NCBI GenBank assembly: GCA_029932935.1
Contig: JAOZPD010000004.1
Span: forward strand, 1-34,436
DNA from: Candidatus Omnitrophota bacterium
GTDB taxonomy: Bacteria; Omnitrophota; Gorgyraeia; Gygaellales; JAHJCI01
Reading direction: 5' to 3'
DNA length: 34,436 nucleotides
Positions 1 through 34,436 of this stretch are shown piece after piece. The notes below the pieces were generated by a model. The model worked only from the letters and a program-made list of their open reading frames with translations. It searched no databases and was not told the origin of the DNA. Numbering within the stretch: position 1 is the first letter of the stretch; each line of letters opens with the position of its first letter. The position numbers were made by a program, and so were the translations under genes.

Positions 1-267
1 TAAATAGAAGTCTATCCTATTGCCTGAAGTAATACTTACTGGATAAGAACTATCATCTTCTCCAGTCCAGCGAGGGCTCGCCTGGCGCAAAAGCCTCACA
101 ATCTCCCTCATGGCCTTCCTGGCCTCCTGTTGTTCTATAAGTTTGTTCTGTCCGATACGCCAACTACGGTCTGATGTATGCAATATTGTAAACACTGCCA
201 AAAACAGAAAGGTAAAGATAAAGACGACTACAATCATCTCCGTTAAACTAAAGCCCCCCTCTCTCAT
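1..267 (-). CDS. Prepilin-type minor pilin/pseudopilin (PilW/GspJ-like), C-terminus cut by the window edge
   Basis: Absent from the ORF track because it runs off the left edge. Minus-strand ATG at 267..265 opens MREGGFSLTEMIVVVFIFTFLFLAVFTILHTSDRSWRIGQNKLIEQQEARKAMREIVRLLRQASPRW... It has a G|FSLTE class III signal/N-methylation motif with Glu+5, then a hydrophobic helix. 89 codons stay open to position 1. Confidence 0.75.
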   Translation of the reverse strand, partial: MREGGFSLTEMIVVVFIFTFLFLAVFTILHTSDRSWRIGQNKLIEQQEARKAMREIVRLLRQASPRWTGEDDSSYPVSITSGNRIDFYL

Positions 268-389
268 CCATAGCAGATCTCTCTGATTATTCTGATGGCT
301 CGAGTGTAATATCACCTTCATTAAATTAAGAGCCCTCTCTTTCAATCTGCATACAGCTGGACTTTTAATAATATATGCACCCTGGTTTA

Positions 390-836
390 TCATCGTACCG
401 CCAAGGTTACCAATTCAACCGGGGAATCTAAACGACCATTACCATTCACGTCCTCTTCAGCATCTAAGCTGCCATTTAAATTAAGATCCTCTCCGATAAC
501 ACGGTTATGACTCTTGAAACAAGCTATGATTCTTATCCTCTTCAAATCATCGGAGTATTCCATATCACTCACCTCGATCACCCCTTTTGAAGAACCAGAA
601 AAGAAACCATCTAAATCAAAATCGACCCCATCGTAAGAGTCCAATTCATCAAAGGAGGCTATCTTTATCTCCTCAATCTTCGCCTGAACAGCATTGGTAG
701 CAAGACTAAAACTACGAGAGAGATCGCTAAAGACGAACATATTAATATACGTCACTAATAACCCACATAGACAAAAAGCCAGAATACCCACAGTAAATAA
801 TACTTCTATCATGGTAAAGCCACTGTTTCTTTTCAT
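390..836 (-). CDS. Prepilin-type minor pilin/pseudopilin with acidic DxNxNG calcium-loop-like repeats
   Basis: 148 aa. The N-terminus MKRNSG|FTMIEVLFTVGILAF is a canonical class III signal (Gly-1, Phe+1, Glu+5) plus hydrophobic helix. The C-terminal half carries DFDLDG, DLNLNGSLD and DVNGNGRLD loops. Confidence 0.8.
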   Translation of the reverse strand: MKRNSGFTMIEVLFTVGILAFCLCGLLVTYINMFVFSDLSRSFSLATNAVQAKIEEIKIASFDELDSYDGVDFDLDGFFSGSSKGVIEVSDMEYSDDLKRIRIIACFKSHNRVIGEDLNLNGSLDAEEDVNGNGRLDSPVELVTLAVR

Positions 837-852
837 AAAATTTATAATACCG

Positions 853-1263
853 TTATTTGCATTCCGCCTCGGTCAACACTCCGCTGGTTGTGATTGTATA
901 TCTTTTTGAGCCTGTCCGACCGCATATCACGGGTTCTGCGCTGCAAGAATATCCATTAATATCTAATGATTCACAGCTATAGCTATATCCCTGAAGGGGT
1001 GAATCCGCAATATAATCCTTGTTAAGATACGGCGGCTCTGAGTTTGTCAACTCTGAGATATCTACCGGATAGCCGCGGTTATGCTCTGAGGCATAAGCCT
1101 CTAAAGCCGTAGATATTGTCCTTAAGGCAGCGCGGGCCGAGGATTCATTTGAGGCCATCTTTGACCTCAATAGACGCGGTATGCCAACCACTGCCAACAG
1201 CGTAATTATAGAAACACCCATTACCAGCCCTATGAATGTAATTCCTCTGTGCAATGTCACCAT
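853..1263 (-). CDS. Type IV pilin paralogue with a degenerate class III signal peptide
   Basis: 136 aa. Its globular part aligns with the neighbouring major pilin (NESSARAALRTISTALEAYA.., PPYLNKDY, GYSYSC..GYSCSA.P..C..YTITTSGVLTEAEC). The N-terminus is RG|ITFIGLV, with Ile at +1 and Gly at +5 instead of Phe/Glu. ATG start confirmed at 1263. Confidence 0.75.
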   Translation of the reverse strand: MVTLHRGITFIGLVMGVSIITLLAVVGIPRLLRSKMASNESSARAALRTISTALEAYASEHNRGYPVDISELTNSEPPYLNKDYIADSPLQGYSYSCESLDINGYSCSAEPVICGRTGSKRYTITTSGVLTEAECK

Positions 1264-1372
1264 ATCTTTCTTAAAGAGATATTAGCACTAACACCTATTC
1301 CTGATAATAACTTTATATAAATTCTATCATAAAAACTTACTTCAACAAGACAATTCGTATAAATCATTTATT

Positions 1373-1412
1373 AAAAAAATTCCCGCACCTCGAACAAGAA
1401 TCAAGGTGCGGG
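1373..1412 (-). terminator. Rho-independent terminator downstream of the major pilin gene
   Basis: The minus strand reads CCCGCACCU-UGAUUCUUGUUCG-AGGUGCGGG, a 9-bp GC-rich stem (1412..1382). It is followed by AAUUUUUUU (U-run 1379..1373) and lies 46 nt after the pilin stop codon. Confidence 0.85.
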
Positions 1413-1457
1413 GTTAAATCAAGCTAATCTAAACAAGAATACACTCAAAGCAAGACC

Positions 1458-1880
1458 TCAACCGCCACCGCCGCCGCCACCGCCGCCACAGGCAGCAGAT
1501 GTTAAAACCCCTCCGGTCGTAATAGTAAATGTCCTGGTACCGGTGGTGTTGCAGGTCGTAGGAGTAGCTGTACAACTGTATCCAGTAGCTGCTAATGTAC
1601 CGCAGGCAAAGGCATAACCCTGTCTTGCTGAAGCTGTATAATCCTCATTTAGATATGGCGGATTTGCTCCTGTTAAAGTAGCTATTGAAGTAGGATAATT
1701 TCCGTTGTTTGCTGCAGCATAGCTCTCACAAGCAGTGGAGATTGTGCGTAAGGTGGCTTGGGCATTGCTCTCATTAGCATTAACTCGGGCCCTGAGAAGA
1801 TTGGGTATGGCGATTGCCGCTAATAAAGCAACGATTGCCACTACTATCATGATTTCAACCAATGTAAAACCTCTTCTCAT
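1458..1880 (-). CDS. pilA: Major type IV pilin (prepilin) with a C-terminal Gly9 tail
   Basis: 140 aa. MRRG|FTLVEIMIVVAIVALLAAIAIPNLLRARVNANESNAQATLRTIS is a textbook type IV pilin N-terminus. Five Cys lie in the globular domain. An extended SD GAAAGGAGGU sits 8 nt upstream of the ATG. The gene has its own terminator and ends ..AACGGGGGGGGG*. Confidence 0.9.
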   Translation of the reverse strand: MRRGFTLVEIMIVVAIVALLAAIAIPNLLRARVNANESNAQATLRTISTACESYAAANNGNYPTSIATLTGANPPYLNEDYTASARQGYAFACGTLAATGYSCTATPTTCNTTGTRTFTITTGGVLTSAACGGGGGGGGG

Positions 1881-1968
1881 CTTCGCTTACCTCCTTTCCA
1901 AAGGCTGGATTAGACTTGGATTACGCTTAAGTTCGAATAAATTAAGCCTAGAACTATCTGCGCCTGCC

Positions 1969-1994
1969 TTGCCTGTCTGGCACGAAACAGGCAA
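1969..1994 (-). promoter_or_regulatory. Stable hairpin in the pilin 5' UTR
   Basis: UUGCCUGU (1994..1987 on the minus strand) pairs with ACAGGCAA (1976..1969), giving an 8-bp perfect stem with a 10-nt loop. An adjacent imperfect GGCAGGAC/GUCCUUUGCC hairpin lies just upstream. Confidence 0.5.
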
Positions 1995-2038
1995 AGGACA
2001 GAATCAAGTCCTGCCCTTTTTTTTTAAAAACTCACGTT

Positions 2039-2067
2039 CTTATATCACCTCCTTTCTTACTTGTCAA
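2039..2067 (-). promoter_or_regulatory. Sigma70-type promoter candidate for the major pilin gene
   Basis: Minus strand: TTGACA (2067..2062), 17-nt spacer, TATAAG (2044..2039). This predicts a 5' UTR of roughly 150 nt. Caveat: the spacer itself is a perfect SD-like GAAAGGAGGUGA. Confidence 0.5.
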
Positions 2068-2080
2068 GCAAAATCTAACC

Positions 2081-2192
2081 CCGCACCTTTTATCTATTCC
2101 CACAAGATACTCTTTAAATATCTGAAAGGAGCGGAAAAAATTTAACCCCGCTCTTAATATTCCGCGTGATACTCGCAGATATTGACGGGGCT
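2081..2192 (-). promoter_or_regulatory. Two consecutive hairpin + U-run modules (terminator-like/attenuator-like) in the pilin leader
   Basis: Module A: AGCCCCG (2192..2186) pairs with CGGGGUU (2150..2144), with inner AAUAU/AUAUU and CUGCG/CGCGG helices, followed by AAAUUUUUU (2143..2135). Module B: CCGCUCCUUU (2134..2125) pairs with AAAGGUGCGG (2090..2081) at 9 of 10 bp, followed by GGUUAGAUUUUG. GAGCGG in A can alternatively pair with CCGCUC in B. Confidence 0.45.
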
Positions 2193-2194
2193 CA

Positions 2195-2226
2195 CAAAAA
2201 ACCTATTCTCCATTTGAAGAATAGGT
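2195..2226 (-). terminator. Intrinsic terminator forming the expression platform of the GEMM-I element
   Basis: The minus strand reads ACCUAUUCU-UCAAAUGG-AGAAUAGGU, a 9-bp perfect stem (2226..2201), followed by UUUUUU (2200..2195). Confidence 0.8.
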
Positions 2227-2264
2227 TTGCAAAGTATAGTAATCTAAATTAAATATAATACCGC

Positions 2265-2350
2265 TTTCTGGCAACTGGCTACCCTTTGATTTCTCTCCGG
2301 GCCCTATAGCTTTGCGCCCCATCTTTTCAAATGGTTAGCCTTTTCTCCGG
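2265..2350 (-). promoter_or_regulatory. c-di-GMP-I (GEMM-I) riboswitch aptamer
   Basis: The minus strand 2340->2270 reads GGCUAACCAUUUGAAAAGAUGGGGCGCAAAGC...GGGUAGCCAGUUGCC. It matches the recalled Vc2 core GGCAAACCAUUCGAAAGAGUGGGACGCAAAGC at 26/32 positions. Differences inside the GAAA-capped helix are compensatory. The GCAAAGC junction and GGUAGC..GUUGCC 3' strand are conserved. The second hairpin is atypical and I could not fold it by eye. Confidence 0.75.
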
Positions 2351-2421
2351 CTGAGCAATATCAGCTGCGGAATCCCGCCCTAAAGCTTATGGCGGAACAG
2401 AAACGCCTTAATTCTACTTAA

Positions 2422-2449
2422 AGTATAACATGTGACTGTAAATTTTCAA
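2422..2449 (-). promoter_or_regulatory. Sigma70-type promoter with extended -10, driving the riboswitch transcript
   Basis: Minus strand: TTGAAA (2449..2444), 16-nt spacer ending in TGt, TATACT (2427..2422). It lies about 40 nt downstream of the pilC stop codon. Confidence 0.55.
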
Positions 2450-2490
2450 GATAATTGTATTTCTATCCTAACACAGATAATATATTAAGA

Positions 2491-3702
2491 CTAACGACTT
2501 ATCAGCTGCGTTATCTGAAAGATAGGTAAAAATAAGGCAATTACAATACCACCAATAATGATACCCAGGAAGGCAATAACCAACGGCTCAATCATACTGG
2601 TTAAACCCGCAACAGCAGCATCTACCTGCTCATCATAAAAATCGGCAATCTTGGTAAGCATTATTTCCAATTTTCCCGTCTGTTCACCCACGGCAATCAT
2701 TGCTGTAACCATAGGAGGAAAAACACCACTCCTGGTTAAAGGCTGCGCAATCGGTTCTCCCTCACGAACAGAATGCAAGGAATTACTCACCGCCTCCTCT
2801 ACCACCTTATTACCAGATGTCCTTGCCACAATATTCAGTGCATCAAGGATAGACACACCACTCCTGACCAATGTCGAGAGTGTACGGGAAAACTTCGCAA
2901 CAGCTACCTTACGAAAGAGTTCCCCCACAACAGGTAGCTTAAGAGTCATCTTATCAAAATTATATCTTCCTTTATCTGTATTAATATATCTCTTAAAGAG
3001 GAAAACCAGAATAAAAATACCAATAACCACAAAGATAAACATTCTCCTTAACAAATCACTAATCGCAATAAGTATAAGGGTCGGTAACGGCAAATTGCCA
3101 CCCAGCATATCAAATATCCCCTTGAACGTAGGCACAACCTTAAGTAGTAGAACAGCAGTAATCAAGATAGCCATAGTAAGCACAACTGCTGGATAGATAA
3201 GACTTGATTTAACCTTCCTTGTTAAGGCAGCCATTTTCTCCAGATAAGTCGCTATCCTGCCTAAAACGTCATCAAGCATCCCAGATGTCTCTCCTGCACG
3301 CACCATACTAACAAAAAACGTAGAAAACATACGAGGATATCTGGCTAAGCTATCACAGAAACTCAATCCAGACTCTACGTCCTGACGGATCATAAAAACA
3401 ACATTTTTAAGAGCTGGTGCCTCCACCTGATCAATCAATATTCTCAAGGCGCCTACTAAAGGAATACCAGAATCAATCAAGGTAGCCAGCTGGCGAGAAA
3501 AAACAACCAAGTCATCCATTTTCACCCTACCACCGCCTCGCTGTCGCTTAGCAATGGTTTTTTTCTTCGTCAGCTTTACAGAGACTACCGTCAATTCTCT
3601 CTTATGCAACTGTTGTATAACCTCATTCTCATTGGCAGCTTCGATAATACCATTTACTGTCTGTGCAGTTTTATCTTTAGCTGTATATTGGAATGTAGGC
3701 AT
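2491..3702 (-). CDS. pilC: Type IV pilus platform protein PilC (GspF family)
   Basis: 403 aa. It has two T2SS-F repeats (..FSRQLATLIDSGIPLVGAL.. and ..FSRTLSTLVRSGVSILDAL..) and three TM segments. AAGGAG SD sits 6 nt upstream of the ATG at 3702. Confidence 0.93.
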   Translation of the reverse strand: MPTFQYTAKDKTAQTVNGIIEAANENEVIQQLHKRELTVVSVKLTKKKTIAKRQRGGGRVKMDDLVVFSRQLATLIDSGIPLVGALRILIDQVEAPALKNVVFMIRQDVESGLSFCDSLARYPRMFSTFFVSMVRAGETSGMLDDVLGRIATYLEKMAALTRKVKSSLIYPAVVLTMAILITAVLLLKVVPTFKGIFDMLGGNLPLPTLILIAISDLLRRMFIFVVIGIFILVFLFKRYINTDKGRYNFDKMTLKLPVVGELFRKVAVAKFSRTLSTLVRSGVSILDALNIVARTSGNKVVEEAVSNSLHSVREGEPIAQPLTRSGVFPPMVTAMIAVGEQTGKLEIMLTKIADFYDEQVDAAVAGLTSMIEPLVIAFLGIIIGGIVIALFLPIFQITQLISR

Positions 3703-3734
3703 ATTATCTCCTTAACTTATTATCTGCATTTGCT

Positions 3735-5450
3735 TTATTCCTCAGTTGTTATACGTACAGCCTCATCCAGAGTAGTCAACCCCTGTTTTGCCTTCAGTAG
3801 AGCATCGTCACGCAACGTCCTCATACCTTTCTTTTTTATAGCGTATGCCTTGATTTCCTCGAGGGACCCTTTCTTAATAATTAACTGACGGATATAATCA
3901 TCGATCATCAAAACCTCTAACACGGCGATTCTTCCGAAGTAGCCTGTATTATTACAATAGTCACAGCCCTTAGCCTGGTAAAAGGTCGCCTTCTCTTTAA
4001 TTCCCAGCCCCTTAAGAATCTCGCCGGGAGCATCGTATATCTGACGACACTTATTACAAAGTCTTCTACATAGCCGTTGGGCACACGCCATAATTAAACT
4101 GGAGGCCACCAAGAAAGGCTCAATCCCCATATCAATAAGTCTGGTAATACTGGAAGCGGCGTCGTTAGTATGAAGCGTAGAAAGAAGTAATTGTCCGGTT
4201 AAAGCGGCTTTAATAGCGATATCCGCGGTTTCCGAATCACGAATCTCACCCACCATAATTACATCCGGACTCTGACGAAGCACAGAACGCAAACCAGAGG
4301 CAAAATCCAGACCAATCTCATGATGCGCCTGAACCTGAGTAATCCCCTCAATCTCATATTCTACGGGGTCCTCAATAGTAACAATGCTTCTCTCTGGTGT
4401 ATTTAATTGATTTACTATGGAATAAAGGGTTGTAGATTTACCGCTACCTGTCGGTCCAGTTACCAGAATCATACCAAAAGGATGAGCGATTGCCTCTTTG
4501 AATAAACGTAATGGCTCCTCAGAAAATCCTAACTTATCTAACCCCACAGAAAGATTGGATTTATCTAAGGCACGTAAAACAAATTTCTGGCCAAAAGTGG
4601 TAGGTAATGCAGATACTCGAAAATCTATCTCCTTATTCTCTAGGCGTACTTTAAATCTACCATCCTGAGGCAGACGGCTTTCAGTAATATTCATATTAGA
4701 TATTATCTTTAAACGCGCCAATACGGCATTCTGATTTTTCTTGGGTAGTCTCAATACATCGTATAAATCGCCATCGATGCGATAACGGACACGCAAGCAA
4801 TCCTCTTCAGGTTCTACATGAATATCCGAAGACCTCCGCTTTAAAGCCTGTATCAACATCAGATCAACAAGTTTAACGATGGGGGGGGTCTGGCTCTCGC
4901 GTACTGCCTGCGTCAACTCCAATTCTTCGGTCACCTGGACATCTGAAACCATCTCTCTTTCCCCCTCTAACGCCCCCTTAGAAATCTCGCCAAGAATCTT
5001 CTGTAAATCAGCTGCGTCTTTATGATACTGCTTATCTATTGCTGCCCTGATTTCATCCTCAGAACTCAAAACAATATCTATATCGCATCCGGTTAATGTC
5101 TTCAGGTCATCCAGAGCAAAAATATTAAAGGGATCGGTCATTGCTATGGTCATGGTATTCCCCATACGGGAGAGAGGAATAATCCCGTATCTTAGACAAA
5201 TCTGCTCAGGAACCAGTGAAATAACCTTTGGATCAAATTTGTATTTTGCCAGACGCAGAAAAGGCAGATACAGATGTTCCGAGAGAATGGAAAGCAGTTC
5301 CTGTTCAGAGATAATCTTTTCCTTTAATAATAACTGCCTCAGAGACAATTTCTTCCTCTTTTGTAATTGAATCAACTCATCAAGCTTTTCCTTGGGTATA
5401 GATTTATATCTCACCAATATATCGACTAATCTTTCCTTTAAATTTATCAT
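3735..5450 (-). CDS. pilB: PilB/GspE-type assembly ATPase, paralogue 2
   Basis: 571 aa. It has an N-terminal MshEN/T2SSE_N domain, Walker A GPTGSGKST, Asp/His boxes, and a tetracysteine motif CNKC..GCDYC typical of extension ATPases. Confidence 0.92.
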   Translation of the reverse strand: MINLKERLVDILVRYKSIPKEKLDELIQLQKRKKLSLRQLLLKEKIISEQELLSILSEHLYLPFLRLAKYKFDPKVISLVPEQICLRYGIIPLSRMGNTMTIAMTDPFNIFALDDLKTLTGCDIDIVLSSEDEIRAAIDKQYHKDAADLQKILGEISKGALEGEREMVSDVQVTEELELTQAVRESQTPPIVKLVDLMLIQALKRRSSDIHVEPEEDCLRVRYRIDGDLYDVLRLPKKNQNAVLARLKIISNMNITESRLPQDGRFKVRLENKEIDFRVSALPTTFGQKFVLRALDKSNLSVGLDKLGFSEEPLRLFKEAIAHPFGMILVTGPTGSGKSTTLYSIVNQLNTPERSIVTIEDPVEYEIEGITQVQAHHEIGLDFASGLRSVLRQSPDVIMVGEIRDSETADIAIKAALTGQLLLSTLHTNDAASSITRLIDMGIEPFLVASSLIMACAQRLCRRLCNKCRQIYDAPGEILKGLGIKEKATFYQAKGCDYCNNTGYFGRIAVLEVLMIDDYIRQLIIKKGSLEEIKAYAIKKKGMRTLRDDALLKAKQGLTTLDEAVRITTEE

Positions 5451-5537
5451 CGCTATTTTATATTATATACCCTATTTTTTCTCATCGGATAACTATGTCA
5501 TCAAACAAAATAACATTATTCTACAGTATTTACGGAA

Positions 5538-7241
5538 TCAGGCAGCGGTTACACGTAGAACCTCTTCCAGTGAAGTCTCTCCCTGCAAGGCAAGTGCAAG
5601 CGCATTTTCTCTTAATGTCTTCATACCTTCTCTGCAGGCCAACTGCTTAATCTGGAGTTCCTCTGCTCCAGATAAAATCAAATTTTTTATATCGGAAGAA
5701 AGTAATAATACCTCAGCGATTCCCAATCTTCCTGAATAACCCGTTTTAAAACAATACTTACACCCTAAGGGACGATAAAATGCGGAATGCGAAACCCCAG
5801 ATAAATCCAACCGCTTAATCATCTCTTTATTAAGCTCGTACCTTTCTTTACATTTAGGACATAATCTACGCACTAACCTCTGAGCAACCACACAAATAAG
5901 AGAAGAGGTAATCAAGTAAGGTTCCACCCCCATATTCACTAAGCGTACAATCGCACCACTTGAGGTAGTAGTATGCAAAGTAGAAAGTACCAAATGTCCT
6001 GTAAGTGCACTTTTAATGGCGATATCCACAGTCTCGAAATCGCGTATCTCGCCAATCATAATTACATTAGGATCCTGTCTCAGGATAGAGCGTAATGCTG
6101 AGGCAAAGGTAAGCCCAATATCGGGCTTTATGGTCACCTGATTTATACCTTCCAGCTGAAATTCCACCGGGTCTTCAACTGTAACGAGGTTCTTCTGCGG
6201 AGAATCTATAAATTTAAGAATAGAGTATAATGTAGTAGTTTTGCCGCTACCAGTGGGACCGCAGACCAATATCATTCCATGAGGAGCAGAGGCTGCCTTT
6301 TTTAATTTGGCTACACTTGAATCATCAAAACCTAATTTATCCACATCTAATGATGCTTGAGATTTATCCAGAATCCTTATCGCTGCCTTCTCCCCCTGAC
6401 TGGAGGGAAGTATCGAAACGCGAAAATCAACGAACCTATTCTGAATTCTTACCTTAAATCTACCATCCTGTGGCAATCTATGTTCTGCAATATCCAACTC
6501 AGATAACACCTTTATACGCGAAATAAGCAAAGGATGCATTGATTTAGGAGGAGCTTCTTGTTCGCGAAGAACACCGTCTATACGGAAGCGTATCCTCAAA
6601 CTTTCAGGCATCGGTTCAATAAGGATATCGGATGCCTTTTTCTTAATCGCCTCCTCTAAAATCATATTTGTCAATCGAATAGCCGGGCCCTGCCTACTGG
6701 CAAGACCCAGCTCCTGGTCACTCAGTGTATCCCTCTTCTTTTCCTGAATCAGTTCTATCTTGGACTCACTAATCTCATCGAGAAGCTCCTCTATTATACC
6801 GGTGGTTGTATCCGGATAAAACTGATCAATTGCCTGGATAATCTGATCGGTAGTTGATATAATGGGATTTATCTGAAAACCGGTTAGATTGCGTAAAGCA
6901 TCTATGGCAAAGATATTCAATGGATCTGCCATAGCAATGGTGAGTGTATCACCCATCTGTGAGATAGGAATTATTTGATAATGGTAACAAATCTTAGCTG
7001 GTATAATGCTTAATACATCTGCATCTATTTTAATTCTTTTAAGGTCTATAAGCGGTAGTCCTAATCCTTCGCTTAAGGCAAAGGCAAGGTCGTTTTCTTT
7101 AACGAAACCCAAATCTACAATTATCTTACTTAATCGACCACCCTTAGTCTTCTGGATTTCTAAAGCCTGAGCCAACTGCTGGCGAGTAATAAGCTTGTTA
7201 TCGATTAATATCTCTGTAAGTCTTTCTTTTAAAGAAGTCAT
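5538..7241 (-). CDS. pilB: PilB/GspE-type assembly ATPase, paralogue 1
   Basis: 567 aa. The N-terminal MshEN domain has two 24-residue motifs separated by exactly 5 residues (RLTEILIDNKLITRQQLAQALEIQ-KTKGG-RLSKIIVDLGFVKENDLAFALSEG). It also has Walker A GPTGSGKTT and tetracysteine CPKC..GCKYC. Confidence 0.92.
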   Translation of the reverse strand: MTSLKERLTEILIDNKLITRQQLAQALEIQKTKGGRLSKIIVDLGFVKENDLAFALSEGLGLPLIDLKRIKIDADVLSIIPAKICYHYQIIPISQMGDTLTIAMADPLNIFAIDALRNLTGFQINPIISTTDQIIQAIDQFYPDTTTGIIEELLDEISESKIELIQEKKRDTLSDQELGLASRQGPAIRLTNMILEEAIKKKASDILIEPMPESLRIRFRIDGVLREQEAPPKSMHPLLISRIKVLSELDIAEHRLPQDGRFKVRIQNRFVDFRVSILPSSQGEKAAIRILDKSQASLDVDKLGFDDSSVAKLKKAASAPHGMILVCGPTGSGKTTTLYSILKFIDSPQKNLVTVEDPVEFQLEGINQVTIKPDIGLTFASALRSILRQDPNVIMIGEIRDFETVDIAIKSALTGHLVLSTLHTTTSSGAIVRLVNMGVEPYLITSSLICVVAQRLVRRLCPKCKERYELNKEMIKRLDLSGVSHSAFYRPLGCKYCFKTGYSGRLGIAEVLLLSSDIKNLILSGAEELQIKQLACREGMKTLRENALALALQGETSLEEVLRVTAA

Positions 7242-7251
7242 ATTCTATTTA

Positions 7252-7695
7252 TTATTTATGGTAATATTTCTCAATTGCCCTACGGATATCTCCAGATGTA
7301 CTTACAAATATTTGGACCTTACAGCCAGTGAGTTTCTCAAGTTTCTCAATTGCCTCATTATCTAAGGGATTACTCATGGCAACACTCAAGCTTTTGCTTA
7401 ATCTATCGACAGGCATACATAAATATTGTTTAGCTATCTCACAAGGGACCATCTCGACAACCTCAGAATCAATCTCATAGCTATCCAAGGGTAAATAAGG
7501 AAATCCATACTGGGCGGTTAATGCTTGGGCAATATCTTCCTCTTTAGCAAATCCCATCTCAACCAGTATTTCTCCTATTAACCCACCCTGCTCTTCCTTG
7601 ATAGAAAGGGCCTTCTGGAACTGCTCCGGAGTAATTATCCGCCTTTCAATAAGAATCTCCCCCAACAACTTATTAACGATTTTTCTTAACGGCAT
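7252..7695 (-). CDS. Stand-alone MshEN / GspE N-terminal domain protein (no ATPase domain)
   Basis: The ORF track gives 7252..7749 with a GTG start. The internal ATG at 7695 (MPLRKIVNKLLGEILIERRIITPEQFQKALSIK-EEQGG-LIGEILVEMGFAKEEDIAQALTAQ..) is the more likely start. The whole protein aligns with the first ~145 aa of the two PilB paralogues and then stops. Confidence 0.8.
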   Translation of the reverse strand: MPLRKIVNKLLGEILIERRIITPEQFQKALSIKEEQGGLIGEILVEMGFAKEEDIAQALTAQYGFPYLPLDSYEIDSEVVEMVPCEIAKQYLCMPVDRLSKSLSVAMSNPLDNEAIEKLEKLTGCKVQIFVSTSGDIRRAIEKYYHK

Positions 7696-7960
7696 ATCTA
7701 TTATCTTCCATCCTTTCTCTATCAAAACTATACTTGTTATAACTACCACAGCGAGGACAAACAGAGATTTCTGTCCTATGGGTAGTAAAATAGGTATATG
7801 TACAAATACTGCAACACCAGATAAATCTTGGACTTAGACTTAAAAAACTACCAAAAGAATCCTCCTCTCTTAGAAAAATCCACAAACAAAACACTACACC
7901 CAGAAGAATCAATAGATATAAAGACAGGGCTATAGAAAAATCAATCTTTACCATATACAT
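7673..7960 (-). CDS. Small membrane-anchored zinc-ribbon protein (hypothetical)
   Basis: 95 aa. It has one N-terminal TM helix (FSIALSLYLLILLGVVFCLWIF), then CSIC-x14-CPRC. The start codon overlaps the upstream stop as TAATG (7962..7958). The 3' end overlaps the next gene by 23 nt. Confidence 0.55.
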   Translation of the reverse strand: MYMVKIDFSIALSLYLLILLGVVFCLWIFLREEDSFGSFLSLSPRFIWCCSICTYTYFTTHRTEISVCPRCGSYNKYSFDRERMEDNRYAVKKNR

Positions 7961-8622
7961 TATGGGGTCAAATCAATCTTTACAACTCGCGAAGAGCCGC
8001 TGGTGAAATTTGCCTTACAAAGATTAAGGAAATGAGTCAGATTCCTCATAATCAAAAGGTCCACCTCAGGATTCCCGGATGAAATCTTTCTCTTGATTAC
8101 GTCAATCCTTCCCTTGGGAGAAATACAGAAAGCCACCTCCATATGAGCAGTTTGACGATCCTTAAAATATAAAAGAAAATGATACGGCATCGATGGATAA
8201 AACATTATACTCGACTCACCCTTTTTTAGCTTGAGTGTAGGTGAAGGCTCAAGGTATAAGATCTTATCATCCCTTAGATTAGGTAAGGAGGGTTTATTAA
8301 ACTCAGACTTAGAAAGATGAATCAAATATGGCTGTGGCACTTGAGTTAACCCCTGTGCTTTACTCAATGTACCAAGCGCATTGGTCCTGCATAGAAATAC
8401 AACTCTCGATGTCCCTGATGCAAAATTACTTCTTTTAATCGAATCTCGGGTATAATCTGATTTTGTAAATATGGGCCCCAGGAAGAAGACATTATAAAAA
8501 TTATAACTGTCTTCTGCATCTATTCTCTTGCCAAAGGTAAGTTTTACACTACTAAAACAAAATATATGACAAAATAAAGAGATAAATATAGTGAATTTTA
8601 AACCTGTTTTAGCAAACCGCAA
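7960..8622 (-). CDS. TonB/TolA-like energy-transducer candidate (N-terminal anchor, TonB_C-like C-terminus, no Pro-rich linker)
   Basis: 220 aa. TTG start at 8622, preceded by GGAG 6 nt upstream. N-terminal hydrophobic anchor LKFTIFISLFCHIFCF. The C-terminal MEVAFCISPKGRIDVIKRKISSGNPEVDLLIMRNL resembles the TonB C-domain pattern (v.f.I...G.v.....SSG...lD). It sits directly after ExbB-ExbD. Confidence 0.55.
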   Translation of the reverse strand: MRFAKTGLKFTIFISLFCHIFCFSSVKLTFGKRIDAEDSYNFYNVFFLGPIFTKSDYTRDSIKRSNFASGTSRVVFLCRTNALGTLSKAQGLTQVPQPYLIHLSKSEFNKPSLPNLRDDKILYLEPSPTLKLKKGESSIMFYPSMPYHFLLYFKDRQTAHMEVAFCISPKGRIDVIKRKISSGNPEVDLLIMRNLTHFLNLCKANFTSGSSRVVKIDLTP

Positions 8623-8624
8623 AA

Positions 8625-9026
8625 TTACTCCTGATATGTAGCGATATTCACTTGAGATAACCCAAACTCTCTAGCCATATCCCAAATCTCAACCACTCTA
8701 CCTAATTGTGCCCGGCGGTCAGCCTTAATCAACAATGGTTGACTGCGAGCAGCCAACCTTTCAAAAATAGACTTCAGCTCTCGAATATTTACTACCCTAC
8801 CATCAAGATATATAACATTCTCTCCAGAAACTACTATTTCTACCGTTCTTGTTCTAACCATCTGACTGGTAACTGCCTTAGGTAGATTGACCCTAACCGC
8901 TGAGGGCACAATGAAGCTGGATGTGAGCATAAAGAATATCAATAATTGGAAGATTACATCTACCAATGGAGCAATATCAATTTGCCTTAATCCATGCTCT
9001 AATTCTATATGGCGTTTAAACCGCAT
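8625..9026 (-). CDS. ExbD/TolR family biopolymer transport protein
   Basis: 133 aa. The motif ..IDIAPLVDVIFQLLIFFMLTSSF.. with the conserved TM Asp (VD) matches the typical ExbD/TolR architecture. Confidence 0.9.
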   Translation of the reverse strand: MRFKRHIELEHGLRQIDIAPLVDVIFQLLIFFMLTSSFIVPSAVRVNLPKAVTSQMVRTRTVEIVVSGENVIYLDGRVVNIRELKSIFERLAARSQPLLIKADRRAQLGRVVEIWDMAREFGLSQVNIATYQE

Positions 9027-9031
9027 ATATA

Positions 9032-9643
9032 TTACTCAGTCAAGAAATTAACTAATTCAGTAGAAACCCGTTCCATCTCCAATATAAAACTGTTTATCCG
9101 ACTAACCAGATAATTATAAACTACAAATGCTGGTATAGCAACAACTAATCCAGCTACGGTGGTCAACAACGCCTCCCATATGCCACCAGCCAAATCCCCC
9201 GGAGAAACTACCTGTAATGCAGTAGATTTCGTCTGGATTATTTGAAAGCAGCGCACCATCCCTACTACTGTCCCCAATAATCCCAATAGAGGCGAGATAT
9301 GGGCAATTGTAGCTAAAGCAGTCATATTTCTTTCCAGATGAGGTTCCTCATATAACACAGCATCCTCAATAGCCTCTTTAATCTGCTGACGCCCCCGATC
9401 ATACTTGAGGATTCCCGCCTTTAGAATCCTGGAGATGGGGTTCTGTTTTTTTTCGCAAATCTCCAAGGCCTCCTTTATTTGATGTCGTTTCATTCTCTCT
9501 AATATCCGATTTAAGAATTGATGCGTATCTATCTGTATTCTCCATAGATACCAAATGCGTTCAATAATTATAGCCAGGGCCAATATAGAACAGAACAATA
9601 TCGGCCACATCAACGGACCACCCTTTAAAAATATCTGCCACAT
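9032..9643 (-). CDS. MotA/TolQ/ExbB family proton channel
   Basis: The ORF track starts at GTG 9649. ATG 9643 (MWQIFLKGGPLMWPIL..) has AAAGGAG 8 nt upstream. Three TM segments, and the conserved C-terminal ..GGIWEALLTTVAGLVVAIPA.. motif. Confidence 0.9.
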   Translation of the reverse strand: MWQIFLKGGPLMWPILFCSILALAIIIERIWYLWRIQIDTHQFLNRILERMKRHQIKEALEICEKKQNPISRILKAGILKYDRGRQQIKEAIEDAVLYEEPHLERNMTALATIAHISPLLGLLGTVVGMVRCFQIIQTKSTALQVVSPGDLAGGIWEALLTTVAGLVVAIPAFVVYNYLVSRINSFILEMERVSTELVNFLTE

Positions 9644-9743
9644 ATCCACAACTCCTTTGTCGTTCTTTGTTGTTTCTTATTCTACAATAAACAATTCTGT
9701 TGCGAAATATCAACTATTATATTTTAAAATCTCACCCACCTTC

Positions 9744-12260
9744 TCAGTTTGATTTATGCGGCAGGATAATCCCCTGCGAATCGATCCACTCCAATCTCTC
9801 TCTTGCATATTTGGATTCCGCCACATTCATCGAGGCAACCTTCAGATAGATGTCTCTTGCCTTAAGAAAATCCTCGTGATTCTCATAAATCTGAGCACCG
9901 CTCAAATAGGCCTTAACAACCAACCTGGAATCTGCTGGATACAGATAAGGTATCTTAAGATACTCCTCAATGGCCTGTAAATAATCTCCCTTTTGTTCAT
10001 ATGCACGGGCAATCTTAAACTGTAATTTAGATGCTTCTCTCATAGAAGCCAGTGACAATGCCTTATGATAGAACTGAATAGCTTGTTCAAAATCTCCCCT
10101 TTTTTCGTAAACGCGTGATATCTTTGGATAAATCAAACTGGCTAATGTTGGTGTTTTTTCTATTGCCTCCTGATAAACACGCTCGGCATCATCCAGCTTA
10201 TCCTGATCAACCAAAATATCAGCAATCGCAATACTGGCCTGCGATACTAAATCCCGAGAGCCCACCTTCATCGCCTCTTTAAAATTAGCAATTGCTGACT
10301 CCAATTTACCCTCCTCTTGGTCAAGGATACCCAAGGCATAATATCCATCGGCTATCAGACTGCTTTTAGGAAAGTCGGTTATGAGAGTAGAAAAATAGCG
10401 CCTGGAAAGCTTAAGCTCTCCTTTGCGGAAATAATATCCCCCTAACCACCACGTTACCTCTGGGCTTAGAGTGGAATCGGGATATTTAGCCCGTAAAACC
10501 TTAAATCCCTGTAAGGCCTCTTTCTCCTTGCCCATTTGATACAAACAATCAGCAATTTCATACTCGGCCTTCTGAACTATCTTTATATCCTCGGCCTTGC
10601 GTATCACCTGCCTAAAAACGCCTATTGCTTCTGAGAATTTACCCAGATTATATAAACTTGTTGCCAATAGATACAAGGCGTCAACCTCCAATTCTTTATT
10701 TTTTAAATCTGGCGCATATTTCTCCAGAATATCAACACATCCTGAATAGTCCTGTCGCTGAAATAATCCCAATGCTAAGCTATAGATGGTTTCCGTCTTG
10801 AGTTTTGAATTAGGAAAATTAAGCAATAATGTTCTAAAACAAAGAATTGCCTCATCATATTTAGAGGAACGCAGACAGGCAAGCCCTAATTGATACTGCA
10901 CATAGTCTAAATAGAAACTATCTGGGTAATCCTTGAGTATCTGATCATAAACCTGAATCGCCTTATCATACTCTTCGGCATCCTGATAGGTATCTCCTAT
11001 CTGACACAAAGCAGCCACTTTGATAATCTCATCTGAAGCAAATGAGGCCGCTTTTTGAAATTCAGCAATTGCCTCTTTAAATTGACCGTTCTTCAAGAAT
11101 GCCCAAGCTAACCCATAATATAATTTATCCAATAAATGAGATGGTAATCCCTCTGTTATCTCCTTTGCCTCATGATAAACAGCGATGGCTTCCAGATATT
11201 TACCTGAGTTGTAGAATGCCTCGGCAAGCCCAAGATAGGCCTGCATCTTCTCCTGAGCGCCAGAGGCAATCTTACATAGCTCTGACCAGGCATCCGCCGC
11301 TGAGGAAAAATCCTCTATCTCGGTAAATAAATTAGCCTTAGCCAGAAGTAAAGCCTCTCGCTCTTTATTGGTTAAATCATAAGGATTTATAAGTTCTAAC
11401 AACTCCTGGGCCTTAGCATATTTCTTCAATCTAAGATAACACCAGGCAAGACCAAGACGAGAGAGAGCCACTATGTTTGATTCTGTAGCGTTATCCAGGG
11501 CTATCCGATATTGCTTAATTGCCTCCTGATAATCATTTAGATAAAAATGACATTCACCTAATAAGAAATTAATAGAGCCCGCATAGGCATTGTCTTTAGC
11601 GTATTTCTTTTGGAAGGCATTAATCTCTTTCTTTAGTTCTTCATAATTCTTCAAATGATATAAACATTCTAGAATTTTAAATTGGGCATCTTGTGTTAGG
11701 CGCTGAAGAGGAAAATTATTAACTATCTTATTGAAATCCTCCACTGCCTTATTATATTCTCCTAATTCAAATAAACACCAGCCACGTGAATAAAGAGCGT
11801 GAGCAAGAAGTTTAGACTGAGGAAACTCCTCAATAATTCTCTCATAAAAAGAAAGGGCTCTCTTAAAATCCTTTCCACGAAAATGCACCTCTCCTATCCA
11901 ATAAAGAACCCTGTCTTTTAAATCTGAGATTTTGGGATCAGACAACAATCGCTCTAATTCGGCAAGGGCTACAATGAACTTCTTCTGCTGAAAGTAGCAT
12001 TGAGCAATGTAGAGGTTTGCCTCAGCTACCTTCTCACTCTGAGGAAAATTCTTTAAGAAGCGCTCAAAAAGACTCTCGGCAACTTCATAGAAGCCATCCT
12101 CATAAGCCTTCTTTGCTACATAGAGAGCCTCCTCTTCGGGGGTAACGGTATCAACAGATGGTTGCTCTGCCGCCAGTAAGGATTGCTCATCTGTTGGAAT
12201 ACAAACAAAAGAAAGCAATATAAGAAATATAATAATCAGCCATTTCATACTAACAGTCAT
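9744..12260 (-). CDS. Secreted/periplasmic tetratricopeptide-repeat protein (YbgF/CpoB-like TPR units, >15 repeats)
   Basis: 838 aa. Signal peptide MKWLIIIFLILLSFVC, so the alternative start at 12248 is likely. The rest shows a continuous 34-residue TPR periodicity (..A.Y.lg.cy...g.y.eAi..f..). Confidence 0.85.
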   Translation of the reverse strand: MTVSMKWLIIIFLILLSFVCIPTDEQSLLAAEQPSVDTVTPEEEALYVAKKAYEDGFYEVAESLFERFLKNFPQSEKVAEANLYIAQCYFQQKKFIVALAELERLLSDPKISDLKDRVLYWIGEVHFRGKDFKRALSFYERIIEEFPQSKLLAHALYSRGWCLFELGEYNKAVEDFNKIVNNFPLQRLTQDAQFKILECLYHLKNYEELKKEINAFQKKYAKDNAYAGSINFLLGECHFYLNDYQEAIKQYRIALDNATESNIVALSRLGLAWCYLRLKKYAKAQELLELINPYDLTNKEREALLLAKANLFTEIEDFSSAADAWSELCKIASGAQEKMQAYLGLAEAFYNSGKYLEAIAVYHEAKEITEGLPSHLLDKLYYGLAWAFLKNGQFKEAIAEFQKAASFASDEIIKVAALCQIGDTYQDAEEYDKAIQVYDQILKDYPDSFYLDYVQYQLGLACLRSSKYDEAILCFRTLLLNFPNSKLKTETIYSLALGLFQRQDYSGCVDILEKYAPDLKNKELEVDALYLLATSLYNLGKFSEAIGVFRQVIRKAEDIKIVQKAEYEIADCLYQMGKEKEALQGFKVLRAKYPDSTLSPEVTWWLGGYYFRKGELKLSRRYFSTLITDFPKSSLIADGYYALGILDQEEGKLESAIANFKEAMKVGSRDLVSQASIAIADILVDQDKLDDAERVYQEAIEKTPTLASLIYPKISRVYEKRGDFEQAIQFYHKALSLASMREASKLQFKIARAYEQKGDYLQAIEEYLKIPYLYPADSRLVVKAYLSGAQIYENHEDFLKARDIYLKVASMNVAESKYARERLEWIDSQGIILPHKSN

Positions 12261-12293
12261 TTTAACATTATTGATTCATCATTTCAATTCCTT

Positions 12294-15113
12294 TTACCTG
12301 TGCCGCAGAGATATTCTTAGAAATTGAGCCGTATAGGACTGCTTTGACTTAATTATATCCTCCGGACTTCCACAAGCAACAATCCTTCCGCCTGCATCTC
12401 CTCCCTCAGGTCCCAGGTCTATAATATAATCGGCACATTTAATAACCTCCAAATTATGCTCAATAACGATTACAGTATTACCTTTGTCTACCAATCTCTG
12501 TAATACCGATAACAATTTTTCCACATCTGCAAAATGGAGCCCTGTGGTTGGTTCGTCCAATATGTATAGTGTGCGACCGGTGGAGCGTTTGCCCAATTCA
12601 GAAGATAATTTCACGCGCTGCGCCTCGCCTCCGGAAAGCGTAGTAGCAGATTGCCCTAATTGAATATAGCCTAAACCTACACCATATAGACAGTCTAATA
12701 TATTCTTTATTCTGGGTATATCATAAAACAGATTGATTGCCTCCTCTACAGTCATCTCTAAAACATCTGCAATGGATTTACCCTTGTATTTAATCTCTAA
12801 AGTCTGTTCGTTAAACCTGCGCCCTTTACAGATGTCACAGGATACATAGACATCCGGTAGGAAATGCATCTCAATCCTTTTAATACCGTCTCCCTGACAG
12901 GCTTCGCATCTACCACCTTTAACGTTGAAGGAAAACCTGCCGGGCTTAAACCCACGCATTCTTGCCTGAGGGAGCCGACTAAAGATATCACGAATATAAC
13001 TGAAGACACCTGTATATGTCGCAGGGTTAGAACGTGGCGTTCGCCCAATTGGCGATTGATCTACTACAACAACCTTATCAATAAATTCAGTGCCAACTAT
13101 TCTTTTATGCGCACCTGGTTTTAGACGGCTTTTATATAACCTCTGTGCCAACCCGCGATAGAGGATCTCATCAACAAGAGTGGACTTTCCTGAACCAGAA
13201 ACACCAGTCACACAGATAAATACACCCAAGGGAAAACGTACATCTATTCCCTTCAAATTATGCTCGCTGGCACCCTTAACCTCTAAGAAATGCCTGTTCT
13301 GCCAAGCCCTTCTATTAGGAGGTGGTTCTATTCTGAGTTCTCGGCGTAGATATTTAGCAGTTAAAGAATCTGATTGTTGCAACAGACCACTTAAACTACC
13401 AGAGAATATTACTCTACCACCATGCCGACCGGCACCTGGACCTAAATCGACAATAAAATCAGCTGCTTTTATAGTCGCTTCATCATGTTCAACTACAATC
13501 AAAGTATTGCCCAGGTCTCTCAATGCCTCTAATGTATTCAATAGTCGCCGGTTGTCTCTCTGGTGCAATCCAATACTTGGTTCATCTAAAGCATAAAGTA
13601 CACCAACCAATCCAGACCCAACCTGAGTAGCCAATCTTATCCTCTGGGCCTCACCTCCAGAAAGGGTAGAGCTTCTTCTGTCTAAAGTAAGGTAATCCAG
13701 TCCAACATTTATACAAAAATTAAGCCTGTTTATTATCTCTTTCAAGATCTGACCGGCAATTAGCTTTTGTCTGGCAGTCAACTCTAAGTTTTCAAAAAAT
13801 ATCTTTGCTTTCCCGATGGTCAATTGAGTTACCTCATAGATATTACGTCCATCTAATAACACTGCCCTTGCCTCTTTCTTCAATCGCATACCCCCACAGT
13901 CAGAACAGGGAAGCGCGGACATAAACCGAGTAATTTCTTCCTTTAGATAGTTACTGTCAGTCTGATGGAATAATCTCTCCAGATGAGGAATAACCCCCTC
14001 AAAAGGCTTTCCCCAGACTAAAACATCCGGGGCTCCATAAAGTATACTCTTTTGCTGGCTGGATTTTAATTTACCAAAAGGGATATCTAGATCAATATCT
14101 GTCTGTTCGGCAAACTCTCGTATCAGGCTGCGGTAATAAAGAATATATCCCCGTCCACCCCTCCTCCATGGTTCAATTGCACCTTCATTTATAGACTTAT
14201 CCTTGTCGGGAATTACTAAATCTGGATCAAATTCTAATCTTGTACCTAAACCGTTACAGGTAGGGCAGGCACCGTAAGGAGAATTGAAAGAGAAGATTCT
14301 CGGCTCAACCTCACTATAACTTATTCCGCACTCAACACAAGCATATTGTTCACTAAAAATCATATCTGAGCTGCCCTGGGGATAATGCCTATTATCTGTA
14401 AGAGAGATTACTACTGTACCCTTACCTATCTTCAGTGCCGTCTCTACAGAATCGGCCAGACGACTCTTTATCTCTGGTTTTATCGTTAATCTATCTACAA
14501 TCACATCGATATTATGGATTTTATATCTCTCTAATCTAATCTCATCCCCGACTTCGTATATTTTTCCATCCGCACGGAATCGAACAAATCCTGCCTTCTG
14601 AATCTGCCTTCCAATATCACGATACTGTCCTTTTTTGCCACGTATTAAAGGGGCTAATATTGTAATCTGTGTATCCCTGGGCAGATCCAATAATCTATTT
14701 ACTATCTCCTGAGAGGTCTGGCGTCTTATTGGGCGACCACATCTGTAACAATGCACTACTCCTATACGAGCAAAAAGCAATCGAAGATAATCATAAATCT
14801 CTGTCTGCGTCCCTACTGTAGAACGAGGATTCCCTCCTGCAGTCCTCTGTTCAATAGCAATAACGGGAGATAAGCCCTGGATATACTCCACATCTGGCTT
14901 TTGAAGCTGTTCCAAGAACTGCCGGGCATAAGCAGAAAGGCTCTCCATATAACGACGTTGCCCCTCAGCATATATTGTGTCAAAAGCTAAACTAGATTTT
15001 CCAGAGCCGGAGAGGCCTGTAATAACAATGAGCTTATTGCGTGGCAGTTCAAGATTTATATTTTTAAGATTATGTTCGCGTGCACCCCGAATAACTATCT
15101 TGTCGTTCAGCAT
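12294..15113 (-). CDS. uvrA: Excinuclease ABC subunit A
   Basis: 939 aa. [13 protein letters not shown]-terminus, two ABC ATPase modules ([25 protein letters not shown]), LSGGEAQR signature twice, and zinc-finger Cys clusters. Confidence 0.98.
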
Positions 15114-15121
15114 AATTTTTT

Positions 15122-15150
15122 ATTATATCAAAGAGAGAGGCCCCTGTAAA
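15122..15150 (-). promoter_or_regulatory. Near-consensus sigma70 promoter abutting the uvrA start codon (predicts a leaderless or near-leaderless mRNA)
   Basis: Minus strand: TTTACA (15150..15145), 17 nt, TATAAT (15127..15122). Only 8 nt separate the -10 from the ATG at 15113, and there is no SD. Confidence 0.5.
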
Positions 15151-15198
15151 TTATCCGCCTTCTCTGGACATACAGGACAGATAAACTCTACAGGGGCC
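15139..15198 (-). repeat. 10-bp GC-rich inverted repeat / long stem-loop between the 81-aa gene and uvrA
   Basis: GGCCCCTGTA (15139..15148) pairs with TACAGGGGCC (15189..15198). An inner UUAUC/GAUAA helix extends it. The left arm overlaps the predicted uvrA -35. It could be a terminator of the upstream gene or an operator. Confidence 0.5.
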
Positions 15199-15322
15199 AC
15201 AGTAACTCTCCACATGGAGTCCAGCTACTATTTTATAACAATATTTTATAACTGGAGCCCATTATGCATGAGACGGTTTCTTCACTCTATATCTTTAACT
15301 TCTTCTACTTATGTAAGTTATG

Positions 15323-15568
15323 TTATCTCTTTTTCTTTCTTTTCTTGCCGCCTCTTTTCATTTTGACACAGGAAACATCACCCTGTTTGTCAATAAAGTA
15401 AAGATAACCCTCTTTTCTTTTTATTCCGCACTTGGCTACCTTTGTGGGGCTGCCTCCTTTAGATTTACCGCGTGCCATTTTAGCGCAAGAGACATCGCCC
15501 TTCTTATCCAAGTAATAAAGGTAACCCTTCTTTCTTTTGATGCCTAACTTTACTACCTTCTGGGCCAT
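15323..15568 (-). CDS. Small, highly basic protein built from two ~35-aa tandem repeats (hypothetical)
   Basis: 81 aa. Repeat 1 is [30 protein letters not shown]; repeat 2 is [30 protein letters not shown]. Lys/Arg-rich linker and tail (GGKKRKKKR). A 12-nt SD GAAAGGAGGUGA sits 6 nt upstream of the ATG. Confidence 0.7.
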
Positions 15569-15704
15569 ATTGTCTCACCTCCTTTCTCTACTGACTGATT
15601 TTTTAGAGTTATCACTTTCTACTACATCCTATTTAACTGGAAGATGCATACTATTGTTGCATTTCCTATTTCGATTAAAAGAACGCGATACTCGGAAATC
15701 TTAC

Positions 15705-16526
15705 CTACGTTCCCACCTTTAGTGGTCGCAGAATCTGCCTCAAGACTGCAATTGCCGAAAGAACAGCCAAGAAACTTGTCCTTGGATTATGAGGATGTAA
15801 TAAATTCTCAACCCTACTCGATATCTTACCAGCATCAGACTCAATATAAACCTCGTGGATGTTTCTTTTTACCATAGGAGAAGCCACGATCTTAACCCGT
15901 GTCTTCGATCGTCCAATACCAGCAATACTCAATGTGGCAGCAACATTAATATTCTGGGGAAATAACCTAATTGCCTGACGAGCATTACCAGAAAACAGCA
16001 CGGTATCCCTTTTAATCTTATCAAGCCTTATTCCTCTCTTTCTTATATACTCTGTATCCTTAAAAGACCTGGGATTCTTACGAGTGGTAAGGATTATCTT
16101 TTTTACTTTATTATGAGATACCGCCTTTAGGGAATCAACACCACAAATTGCTCCACTGGGGATATAAATATGCGCATTTTTTCTCTCAGCTAAAGTCTCT
16201 AATTGCTTGACGTGGTCAATTATTCCGCCTACACTCATAATAATAATATCTCGCCCCTTCCTCAGAACCCTCTTGGCGATAGAAAGACAACTGCCTGCAT
16301 CTGCGGCCTCTATTACTAAATTAGTCTTCTCTATCAAATGTTCTAAGGAACAACATACTACTGTCCTGGCCTTTAATTTCTTAGCTAAATAAGATGCCCT
16401 GTTCTCTTTGATATCGTATAAAGCTGTTAATTCTGCCTGGTTAGCAAAATTGCTCACTATCGCTTTTGCCAGAGAAGTCCCTATCGCTCCGCAACCAACA
16501 ATTCCTATCTTCAGTTTATTAATCAT
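15705..16526 (-). CDS. nadX: L-aspartate dehydrogenase
   Basis: 273 aa. Rossmann motif IGIVGCGAIG. The C-terminal half (..PSGAICGVDSLKA.., ..FPQNINVAATLSIAG.., ..NIHEVYIESDAGKIS.., ..NPRTSFLAVLSAIAVLR..) closely parallels the Thermotoga TM1643-type aspartate dehydrogenase. Confidence 0.85.
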   Translation of the reverse strand: MINKLKIGIVGCGAIGTSLAKAIVSNFANQAELTALYDIKENRASYLAKKLKARTVVCCSLEHLIEKTNLVIEAADAGSCLSIAKRVLRKGRDIIIMSVGGIIDHVKQLETLAERKNAHIYIPSGAICGVDSLKAVSHNKVKKIILTTRKNPRSFKDTEYIRKRGIRLDKIKRDTVLFSGNARQAIRLFPQNINVAATLSIAGIGRSKTRVKIVASPMVKRNIHEVYIESDAGKISSRVENLLHPHNPRTSFLAVLSAIAVLRQILRPLKVGT

Positions 16527-16640
16527 AATAACCTGGCAATCATCTTACATAATGAAAAATTACTTTAGCAACCCCATCATTGTATTCTGATAGCCTATAA
16601 ATAATAGCGCTAAATTTAATGCTTACCAAATTAATAATTA

Positions 16641-17498
16641 CTATAAACCTCTTGTTGGATTCACAATAATATTGTCAATCAATCTGGTGTTGCCGATATA
16701 TACCGCCAGAGCAATCAAAGTCCTCTGTTTAACTTTCTCTACCGGCTTCAGGGTGTTTAAATCAACAATATTTATATATTGGATCTGTGCATATTTATTT
16801 TTCTTTATGATACCTCGCATCCGACGAATAATCAACCGCGAATCATTTATACCCTGATTTACCATCTGTTTTGCCTTCCTTAATGATTCAAATAAGATAC
16901 TGGCGCCTTCTCTCTCTGTATGTGTCAAATACCTATTACGAGAGCTCAGGGCTAAACCATCCGAGTCTCTGACTATGGGCATAATTCTTATCTTAACCGG
17001 AATATTTAAATCTCTCTTCATCTGCTGGATAATGATGGCTTGCTGAGCATCCTTTTGACCGAAATAGGCAATCTCGGGTTGAATAATATTAAAAAGTTTA
17101 GCCACTATGGTTGTTACACCTCTAAAATGCCCCGGCCTAAATCTGCCGCATAAGACATCACTCAATTCGTTTACAATAACATAAGTTTTATAATCTTCAG
17201 GATAGATCTGATTGATGCGAGGATAAAAGATGATATCAACGCCCTCCCCCTTACAAAGAGATATGTCTTTCGATAGGTCACGGGGATATCGCTCAAAATC
17301 CTCTCCAGGAGCAAACTGAGTGGGATTAACAAAAATACTCACCACAACAACATCGTTATCCTTACGTGCCTGTTTAATTAAACTCAAATGCCCATCATGA
17401 AGAGCGCCCATCGTAGGCACAAAACCAACGCTCTTACCATCCCTCCTTAAGTTTGCAGAGATTGTCTGCATTTTCTTAATACTCTGGATAATCCTCAT
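16641..17498 (-). CDS. panC: Pantoate--beta-alanine ligase
   Basis: 285 aa. It has PTMGALHDGHLSLI (HIGH-like) and FVNPTQF motifs. Confidence 0.95.
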   Translation of the reverse strand: MRIIQSIKKMQTISANLRRDGKSVGFVPTMGALHDGHLSLIKQARKDNDVVVVSIFVNPTQFAPGEDFERYPRDLSKDISLCKGEGVDIIFYPRINQIYPEDYKTYVIVNELSDVLCGRFRPGHFRGVTTIVAKLFNIIQPEIAYFGQKDAQQAIIIQQMKRDLNIPVKIRIMPIVRDSDGLALSSRNRYLTHTEREGASILFESLRKAKQMVNQGINDSRLIIRRMRGIIKKNKYAQIQYINIVDLNTLKPVEKVKQRTLIALAVYIGNTRLIDNIIVNPTRGL

Positions 17499-17968
17499 CG
17501 CCTTTTACTCATCTTATCTCTAACAATGCGCTTAGTTTTTCTCTTTAGCTTTTTTACTATCTGGGGAGCAATCTCCATTAATGGTTTCATTACAAATTCT
17601 CGTTCAAACATACGAGGATGAGGAATACAAAGAGAATCTTCATTTATAGTAATGTTTCCGTAGAGCAGAATATCCAAATCGATATTTCGCGGCTCATTCT
17701 TCACTGTACGTATTCTACCCAGATCATATTCAATCTTCTGTAATCTCTTCAACAATTCATGAGGAGACAGATTAGTCCTAATCTCAACTACACAATTTAA
17801 ATAAGGACCCTGCGGGGGTATATCCTTTGGCTCAGGTGCAGTTTCAATAACTGTGGATATTTTGGTAACCCGCGTTCCCGTTAGTAACCTTATTCTCTTT
17901 ATGGCTGTATTGATATAATATTGCCTATCTCCTAAATTTGAACCAAGACCAATGTAAGAAATTACCAT
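17495..17968 (-). CDS. folK: 2-amino-4-hydroxy-6-hydroxymethyldihydropteridine pyrophosphokinase (HPPK)
   Basis: 157 aa. It has YIGLGSNLGDR, RNIDLDILLYG and IPHPRM motifs, a basic C-terminal tail, and a 4-nt overlap with panC. Confidence 0.92.
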   Translation of the reverse strand: MVISYIGLGSNLGDRQYYINTAIKRIRLLTGTRVTKISTVIETAPEPKDIPPQGPYLNCVVEIRTNLSPHELLKRLQKIEYDLGRIRTVKNEPRNIDLDILLYGNITINEDSLCIPHPRMFEREFVMKPLMEIAPQIVKKLKRKTKRIVRDKMSKRR

Positions 17969-19149
17969 CTCTTCAATCTTACTAGGGCTTCCCGTATCCT
18001 CTCTTTATCAATGGTAAGAGCGAAACGAACATAACCCTCTCCGTATCTACCGAATCCTCTACCTGGTGTAACTACAATGCCTATTCTTTTCAAAAGCTCT
18101 TTAGCAAAAAAGATAGAATTGGAAATTTTAGTTTTATTTAATAATAGATAGCGATTGGGTATTTTAGCCCAGATATAAAAAGTTGCTTTCGGTCTAACTA
18201 TCTGCCACCCCAGAGAGCGCAATCCATCCACTAATATATCTCTTCTCTCCTGATAGAGGCGGCGAATTTTATCAGTTTGGGTTCGAGATTTTGTTAAGGC
18301 TGTCACTCCGGCAATCTGAATAGCGGTAAATATCCCCGAGTCTATATTTGATTTTATCCTGCCTAATGCACTTATCAAATTCTTATTTCCACATACCCAA
18401 CCAATACGCCAACCAGTCATATTATAGGTTTTGGAAAGAGAGTGAAACTCCACGCCTACTCCTTTGGCTCCTTTAACCTGGAGAAAACTAGGCATACTGA
18501 ATCCATCAAAGCTTATCTCGGAATAAGCTAAATCAGATATAACTACTATATTGTATCTTTCGGCAAAACGAACTACTTCTTGATAAAACTCTTTTGTGGC
18601 TACTGCGGAGGTAGGATTATTAGGATAATTTATATAAAGCAACCTTGCCTTGTTTAGAATACCAGTAGATATTCTTTTAAGTTCCGGCAAGAAATCATTC
18701 CTCTCTAATAATGGCAACGAATACACCCTACCACCAGCTAATATTGTTCCACCCCTATAAGGTGGATAGCAGGGGTCTGGAATAAGAGAGTAATCTCCGG
18801 GGTTAAGGATACCCAGAGGAAAATGAGCAATCCCCTCCTTGGAGCCTATGAGAGGCAAAATCTCTGTCTCTGGATTAAGCGATACCTTAAAGCGCTGTTT
18901 GTACCACGCTGCAATTGCTTGCCGTAAAGCGGGAATACCATTATCCAATGCGTACCTATGCGTAGCCGGTTTATGTGCGGATTTGACGAGCGCATCAATT
19001 ATATAACGGGGCGTAGGACAATCAGGGTCTCCTATACCAAAATCAATAATATCCTTACCTAATAGCCTTGCCTTTCTTTTAGCGCGATCTATTTCTACAA
19101 AAAGATATGGTGGTAATATTTTTAGACGAGTGGAAATCTTAATCCGCAT
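17962..19149 (-). CDS. dapL: LL-diaminopimelate aminotransferase (class I aminotransferase, DapL type)
   Basis: 395 aa. It has LPPYLFVEIDRAK..DIIDFGIGDPD at the N-terminus and SLSKTYNMTGWRIGW as the PLP-Lys motif. It sits directly downstream of dapA-dapB, and no dapD/C/E genes are present. Confidence 0.8.
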   Translation of the reverse strand: MRIKISTRLKILPPYLFVEIDRAKRKARLLGKDIIDFGIGDPDCPTPRYIIDALVKSAHKPATHRYALDNGIPALRQAIAAWYKQRFKVSLNPETEILPLIGSKEGIAHFPLGILNPGDYSLIPDPCYPPYRGGTILAGGRVYSLPLLERNDFLPELKRISTGILNKARLLYINYPNNPTSAVATKEFYQEVVRFAERYNIVVISDLAYSEISFDGFSMPSFLQVKGAKGVGVEFHSLSKTYNMTGWRIGWVCGNKNLISALGRIKSNIDSGIFTAIQIAGVTALTKSRTQTDKIRRLYQERRDILVDGLRSLGWQIVRPKATFYIWAKIPNRYLLLNKTKISNSIFFAKELLKRIGIVVTPGRGFGRYGEGYVRFALTIDKERIREALVRLKRW

Positions 19150-19859
19150 TATCTTAATACATCCTGCATTGAATAGAGACCAGCCGGTTTATTAACAATC
19201 CACCTTGCGGCCTTTAAGGCACCAAGAGCAAATAAATCACGGGAGTGCGCCCGATGAATCAACTCTATACGCTCGGAATTACCACAAAATATTATTGTAT
19301 GTTCGCCAACTATATCTCCCAATCTTACAGCGTGGATTGGTATCTCTTTTCTTGTAGTATCAGCAAGAATCTCTCCCATCTTCTTTGCCGTACCCGAAGG
19401 AGCATCCCTCTTAGCTCGATGATGCGATTCAATTATCTCAATGTCATAATCAGGGCCTAATCTCTTAGCAATCTCAGAAAGTAAACCAAATAAGACATTC
19501 ACCCCTACAGACATATTTGGAGAGAAAACAATAGGAATAAATTTAGAAGCATCATTCAGTTTTTTTAGTTGCTCGGAATCAAAACCAGTAGTCCCCACAA
19601 CCATTGCCTTCTTATATCGCTGAACATAATCAAGATTAGATATAGTAGCCTGTGGAGTAGTAAAATCAATAAGAACATCTACCAAGAATATGCCATCCGG
19701 ATTGGAGGAAATCTTAATCTTCCCTATCTCTCTCCCAATCAAGGGAGTGCCTTTTTTTTCCAAGGCTAAATTAATCTCAAAGTCCTTATCCCGCCGTGCC
19801 AACTCTATAATCCGCTGCCCCATCCTTCCACAGGCTCCAGCAACACCCAGTTTTATCAT
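19149..19859 (-). CDS. dapB: 4-hydroxy-tetrahydrodipicolinate reductase
   Basis: 236 aa. It has GVAGACGRMG for NAD(P) binding and the E.HH..K.DAPSGTA motif. Confidence 0.95.
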   Translation of the reverse strand: MIKLGVAGACGRMGQRIIELARRDKDFEINLALEKKGTPLIGREIGKIKISSNPDGIFLVDVLIDFTTPQATISNLDYVQRYKKAMVVGTTGFDSEQLKKLNDASKFIPIVFSPNMSVGVNVLFGLLSEIAKRLGPDYDIEIIESHHRAKRDAPSGTAKKMGEILADTTRKEIPIHAVRLGDIVGEHTIIFCGNSERIELIHRAHSRDLFALGALKAARWIVNKPAGLYSMQDVLR

Positions 19860-19926
19860 TTAACCCCCTTTATATAGTTATAGTATAATTAAGGTCTCTT
19901 GAATTATGGCAATTGTGGTTATGGCT

Positions 19927-20802
19927 TTATAATAATCCATATTCCCTCAATGCCAGCTTCAGTCTTTTTAAATTTGAATTTGACATTCTGCATAGAGGTA
20001 ATCTCAAATCAGGTTCACATAGGCCAAGTAAACCCATTGCCGTTTTTATGGGGATTGGATTAGTTTCAATAAACATTGCTTTAACCAATGGCAATAGTTT
20101 ATAATGTAACACCTGGGCCTTCCTAATATTACCCCGCAAGAAAGCCTCAATCATGGCAGATACATCTCTGGGTACTATATTAGCCACCACAGAGATTACA
20201 CCTACGCCACCTATAGCTAAGAGAGGCAATGTTAAAGCATCGTCCCCAGATATTAAATCAAAACCCGAGCCACACAATTTTTTTATACGCGACATCTGAT
20301 CTAAGCTGCCGGAGGCCTCTTTCACGCCAACAATATTTTTACAATCATTGGCTAATCTAGCTATAGTTTGAGGCTCAATATTTATTCCGGTGCGGGAAGC
20401 AATATTGTAGAGGATTACCGGAATATCAATACTTTTGGCAACTGTTTTAAAATGCAAGTATAAACCTTCTTGAGAAGGTTTATTGTAGTATGGAGATACT
20501 AATAACACTGCATCGGCACCCACTCTCTGCGCATGTATAGATAACTCCACCGCCTCCTGGGTGCTATTTGAACCAGTCCCAGCAATTATCGGTATTTTCT
20601 TCTTAGCCGCCTCAACGGTAACTGCAACTACTCTCTTGTGCTCCTGCATAGTTAAAGTGGGAGACTCCCCGGTTGTGCCACAAGGCACAATACCTGAGGT
20701 GCCATTTTTAATCTGGAACTGCACCAATCTCGCTAGCGCCCTTTCATCAATCTCTCCTTTTTTAAACGGCGTGACAATCGCTACGATTGAACCCCTAAAC
20801 AT
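19927..20802 (-). CDS. dapA: 4-hydroxy-tetrahydrodipicolinate synthase
   Basis: 291 aa. It has GTTGESPTL, YYNKP and the catalytic-Lys context VGVKEASG. Confidence 0.96.
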   Translation of the reverse strand: MFRGSIVAIVTPFKKGEIDERALARLVQFQIKNGTSGIVPCGTTGESPTLTMQEHKRVVAVTVEAAKKKIPIIAGTGSNSTQEAVELSIHAQRVGADAVLLVSPYYNKPSQEGLYLHFKTVAKSIDIPVILYNIASRTGINIEPQTIARLANDCKNIVGVKEASGSLDQMSRIKKLCGSGFDLISGDDALTLPLLAIGGVGVISVVANIVPRDVSAMIEAFLRGNIRKAQVLHYKLLPLVKAMFIETNPIPIKTAMGLLGLCEPDLRLPLCRMSNSNLKRLKLALREYGLL

Positions 20803-21637
20803 AATACACCCCCCTATAAACTATCCTGGCCGTTCCCTCCAGCCATACATCTTTCAATCTAGCATTCGCTATGCAAAGATTTACCTTCAAGATCTCACCG
20901 CCTCTTGTATGAATATTTATATTATAATCTGAGTGCTGCATATCATGTAATGCAAATATGACTGCAGAAGCAACCGCACCCGTTCCGCAAGCCAATGTTT
21001 CATCTTCTACCCCGCGCTCGTAAGTTCTTAATTTTATATTGCTGTCATCGATTATCTGAACAAAATTAACATTTGTTCCCTCTGGTCTAAATAATGTATG
21101 AAAACGGATTTCTCTGCCCAGCCCGACAACATCAAACCTATCAATACCTTCGCATAATATTACCACATGAGGAACGCCTGTATTTATAAAATTTATCTTT
21201 ATATTTCGTTTAGCTACTTTTATCGGTAAATTCAATCTTATACCTAGCGGCTGGGGCATCTTTACCTTAACCAACTCCTTATCTATCCTGAGGGTAACAA
21301 TTCCCGCCTTAGTTTCGATATCAACAACTTTCCTCTGTTGCCATATTCTTCTTCCCTCCATCTCTTTTAACCAAAAACCAATGCAGCGTATTCCATTACC
21401 ACACATACGCGGCTCTGAACCATCCGGATTAAAAATACGCATCTTAAGATCCGCTTTTCGTGATTTCTCTATGACCAACAAACCATCTGACCCTATCCCA
21501 AATTTCCTGTCACAGATACGTCTCGCTAAAATCTTTAATTCCGCTGTGGTTATTTTAGACAGCAGATTCTGTACAACGATAAAATCATTACCAGAGGCTA
21601 CTATCTTTACAAAATCCAACTGCTTTTTTAAAGACAT
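20795..21637 (-). CDS. dapF: Diaminopimelate epimerase
   Basis: 280 aa. It has SGNDFIVV and both catalytic Cys motifs (MCGNGIRC, ACGTGA). Confidence 0.95.
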   Translation of the reverse strand: MSLKKQLDFVKIVASGNDFIVVQNLLSKITTAELKILARRICDRKFGIGSDGLLVIEKSRKADLKMRIFNPDGSEPRMCGNGIRCIGFWLKEMEGRRIWQQRKVVDIETKAGIVTLRIDKELVKVKMPQPLGIRLNLPIKVAKRNIKINFINTGVPHVVILCEGIDRFDVVGLGREIRFHTLFRPEGTNVNFVQIIDDSNIKLRTYERGVEDETLACGTGAVASAVIFALHDMQHSDYNINIHTRGGEILKVNLCIANARLKDVWLEGTARIVYRGVYYV

Positions 21638-21682
21638 ATATTTTGAAATCAGCGGTATATCTTCTTGATCCTCTTATATACC

Positions 21683-22984
21683 TTATTTATAATCAACTAT
21701 TAGTTCATTTCTAATTAAATCCCGATATGTCTCTCGCTTCCTTATAAGAAAAGCCCTATTCTTCATTATCATAACCTCGGCAGGGCGCAAACGCGAATTA
21801 TAATTGCTAGACATACTGAACCCATAAGCCCCGGCGCCCATTATAGCAAGATAATCGCCCTGCTTTAGCATAGGCAAAACTCTGCCCTTGGCGAAGAAAT
21901 CCGAACTCTCGCATATAGGTCCAACCACATCATATCTAGCCACCCTGATTGCCTCTCGTCTATTTCTCGCCTCAGTCATATTATCGGACCCGCTATCCCA
22001 TTGTCTCTTTAGCGGTAGAATATCATGATATGCACCATAAAGAGCGGGTCTGATAAGGTCATTCATCGCACCATCAACAATAACAAATTTCTTTCTTCCT
22101 GCATGCTTTAAATATAACACCCTCACTACGAATATCCCGGCATTGCCAACGATAAACCTCCCTGGCTCAAGGATAATTCTGAGCTTTGTCTTCTTTAGAA
22201 TCGGTAAAACCCTGCTGGCGAAGTCGAATGCCGTCTGTGGTGTCTCTTTATCATAAACTATACCCAGGCCACCGCCAATATTGAAATACTCTAATCTTAT
22301 CTTCTCTTTCCTTAATCTCTCTATAAATTGAGTTACCCTTGCTATTGCCTTTATAAAGGGAGAACTCTCCGTAATTTGAGAACCGATATGAATATGCAAA
22401 CCTAAAATATCAACATTACTAAATTCGTGACTATGCCGAAGAATATTATAAGCAACTTCGAAATCAACCCCGAATTTATTCGTAATCTTGCCTGTAGTAA
22501 TAAACCTGTGTGTCTCAGGACTAACATCTGGATTAATCCTTATAGCCACTCTTATTCTCTTATTAAGTATCTTGGCAATGCGGTCGATATTCTGTAATTC
22601 TGGTAGAGATTCTACATTTAAAAATAAAATCCCTAACCTGATTGCCTTCCTAATTTCTCTCGCTGTCTTACCAACAGAGGCATAAACTATCCTGCGGGGA
22701 GGACATCCAGCTTTAAGGGCCAAAAACAATTCCCCTCCAGAGACAACATCTAAGCCCGCACCATGTCTCACCAGTGTCCTGATAATACTCAGATTAGAAT
22801 TAGACTTAACAGAAAAGCAAATCAAGGGAGCAATGCTTCGGAATGCTTTCTTTAACTTCAGAAAGTGATCAAGAATAGTTTTGTAACTGTAGATATAAAG
22901 AGGTGTATCGAATTTACGGGCTATATCTTCTACTTTTAGATTTTCGCAATAAAGCTCATTCCTTATATATCTGAATTCATGCAT
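21683..22984 (-). CDS. lysA: Diaminopimelate decarboxylase
   Basis: 433 aa. PLP-dependent group IV decarboxylase pattern (FSVKSN, GGGLGI, EPGR, CESSD). Confidence 0.95.
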   Translation of the reverse strand: MHEFRYIRNELYCENLKVEDIARKFDTPLYIYSYKTILDHFLKLKKAFRSIAPLICFSVKSNSNLSIIRTLVRHGAGLDVVSGGELFLALKAGCPPRRIVYASVGKTAREIRKAIRLGILFLNVESLPELQNIDRIAKILNKRIRVAIRINPDVSPETHRFITTGKITNKFGVDFEVAYNILRHSHEFSNVDILGLHIHIGSQITESSPFIKAIARVTQFIERLRKEKIRLEYFNIGGGLGIVYDKETPQTAFDFASRVLPILKKTKLRIILEPGRFIVGNAGIFVVRVLYLKHAGRKKFVIVDGAMNDLIRPALYGAYHDILPLKRQWDSGSDNMTEARNRREAIRVARYDVVGPICESSDFFAKGRVLPMLKQGDYLAIMGAGAYGFSMSSNYNSRLRPAEVMIMKNRAFLIRKRETYRDLIRNELIVDYK

Positions 22985-23015
22985 TCCTTATTCCTTATCT
23001 TGCACTACGGACAGT

Positions 23016-24377
23016 TTATACTCTCGCTCTCTTAATCGATCTTTTAGACCTCACTGAAACTACAGGGTCAAACAATCTAATTATTTCATCCTTGGCTAAC
23101 TTTTCAGAGAATTTCTTAATTAATCTTTCTGGCATATCTTTTATAAGAACCGAGTTATCAACTGAGTATTTGACCAATCGTCCAATAATAGTATGTGCCT
23201 TCTTAAATGGTACCCCTTTATTAACAAGATAATAGACTAAATCAGTAGCATATAACGATTCATCCTTTAAATACTCCTTAATCTGCGCGCTATTAAATCT
23301 AAGCGTTCTGATTAAACCGTTCAAGACCCTTATCTCTTGAGAGGCCTTTTCAAAAGAATCAAATAAAGGCTCCTTATCCAGTTGCATATCTCTATTATAA
23401 GTAAACGGTAACCCTTTCATCATAATTAAAACACTTACAAGATTACCGGTTAATCTTCCGGAGTATCCTCTTATTAACTCTAATACATCGGGATTCTTTT
23501 TATGGGGCATAAGCGAACTTCCAGTGCAGAAAGATTCATCTATATCAACAAAATTGAATTCCTTTGTTGACCATATAATCAAATCCTCGGCAAATCTTGA
23601 CAGATGTATACCAATAATAGATAAAATATTTAATAACTCAATTACAAAATCTCTATCGCTTACTGAATCTAAGGAATTGATAGTTGCTTTAATATTAAAT
23701 TCAGAGAACTCCTTATATTTTTTTAAGATCTTTGATGCGCCTGAAGCGTACTTTGCATAATTAATCGGTGTACCTGCCAGAGCACCTGCACCCAATGTGA
23801 TATTTATATTATTTGCAACATATGCCAATCGGGATTTATCCCTCTCCAGCATCTCTACATACATTTTGAGGTAATCTTTTAAATACACCGGCTGAGCGTG
23901 TTGCATATGAGTAAAGCCCGGAATAATAATATCACGATGTCTCTGTGCCAGACTAATTATAGACTTTTTTAATCCTATTATATCTCTTAGCAAATCCCTA
24001 GCGGCCACCTTACAATAGCACTTTGTTGCAAAGACTACCTGGTCATTCCTGGATCTGGCCGTATGAAGCTTCAGAGCTAAATCTCCAACTATTTTCTGTA
24101 ATTGATAATGAATATATGTATGTATGTCCTCGTATTTATTATTTATTCTAAATTCTCCCTTATCGAACTGCCTATAGACAGACTGTAGTCCAAGATGAAG
24201 CCGATTTGCCTCAAATGAAGAAAGAAAGCCACTCTCCTTCAGTATCTCAACATGCAAAGCTGAACCTAATAAATCAAACTTAGCCAGCTTATAGTCATAT
24301 TGAATTGACTTAGCAAACTCCTCAACCGATAAATCAGTCTTCTTGCTAAACCTACCTCCCCATAATTTCTCAACCAT
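23016..24377 (-). CDS. argH: Argininosuccinate lyase
   Basis: The ORF track start at 24410 is TTG. ATG 24377 (MVEKLWGGRF..) has AAGGAG 7 nt upstream. Fumarate-lyase signature GSSLMPHKKNPD. Confidence 0.96.
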   Translation of the reverse strand: MVEKLWGGRFSKKTDLSVEEFAKSIQYDYKLAKFDLLGSALHVEILKESGFLSSFEANRLHLGLQSVYRQFDKGEFRINNKYEDIHTYIHYQLQKIVGDLALKLHTARSRNDQVVFATKCYCKVAARDLLRDIIGLKKSIISLAQRHRDIIIPGFTHMQHAQPVYLKDYLKMYVEMLERDKSRLAYVANNINITLGAGALAGTPINYAKYASGASKILKKYKEFSEFNIKATINSLDSVSDRDFVIELLNILSIIGIHLSRFAEDLIIWSTKEFNFVDIDESFCTGSSLMPHKKNPDVLELIRGYSGRLTGNLVSVLIMMKGLPFTYNRDMQLDKEPLFDSFEKASQEIRVLNGLIRTLRFNSAQIKEYLKDESLYATDLVYYLVNKGVPFKKAHTIIGRLVKYSVDNSVLIKDMPERLIKKFSEKLAKDEIIRLFDPVVSVRSKRSIKRARV

Positions 24378-24452
24378 AATTAATCTCCTTATTTTCTGCT
24401 GATGTGGCAATCAAATACAACTAGCAACCAGATTAACTAGATAGGTACTTCT

Positions 24453-25628
24453 CTATTTTTTACGATAGGGCATCCCCCATATCTCAATAAATCCCTTGGC
24501 TAATTTGTGGTCGAATTTATTATCTGTACCGTAAGTAGCCATCTCTCTTCTATATAGCGAATACGATGACTGTCGAGCAACAGCAATACAGTTCCCCTTA
24601 AATAGTTTAACCTTTATGCTTCCAGTAACCCTTTTCTGAGTCGACTCTACGAATTTATCCAGAGCATCTCTCAGATTAGTATACCAGAGGCCATCGTAAA
24701 TAAGCTCAGCGTATTTCAGACTAACAATCTCTTTAAAATGCTGCGTTAGGCGATCCAGGACCAAGGCCTCTAATTCTTTATGTGCGGTATAAAGTATTGT
24801 GGCTGCTGGTGCTTCATAAACCTCACGTGATTTTATACCTATTAATCTATTCTCCACTAAATCACTCCTGCCTACTCCATAAAAACCCCCTATATTATTC
24901 AATTCATTAATTAAATCGAGTATCTTATAAGGTTTCCCGTTAATTTTTTTGGGAATGCCTTTCTGAAAATAAATTTCCAGGTAACGCGCGAAACCAGGAT
25001 GCGCAGATGGATTCTTAGTAATCTGAAACGTGTTCTCGGGAGGCTCTATTGACAAATCCTCCAGTATTCCTGCCTCAATGCTGACCCCCCATAGATTTCT
25101 ATCAATACTATATGGATTTCTCTTAGTTACATCTACAGGAAGATTAAGCTTTTTAGCATAATCTATCTCTTCCTCCCGTGATTTAAACTCCCAAATTCTG
25201 GCCGGCGCGATAATCTCCAGGTCTGGGTCGAGTATCTTGATGGAAACCTCGAATCTAACTTGATCATTACCCTTACCGGTGCAGCCGTGAGCTACAAATC
25301 TCGCCTTTTCTCTACGAGCCAACTCAACCAGATATTTAGCAATCAATGGTCTTCCGAGAGCCGTGGCTAACAGGTATTTATCTTCATATACAGCATTTGC
25401 TTTTAAAGCGGGAAGAATGAAATCAAGCGCAAACTCTTGCCTTAGATCTTTAATATATACCTTGCACGCCCCCGCGGATAATGCCCTCTGTTTAATCACG
25501 CTCATATCTCCACCCTGACCGAGATCAGCCATAAAACAAATAACGCAGAAACCACTCTCTTTTAACCAGCGCACAGCACAGGTAGTATCTAATCCACCAG
25601 AATAAGCCAATATTATCTTCTTAGCCAT
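24453..25628 (-). CDS. argG: Argininosuccinate synthase
   Basis: 391 aa. It has AYSGGLDTT for ATP binding and the GCTGKGNDQVRFE motif. Confidence 0.97.
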   Translation of the reverse strand: MAKKIILAYSGGLDTTCAVRWLKESGFCVICFMADLGQGGDMSVIKQRALSAGACKVYIKDLRQEFALDFILPALKANAVYEDKYLLATALGRPLIAKYLVELARREKARFVAHGCTGKGNDQVRFEVSIKILDPDLEIIAPARIWEFKSREEEIDYAKKLNLPVDVTKRNPYSIDRNLWGVSIEAGILEDLSIEPPENTFQITKNPSAHPGFARYLEIYFQKGIPKKINGKPYKILDLINELNNIGGFYGVGRSDLVENRLIGIKSREVYEAPAATILYTAHKELEALVLDRLTQHFKEIVSLKYAELIYDGLWYTNLRDALDKFVESTQKRVTGSIKVKLFKGNCIAVARQSSYSLYRREMATYGTDNKFDHKLAKGFIEIWGMPYRKK

Positions 25629-25651
25629 AATAACCTTCCTTTAAGTGTTTA

Positions 25652-26569
25652 TTATCTTCTCAATAGCTGAATCAGTATAGCCTTCTGTACATGCAAACGA
25701 TTCTCCGCCTGATCAAAGACTATAGAATCTGAAGAATCAATGACATCATCGGTGATCTCCTCACCACGATGAGCTGGGAGACAATGCATTACCAGACATT
25801 TACCTTTTGCCAAGGAAAGTAATTTTTTATTTATTTGGAATCCTTTAAAATAATTTCTCCTGGCTCTTGTCTCACCCTCCTGCCCCATGGAGGTCCAGAC
25901 ATCAGTATAGACCACATCTGCAGCCTCAATCGCCCTTTTAGGCTCATTAAATAAATACACCTTTGAACCGCTATCTCTTGCAAAGGCTCTTGCCTGCCTT
26001 ACAATACTTTCCCGTGGAGAGTATCTTTCTGGTGTAGCTATTCTTATATTCATTCCCATCTTAGAGCAGGCATAAAGCAAAGAATGACACACATTATTGC
26101 CATCGCCAATAAAGGCGAGCGTAACCCTCTTGAGGTTAACAAATTTTTCTTTTATTGTATAGATATCGGCAAGGGCTTGACAGGGATGAAGCAAATCCGT
26201 CAAGGCATTAATTACAGGAATGCTTGCGTACTCAGCCATCTGTAGGATATTCTTATGAGCAAATGTGCGCAGAACAATACCATCAACATAACGACTGAGC
26301 GTTCGGGCAATGTCGCCTATTGATTCCCTCTGACCCAATTTTATCTGGTCTGGACCCAGATATAAACTACTACCTCCCAGTTGATACATTCCTACCTCAA
26401 AAGAAACCCGCGTACGACAAGAAGGTTTCTGAAAGATCAAAGCCAGTACTTTTCTTTTTAAGGTATAAGCAAATTTGCTGGGTGTGTTCTTTATTTTGGC
26501 GGTAAGATTAAAAATATCAATGAGTTCCCTTCTACTTAAAGATTGTATTGAAATTAAATCTTTTTTCAT
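25652..26569 (-). CDS. argF: Ornithine carbamoyltransferase
   Basis: 305 aa. It has SCRTRVSFE, HPCQ, DVWTSMG and HCLPAHRGEE motifs. Confidence 0.93.
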   Translation of the reverse strand: MKKDLISIQSLSRRELIDIFNLTAKIKNTPSKFAYTLKRKVLALIFQKPSCRTRVSFEVGMYQLGGSSLYLGPDQIKLGQRESIGDIARTLSRYVDGIVLRTFAHKNILQMAEYASIPVINALTDLLHPCQALADIYTIKEKFVNLKRVTLAFIGDGNNVCHSLLYACSKMGMNIRIATPERYSPRESIVRQARAFARDSGSKVYLFNEPKRAIEAADVVYTDVWTSMGQEGETRARRNYFKGFQINKKLLSLAKGKCLVMHCLPAHRGEEITDDVIDSSDSIVFDQAENRLHVQKAILIQLLRR

Positions 26570-27747
26570 ATAAATAACCCCAATACCTCATCAAGTATAG
26601 CGATAGCCTGATCAACCTGCTTCTTATTAACATTTAGAGCGGGCATAACACGCAAGACTCTCTCATGTGTACAATTAATCAACAAGCCCCTCTTAACACA
26701 CTCCTCTACCACCTCTCTTGCCTTAGCCTTAAGCTCAATTCCAATCATTAAGCCTTTACCCCTTATATCATCGATTATCTGGTATTTATCCCTCAGAGAA
26801 TTCAACTGAGCAAGGAGATACTCGCCTAAATTTTTAGCATTAACCAGCAATTTATCCCTCTGAATCGTCCTTAGCACGGCTAAGGCTGCCTTACAGACTA
26901 CACAACCACCTCCAAAGGTAGATGCATGGCTGCCCTGGCCTAATACATTAGCAAGCTCCCTTCTAACCAACATCGCTCCGATAGGTAAACCACCTCCCAG
27001 GCTCTTAGCCAAGGTCACCACATCAGGAATTATTCCATAATGTTGGTAAGCCAGGAATTTTCCTGTTCGCCCGATGCCTGTCTGGACCTCGTCAATAATT
27101 AATAATAATCTCCTCTCATCGCAGAATCTACGCAATCCTGAGATGAACTCGCTATCAGCAACATTTATACCTCCTTCTCCTTGAATTAATTCTATCATTA
27201 TCGCTACCGTCCTATCAGTGGTAGCGCGTCTGACTGCCTCTAAATCATTAAAGGGGACCGATAAAAAACCTTTTGGAAGCGGCTGGAACCCGTCTTTATA
27301 TTTGTCTTGTCCGGTTGCCGCTAAGGCCGCCAGGGTTCTACCATGAAATGAATTAAGAAAAGTGATAATCTCAAAGCGTCCCTTTCCAAATTTACGAGCA
27401 AGCTTAATCGCTGCCTCGTTCGCCTCAGCTCCTGAATTACAGAAAAAAATCTTTGCTGAAAAGCCACTCAAACGGCTAAGTTCCTCTGCCAATCTCGCCT
27501 GCGGAATATGATAATAATTATTAGGCACAAAGATGAGTTTTGAAACCTGATCACGCACTGCACTCATTATCTTTGGATGGCAATGGCCCAGATTCCCCAC
27601 TCCCCAGCCGGGAAAGAAATCAAGATACCTGCGATTGTGGATATCCCAGAGATAGCTGCCCTTGCCCTTAACAAAAACCAACGGCATTTTAATATAAGTA
27701 GATATTATACAATCATTATAGATTTTGAATATATCTTGTTGCTTCAT
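26566..27747 (-). CDS. argD: Acetylornithine aminotransferase
   Basis: 393 aa. Class III aminotransferase features (CNSGAEANEAAIKLAR, DEVQTGIGRTG, TLAKSLGGG) within the arg operon context. Confidence 0.92.
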   Translation of the reverse strand: MKQQDIFKIYNDCIISTYIKMPLVFVKGKGSYLWDIHNRRYLDFFPGWGVGNLGHCHPKIMSAVRDQVSKLIFVPNNYYHIPQARLAEELSRLSGFSAKIFFCNSGAEANEAAIKLARKFGKGRFEIITFLNSFHGRTLAALAATGQDKYKDGFQPLPKGFLSVPFNDLEAVRRATTDRTVAIMIELIQGEGGINVADSEFISGLRRFCDERRLLLIIDEVQTGIGRTGKFLAYQHYGIIPDVVTLAKSLGGGLPIGAMLVRRELANVLGQGSHASTFGGGCVVCKAALAVLRTIQRDKLLVNAKNLGEYLLAQLNSLRDKYQIIDDIRGKGLMIGIELKAKAREVVEECVKRGLLINCTHERVLRVMPALNVNKKQVDQAIAILDEVLGLFI

Positions 27748-28598
27748 TTTATTATTTCCGTGCCGATACCGCTATCAGTGAATATCTCGAGCAATAATGC
27801 ATGCGGAATGCGCGCATCGATGATATGTGCCTTGGTAACACCTTTGTTTATCGCCCTGACACAAGCCTCAACCTTGGGAATCATCCCCTCTTGTATAACT
27901 CTATCCTTAATTAAATTCCTGGCCTCGCGCGCAGTTATGGAAGATAGGAATGAATGCGGGTCATCAGGATTCCTCATTATACCTCTAACATTGGTCAGGA
28001 AAACAAATTTCTCTACCTTTAACATCGCCGAAATCCATGATGCAGCCTCATCAGCATTAATATTATACACCTTCCTGTCCTGGCCTAAACCCACAGGAGA
28101 AATAACCAAAATGTGATATTTCTTTAATTTATTCAATAATAATTGGGTATTTATGTTTACAATCTCACCTACAAATCCCAACCCAAGCCTGGCATCCCTT
28201 CTCTTCACCTGAATAAGCCGATTATCCTTACCACTGAGGCCATCCGCCCTACCGCCTAACTCGGTAATCTCTTCTGTAATCAATGTATTTAACTTTTTTA
28301 ACTCCTCCTGCACCAGCCTCAAGGTTTCTCTATCGGTAACCCGCATGCCTCCTATAAAAGCGGCTTTCTTACCTTCCGCGCGCATACGTTGATTAATATT
28401 TAATCCCCCACCGTGAACCAAGATTATTCTCATGCCGATAAGGCTCAGAAAAATAATATCCTCCAGAACATTACGGCGTATTCTGTCCTCGTTAAGAATA
28501 CTACCCCCATATTTAATCACCGCAGTCTTTCTGTGGAATCGTTTAATATAAGGTAATGCCTCTATCAGAATATCTGCTTTCCTAATAGCCTCTTCCAT
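27744..28598 (-). CDS. argB: Acetylglutamate kinase
   Basis: 284 aa. It has VIKYGGS, LVHGGG and NINADEAA motifs. Confidence 0.95.
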   Translation of the reverse strand: MEEAIRKADILIEALPYIKRFHRKTAVIKYGGSILNEDRIRRNVLEDIIFLSLIGMRIILVHGGGLNINQRMRAEGKKAAFIGGMRVTDRETLRLVQEELKKLNTLITEEITELGGRADGLSGKDNRLIQVKRRDARLGLGFVGEIVNINTQLLLNKLKKYHILVISPVGLGQDRKVYNINADEAASWISAMLKVEKFVFLTNVRGIMRNPDDPHSFLSSITAREARNLIKDRVIQEGMIPKVEACVRAINKGVTKAHIIDARIPHALLLEIFTDSGIGTEIIK

Positions 28599-28666
28599 AT
28601 TCTTACCTTTGCTACTGCTGTGTTATATGAGAAATACCGGTAAAATTTACTAAGTTACCATTCTTC

Positions 28667-29809
28667 CTAACTATAACCAGCATTTATCTTGACATATTCA
28701 GGAGTAAGATCGGAAGTATAAATAGTTGCTTGAGCAGCCCCTTTTCTAAGATTAACTTCCAAGCTAACCCTCTTCTTTCTCAACGAACTCATTCTTATTC
28801 TTATATCACTCTCCTTCACGCTTACTCCACTTGAACCAATAGCAGCTATGACCCTGCCCCAATTCCTACTGCCTCCATATACAGCTGTCTTAAATAAATT
28901 AGAATTAGCTATACTAAGCGCAATTCGTCTCGCCTCGTAATACGTCCTGGCTTCTTTTATTTTAATCTGAATAAATTTACTCGCCCCTTCGGCGTCTTCC
29001 ACAATCATCTTGGCCAGACCTAAACATATATAATTTAATCCAGAAAGAAACTTATCAAAATCTGCCCCTTTTTCTTTGATTATGGAATTCCCGGCACAGG
29101 CATTGCTCAGAACCAATAATGTATCATTCGTACTCATGCAACCATCTACAGTAATACAATTAAAAGAATTATCCACTACTTTTCTTAAGGCCTTGTCTAA
29201 AAGTCTCTGTGATATATTAGCATCACTTAAAATAAAGCATAGCATTGTTGCCTTATTATAATCTAAATCCGGTGCAATCATACCGGCTCCCTTAGCTAGA
29301 CCACAGATTGTCACTCTTCTGTTACCTATATTTTTTCTGATAGAGAGTATCTTAATAAATGTATCTGTGGTCATAATAGCCTCTGCAGTACGAAATAAGC
29401 CATCTCTGCTCAACCCTTTTACCAGACGGGGGACAGCCCTGGTTATACGTCTAATCGGTAGAGGCTTACCAATAATCCCGGTTGAGGCTAAAAGAACCTC
29501 CTGCTGCTCTATTCTAAGAAAACGAGCTACCTCATCGGCAACACGACTGGCCCTGCCAAATGAATCTTCTTTAGTAAAACAATTGGCATTACCGCTATTG
29601 ATAAGTATGGCATGGAAACTTTTTGATTTATAGAGATTATCCTGACAAAATCTAACTGAACCGGATGTAATTTTATTAGCGGTGAACATCCCTGCAGCAA
29701 CTGCTGGCTTTTCAGAGAAGATTAAACCAAGGTCTAATCTGCCTGATTGTTTAATGCCACAGGCTAAACCATTTGCTTTATAACCTAAGGGAAGCATCGC
29801 TCTAGCCAT
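28667..29809 (-). CDS. argJ: Bifunctional ornithine acetyltransferase / N-acetylglutamate synthase
   Basis: 380 aa. It has GIKQSGRLDLGLI, FTANK and the autoprocessing site KATMLCF. Confidence 0.93.
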   Translation of the reverse strand: MARAMLPLGYKANGLACGIKQSGRLDLGLIFSEKPAVAAGMFTANKITSGSVRFCQDNLYKSKSFHAILINSGNANCFTKEDSFGRASRVADEVARFLRIEQQEVLLASTGIIGKPLPIRRITRAVPRLVKGLSRDGLFRTAEAIMTTDTFIKILSIRKNIGNRRVTICGLAKGAGMIAPDLDYNKATMLCFILSDANISQRLLDKALRKVVDNSFNCITVDGCMSTNDTLLVLSNACAGNSIIKEKGADFDKFLSGLNYICLGLAKMIVEDAEGASKFIQIKIKEARTYYEARRIALSIANSNLFKTAVYGGSRNWGRVIAAIGSSGVSVKESDIRIRMSSLRKKRVSLEVNLRKGAAQATIYTSDLTPEYVKINAGYS

Positions 29810-29840
29810 CTATTTATATATAAACATCCGATTATAAATA

Positions 29841-30896
29841 TTAGACCAATGCTGTCTGCTCGTAGAAGTCATACATGATATTCATATTCTGAACCGCCTG
29901 ACCTGCAGCCCCTTTAATAAGATTGTCTATTGCAGTAATTATAATTAATAAATCTTTCTCTGGAAAACACCTTATTGTTATATCGCAAAAGTTAGTTCCT
30001 ACTACGTCCCTCAACCTGATACCTCCATCCCCTTCTCTTATTCTTACAAATGGCTCCTTCTTATAGAAATTCTTATATAACTTCAGCAAGTCCTTCTCTT
30101 TGTTTCCTTTCCGCTTCTGATTATTGCGCACAGAGGACTGGTTAAGTTTAACGTAAATAGTCTCTAATATTCCCCGATTAACTGATAACAGGTGGGGGAC
30201 AAACGTAAATTTTATATTCTTACCTCCTAATTTAGATAACTCCTGTTTAATCTCGGGCATATGCTGGTGAATATTTATCTTATAAGCATACATATCCTCG
30301 TTGAGTTCAGAAAAGGAATACTCCAGAAGTGCACGCCTGCCTGCTCCGGTCACACCTGTCTTCGCGTCGATAATAATATCTTCTTGACCGCTTAATACAT
30401 CACAGGCAATTAAGGGAGCCAAACCTAAAACAGCAGCGGTAGGATAACAACCAGGATTAGCTACCAATCTGGCTTGTTTTATCTTAGAGCGATAAATCTC
30501 CGGCAATCCATATACAGCCTGCTTTAGATTATGTACATCTCTATGTCTATTCTTGTAGAACCTCTCATAAATCTTTTTATCTTTTAAGCGATAGTCTGCA
30601 CTCAGATCAATTACTCTTCTATTTGCCTTAAGAAATCTTGGAACCCAGTCCATCGATACTGTATGAGGCAATGCTAAGAATAAGACATCGCAGGTAGATA
30701 CTGCTAAATCTGTCTCGGGGAGTCTACAGGTAACATTAAGCCTGTTTCTAAATTTAGGAAAGATATCGGAAATGGGTGTGGGTTTTTCTATCTTAGCAGA
30801 TAAATAAGTAATTCGCACTTGAGGATGTCTCAGTAAAATACTGATTAACTCCTCTCCTGTATATCCTGTTGCTCCTATTATTCCAACATTTACCAT
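29841..30896 (-). CDS. argC: N-acetyl-gamma-glutamyl-phosphate reductase
   Basis: 351 aa. It has IIGATGYTGEEL and the catalytic Cys context NPGCYPTA. AAGGAG SD lies upstream. Confidence 0.95.
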   Translation of the reverse strand: MVNVGIIGATGYTGEELISILLRHPQVRITYLSAKIEKPTPISDIFPKFRNRLNVTCRLPETDLAVSTCDVLFLALPHTVSMDWVPRFLKANRRVIDLSADYRLKDKKIYERFYKNRHRDVHNLKQAVYGLPEIYRSKIKQARLVANPGCYPTAAVLGLAPLIACDVLSGQEDIIIDAKTGVTGAGRRALLEYSFSELNEDMYAYKINIHQHMPEIKQELSKLGGKNIKFTFVPHLLSVNRGILETIYVKLNQSSVRNNQKRKGNKEKDLLKLYKNFYKKEPFVRIREGDGGIRLRDVVGTNFCDITIRCFPEKDLLIIITAIDNLIKGAAGQAVQNMNIMYDFYEQTALV

Positions 30897-30943
30897 CTTA
30901 TTCTGTCTCCTTAAAAAATAAAAAACCCCTTCGAGATATTTTT

Positions 30944-30971
30944 ATAATACCATAATCCCTATCGGGGTCAA
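30944..30971 (-). promoter_or_regulatory. Candidate sigma70 promoter for the arg operon
   Basis: Minus strand: TTGACC (30971..30966), 16-nt spacer ending in TGg, TATTAT (30949..30944). It is followed by GGGGUUUUUUAUUUUUU and the argC SD. The same region could also hold a weak rpsI terminator. Confidence 0.4.
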
Positions 30972-31003
30972 TATTTTTTTCGTCGATATATCCCAGTTAT
31001 ATG

Positions 31004-31414
31004 TTATCTCTTAGTCCACTGAAAACGCTTACGCGCCCCCTTCTGTCCGTATTTCTTACGCTCTTTCATTCGAGGATCCCGAGTAAGGAACCCATTCTTT
31101 CTCAATATCTTTTTTATATCCTCGTCAATGGAGCTCAGAGCACGCGCGATAGCCAAACGCAAAGCCCCAGCCTGACCGCTATACCCACCACCTTTGATAT
31201 TAGCGATTATATTATATTTGTTAAGACAATTAGTAACGGTCAATGGCTGCTTGACGATAATTCTATCTGTCTCACGCAGGAAATAATCTTCCAATCTCCG
31301 CTTATTAACCAGTATTGCCCCCTCGCCGGGGATAAGCTGAACCGAGGCAACCGCTTCTTTACGCCTGCCTGTCGCTCTGTATCTGACTAAATTATTTGTG
31401 TTATTCATAGCCAT
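31004..31414 (-). CDS. rpsI: 30S ribosomal protein S9
   Basis: 136 aa. It has ATGRRKEAVASV.., GGGYSGQAGALRLAIARAL and a ..RKRFQWTKR C-terminus. TAATG overlap with rplM. Confidence 0.97.
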   Translation of the reverse strand: MAMNNTNNLVRYRATGRRKEAVASVQLIPGEGAILVNKRRLEDYFLRETDRIIVKQPLTVTNCLNKYNIIANIKGGGYSGQAGALRLAIARALSSIDEDIKKILRKNGFLTRDPRMKERKKYGQKGARKRFQWTKR

Positions 31415-31845
31415 TACAATTTAATAACTCTGGGGTTCTGGCTGCTATGAGGATGATGCTCGTTAGAATAAACCCGCAATTTTCTAAAGATTCTTCTGCC
31501 CAAAGGACCTTTGGGTAACATACGCTTGACTGCCAACCTAAATACAATCTCGGGTTTCTGGCTCAGCAAATCTGATAGAGGCACTTCCTTAAGCCCTCCG
31601 GGGTAACCAGAATAACGTTGATATAATTTTTGTTTTAATTTTCTTCCTGTAACCCTGATCTTAGAAGCATTGATTACAATTACACCATCTCCGGTATCTA
31701 TGTGTGGACAAAATTCTGGCTTATGCTTTCCTCTGAGTATGATTGCGACCCGTGCTGCCAATCTACCCAAGGTCTTATCCTTGGCATCAACTAGATACCA
31801 GGTCTTTTTAAGCTCTTTCTCTCTTGGTATATATGTCTTGTGCAT
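31414..31845 (-). CDS. rplM: 50S ribosomal protein L13
   Basis: 143 aa. It has WYLVDAKDKTLGRLA.. and ..RMLPKGPLGR motifs. Confidence 0.97.
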   Translation of the reverse strand: MHKTYIPREKELKKTWYLVDAKDKTLGRLAARVAIILRGKHKPEFCPHIDTGDGVIVINASKIRVTGRKLKQKLYQRYSGYPGGLKEVPLSDLLSQKPEIVFRLAVKRMLPKGPLGRRIFRKLRVYSNEHHPHSSQNPRVIKL

Positions 31846-31853
31846 AGTGCATT

Positions 31854-31862
31854 ATTATAACA
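31854..31862 (-). promoter_or_regulatory. Extended -10 promoter element abutting the rplM start (predicts a leaderless or near-leaderless mRNA)
   Basis: The minus strand reads TGtTATAAT (31862..31854). Only 8 nt separate it from the ATG at 31845, and there is no SD. The geometry is the same as at uvrA. Confidence 0.45.
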
Positions 31863-31888
31863 CAAATTTCTAAAAAATAAATATTTTA

Positions 31889-31916
31889 TTGACTTTTATA
31901 TTTTTATCTATATAAT
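31889..31916 (+). promoter_or_regulatory. Sigma70 promoter for rpmB
   Basis: Plus strand: TTGACT (31889..31894), 16 nt, TATAAT (31911..31916), about 58 nt upstream of the rpmB ATG. Confidence 0.6.
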
Positions 31917-31974
31917 ACCTTCAAAAATAGCACTTCATTTTTAAATAATTTTTATTTTAACAATAATAAAAACT

Positions 31975-32205
31975 ATGCTTAGAAAATGCGCCATTTGTAA
32001 CAAATCAGCACTCTCTGGGCACAGATTATCCCGTCGAGGACTTGCCAAAAAGAAGGGTGGGACAGGAAAGAAAACAACACGAGTAGCCAAGCGTAAATTC
32101 CTGCCCAATCTGCATAAAATAAAAGCTAATATAGCCGGCCGCCCTAGAAGCATCTATATCTGTACTAAATGCCTCAAGAGCGGAAAGGTACAGAAAATTA
32201 TTTAA
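31975..32205 (+). CDS. rpmB: 50S ribosomal protein L28 (Cys-containing zinc-ribbon form)
   Basis: 76 aa. It has MLRKCAICNK.., KRKFLPNLH and CTKCLKSGKV. This is the only plus-strand gene, and its 3' end overlaps recJ by 8 nt. Confidence 0.9.
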   Translation: MLRKCAICNKSALSGHRLSRRGLAKKKGGTGKKTTRVAKRKFLPNLHKIKANIAGRPRSIYICTKCLKSGKVQKII

Positions 32206-33886
32206 GAATTATTTCCTTGGCCTCTAGGATAATATCCTGCCTATCCTGCCAGTTGTCCAACTCTGGATAAAAAGCTAAATCTAACGAATCCGCCTCTATC
32301 AATCTTTGTTTCAAGGAAGCCAAACCAAAGCCGATTACAGGATAGGTAAATCTTGAATCAGTAACCCAAAATTTTAGTGTATCCCTGCTTAACACTTGTG
32401 GTTCGCTCCGCAGCGTAAGATTTCGAATATAAAAAACCGGCTCAGGGTTAGCCGGGCCAAATGGTTCTAAATTTCTCAATTCACAAATTAAGTCCTTGCT
32501 TATATCGGACAAAGATATCTCCATATCCACCTCAACATAAGGCAGCAGCGATTCCGTAAGAATCACCTGTTGAGCAAAATGATTAATATCACGCCGGAAA
32601 TCATCTATATTATCCTTAGAAATAATCAGACCAGCAGCATATTTATGTCCTCCAAAATTTTCAAGATACTTTTGGCAATACACAAGGGCATCAAAGATTG
32701 AAAAATCTTTTATAGAGCGGGCTGAGCCTCGACAATAAGTGTATTCATTTTCAGAGATTAACACTGTGGGGCGATAAAATTTCTCTGTAAGACGAGAGGC
32801 TACTATACCTAAAACTCCCGGGTGCCAATCCCGACCAGATATAACAATCACGCGATGCTCTTTAAAATTGACCTCTTTATCAATTATACTCTTAGCCTCT
32901 CTAAATACAGCCTCTTCAATCTTCTGTCGATTACGATTATGGGAATTTAGGGCCTTTGCCAAATCCTGGGCTTCACTGACAGAGCGAGAAAGCAATAATC
33001 TCAGAGCAATCTCAGCGGTATCCATGCGTCCACTGGCATTAAGACGCGGCCCTAAAATATAACTCACCACAGATGCTCCCAGGGTCTTATTCTTATTTAT
33101 ACCGGACAATTCCATCAGAGCCTGGATTCCTAATCGGCAGGAATAAGACAATCTCTTCAATCCTTCCCGAACAATAATTCTATTCTCACCATTCAAGGCT
33201 ACACTGTCAGCAATGGTGCCAAGGGTTACCAAATCCAAGTCCTCCCACATAACGTCATCGGTTAGAGCCTGAATAAACTTATATACCACCCCCACACCGG
33301 ATAAATCTTTAAATGGATAAGAACAATCATGACGCTTTGGATTGATTATGGCATTAGCGGGTGGTAAACCCTCTTGCGGCTCATGATGGTCGGTCACGAT
33401 TACGTCTATATTCATACGGCGAAGACTATCTATTATAGATAAACTATTGATCCCGCAGTCTACAGTAACTATCAATTTAATATCGTTATCCTTCGCCACA
33501 TTTATGACATTGTCATTCAATCCGTAACCTTCCTTTATCCGGTGGGGTATATAATGTACAGTCTCTATTCCCATCCGTCTAAGATGTGTTTCCAGTAGAG
33601 CTACCGAGGTTACCCCATCAACATCGTAATCTCCAAAGATTAGAATCTTTTCTCTTTGTCTCTTGGCTTTGGCAATTCGTTGAACTGCAACCTCCATATC
33701 TCTCAATTGCCAAGAGGGAAGTAAATTAGTAAGGTTGGGCTTCAGAAATACCTCGGCCTCCCGAACAGAACCTATACCACGATTAATCAAGATCTGCGCT
33801 AAGATCTTGGAAATACCCAACTCTCTACTCAATTCATTCTGTAATTGTGCATTTAGCTGAATAATATTTTTTATAATCCTCTGCAT
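32198..33886 (-). CDS. recJ: Single-stranded-DNA-specific exonuclease RecJ
   Basis: 562 aa. DHH family motifs: GDYDVDGVTS, TVDCG, VTDHH, and the DHHA1 GGHKYAAG. Confidence 0.95.
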   Translation of the reverse strand: MQRIIKNIIQLNAQLQNELSRELGISKILAQILINRGIGSVREAEVFLKPNLTNLLPSWQLRDMEVAVQRIAKAKRQREKILIFGDYDVDGVTSVALLETHLRRMGIETVHYIPHRIKEGYGLNDNVINVAKDNDIKLIVTVDCGINSLSIIDSLRRMNIDVIVTDHHEPQEGLPPANAIINPKRHDCSYPFKDLSGVGVVYKFIQALTDDVMWEDLDLVTLGTIADSVALNGENRIIVREGLKRLSYSCRLGIQALMELSGINKNKTLGASVVSYILGPRLNASGRMDTAEIALRLLLSRSVSEAQDLAKALNSHNRNRQKIEEAVFREAKSIIDKEVNFKEHRVIVISGRDWHPGVLGIVASRLTEKFYRPTVLISENEYTYCRGSARSIKDFSIFDALVYCQKYLENFGGHKYAAGLIISKDNIDDFRRDINHFAQQVILTESLLPYVEVDMEISLSDISKDLICELRNLEPFGPANPEPVFYIRNLTLRSEPQVLSRDTLKFWVTDSRFTYPVIGFGLASLKQRLIEADSLDLAFYPELDNWQDRQDIILEAKEIILK

Positions 33887-33890
33887 AATG

Positions 33891-34436
33891 TTACATTGAT
33901 TCCGGCGCCGATATACCTAAAAGTCTAAGACCATTTTGCAGAACTATCCGCACTGCCCATATCAGGCATAGCCTGGCTCGGCTTAGTTCTTTATCTTCAC
34001 CCAGAACGCGATATCGTTCATAAAACCTGTGAAAATCCTCAGAGACCTCCTGAAGGTAGACGGTTATAAAATAGGGGTCGAGATTCTTATAACATACCTC
34101 GAGTATGCGAGGAAACTGCCAAAGCCTCTTAATCAATCCCACCTCCTCCTTCTCCTTTAGAAGATTTAAATTAGCGGTATTAATCTGCTTTTCTCTAAAT
34201 TTGGCATTGCGTATAATACTACAGATACGAGCATGTGCATATTGCACATAATACACCGGATTCTCAGGAGTTTGTTTCTTGGCCAACTCTAAATCAAAAT
34301 CAAGATGGGCAGAGGTACGACGCATAAGGAAAAAAAAGCGGCTTGCATCAGAACCAACCTCTTTTATAATTTCTCTCAATGTAATATATTGCCCTTTTCT
34401 TGTTGACATTGGCAGGGCTTTACCCTCCCTGAATAG
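33891..34436 (-). CDS. argS: Arginine--tRNA ligase, C-terminal part (N-terminus lies beyond the right window edge)
   Basis: The frame is open through 34436 (..LFREGKALPMSTRKGQYITLREIIKEVGSDASRFFFL..). It has a DALR anticodon-binding domain and the typical C-terminal ..LGISAPESM. Confidence 0.93.
   Translation of the reverse strand, partial: LFREGKALPMSTRKGQYITLREIIKEVGSDASRFFFLMRRTSAHLDFDLELAKKQTPENPVYYVQYAHARICSIIRNAKFREKQINTANLNLLKEKEEVGLIKRLWQFPRILEVCYKNLDPYFITVYLQEVSEDFHRFYERYRVLGEDKELSRARLCLIWAVRIVLQNGLRLLGISAPESM

Follow-up and report, generated by a model that had tools for sequence, protein, structure and literature searches.

A predicted class I c-di-GMP riboswitch with its own promoter and terminator between pilC and the major pilin gene of an Omnitrophota genome

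Cd1, located upstream of the flgB operon of C. difficile, is a validated class I transcriptional OFF switch (PMC9262584). Its terminator is separate from the aptamer and both folds can coexist. The competing antiterminator arises when the terminator 5′ strand pairs with an aptamer strand, which opens the aptamer on its 3′ side, at the binding pocket (G147-C87 and C148-G86); ligand favours termination (PMC9262584). In the same species, the c-di-GMP riboswitch Cdi2_4 immediately precedes the major pilin gene pilA1; it has a terminator platform, a class II aptamer and ON polarity (PMC6366702). The pilM GEMM-Ib RNA, located upstream of pilus genes in Geobacter, senses cGAMP (A20) and acts by transcription termination as an ON switch, with mutually exclusive aptamer and terminator (PMC9262584). 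Vc2 of Vibrio cholerae, the structural reference for GEMM-I, was described as a translational switch (PMC9262584); in Vc2, G20 pairs with G-alpha and C92 forms a Watson-Crick pair with G-beta of c-di-GMP, while GEMM-Ib carries A at position 20 (PMC6140456). Finally, merRNA of Bdellovibrio bacteriovorus contains a c-di-GMP-I aptamer in a discrete, separately promoted and massively expressed 445-nt transcript, which has no conserved downstream ORF and need not control one (PMC3627812). Omnitrophota are uncultivated and their regulation is essentially unstudied; full-text literature searches returned no paper on a riboswitch in this phylum.

The window analysed here is a 34,436-nt chromosomal stretch of a Candidatus Omnitrophota genome. 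Its riboswitch-like element belongs by sequence to the same aptamer class as Cd1 and likewise has a separate terminator, compatible with the aptamer fold, whose 5′ strand is predicted to pair with an aptamer strand. In contrast to Cd1, this arm is directed at an internal hairpin, its conserved target being the 3′ strand of the GNRA-capped P2, and the element precedes a pilin gene instead of flagella genes, with a second promoter-like element between terminator and gene. In its terminator platform and in immediately preceding the major pilin gene, the element resembles Cdi2_4, from which it differs in aptamer class, in predicted polarity and in the additional promoter-like element, no separate downstream pilin promoter being mentioned in the passages of PMC6366702 consulted. 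Like the pilM RNA, it is a GEMM-type aptamer upstream of a pilus gene with a terminator, but it has G20, and its aptamer and terminator are compatible. The three-helix junction, the GNRA-capped hairpin and the G20, A47 and C92 equivalents are shared with Vc2, whereas the platform is a terminator and P3 is short. The separate promoter recalls merRNA; judged from sequence, however, the element is consistently found upstream of a pilin gene, and its terminator appears built to compete with the aptamer. The following features were assigned.

2491..3702, minus strand: pilC, directly upstream of the element (ORF; T2SSF family in Pfam)
2422..2449, minus strand: predicted riboswitch promoter, -35 TTGAAA at 2449..2444, 16-nt spacer, extended -10 TGTTATACT at 2430..2422 (scan and conservation)
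near 2415, minus strand: probable transcription start (AGAA), predicted from the promoter
2398..2406, minus strand: P1 5′ strand GCgUUUCUG, pairing with 2270..2263 in minimum free energy (MFE) folds
2346..2397, minus strand: two-hairpin insertion, hairpins 2397..2373 and 2371..2346 (folds and alignment A1)
2267..2350, minus strand: c-di-GMP-I aptamer core (RF01051 match)
2340, 2313 and 2271, minus strand: equivalents of G20, A47 and C92 (Rfam alignment)
2339/2314 and 2338/2315, minus strand: aptamer pairs G21-C46 and C22-G45 (Rfam alignment)
2319..2334, minus strand: P2 hairpin CCAUUU-GAAA-AGAUGG, GNRA tetraloop GAAA at 2328..2325 (covariance model and covariation)
2273..2311, minus strand: P3 hairpin AGCU..GG-GCCC / GGGU-AG-CC-AGUU with 14-nt purine-rich loop (covariance model and alignments)
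2263..2270, minus strand: P1 3′ strand CAGAAAGC (MFE folds and covariation)
2229..2262, minus strand: AU-rich linker from aptamer to terminator, not alignable between relatives
2196..2228, minus strand: predicted intrinsic terminator, 13-bp stem 2228..2216/2211..2199, AAAU loop 2215..2212, U6 2201..2196 (fold)
2210..2226, minus strand: proposed antiterminator partner ACCUAUUCUUCAAAUGG, comprising terminator 5′ arm, loop and 2 nt beyond (duplex and ensemble predictions)
2071..2192, minus strand: two further stable hairpins, 2192..2144 followed by AAAUUUUUU and 2143..2071 followed by a U-rich tail (fold)
2039..2067, minus strand: second promoter-like element, for the pilin gene, TTGACA at 2067..2062, 17-nt spacer, TGaTATAAG at 2047..2039 (sequence reading and conservation)
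about 2038..1881, minus strand: conserved, structured pilin leader (leader alignment and closing helix)
1880..1458, minus strand: pilin coding sequence, 140 aa, presumed read-through target (ORF; N_methyl in Pfam)

A first-pass annotation made from the sequence alone had proposed a c-di-GMP-I aptamer at 2340 to 2270 on the minus strand, between pilC and a type IV pilin gene. All sequences it described were found at their positions, and Pfam supported both flanking genes (T2SSF for PilC, N_methyl for the pilin). Covariance models for c-di-GMP-I and c-di-GMP-II were then compared as it had suggested. RF01051 (c-di-GMP-I) matched 2350..2267 on the minus strand with 57.7 bits (gathering score 35, E = 6e-9) over the full model (positions 1-87 of 87) and was the only Rfam match above gathering in the 34-kb window. 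The c-di-GMP-II model (RF01786) was not matched on either strand of 1400..2800 even at E <= 10, nor did it reach gathering anywhere in the window. The RF01051 gathering score was likewise exceeded by two homologues, L003 (64.9 bits) and L002 (56.2 bits). On these sequence grounds, the element is confirmed as a class I (GEMM-I, RF01051) c-di-GMP riboswitch. In a permissive scan (1400..2800, E <= 10), the best E-value was obtained with the variant model c-di-GMP-I-GGC (RF03167), the match being sub-threshold with 51 bits against a gathering score of 59. Membership of this variant was rejected on that score and on the reading CGCAAA, where the model consensus is CGCGAA (G at 47). L004 (63.2 bits) and L006 (59.2 bits) exceed the RF03167 gathering score, yet both read CGCAAA, and their match thus reflects the loose P3 of that model.

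Vc2 numbering was mapped onto the window by the Rfam alignment, supplemented by what we take to be the accepted correspondence of positions; the A47 equivalent presumably serves ligand intercalation. G2340 aligns with position 20, in agreement with the first reading. The G20, A47 and C92 equivalents were invariant in alignment A1 (7 sequences) and kept in six more divergent modules, position 20 being G and position 47 being A (CGCAAA or CACAAA) in 13/13 modules. Membership of GEMM-Ib (3′3′-cGAMP), for which A at position 20 was the criterion, was rejected on this basis. Since these three bases are canonical, the predicted ligand is c-di-GMP rather than cGAMP. At the 22-45 pair, C22-G45 and U22-A45 occurred in a ratio of 7:6.

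The same module, composed of a conserved promoter (TTGAAA-16-TGTTATACT), aptamer, linker and strong terminator, was present in 12 further loci, from 11 related metagenome-assembled genomes (MAGs) and one metagenome contig. It lay directly downstream of pilC in all 12 loci having pilC and upstream of the major pilin gene in 11 of 13, the next gene in L078 not being a pilin gene. Membership of merRNA-like orphan RNAs was rejected on account of this conserved downstream gene. Six divergent modules (GGUAAACC...CACAAAG, P2 insertions) escaped a regular-expression screen of the 80 related genome loci and were recovered with our own covariance model R1. With R1, the element was detected on the pilC strand directly after pilC in 11/80 loci in addition to the window. 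A pilin gene followed pilC in 13 genome loci, ten of which carried the element; in 51 loci, pilC was followed by an rRNA operon. It was conserved across PilC divergence down to ~60% identity and lost in L005, L007 and L040. Metagenomes were scanned with the pattern AACC-N12-22-CGCAAARCTAWAGGGC; among the matches listed, most were ordinary GEMM-I aptamers of other phyla, many from gut, and L085 was the sole Omnitrophota-type module. The 13 modules share descent, so that per-locus statistics are not independent.

Covariation supported the three-helix GEMM-I fold (P1, GNRA-capped P2 and P3). In the 13-sequence alignment A2, which was fitted to the covariance model, 92.4% of pair cells were paired and compensatory changes occurred at 13/25 pairs. 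In 500 shuffles, neither the percentage paired nor the number of compensatory pairs nor the covariation score ever came up to the values observed, and slid controls gave 28-47% paired. An independent MAFFT alignment of 7 sequences yielded 95.3% paired and 7 compensatory pairs. Compensatory changes were found at 5/5 pairs of the main P1 helix across the 13 sequences. The P2 helix had 92% of cells paired and also showed compensatory changes, its tetraloop reading GAAA, GUAA or GCAA across homologues. Docking of the P2 GNRA tetraloop into a P3 receptor is seen in most members of the class without being obligatory, and P3 of Vc2 contains the 11-nt GAAA tetraloop receptor. The canonical receptor was not found in P3 of the window, which bears out an earlier caveat that this second hairpin is atypical with a short GCCC/GGGU helix; a receptor-like CCUAAU...GAUGG occurs in P3 of the distant relatives L068, L070 and L079. 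A 52-nt insertion, seen as a 52-column gap in the other 6 sequences of A1, separates the P1 5′ strand from the A-rich junction in the window. It is missing from the closest relatives, and L058 has a comparable insertion at nearly the same site. Because the insertion interrupts P1, the full aptamer begins at ~2406, outside both the Rfam match and the core described at first.

The aptamer is bracketed by a predicted promoter and an intrinsic terminator. The proposed promoter at 2449..2422 proved to be the best promoter-like site in 1300..2800 (TTGAAA-16-TGtTATACT, 10/12 positions, extended TG), and TG[T/G]TATACT and its position were kept in 13/13 modules. The terminator, previously read as a 9-bp stem with U6, is real and stronger than described, with a 13-bp stem (strands AAACCUAUUCUUC / GGAGAAUAGGUUU, 2228..2199) and a dG of -15.5 kcal/mol; it escaped a consensus scanner solely through that scanner's requirement of at least 3 G-C pairs. 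Its core CCUAUUC / GAAUAGG occurs in 12/13 modules, the core of L078, CCCAUUC / GAAUGGG, being a compensatory change within the stem. Conservation of the stem sequence was dropped as the main argument for a dual constraint, since the stem of the terminator belonging to the pilin gene itself (CCCCGCACC / GGUGCGGGG) shows no less sequence conservation, which makes this argument weak on its own.

The complementarity between terminator arm and P2 was examined by duplex and ensemble calculations; all structural arguments are thermodynamic predictions. CCUAUUC, the 5′ arm of the terminator, has its complement in the P2 3′ strand; this strand and the Gs that follow it make up the proposed switching sequence. 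In the window, the antiterminator partner can pair with 2335..2317 (ACCAUUUGAAAAGAUGGGG), which corresponds to the unzipped P2 hairpin; this wider duplex (2335..2317 with 2226..2210) has a predicted energy of -16.8 kcal/mol (p = 0.001-0.004 against shuffled controls). A 9-nt complementarity noted earlier is exact, CCAUUUGAA (2334..2326) being the complement of UUCAAAUGG (2218..2210), although UUCAAAUGG forms the top of the terminator stem and its tetraloop and not an open 8-nt loop. The suggestion that it might be a ligand-sensitive alternative pairing gained support from shuffles and ensembles, in which it is part of a larger conserved antiterminator duplex. As a general feature, the loop-to-P2 pairing was rejected: exact CCAUUUG:CAAAUGG pairing is found in the window, L003 and L006 only, and what holds more generally is that the terminator 5′ arm can pair with the P2 3′ strand.

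Throughout the upstream transcript, the P2 3′ strand was the best partner of the terminator 5′-arm core in 10/13 modules. Ensembles were calculated for nascent transcripts ending just before the terminator 3′ arm. In 9/13 modules, the probability of the arm pairing with the P2 3′ strand was at least 0.84 and that of the P2 hairpin at most 0.05 (0.84 and 0.00, respectively, in the window). Re-imposing P2 costs 2-13 kcal/mol, a penalty that ligand binding in the pM-nM range could pay. Only ~10% of shuffled arms dissolved P2. Covarying changes pointed the same way: through a terminator U-A to C-G change, the 5′ arm of L078 becomes perfectly complementary over 9 nt to the P2 3′ strand of that module, and in L002 and L058 the P2 strand is changed to GAAUAGG, the perfect complement of CCUAUUC. 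The terminator arm-P2 complementarity is thus conserved and above chance. It is not uniform, because P2 is predicted to remain folded in 3/13 modules (L085, L067 and L058), L067 and L058 having another 9-nt complementarity instead, between the aptamer 3′ strand CCAGUU[A/G]CC and GGUAACUGG at the terminator top. L004 was divided ~50:50, and the duplex test against shuffles was not significant for L004, L085 and L067.

Upstream, no terminator lies between the pilC stop codon and the riboswitch, and read-through from the pilBC operon would therefore also meet the aptamer and terminator. Downstream, two hairpins (2192..2071, -39.2 kcal/mol, z = -2.2) found only in the window separate the riboswitch terminator from the pilin promoter-like element, where relatives have ~25-30 nt. 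This element was kept in ~11 loci, including the aptamer-free L005 and L007, and a Shine-Dalgarno-like AAGGAGGTGAT is conserved within its spacer. Lacking T at position 6 of the -10 hexamer, the element was not called by the scanner. L067 and L058 have a TTGAC-type promoter upstream of the riboswitch and no clear promoter between terminator and pilin gene, so that pilin expression there would depend on read-through. The pilin leader was considered as a second, degenerate aptamer, its 5′ end AAAAGGCAAGGC resembling AAAAGGCAAACC of the aptamer; this was rejected, as no Rfam match was obtained at E <= 10, and the leader showed only a closing helix with little covariation.

Taken as a model, the element would be a transcription-termination OFF switch of the type IV pilus cluster that gates read-through into the pilin gene, a reading that we hold to be somewhat better than an even bet. 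Its own promoter (-10 at 2427..2422) would drive its transcription, with pilBC read-through as a probable second source. With c-di-GMP bound, the three-helix aptamer (P1, P2, P3) would stay folded, the 13-bp/U6 terminator at 2228..2196 would form and the transcript would end as an RNA of ~220 nt. Without ligand, the terminator 5′ arm and loop, once transcribed, would invade P2 via its 3′ strand, in the window pairing also with the P2 5′ strand and tetraloop (2335..2317); the terminator would then not form in time and polymerase would continue to the pilin promoter region, leader and gene. The Cd1-like OFF polarity is suggested because aptamer and terminator are separate, do not overlap and form together in full-length MFE folds, while the terminator arm is predicted to invade P2. 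The terminator is present in every full-length equilibrium fold, so that switching would have to be kinetically controlled. Ligand binding, polarity and the effect of read-through on pilin expression are the predicted parts of this model. As the pilin gene has its own promoter-like element, the riboswitch would either gate only read-through or make a stand-alone RNA; both options had been put forward in the first-pass annotation, and gated read-through with OFF polarity is favoured here, the stand-alone RNA retaining some weight from the promoter-like element downstream. Given that element and the two hairpins, the contribution of read-through to pilin mRNA in the window may be small.

Alternatives concern the mode of action as well as the identity of the element. 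According to the most serious one, which we consider rather unlikely but worth retaining, the unit always terminates and yields a stand-alone c-di-GMP-binding sRNA that buffers or sponges c-di-GMP, a role proposed for Bdellovibrio merRNA, or acts in trans, the pilin gene being expressed independently from its own promoter. The conserved promoter and strong terminator would suit such an RNA, as would the separate conserved TTGACA-17-TGnTATAA element following in ~11 loci, the insulation of the unit from the pilin promoter by the two extra hairpins with U-rich tails, the non-pilin gene next to L078 and the precedent of merRNA as an orphan c-di-GMP riboswitch RNA (PMC3627812); the modules L085, L067 and L058, in which P2 is not predicted to be invaded, would by this account terminate constitutively. 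It leaves unexplained why the module keeps to one genomic site, just ahead of the major pilin gene in 11/13 cases, when merRNA has no conserved downstream ORF, and why the terminator arm should unzip P2 above chance, which would be purposeless in a constitutively terminated RNA; the apparent read-through dependence of pilin in L067 and L058 also argues against it. An ON switch, in which c-di-GMP prevents termination and raises pilin transcription, has a precedent in the class II riboswitch of C. difficile pilA1, where c-di-GMP induces type IV pili (PMC6366702), and would fit a cluster encoding three MshEN-domain proteins, MshEN being listed as a c-di-GMP-binding domain (PMC12448109). We strongly doubt it, as the terminator is a complete, autonomous hairpin that lies 20-35 nt or more beyond P1, has no nucleotide in common with the aptamer and coexists with the folded aptamer in every full-length MFE; its only conserved competitor is the aptamer strand that ligand binding would lock away, and no pairing was found that would let the bound aptamer tie up either arm of the terminator.

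As to identity, sensing of 3′3′-cGAMP or another cyclic dinucleotide, by GEMM-Ib or variant specificity, has to be weighed since GEMM-Ib resembles GEMM-I to covariance models and precedes Geobacter pilus genes (PMC9262584), and since the GGC-variant model took the best permissive E-value and was passed by L004 and L006. The invariant G at position 20 (A in GEMM-Ib; PMC6140456) and A at position 47 (G in the variant consensus), together with the window's score below the variant gathering score, make it highly improbable. Still less credence is given to a decaying or chance aptamer-like sequence without function, which was already disfavoured. The missing tetraloop receptor in P3, the interruption of P1 and the loss of the element in L005, L007 and L040 could be taken as signs of decay, but the RF01051 score is far above gathering, ligand-contact bases are invariant, compensatory changes accompany conservation down to ~60% PilC identity, and insertions are placed such that all helices stay intact.

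A more speculative reading, to which we attach only limited probability, is a two-output device instead of a plain leader, in which c-di-GMP would choose between a released, ligand-bound RNA and read-through, the terminator having evolved as a P2 mimic. The first output would be a discrete, terminator-stabilised RNA of ~150-270 nt that, in an ultra-small bacterium, would act in trans or, like merRNA, as a buffer; the second, read-through across the independent pilin promoter, would alter pilin output by promoter occlusion or by supplying a longer alternative leader.

GEMM-I is a well-known riboswitch class, and knowledge of the class is unchanged by the window element. The locus provides a candidate, testable link between c-di-GMP and major type IV pilin expression in Omnitrophota. 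A few natural GEMM-I variants are gained as well, with hairpin insertions at three sites and the U22-A45 swap; their platform is predicted to target the internal P2 and not the aptamer 3′ strand, which may be useful for the study and engineering of cyclic-dinucleotide riboswitches. Among the 30 ORFs scanned in the window, no diguanylate cyclase or phosphodiesterase gene was found; the three neighbouring MshEN-domain proteins (Pfam) may sense c-di-GMP at the protein level.

The whole 34-kb window was scanned with Rfam at gathering thresholds, and RF01051 (the c-di-GMP-I aptamer) was the sole match, at 2350..2267 on the minus strand (57.7 bits against a gathering threshold of 35, E = 6e-9, full model matched). 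Rescanning 1400..2800 permissively (E <= 10) gave a sub-threshold match of the c-di-GMP-I-GGC model at the same site (51 bits vs 59), two chance-level matches and none to c-di-GMP-II. The first-pass annotation had read a c-di-GMP-I riboswitch from 2195..2449; its minus-strand sequence was exact on re-reading, and a match to c-di-GMP-I with c-di-GMP-II absent was the outcome it had named as supportive. Since the aptamer passes the curated family threshold, any Rfam-based annotation would detect it. The riboswitch terminator and the adjoining pilus genes, the latter assigned with Pfam, are as follows.

2228..2216 with 2211..2199, minus strand: riboswitch terminator, 13-bp stem, AAAU loop, U6 run, dG -15.5 kcal/mol
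1458..1880, minus strand: pilin of 140 aa with N-terminal methylation motif, downstream of the riboswitch
2491..3702, minus strand: PilC-type platform protein (T2SSF)
3735..5450, minus strand: PilB-type ATPase with MshEN
5538..7241, minus strand: second PilB-type ATPase with MshEN
7252..7749, minus strand: small MshEN-only protein, 165 aa

Ligand-contacting positions were assigned from the Rfam alignment, and we take the following equivalences to Vc2, the Vibrio cholerae GEMM-I reference, to hold. G2340, immediately 5' of the two-pair G-C/C-G helix, corresponds to G20, as proposed at first pass; A2313, the first A past this helix, corresponds to A47, and C2271, the first C of the 3' GCC, to C92. 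All three are invariant in a seven-sequence aptamer alignment (A1) and are also kept in divergent modules. In Vc2, G-alpha is read by G20 and G-beta is paired with C92, and cGAMP-sensing GEMM-Ib RNAs carry A at position 20 (PMC6140456). The position-47 equivalent is G in the GGC-variant model consensus versus A in all sequences studied here. Because the three equivalents are kept, with an A at 47 unlike the GGC variant, the predicted ligand is c-di-GMP. The 11-nt GAAA receptor is absent from the P3 helix of the window, an arm already flagged as atypical; a receptor-like CCUAAU...GAUGG was found in the L068/L070/L079 group of loci.

Relatives of PilC were searched in one-genome-per-species bacterial and archaeal contigs, yielding 80 loci (best PilC identity ~80%), nearly all labelled Candidatus Omnitrophota MAGs, which places the window in an Omnitrophota genome. 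Among the 20 closest loci, Rfam placed the aptamer immediately after pilC in L002, L003, L004 and L006; L067 was added by a regex screen and the metagenome contig L085 by a metagenome scan, in which the other matches listed were ordinary GEMM-I aptamers from other phyla. The P1/P2/P3 structure was written out on A1, a MAFFT alignment, and pairs were counted: 95.3% of cells were paired and 7 pairs had compensatory changes, and none of 500 shuffles equalled the real alignment in pairing, compensatory pairs or covariation. From A1 we built a covariance model (R1), which gave 12 matches when run against the window plus the 80 loci, each on the pilC strand directly downstream of pilC. Six of these extended the set with more divergent modules (L058, L078, L079, L070, L068, L074; PilC ~60-65% identical). 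In the resulting 13-sequence alignment (A2), which was fitted to R1 and hence is biased towards the structure, 92.4% of cells were paired versus 28-47% with partners slid; the independent alignment A1 agrees. Compensatory changes occurred in 13/25 pairs of A2, including all five main-P1-helix pairs and junction pair C22-G45 (U22-A45 in six sequences), although such statistics overcount independent events, the 13 modules being related by descent.

A pilin gene follows pilC in 13/80 genome loci, and the riboswitch is present in 10 of these 13 and absent from L005, L007 and L040; in L078 it lies upstream of a different gene. A 16S-tRNA-23S rRNA operon is located ~350 nt after pilC, in place of the pilin gene, in 51/80 loci (among L008-L080), and its position directly after pilC accounts for the many contigs that end just past this gene. 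At 5250..5330 of L007 the riboswitch promoter TGTGTTATACTTTAAGTAGG is kept, aptamer and terminator are absent and the pilin promoter follows ~25 nt on, which looks like a clean riboswitch deletion leaving tandem promoters.

The promoter noted at first pass, TTGAAA-16-TGtTATACT (2449..2422), was the best-scoring promoter-like site within 1300..2800. All 13 modules carry TG[T/G]TATACT, in most cases preceded by TTGAAA or TTGAAT at a 16-nt spacing. The P1 5' strand and aptamer come about 15-25 nt further on, then a linker not alignable among loci and a terminator with U run. The lower terminator stem reads CCUAUUC / GAAUAGG in 12 modules and CCCAUUC / GAAUGGG in L078. The U6 terminator described earlier is present in the window, but its stem is longer (13 rather than 9 bp) and stronger than described; a consensus scanner left it uncalled only because it needs three G-C pairs. 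Transcript start and end positions are predictions. Insertions are tolerated at three kinds of site: two hairpins placed after the P1 5' strand and ahead of the junction (window, 2397..2346, and L058), two hairpins within the P2 5' strand (L068, L070, L074, L079) and a long P3 extension (L002, L085, L074).

Terminator and aptamer share no nucleotides, and full-length MFE folds contain both. This compatibility resembles Cd1 of C. difficile, a validated class I OFF switch in which both folds can be present together and are opposed by an antiterminator, and differs from Geobacter pilM, a cGAMP ON switch in which the two are mutually exclusive (PMC9262584). Partners for the 10-nt core of the terminator 5' arm were searched over all 14-nt windows of the upstream transcript; the best was the 3' strand of the GNRA-capped P2 hairpin (GAAUGGG and variants) in 10/13 modules. 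Equilibrium ensembles were computed for transcripts ending just before the terminator 3' arm. In 9/13 modules, including the window, the probability of the arm:P2-3' pairing was at least 0.84 and that of the P2 hairpin at most 0.05; L004 was about 50:50, and P2 was retained in L085, L067 and L058. With shuffled terminator 5' arm and loop only ~10% dissolved P2. Imposing the P2 hairpin carries a penalty of 2-13 kcal/mol, which pM-nM ligand binding could cover.

In the window, the duplex of ACCAUUUGAAAAGAUGGGG (2335..2317) with ACCUAUUCUUCAAAUGG (2226..2210) reaches -16.8 kcal/mol (p = 0.001-0.004). The alternative pairing put forward at first pass, CCAUUUGAA (2334..2326) with UUCAAAUGG (2218..2210), is exact and forms the outer half of this duplex; UUCAAAUGG is, however, the terminator stem top plus tetraloop and not an open loop. 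Changes at single loci point the same way. In L078 a C-G replaces a U-A terminator pair, and the 5' arm is thereby fully complementary to the P2 3' strand of that locus; the P2 strand of L002 and L058 has changed to GAAUAGG, a perfect complement of CCUAUUC. L067 and L058 have instead a 9-nt complementarity of the aptamer 3' strand CCAGUU(A/G)CC with GGUAACUGG at the terminator top, the two loci differing by an A-U to G.U change. Given the coexisting folds, the arm-P2 pairing and these changes, OFF logic is most likely on sequence and thermodynamic grounds: bound ligand would lock the aptamer, letting the terminator form and a short RNA result, and without ligand the aptamer would capture the terminator arm, giving read-through.

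Downstream of the terminator, a second promoter-like element, TTGACA-17-TGnTATAA(A/G), is conserved in about 11 loci (window 2067..2039, minus strand); next come a leader of 110-240 nt, likewise conserved, and the pilin ATG. It is consensus-like, with a -10 hexamer lacking T at position 6, and is kept in L005 and L007, which have no aptamer; in L067 and L058 the TTGAC-type promoter is found instead ahead of that of the riboswitch. As this element precedes the pilin leader, most loci seem to supply the pilin with a promoter of its own, and the riboswitch would then control only transcripts from its own promoter or from pilBC. In the window, the stretch from the pilC stop codon to the riboswitch gave no match in the terminator scan. 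Unique to the window is a pair of additional stable hairpins with U-rich tails (2192..2071, between riboswitch terminator and pilin promoter), which might block read-through. Owing to this possible block and the pilin's apparent promoter, a stand-alone RNA comparable to Bdellovibrio merRNA (PMC3627812) retains appreciable probability beside OFF control of read-through.

C-di-GMP riboswitches beside pilus genes are already known: a class II ON switch lies at C. difficile pilA1 (PMC6366702), and a GEMM-Ib switch at Geobacter pilM (PMC9262584). Class I OFF switches are known too (Cd1). No paper on an Omnitrophota riboswitch came up in full-text searches. New here are the phylum, the presence of a second promoter-like element in tandem, a switching strand proposed to lie in the internal P2 hairpin, and aptamer variants with insertions.

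The pilin promoter spacer (window 2039..2067, minus strand; about 11 loci) contains a conserved AAGGAGGTGAT, which we take to be a near-perfect complement of the 16S rRNA 3' end and very strongly Shine-Dalgarno-like; no conserved start codon was seen after it in these loci. Such spacer conservation is unusual and suggests an RNA-level function or a regulator binding site. The pilin leader (window 1881..2038, minus strand) is conserved in L003-L007, L085 and L002, and also in L068, L070, L074 and L079. Its long-range closing helix (AAAGGC + AAGGCUU with AAGYCUU ... GCCUUU), which encloses a variable domain, immediately precedes the ribosome binding site GGAAAGGAGG. At the leader's 5' end, AAAAGGCAAGGC is similar to AAAAGGCAAACC of the aptamer. 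The leader had no Rfam match and little covariation.

The window pilin ends in a nine-glycine run (...SAACGGGGGGGGG; 1458..1490, minus strand); those of L003, L004, L006 and L085 stop right after the conserved C-terminal cysteine. The pilin terminator (window 1382..1412, minus strand) is sequence-conserved in L003, L004, L005, L007 and L085 (CCCCGCACC ... GGUGCGGGG + U run). Its GGUGCGG motif is also seen in the loop of the riboswitch terminator and in the P3 extension of L002 and L085, and the L085 pilin terminator loop (CUAUUCC) matches the riboswitch terminator 5' arm; this sharing could reflect RNA-RNA contact or plain local duplication. The window-specific insertion of ~120 nt that forms the two hairpins noted above (2071..2192, minus strand) contains GGGAAUAG and GGUGCGGGG, fragments resembling the 3' arms of the two conserved terminators.

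Two further pilin-like ORFs lie downstream on the same strand, and elsewhere the window holds ordinary chromosomal genes (ExbBD, a TPR protein, UvrA, lysine and arginine biosynthesis, rplM/rpsI, RecJ); no GGDEF, EAL or HD-GYP genes were found among the 30 ORFs scanned. Three consecutive MshEN proteins are encoded at 3735..7749 (minus strand). Since c-di-GMP binding is ascribed to the MshEN domain (PMC12448109), the pilus cluster may sense this messenger through protein as well as RNA. In L002 only, a two-gene insertion (5273..5759; 80 aa and 83 aa) separates pilC from the riboswitch promoter, and its second gene (...YRLRSGDYRILYRIDD...) looks by eye like a RelE/ParE-type toxin.

Follow-up and report, generated by a model that had tools for sequence, protein, structure and literature searches.

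Gene content and conservation of the pilus motor locus

The window (the whole stretch of DNA analyzed, 34,436 nt) was found to carry on its minus strand the three ORFs described in the original prediction, namely two full-length PilB-type ATPases and a protein consisting of their N-domain only (hereafter the orphan), with a platform protein, a riboswitch and pilin genes downstream (Table 1). A gap of only 10 nt separates the orphan from the PilB1 start, while the stop of a 95-aa membrane-protein gene overlaps the orphan start by 23 nt; this membrane protein occupies the slot taken in most relatives by a HAMP-GAF protein whose GGDEF domain is degenerate. PilT was missing from the window, as had been claimed, and the remaining large ORFs were all housekeeping (UvrA, lysine and arginine biosynthesis, S9/L13, and RecJ).

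Table 1. Features of the pilus motor locus, numbered by position in the window
Feature	Position	Strand	Remarks
Membrane protein, 95 aa	7673..7960	-	CxxC...CxxC; conserved in L006, L007, L026
Orphan, stand-alone MshEN protein, 147 aa	7252..7695	-	MshEN_N four-helix bundle and MshEN_C alpha/beta part
Orphan c-di-GMP motif region, 53 residues (10-62)	7510..7668	-	LLGEILIERRIITPEQFQKALSIK-EEQGG-LIGEILVEMGFAKEEDIAQALTAQ
PilB1, type IVa pilus extension-type ATPase, 567 aa	5538..7241	-	N-terminal MshEN; TIGR02538, 635.6 bits
PilB1 motif region (residues 7-59)	7065..7223	-	Motif comparison
PilB2, second extension-type ATPase, 571 aa	3735..5450	-	Degenerate MshEN motif; His box TGQ
PilB2 motif region (residues 7-59)	5274..5432	-	Motif comparison
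PilC platform protein, 403 aa	2491..3702	-	Two T2SSF domains
c-di-GMP-I (GEMM-I) riboswitch aptamer, between PilC and pilin gene	2267..2350	-	RF01051
Type IV pilin, 140 aa, downstream of riboswitch	1458..1880	-	
Two more pilin-like genes, downstream of riboswitch	853-1263 and 390-836		

Both ATPases were assigned T2SSE and MshEN domains by Pfam and retain the Walker A, Asp box, Walker B and tetracysteine (CxxC...CxxC) motifs, in agreement with their proposed classification. Neither is of the PilT type, as had also been proposed: both matched PilB structures at ~540-553 bits versus ~115-126 bits for PilT, and their scores on the PilT/PilU model (182 and 194 bits) fell under its cut-off of 319. 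The His box of PilB2 has a conserved change, TGQ in place of TGH. As to whether the duplication is old or recent, a question the original prediction had posed, sequence identity points to an old one, since the PilB1 and PilB2 groups share 45% identity between them compared with 67-68% within each.

The orphan ORF was listed at 7252-7749 (165 aa from GTG); the true start is judged to be the ATG at 7695, because all homologues begin MPL[KR]K. Pfam detected MshEN alone in the resulting 147-aa protein (PF05157, 80.3 bits), as expected from the earlier description, and an HMM search found this domain in each of the three proteins. Orphan homologues number in the thousands (60-79% identity, about 147-150 aa), with relatives encoded by at least 501 species-representative genomes, nearly all of them Candidatus Omnitrophota. 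The dN of the orphan was 0.19-0.36 with dS saturated. It is 37% and 28% identical to the neighboring PilB N-domains and 39% identical to that of Geobacter PilB, and recent truncation is therefore excluded.

Conservation of the triad among relatives was confirmed. The gene after the orphan encodes PilB in 68/68 loci, two PilB genes lie beside it in 56/56, and PilC follows the two PilB genes in all 40 relatives with enough sequence. In one relative (L086), a single gene joins an orphan-like domain (43% identity) to the PilB1 orthologue (50% identity), and a PilB2 orthologue (49% identity, TGQ His box) and then PilC come after it.

The suggested connection of the triad to c-di-GMP was also upheld by the surrounding genes. 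The riboswitch aptamer scored 57.7 bits (gathering score 35) and was present at the same position in four of the seven relatives tested (L006, L050, L054, and L083). A REC-HD-GYP gene lies within the operon in 34 of 40 relatives, with HD and DGxGYP motifs intact in 44 of the 46 proteins checked. The GGDEF-like neighbor found in most relatives had GG[DE]EF in 0/67 cases and, judged by this motif, is not a credible cyclase.

Motif states and fold of the MshEN domains

The three MshEN domains were compared with the c-di-GMP motif consensus and with the NCBIfam motif model NF053729 (cut-off 38 bits). Paired motifs with a 5-residue spacer were present in all three, exactly as the quoted strings had indicated, and the model scored the orphan at 60.3, PilB1 at 58.5 and PilB2 at 25.7 bits, the last being below the cut-off. 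The orphan has Leu at position 1 of both motifs. It had been said to fit everywhere except this leading residue; seven further deviations from the strict consensus were found, at I-10 (R), I-17 (F), I-24 (K), II-2 (I), II-11 (F), II-12 (A) and II-17 (I). Of these, only I-10 falls outside the relaxed motif of Wang et al., within which the orphan matches at 21/22 positions, with Gly3 in both motifs. Among its relatives, Gly3 is kept in 83/83 for both motifs, Gln24 in 78/83 (motif I) and 83/83 (motif II), and conservation at the Leu/Ile positions is at least 90%, with basic residues ahead of motif I. PilB1 matches the strict consensus at 17/22 positions and misses I-3 (T), I-10 (K), II-3 (S), II-11 (F) and II-24 (G), such that its reported good fit holds by count and fails at the critical Gly3 (both motifs) and at Gln24 in motif II; this set of departures recurs in 70 orthologues. 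PilB2 matches at 14/22, with departures that include I-3 (V), II-1 (S), II-3 (R) and II-24 (H).

Published binding studies were used to weigh these differences. The consensus has been extended to (R/K/L)LG..., with Leu at position 1 allowed and even raising affinity: GSPII-B of Thermus PilF, with K and L at position 1, binds with a Kd of 6 nM, its K167L variant, with Leu at both position 1 sites, binds with a Kd of 2 nM, and a hydrophobic residue at this position was proposed to predict very high affinity (PMC11731258). Replacement of Gly3 by Ala lowers binding 10-30 fold (PMC12002112). [quoted passage not shown] Bd2402, which has F at I-1 and, like the window's orphan, K at I-24, is listed as experimentally characterized for binding (Wang et al.).

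The original prediction that three tandem proteins are all candidate receptors, PilB1 being the best of them and the orphan weakened by its Leu, does not stand up to the Gly3 states and the literature on Leu, and the ranking should, on these sequence grounds, be reversed. Because Leu is permitted at position 1, Gly3 is more critical, and PilB2 lies under the model cut-off, the orphan ranks as the strongest candidate sensor, with PilB1 doubtful and PilB2 unlikely. By analogy with PilF, Leu at position 1 of the orphan predicts tight c-di-GMP binding. PilB1 may still bind the messenger, as the HMM fails to separate it from the orphan (58.5 vs 60.3) and a c-di-GMP capture screen recovered Bdellovibrio PilB Bd1509, whose II-3 residue is Asn.

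The AF2 model of the orphan (pLDDT 87) has the full MshEN fold, with Foldseek TM scores of 0.76-0.82 to 5HTL and 9G1W and of 0.78-0.82 to MshEN with c-di-GMP bound.

Possible roles of the orphan domain

The region is best understood as the motor module of a type IVa pilus, in which the two anciently duplicated PilB-type ATPases would work with a single PilC platform. In this explanation, to which as a whole we give about an even chance, the orphan most likely serves the PilB1 motor as a detached N-terminal sensor domain. We infer that it would bind c-di-GMP in an intact two-motif pocket, capped by the hydrophobic Leu that replaces the canonical Arg, and, once bound, would engage the motor (PilB1, or PilB1/PilB2) and so link pilus assembly to the level of the second messenger. 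The PilB1 and PilB2 MshEN domains, having lost key Gly residues, are probably mainly docking and structural. The riboswitch ahead of the pilin gene adds a second c-di-GMP layer and, in most relatives, the REC-HD-GYP phosphodiesterase inside the operon a third. The L086 fusion argues, as Rosetta-stone support at the sequence level, for a partnership of the orphan with PilB1. Counting against a sensor are (i) the Gln rather than Leu at I-1 in most relatives (63/83; the window's orphan has Leu); (ii) the window's own residues at I-10, I-17, and I-24; (iii) helix 1 of the AF2 model, which extends at low confidence from residue 3, upstream of the motif; and (iv) the lack of any cyclase or phosphodiesterase in the window.

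The closest solved relative of the orphan also counts against a sensor: the non-binding GSPII-A domain of Thermus PilF is the top PDB match in sequence (71.9 bits) and in fold (Foldseek). The orphan could thus be a rigid "landing pad" or adaptor like GSPII-A, which we consider possible though rather unlikely, recruiting partners to the motor or tethering it to the membrane protein encoded upstream (the HAMP-GAF-degenerate-GGDEF protein in most relatives, the 95-aa Zn-ribbon protein here). Consistent with this, the upstream gene overlaps or nearly abuts the orphan in 65/71 relatives and in the window, MshEN_C is the counterpart of N1E, the GspL-binding domain of type II secretion (Wang 2016 supplement), and repairing the GSPII-A motif alone did not restore binding. 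However, the polar, surface-facing Gln24 and the Gly3 of both motifs are nearly invariant in the orphan family, which the fold alone would not obviously demand; GSPII-A has itself lost such residues (H33, R62, S39, A41), and the orphan scores above the c-di-GMP motif cut-off.

We regard it as improbable that all three MshEN domains are receptors on which the messenger acts in parallel. Each has the spaced motif pair, PilB1 exceeds the NF053729 cut-off, its R/K at position 1 and its Gln at I-24 being retained across 70 orthologues, and some PilB2 orthologues match the model well (best E-value 2.3e-16). Nonetheless, PilB1 is without Gly3 in both motifs and without Gln at II-24, and the PilB2 family has bulky Ile/Val (motif I) and Arg/Lys (motif II) at position 3 and Pro/Ser at II-1, with the window's PilB2 under the cut-off; the cost of Gly3 replacement and the non-binding XpsE weigh in the same direction.

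Competitive inhibition, with the orphan as a free docking-domain copy that vies for the platform (PilM/PilC) against PilB1 or PilB2 and thereby limits or switches motor engagement, with or without c-di-GMP, seems very unlikely. Its fold is that of the ATPase N-domains and its gene is first in the operon, tightly coupled to theirs, but it is only 28-37% identical to the domains to be mimicked, and the L086 fusion points to cooperation within one complex rather than competition. Finally, the pseudogene alternative raised with the original prediction, a decaying leftover of a third ATPase gene, was refuted by conservation and synteny and retains virtually no probability: its sole support is the position immediately before two paralogous ATPases, against an intact ORF that ends exactly at the domain boundary, phylum-wide retention at the same length, low dN while synonymous sites are saturated, and no ATPase remnant in the few nucleotides before PilB1; the orphan is a functional gene.

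Relationship to known systems

Vibrio cholerae MshEN (PDB 5HTL), the prototype among c-di-GMP receptor domains in PilB/GspE-type ATPases, shares with the orphan the two-subdomain fold (TM 0.78-0.82) and the paired 24-residue motifs with a 5-residue spacer, of which the orphan keeps Gly3, the Leu clusters and Gln24. In MshE the domain lies within the ATPase polypeptide and has Arg at motif position 1, whereas in the Omnitrophota module the copy that is preserved best forms a 147-aa protein of its own, with Leu (or Gln) at this position, and the ATPase-borne copies are without Gly3. Thermus thermophilus PilF carries three N-terminal GSPII/MshEN domains, of which A is non-binding and B and C bind; it likewise has multiple MshEN domains per pilus ATPase, some not binding c-di-GMP (here a prediction), its K167L variant has the L/L of the window's orphan at position 1, and the L086 fusion protein resembles it. 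However, all PilF domains are in one chain with the distal domain (A) inactive, while here the distal domain has its own gene and looks like the active one, and there are two ATPase paralogues rather than one.

Pseudomonas aeruginosa PA3740 (MshEN_N plus divergent N1) is, like the orphan, a small MshEN-type protein that stands alone and lacks an ATPase domain, and is listed among experimentally characterized c-di-GMP binders (Wang 2016 Table S4). It differs in its canonical RLG motifs and highly divergent C-subdomain, the orphan having a regular MshEN_C and a fixed place before two PilB genes. The Xanthomonas FimX-PilZ-PilB complex (PDB 7LKM-7LKQ) parallels the mechanism proposed here in that c-di-GMP is sensed in trans by a separate protein, the sensor docks on a PilB N-domain that itself does not bind the messenger, and a degenerate GGDEF domain protein is involved. 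That sensor is a degenerate EAL domain acting via a PilZ adaptor, whereas the sensor proposed here is an MshEN domain, and no PilZ or EAL protein was found in the Omnitrophota cluster. PA3740 is not known to lie in a pilB operon.

Overall, the gene set consists of known parts newly arranged and is not a new kind of system. The orphan and twin PilB genes recur across the uncultured phylum Omnitrophota, where the type IV pilus assembly motor is encoded in two anciently diverged copies behind a small, conserved protein that resembles a cyclic-di-GMP sensor domain in detached form.

Pilus motor genes and gene order of the window

The two ATPases of the window, PilB1 (567 aa) and PilB2 (571 aa), were each found to carry a complete T2SSE core plus an N-terminal MshEN domain. 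They share 47% identity, and the Walker A, Asp box, Walker B and tetracysteine zinc motifs are kept in both. Their best PDB matches were the PilB structures of Geobacter and Myxococcus (about 520-553 bits), compared with about 115-126 bits for PilT structures. On TIGR02538, the NCBIfam equivalog for PilB, they scored 635.6 and 635.3 bits, below the trusted cut-off of 675.65; this narrow miss might be expected of a deep-branching phylum. PilT/PilU was defined as a short ATPase (about 345-400 aa) without N1 domain or zinc motif and above the TIGR01420 cut-off of 319. The two proteins scored 182 and 194 bits on that model and, unlike PilT/PilU, are full length with an MshEN domain and the four cysteines. 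No T2SSE gene besides these two was found in the window, whose genes outside the pilus region are housekeeping (UvrA, lysine and arginine biosynthesis, S9/L13, RecJ), in line with the original prediction that the window holds no PilT. Literature searches for PilT elsewhere in Omnitrophota gave no result.

In about 60 related loci the ATPases fell into two separate orthologue groups, and the pair was also found in a GC-rich relative (contig L086). Identity was 67-68% within either group and 45% between groups, never above 50%, so the duplication is an old one, older than the radiation of the sampled Omnitrophota. The His box reads TGQLVLSTLHT in the PilB2 group versus TGH in PilB1 and canonical PilB, and the TGQ form was kept in most of the 56 PilB2 orthologues and in L086. 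One related locus (L018) encodes a 1173-aa ORF resembling joined PilB1 and PilB2, which is either a fusion or a frameshift artefact.

All genes of the pilus region are on the minus strand. Only 10 nt separate the stop of the orphan (the stand-alone MshEN protein) from the start of PilB1, and the stop of the 95-aa gene overlaps the orphan start by 23 nt. The 95-aa protein has one predicted membrane helix and a zinc-ribbon-like cysteine arrangement, with no match in Pfam or NCBIfam; it was also detected in loci L006, L007 and L026, and it occupies the slot of a HAMP-GAF-degenerate-GGDEF protein of other Omnitrophota. Upstream on the same strand, the genes for ExbB, ExbD, the 220-aa protein and the TPR protein are closely packed and may be cotranscribed with those of the pilus motor; the 220-aa gene was likewise found in L006 and L007, accompanied by ExbD in L007.

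Features of the pilus region and of related loci
Feature	Sequence	Position	Strand	Remark
Large TPR protein, 838 aa	window	9744-12260	-	first in transcription order
ExbB	window	9032-9649	-
ExbD	window	8625-9026	-
220-aa protein	window	7960-8622	-	without family match, possibly TonB-like
ExbB, ExbD, 220-aa and TPR genes	window	7960-12260	-	closely packed
95-aa membrane protein	window	7673-7960	-	CxxC...CxxC
Orphan, 147 aa	window	7252-7695	-	MshEN only
PilB1	window	5538-7241	-
PilB2	window	3735-5450	-
PilC	window	2491-3702	-
c-di-GMP-I riboswitch	window	2267-2350	-	RF01051, 57.7 bits
Hairpin, then T run	window	about 2195-2230	-
Three pilin-like genes	window	1458-1880, 853-1263, 390-836	-
Glycine run of first pilin	window	1458-1490	-	C-terminal end
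HAMP-GAF-GGDEF protein	L001	8569-9999
Long orphan	L004	10001-10639		MshEN_N bundle duplicated
1173-aa ORF	L018	7321-10842
Riboswitch before pilin gene	L050	15244-15321		RF03167, 65.2 bits
GGDEF protein and second orphan	L058	13908-18505
Fusion P0131, PilB2 orthologue, PilC	L086	8001-13263

The GEMM-I riboswitch predicted downstream of the motor genes was recovered between PilC and the first pilin gene, a position at which riboswitches were also detected in L006, L050, L054 and L083 (4 of the 7 loci tested). In L050 the match is to the c-di-GMP-I-GGC variant family instead of the standard class I model. About 40 nt past the aptamer of the window, a hairpin (CCTATTCT...GAGAATAGG) followed by a T run is likely to be a terminator-type expression platform; a consensus terminator scan did not detect this hairpin. 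A promoter-like site (TTGACA...TATAAG) lies further downstream, ahead of the pilin gene. A GGC/GGT trinucleotide repeat codes for a run of nine Gly at the C-terminal end of the first pilin. Many contigs of relatives (L001, L003, L012, L013 and others) stop 6-7 kb downstream of the orphan, just past PilC, a pattern that points to assembly breaks in the pilin region, perhaps through strain variation or repeated pilin genes.

Candidate c-di-GMP receptors among the three MshEN domains

The two 24-residue c-di-GMP motifs (I and II) of each domain were scored at 22 positions against the strict extended consensus and against a relaxed form (that of Wang et al., with Leu also allowed at position 1), and the domains were scanned with NF053729, the NCBIfam c-di-GMP motif model (cut-off 38 bits). 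Residues were then counted in 83 orphan relatives, 70 PilB1 orthologues and 56 PilB2 orthologues. Family-level NCBIfam scans of the N-domains gave best E-values only and so added nothing to the separation of the three groups seen in the scores of the window's own proteins.

Motif scores of the window proteins and residues in their families
Property	Orphan	PilB1	PilB2
Strict extended consensus	15/22	17/22	14/22
Relaxed motif	21/22	18/22	15/22
NF053729, bits	60.3	58.5 (above cut-off)	25.7 (below cut-off)
Gly3, motif I	G 83/83	T 56/70	I/V 39/56
Gly3, motif II	G 83/83	S 67/70	R/K 54/56
Gln24, motif I	Q 78/83	Q 70/70	Q 51/56
Gln24, motif II	Q 83/83	G 61/70	Q 32/56

It is the positions that fail, not the totals, that count. 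In PilB1 of the window, Gly3 is replaced by Thr in motif I and by Ser in motif II, and Gln24 of motif II by Gly. In PilB2, position 3 is Val in motif I and Arg in motif II, II-1 is Ser and II-24 is His; Gly3 is thus missing from both ATPase N-domains. The orphan, with motifs at residues 10-33 and 39-62 separated by the spacer EEQGG, keeps both glycines (G12 and G41) and departs non-conservatively from the motif at I-10 (Arg) only. Gly3 bonds the guanine of c-di-GMP through its backbone amide, and Gln24 contacts the phosphate and ribose of the ligand. [quoted passage not shown]

Arg at position 1, on the other hand, is replaceable. The orphan of the window has Leu there in both motifs, which is outside the 2016 consensus (Arg) but inside the extended one of 2024 (R/K/L); most orphan relatives have Gln, not Leu, at I-1. 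PilF GSPII-B, with Lys and Leu at position 1, binds at 6 nM, and its K167L variant, with Leu at both sites as in the window's orphan, at 2 nM (PMC11731258). The consensus was widened to (R/K/L)LG... in that study, and a hydrophobic first residue was proposed as a very-high-affinity marker (PMC11731258). The Deinococcus middle domain, a tight binder, has Lys and Ala at this position. At position 24 the orphan of the window has Lys in motif I and Gln in motif II; Lys at I-24, together with Phe at I-1, also occurs in Bd2402, a protein listed among those with experimental characterisation of binding. The original prediction had quoted the motif strings exactly and had ranked PilB1 as the best fit, with the orphan flawed by its leading Leu. 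The motif states, together with the weight given to Gly3 in the literature, reverse this ranking: the orphan is the best candidate for c-di-GMP binding, PilB1 is doubtful and PilB2 unlikely. Still, PilB1 may be a binder, because it passes the NF053729 cut-off and because a c-di-GMP screen captured a Bdellovibrio PilB that has Asn at II-3.

The orphan was also examined at the level of the fold. An MshEN domain was recovered by HMM search in the orphan (Pfam PF05157, 80.3 bits vs 23.1) and in both ATPases, as the original prediction had proposed. The AlphaFold2 model of the orphan (pLDDT 87) has both MshEN subdomains, the four-helix MshEN_N bundle and the alpha/beta MshEN_C, with helices and strands in the expected order. 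By Foldseek, the model matched 5HTL, 9G1W and 6EJF at TM 0.76-0.82; it superposes on c-di-GMP-bound MshE (5HTL) at TM 0.78-0.82, and also on PilF GSPII-A (9G1W), PilF GSPII-B and the Xanthomonas PilB N-domain. This comparison is blind to binder versus non-binder, as GSPII-A and holo-MshEN match the orphan about equally. GSPII-A is the nearest solved relative of the orphan and is non-binding even with a repaired motif, its site being blocked by an N-capped, longer helix 1 and by inter-subdomain contacts (PMC12002112). The same structural block may be present in the orphan; helix 1 of the model does extend upstream of the motif, at low confidence.

Conservation, synteny and natural fusion of the orphan

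The start of the orphan was placed at the ATG at 7695 because every homologue starts MPL[KR]K. Thousands of homologues were returned by protein search; the best 120 share 54-79% identity, are mostly 147-150 aa long, and are labelled only hypothetical or 'PilB' in Candidatus Omnitrophota MAGs. A scan of species-representative genomes revealed an orphan relative in at least 501 genomes, nearly all Omnitrophota, among them Ca. Velamenicoccus archaeovorus LiM, whose genome (NZ_CP019384) is complete. Divergence from the orphan gene of the window is reported as dN only (0.19-0.36), because synonymous sites are saturated. Its protein shares 37% identity with the N-domain of PilB1, 28% with that of PilB2 and 39% with that of Geobacter PilB; the orphan is thus a separate, old lineage and did not arise by recent truncation. 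The alternative that it is a truncated, unconserved pseudogene is refuted by its spread, its low dN and this distance from the PilB N-domains. In a profile search of 1.8 billion representatives, short MshEN-only proteins were numerous, so the stand-alone architecture itself is not rare, and multi-MshEN ATPases were found as well. Some orphans (locus L004 and proteins P0004-P0025) are 212-221 aa long, with the MshEN_N bundle duplicated.

For synteny, ORFs were called in 81 non-redundant loci and classified against the window proteins, with denominators restricted to loci with enough sequence. PilB was the next gene after the orphan in 68/68 loci, two PilB genes followed in 56/56, and PilC came after them in 40/40. 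A REC-HD-GYP gene was located between PilB2 and PilC in 34 of 40 loci, and the HD and DGxGYP motifs were kept in 44 of the 46 proteins checked. Directly upstream of the orphan, a HAMP-GAF-GGDEF membrane protein was encoded in 65/71 loci, its gene frequently overlapping the orphan start. The window belongs with L006, L007 and L026 to a minority variant that has neither the GGDEF-like nor the HD-GYP gene and carries the 95-aa zinc-ribbon membrane protein upstream instead; a tblastn search of the window for GGDEF or HD-GYP remnants gave chance-level matches only. In locus L058, PilB2 and PilC are separated by an additional GGDEF protein of 1377 aa and another orphan.

The upstream neighbour was considered as a dedicated diguanylate cyclase ('local signalling'), and this was rejected: GG[DE]EF was found in 0 of 67 such proteins, and the signature column varies freely (GDDEF, GDNEF, DDDEF, EYDEF, EKNSF and others). 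In alignment with PleD, the guanine-binding Asn335 is replaced by Thr and the I-site Arg359 by Ser, and no RxxD I-site was found in the protein. Synthesis of c-di-GMP by this protein, or binding of the messenger at an I-site, is therefore unlikely.

A natural fusion was identified in L086, a JGI metagenome contig of 62% GC with the same gene order as the module of the window. Its 765-aa protein P0131, one of the multi-MshEN ATPases from the profile search, begins with an orphan-like domain (43% identity), and the remainder is a PilB1 orthologue (50.5% identity); the next genes encode a PilB2 orthologue (49% identity, TGQ His box) and PilC (49% identity). In P0131, motif position 3 is still Gly in the distal, orphan-like domain but Ile and Leu in the ATPase-proximal one. 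Of all the observations, this fusion speaks most strongly for physical cooperation of the orphan with PilB1, in which it may serve as an additional N-terminal domain provided in trans.

Known systems and implications for Omnitrophota pili

Control of PilB/MshE-type motors by c-di-GMP via MshEN is established, and there are known cases of a multi-MshEN ATPase (Thermus PilF), a stand-alone MshEN-like protein (PA3740) and a trans-acting sensor docking on a non-binding PilB N-domain (Xanthomonas FimX-PilZ-PilB). No description of the present fixed, phylum-wide module was found in Omnitrophota surveys or in the MshEN and c-di-GMP literature. The module comprises a sensor with degenerate GGDEF domain, the MshEN-only protein, PilB1 and PilB2 (TGQ), REC-HD-GYP, PilC, and the riboswitch with pilin gene. 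The case as a whole is built on sequence, and its predictions are sharp. The locus is a natural test case for the recent proposal that MshEN receptors of very high affinity can be recognised by a hydrophobic first motif residue, and the window (split) and L086 (fused) form a natural pair for studying how an extra MshEN domain communicates with the ATPase.

In Omnitrophota, type IVa pili are believed to play a central part in attachment to host cells and predation on them (PMC10066038). Regulation of these pili by c-di-GMP is absent from that study, and no paper on it was found. A bolder reading, which we regard as improbable, is that PilB1 and the TGQ-type PilB2 would form a PilT-independent motor, alternating on one PilC or assembling into mixed hexamers to drive both extension and retraction, with the c-di-GMP-loaded orphan selecting the ATPase that engages. 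If true, this PilT-free switch would be a phylum-wide, unrecognised form of pilus control in ultra-small predatory or parasitic bacteria. Overall, the locus suggests that a whole uncultured phylum may couple its pilus motor to c-di-GMP by an unusual arrangement, a separate MshEN sensor beside two diverged PilB motors, together with a riboswitch ahead of the pilin gene and, in most cases, an HD-GYP enzyme encoded within the operon.

Follow-up and report, generated by a model that had tools for sequence, protein, structure and literature searches.

A Ton/Tol-like motor module and a relocated type IV pilus block lie side by side in a Candidatus Omnitrophota genome

The DNA analysed here, a stretch of 34,436 nt from a Candidatus Omnitrophota bacterium (hereafter the window), carries a string of genes that begins with a TPR protein and ends with the platform protein of a type IV pilus. 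The TPR protein (9744..12260; 838 aa; Pfam TPR) is followed by an ExbB/TolQ-like proton channel (9032..9649; 205 aa; PF01618, 113 bits), an ExbD/TolR-like stator subunit (8625..9026; 133 aa; PF02472, 96.9 bits), a TonB/TolA-type transducer (7960..8622; 220 aa), a protein combining a TM segment with a Cys4 zinc ribbon (7673..7960; 95 aa), a stand-alone MshEN protein (7252..7695; 147 aa; PF05157), two PilB ATPases (PilB1, 5538..7241, 567 aa, T2SSE and MshEN domains; PilB2, 3735..5450, 571 aa, 47% identical to PilB1), and PilC (2491..3702; 403 aa; two T2SSF domains). All of them lie on the minus strand, and the gene calls and spacings given in a sequence-only reading of this DNA were recovered: recomputed gaps of 94, 5 and 2 nt are followed by a 1-nt overlap, a 23-nt overlap, and gaps of 10, 87 and 32 nt. 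Its family calls (TPR, MotA_ExbB, ExbD, MshEN, T2SSE, T2SSF) were borne out by Pfam, and the signal peptide that it had seen on the TPR protein is of the Sec type and also present in homologues. It had recognised no terminator in the string, and our scan from 12260 to 2491 likewise gave no convincing one, the single match being a weak one inside exbD.

Further along the minus strand lie a candidate major type IV pilin, pilA1 (1458..1880; 140 aa; N_methyl motif), two pilin-like genes (853-1263 and 390-836, identified from their translations, the latter with an N_methyl motif), and a partial fourth pilin-like gene that starts at ~267 and runs past the window's low end (MREGG/FSLTEM...). The leader of pilA1 contains a c-di-GMP-I riboswitch aptamer (2267..2350, minus strand; Rfam RF01051, 57.7 bits versus a gathering score of 35), found at the same position in the relatives L007 and L008, and the sole strong intrinsic terminator (1412-1382) lies 3' of this gene. 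On its other side, the string borders the functionally unrelated uvrA (12294..15113, minus strand; UvrA domains), and the rest of the window holds an aspartate dehydrogenase gene, panC, folK, dap and arg genes, rpsI/rplM, recJ and an argS fragment. As had been claimed, the gene content of the window includes no TonB-dependent receptor, TolB or Pal, and no PilM/N/O/P/Q, PilD or PilT. The lack of PilM, PilN and PilO is probably an effect of the window's end, since the fourth pilin gene runs off it, and since in L004, the close relative with the longest downstream flank, the pilins are followed by PilM, a PilN-like gene and PilO.

The 220-aa protein is a short, divergent energy transducer of the TonB/TolA type. 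The earlier label "TonB_C-like" holds by fold and anchor motif but is not backed by any sequence model: Pfam and NCBIfam gave no match, and hhalign was also negative. In an alignment of the family (alignment A1), S15-x3-H19 of the N-terminal anchor is invariant and the C-terminal domain is conserved, the linker between them being variable and not rich in Pro. The family comprises 231 strong representative clusters, and its profile matches the anchor of E. coli TolA (E = 0.0018). The C-terminal domain is modelled by AF2 with a pLDDT of 80-90, and 13 of its 14 top Foldseek matches in the PDB are TonB-family C-terminal domains (TonB, HasB, FusB), the remaining one being TolA domain III.

The ExbB-like protein scores 117.6 bits against NCBIfam TolQ and 81.3 bits against ExbB, each under its cutoff, and is about equally distant from the ExbB and TolQ chains of the PDB. 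The ExbD-like protein, with its transmembrane Asp at D23 of the translation, matches both ExbD and TolR in the PDB, its NCBIfam TolR score likewise being under the cutoff. Across relatives, the median identity of ExbB (72%) is close to that of UvrA (73%), and the Pil proteins are far less conserved. The TPR protein is built from repeated YbgF/CpoB- and BamD-like modules (NCBIfam tol_pal_ybgF, 269.7 bits over 10 stretches; BamD, 169), and its homologues have no conserved lipobox. The zinc-ribbon protein matches no family in Pfam or NCBIfam; its pattern, a TM segment plus W-x-C-x2-C-x-YTY...CPRC-x-YN, is nevertheless kept in 77 homologues, and wherever the flank suffices its gene comes next after the TonB-like gene (median overlap 8 nt).

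We compared the locus with those of 80 related Omnitrophota species, restricting each count to loci with enough flank. Wherever the flank permits, the ExbB-ExbD-TonB-like-Zn-ribbon core is never split; uvrA and the TPR gene lie upstream of it in 51/52 loci, and the TPR gene precedes ExbB in all loci with sufficient upstream sequence, L057 excepted. Type IV pilus genes are found downstream of the motor in 59 of 63 loci, and the adjacency noticed in the window is therefore true of most relatives. This proximity, which occurs in two arrangements, could reflect selection for it. Breaks in the order are confined to two places: 5' of ExbB, in L057, and 3' of the Zn-ribbon gene, in the window's clade and in L011, L013, L024 and L036. 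These last four have unrelated, non-pilus genes after an intact motor core, and all but L013 also show the TPR gene upstream of it. In most species pilMNOPQ-pilB-pilC appears to be a separately promoted operon: after the motor come a wHTH-pilin pair, a gap of ~400 nt with a promoter-like site (in L034, the locus inspected), and an HTH gene heading the pilus operon, this HTH_17 gene overlapping the start of pilMN in 47/51 loci. No TolB or Pal was found near the motor at any of the 80 loci, and the KO lists of two other Omnitrophota genomes contain no TolQRAB and no Pal, so that a classical Tol-Pal mechanism is unproven.

The MshEN-PilB-PilB-PilC block of the window has orthologues (63-68% identity) at an mre locus, ordered mreBCD-PBP2-rodA-radical SAM-GGDEF with the block alongside, in all four more distant genomes examined, and the string seen in the window is thus a lineage-specific relocation of this block to the motor site. 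The MshEN orthologue (63% identity) stands after the GGDEF gene; PilB1 and PilB2 are 68% and 67% identical to the first and second PilB of the L082 mre locus, and PilC is 67% identical to its counterpart there. Against the PilB found next to the motor in other species, PilB1 reaches just 43-48%, and PilC reaches 38% against the one beside the motor in L085; in the genomes with the mre-locus block, the PilB and PilC adjoining the motor are just 46% and 38% identical to those of the window. The block at the mre locus is strung to the cell-shape genes as tightly as the window's block is to the motor, and it has its own GGDEF and HD-type genes, with no adjoining pilins or PilMNOPQ. L001 and L002, which encode some of the TonB-like proteins most similar to the window's, have no PilB block after the motor. 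With respect to signalling, the stand-alone MshEN protein is a predicted c-di-GMP receptor (NCBIfam c-di-GMP motif NF053729, 59.4 bits, cutoff 38); PilB1, whose MshEN N-domain is of the c-di-GMP type, scores 635.6 bits as type_IV_pilB and 58.5 for the c-di-GMP motif, the corresponding value for PilB2 (25.7 bits) being under the cutoff.

To see how far tight packing and a kept gene order are peculiar to the pilus genes, we took uvrA for comparison. It is packed against the motor module no less closely than they are: the gap to the TPR gene measures 33 nt in the window and a median of 27 nt in 54 species, with terminator-like hairpins in just 3/54 loci. On the other side, the pair formed by a pilin-like gene and a wHTH gene begins a median of 69 nt from the Zn-ribbon gene, with a terminator-like hairpin at just 9/59 of these junctions. 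The Zn-ribbon and MshEN genes, which overlap by 23 nt in the window and are separated by 6-75 nt in five clade relatives, with no terminator-like hairpin found at this junction in the clade, are likely co-transcribed, judging from this arrangement. Protein co-variation was assessed by a partial Mantel test across 31 species, a crude measure that a small interaction surface would escape. It linked ExbB to ExbD (partial r = 0.74, p = 0.0005), and the TonB-like protein to ExbB or ExbD (r = 0.33-0.34), to the Zn-ribbon protein (r = 0.25) and to the TPR protein (r = 0.23); for the TonB-like protein or ExbB/ExbD versus PilQ, PilP, PilMN, the pilin-like protein and PilB, r was <=0.13 and not significant.

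As one of two readings, the sequence-only analysis had offered a composite envelope machine in which the motor is co-expressed with, or coupled to, the pilus filament. The mre-locus position of the four orthologues, the missing block in L001 and L002, the separate pilus operon of most species and the equally tight packing of uvrA all argue against one composite operon of the motor and MshEN-PilB-PilB-PilC. The alternative that had been given, two unrelated sets of genes that merely adjoin in a densely packed and largely co-oriented genome, fits better. With evenly balanced confidence, we propose two separate modules lying side by side. The first would be an autonomous Ton/Tol-type transducer of the proton-motive force, in which a stator made of the ExbB/TolQ-like channel and the ExbD/TolR-like subunit, through its transmembrane Asp, drives the short TonB/TolA-like protein anchored via its S-x3-H motif. 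The C-terminal domain of the latter would span the periplasm and grip a partner, the probable mode being the strand pairing used by TonB and TolA; the CpoB/BamD-like TPR protein, which is secreted, would serve as periplasmic scaffold, and the zinc ribbon would sit, membrane-anchored, on the cytoplasmic side of the stator. The most likely job of this motor is Tol-like housekeeping in the outer envelope, its partner presumably being encoded elsewhere. The second module would be a c-di-GMP-controlled type IVa pilus block, comprising the MshEN receptor, both PilB proteins, PilC and the riboswitch-controlled pilins, which in this lineage has moved from the mreBCD-rodA-GGDEF locus to just after the motor, a site that ancestrally borders the main pilus locus. 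The two modules would then not be functionally coupled. Gene identities, module boundaries, the relocation and the missing co-variation between motor and pilus proteins are observed; the roles of the subunits, the Tol-like function and the lack of coupling are inferred.

Could the motor genes have been kept beside the pilus locus for a role in piliation? In a dedicated accessory of this kind, energy from the proton gradient would serve to position, gate or stabilise the type IVa machine, and conceivable contacts of the TonB-like C-domain include a minor pilin and, in the secretin PilQ, the N0/STN domain. There is a precedent in P. aeruginosa, where producing and placing pili requires the Ton-like PocAB-TonB3 complex, and where a contact of TonB3 with PilQ N0 has been suggested (PMC5285504). 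The constant downstream pilus genes in both arrangements, their short and mostly hairpin-free junctions, the Zn-ribbon/MshEN overlap in the window's clade, the STN domain of the main-clade secretin and the lack of TonB-dependent receptors near the motor at the 80 loci are consistent with such a role. Yet STN/N0 domains are ordinary in secretins, so that this domain is not specific evidence; uvrA is linked to the motor as tightly and constantly as the pilus genes; four species keep an intact motor core next to unrelated genes; the window's own block sits elsewhere in other genomes; and motor and Pil proteins do not co-vary, and the latter are far less conserved than ExbB. We thus regard a pilus-accessory role as possible but unlikely.

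An ordinary Ton import system, energising TonB-dependent outer-membrane transporters encoded elsewhere with the TPR protein as accessory, appears quite improbable to us. TPR proteins do act as accessories in some TonB2-type clusters. With exbB-exbD-tonB-like the genes stand in classic Ton order, all but one of the top 14 fold matches are with TonB-family C-domains, and the two KO lists mentioned above name, besides ExbB, ExbD and TonB, iron ABC transporter genes and a TonB-dependent receptor (K02014). In those genomes, however, the KO-annotated and presumably canonical TonB could serve the receptors with no help from the protein studied here; none of the 80 loci has a receptor within 10 kb of the motor, the transducer has neither a TonB_C sequence signature nor a Pro-rich spacer, and known Ton systems do not feature a constant Zn-ribbon and giant TPR partner. 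A parallel with myxobacterial gliding had also been drawn. The module, with its TolQ/TolR-like stator and its TonB_C-like and TPR proteins, does recall the Myxococcus Agl-Glt machinery, in which TPR and TonB-like proteins of the envelope let such a stator power surface motility, and the TPR protein weakly matches GltE (34.5 bits) and GltC (32.3 bits) in NCBIfam; these scores are far under the cutoffs of 225 and 450 and thus reflect generic TPR similarity. With just one ExbD-type gene, and no further Glt-like genes in the window or the 80 loci, a gliding motor is hardly credible here.

Among known systems, the proposed autonomous motor resembles the Tol core (TolQ-TolR-TolA) of Gram-negative bacteria in the order of channel, Asp-bearing stator subunit and S-x3-H-anchored transducer, in the match of its transducer profile to the TolA anchor, in having a periplasmic YbgF-type TPR protein in the same cluster as Tol has CpoB/YbgF, and in the very strong conservation of its stator, as expected of a housekeeping envelope function. 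It differs by the lack of a nearby TolB or Pal in any locus, by TolQ and TolR scores under the family cutoffs, by a transducer of only ~210 aa without the long helical domain II of TolA, by a TPR protein of some ten YbgF-like modules whose gene precedes those of the stator instead of closing the operon, and by the additional membrane zinc-ribbon gene. With ExbB-ExbD-TonB it shares gene order, Pfam families, stator Asp, S-x3-H anchor and the best-matching C-terminal fold; it departs from that system in its transducer sequence, which has no TonB_C match and no Pro-rich spacer, in the lack of a nearby TonB-dependent transporter and in its constant TPR and zinc-ribbon partners. The poc genes of P. 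aeruginosa are not known to lie in one string with pilMNOPQ-pilBC. PocA-PocB-TonB3, the 'polar organelle coordinator' of that species, is similarly an ExbB/ExbD/TonB-like set tied to type IVa pili and not to nutrient import, but has no described zinc-ribbon or giant TPR partner, and the link is genetic in Pseudomonas (PMC5285504), whereas here it is genomic (59/63 species). The pilus block, finally, differs from other c-di-GMP-controlled type IVa pili in its two PilB paralogues, its stand-alone MshEN protein and the mre-locus arrangement of its relatives, and resembles them in its MshEN-bearing PilB, its PilC, its pilins with N-methylation motif and the c-di-GMP-I riboswitch that precedes a pilin gene.

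The genes that adjoin the pilus ATPases encode a divergent motor of the Ton/Tol type with new partners, conserved beside a pilus locus. The sequence-only reading had described this gene string correctly in its genes, order and spacings, its intergenic figures being exact, and its assignments of the TPR, MotA_ExbB, ExbD, MshEN, T2SSE and T2SSF families were borne out by Pfam. All on the minus strand, uvrA (12294-15113, 939 aa) is followed by genes for a TPR protein (9744-12260, 838 aa; Pfam TPR), an ExbB/TolQ-like protein (9032-9649, 205 aa; MotA_ExbB), an ExbD/TolR-like protein (8625-9026, 133 aa; ExbD), a TonB/TolA-like protein (7960-8622, 220 aa), a protein with a TM helix and a Cys4 zinc ribbon (7673-7960, 95 aa), an MshEN-only protein (7252-7695, 147 aa; MshEN), the ATPases PilB1 (5538-7241, 567 aa) and PilB2 (3735-5450, 571 aa), each with T2SSE and MshEN domains, the platform protein PilC (2491-3702, 403 aa; T2SSF) and three pilin-like proteins (1458-1880, 853-1263 and 390-836; 140, 136 and 148 aa). 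A fourth pilin-like gene (MREGG-FSLTEMIVVVF..., start near 267, minus strand) is cut off by the low end of the window (1-267), and the pilus locus therefore extends past it; exact-protein look-ups to reach beyond this end returned no record for the pilin pilA3 and a single 1.5-kb contig for pilA1. The 34.4-kb window encodes no TonB-dependent receptor, TolB, Pal, PilMNOPQ, PilD or PilT, as had been stated, and its remaining genes are housekeeping genes.

Genes in this genome are typically co-oriented and densely packed; every gene called over the 34 kb lies on the minus strand, and the whole window has a negative GC skew. The sole strong terminator was found at 1412-1382, 3' of pilA1. No intrinsic terminator in the first 16 kb is stronger than this one (1382-1412, minus strand; a stem of 12 bp, 8 of them G-C, ahead of a T-run), which directly follows the major pilin candidate (1458-1880, minus strand), whose product carries a C-terminal run of nine glycines. 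The consensus promoter scan performed at chance (43 sites found versus 41.8 expected), and we therefore made no use of its weak matches within the gaps of 94 and 87 nt. The best two coding-strand sigma-70-like matches of this chance-level scan lie before uvrA (15122-15150, minus strand; 11/12 with TG) and before the TPR start (12259-12287, minus strand; 10/12 with TG). The latter overlaps the annotated TPR ATG, which suggests that the true start may be the second methionine (MKWLIII...). Between AspDH and uvrA lies a gene for a strongly basic 81-aa protein (15323-15568, minus strand) with an internal duplication of ~35 aa (GIKRK.GYLY..DK.GDVSC.KM.RG); it had 38 tblastn matches in related loci, the best dozen of them 76-94% identical and sited in the upstream flank.

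ExbB scores 113 bits against PF01618 (cutoff 22.9) and matches ExbB and TolQ entries of the PDB (E = 2e-13 to 3e-9). ExbD scores 96.9 bits against PF02472, and its translation holds a single TM helix with the essential aspartate D23 within 'IAPLVDVIFQLL'. Both proteins are roughly equally distant from the solved ExbB/TolQ and ExbD/TolR structures, and neither the TolQ equivalog cutoff (TIGR02796, 117.6 versus 221) nor that for TolR (TIGR02801, 59 versus 127.3) is reached. Median identity between the window and other species amounts to 72% for ExbB and 73% for UvrA; more than 200 close relatives take up the homologue matches listed for the motor.

The 220-aa protein had been called TonB_C-like, a label that finds no backing in the TonB_C sequence models: it has no Pfam or NCBIfam match, and hhalign of its family profile against an approximate sequence of the E. 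coli TonB C-domain aligned 13 columns at a probability of ~1%. What stands of the label comes from the anchor and the fold. Residues S15 and H19 of the N-terminal helix are invariant in an alignment of 35 homologues and form the S-x3-H signature of TonB/TolA anchors, and the family profile, searched against all PDB sequences, matched the E. coli TolA anchor region (E = 0.0018). In the same alignment, conservation is high over the final 85 residues; the linker varies and is not rich in proline. An AF2 model of residues 147-218 shows a helix-strand-strand-helix-strand arrangement (block-mean pLDDT 80-90 from about residue 160), for which 13 of the top 14 Foldseek matches in the PDB were TonB-family C-domains (TonB, HasB, FusB) and one was TolA domain III, all with weak scores (E = 0.05-0.6, target TM 0.31-0.57). 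Based on the invariant S-x3-H, the TolA-anchor match and the fold matches, we placed the protein in the TonB/TolA class. Its family is compact and lineage-restricted, with 231 strong representative clusters out of 1.84 billion representatives and listed members of ~195-245 aa.

Two further proteins accompany this motor. The 95-aa protein matches no Pfam or NCBIfam model; a TM helix and the motif W-x-C-x2-C-x-YTY...CPRC-x-YN are conserved across its family. The TPR protein scores 269.7 bits against the CpoB/YbgF model TIGR02795 (cutoff 90.1), a value that sums 10 repeats over 838 aa, and BamD and other TPR models score as well. A PilF/PilW/Tgl-type pilotin was also considered for this protein and rejected, as these models score far under their cutoffs and the lipobox is not conserved. 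On the best-supported reading, both the zinc ribbon and this giant, CpoB-like TPR protein are new constant partners of the motor.

The pilus parts of the window are of type IVa: two proteins with T2SSE and MshEN, one with T2SSF, and N_methyl pilins; the NCBIfam model type_IV_pilB gives 635 bits, slightly below its cutoff of 675. The c-di-GMP motif NF053729 (cutoff 38 bits) is found in the stand-alone MshEN protein (59.4) and in PilB1 (58.5); PilB2 falls under the cutoff (25.7), so that just one of the two ATPases is predicted to respond to c-di-GMP. The stretch that separates pilC from the major pilin gene carries a c-di-GMP-I riboswitch aptamer (RF01051; 2267-2350, minus strand; 57.7 bits, gathering score 35). 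Within the window's clade the aptamer is conserved, with copies in the related loci L007 (6793-6875, 64.9 bits) and L008 (7267-7392, 56.2 bits); the scan did not find it in L001, L003, L004, the main-clade loci L034 and L047, or L082, a locus with mre genes.

The source names of the homologues place the organism in Candidatus Omnitrophota. We compared the gene neighbourhood across Omnitrophota with one genome per species, which returned 80 loci whose ORFs were called and compared by BLASTP with the window's proteins and the pil genes of L034, the main-clade reference. In most species the order runs panC, AspDH, the small basic protein, uvrA, TPR, ExbB, ExbD, TonB-like and Zn-ribbon, then wHTH (DUF2582), a pilin-like gene, a gap of ~400 nt, HTH_17, a PilM-PilN fusion, PilO, a PilP-like gene, the secretin PilQ, PilB, PilC and pilins. 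The ExbB-ExbD-TonB-like-Zn-ribbon core is not interrupted in any of the 80 loci, as far as their flanks reach. It is preceded by uvrA and the TPR gene in 51 of the 52 loci with enough flank, and pilus-related genes lie downstream in 59/63; the four exceptions (L011, L013, L024, L036) have unrelated genes after the Zn-ribbon gene. Locus L057, the one upstream exception, alone has the TPR gene parted from the motor core. There, a ribosomal-protein operon leads straight into ExbB, with neither TPR gene nor uvrA (L057 1-9331), a layout that could be a true rearrangement or an assembly chimera. Neither TolB nor Pal was detected in the 80 loci, nor was a TonB-dependent transporter within 10 kb of the motor, most flanking genes being compared only with window and pilus proteins.

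Median gaps are 27 nt from uvrA to TPR, 33 nt from TPR to ExbB, 14 nt from ExbB to ExbD, -1 nt from ExbD to TonB-like, -8 nt from TonB-like to Zn-ribbon, 69 nt from Zn-ribbon to wHTH, -8 nt from wHTH to the pilin-like gene and about 400 nt from there to pilMN. The first of these values means that a DNA-repair gene is bound to the motor module as closely as any downstream gene. A crude hairpin-plus-T scan gave terminator-like sites in 16/18 junctions between AspDH and uvrA, 3/54 between uvrA and TPR, 9/59 between Zn-ribbon and wHTH, and 20/51 gaps before pilMN. In L034 the last of these gaps holds a near-consensus promoter-like site (TTGACA-17-TTAAAT) as well as a 66-aa HTH_17 (excisionase-type) gene with its stop overlapping the start of the fused pilM-pilN; an HTH gene directly precedes pilMN in 47 of 51 loci. 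This promoter-like site and the HTH gene make pilMNOPQ-pilB-pilC look like a separate transcription unit in most species. Most relatives also have an overlapping pair of DUF2582 winged-helix and pilin-like genes after the Zn-ribbon gene (L034 10947-11592 and 11793-11993, the HTH_17 gene that follows included; L084/L085 11029-12065).

The sequence-only reading had put forward conservation of gene order as a test. The pilus side is indeed kept, but the comparison is uninformative here, because the unrelated uvrA-panC side is conserved equally with it. In these dense, co-oriented and syntenic genomes, short gaps and a kept gene order are no evidence for a common function, since the modules have equally close links to uvrA and mreBCD.

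The PilB-PilB-PilC block of the window has a history of its own. Its genes are distant from the motor-adjacent genes of other species (median identity 45% for PilB1 and 38% for PilC); the motor-adjacent PilBs of the main clade share 67-97% identity with one another but only 40-48% with the window's two PilBs. A search with PilB1 retrieved many Omnitrophota proteins that share 66-70% identity with it, and in four genomes (L082, L086, L087, L088) the context is an mre locus: mreB, mreC, mreD, PBP2, rodA, radical SAM, GGDEF, MshEN, PilB, PilB, response regulator/HD and PilC, strung together densely and in one orientation. The block of L082 (447-15719), with an rRNA operon at its end, is 63% identical to the window in MshEN, 68% in PilB1, 67% in PilB2 and 67% in PilC. 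No pilins or PilMNOPQ adjoin the pilus block of the mre loci, and one such block apparently lies on the same 215-kb contig as a TonB-like homologue. Two loci whose TonB-like proteins are among the most similar to the window's, L001 and L002, have Zn-ribbon, pilin, pilin and then housekeeping genes, without the PilB block, and the string Zn-ribbon, MshEN, PilB, PilB, PilC is confined to the window and five related loci (L003-L005, L007, L008). The orthologues at mre loci, together with the PilB-less L001 and L002, show that the window's string arose through the move of an existing block, with the GGDEF and HD genes left behind. The full pilMN-O-P-Q set follows the motor in most other species. 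In L004, PilM, a PilN-like gene and PilO stand after the pilins; considered with the fourth pilin gene running off the window, this indicates that the missing PilMNO is probably a boundary effect.

Co-variation was assessed among the 31 species with all 14 proteins, using partial Mantel tests on pairwise distance matrices that controlled for the mean of the other proteins (p one-sided), an exploratory test that a small interface would escape. ExbB and ExbD co-vary strongly (partial r 0.74, p 0.0005), and the TonB-like protein co-varies with ExbB or ExbD (0.33-0.34, p < 0.01), the Zn-ribbon protein (0.25, p 0.014) and the TPR protein (0.23, p 0.01). With PilQ it reaches 0.13 (p 0.13), and in these 31 species r is near zero both for the TonB-like protein against PilP, PilMN, the pilin-like protein and PilB and for ExbB and ExbD against PilQ. 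For the wHTH protein, the co-varying partners are PilMN, PilB and PilC, and the motor is not among them. Pil proteins co-vary mutually but also with UvrA, and their mutual signal is therefore plain species signal. Co-variation thus agrees with the breakpoints that the motor core is its own unit.

How far motor and pilus form one composite envelope machine, as the sequence-only reading had proposed against mere adjacency, can be judged from these results, which sustain the proposal in part: the motor borders pilus genes in 59/63 loci, yet the window's own PilB-PilB-PilC block was relocated and co-variation between motor and Pil proteins is absent. The best-supported reading is that of two modules side by side, an autonomous Ton/Tol-type transducer of the proton motive force and a c-di-GMP-controlled block of pilus ATPases and platform. 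For the transducer we favour by inference a Tol-like role in the envelope, because the stator is conserved like UvrA and the cluster contains a putatively YbgF-type TPR protein.

That the motor is dedicated to the working of the pilus is a live rival, though it seems unlikely to us. It would account for a pilus locus adjoining the motor in 59 of 63 species, it has a precedent in the Ton-like complex PocAB-TonB3 of P. aeruginosa, which is needed for type IVa pili (PMC5285504), and the main-clade secretin carries an STN/N0 domain, though one that is present in most secretins. In its fullest form, which we regard as an equally doubtful proposition, the Ton/Tol-like stator would be an integral component of the type IVa pilus machine in this Omnitrophota lineage. 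It would combine ExbB and ExbD with a short TonB-like arm specific to the family, a giant periplasmic TPR scaffold and a membrane zinc ribbon, the last of which might receive cytoplasmic c-di-GMP/MshEN signals. As a genomically hard-wired counterpart of PocAB-TonB3, it would act through the C-domain of the TonB-like arm on either the secretin or a minor pilin, and so position, gate or retract the pili by which these ultra-small cells attach to hosts.

According to Seymour et al. (PMC10066038), almost all Omnitrophota have type IVa pili, often encoded beside an F-type ATPase, and these pili are thought to be central to the host-attached way of life; term searches of the same paper gave no occurrence of TonB, ExbB, TolQ or Tol-Pal. 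A 2026 complete-genome preprint (bioRxiv 10.64898/2026.06.07.730766) brings up TonB-domain genes solely where they neighbour giant genes, and our literature search, limited in scope, found no published account of the motor module or its position beside the pilus genes. In the supplement of Seymour et al., two further Omnitrophota genomes have KO lists without TolQ, TolR, TolA, TolB or Pal (K03641 and K03640 absent), and ExbB, ExbD, TonB and a TonB-dependent receptor (K02014) are listed for the same two; we take these lists as context, not as a test, because they cover just two genomes not placed relative to this lineage. Should the motor prove Tol-like, its module may substitute for the Tol system missing from these two lists, with a constant membrane zinc ribbon, an 838-aa TPR protein of about ten CpoB-like modules, and a TonB/TolA-like arm that lies outside all sequence models.

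Among known systems, the Agl-Glt gliding motor was considered and rejected: GltE (34.5 versus a cutoff of 225) and GltC (32.3 versus 450) reflect generic TPR similarity, and no further Glt-like genes occur in the window or the loci. PocAB-TonB3 consists of ExbB/ExbD/TonB paralogues that are required for production and placement of type IVa pili in P. aeruginosa, and a contact with the N0 domain of PilQ is suggested there (PMC5285504). For the module described here, the link to the pilus is one of genomic adjacency. Should it work with the pilus, it would be a natural case of a Ton-like motor retained beside a type IVa pilus over dozens of species, and the so far unexplained pilus effect of PocAB-TonB3 would become directly testable through structure prediction and surrogate-host genetics.
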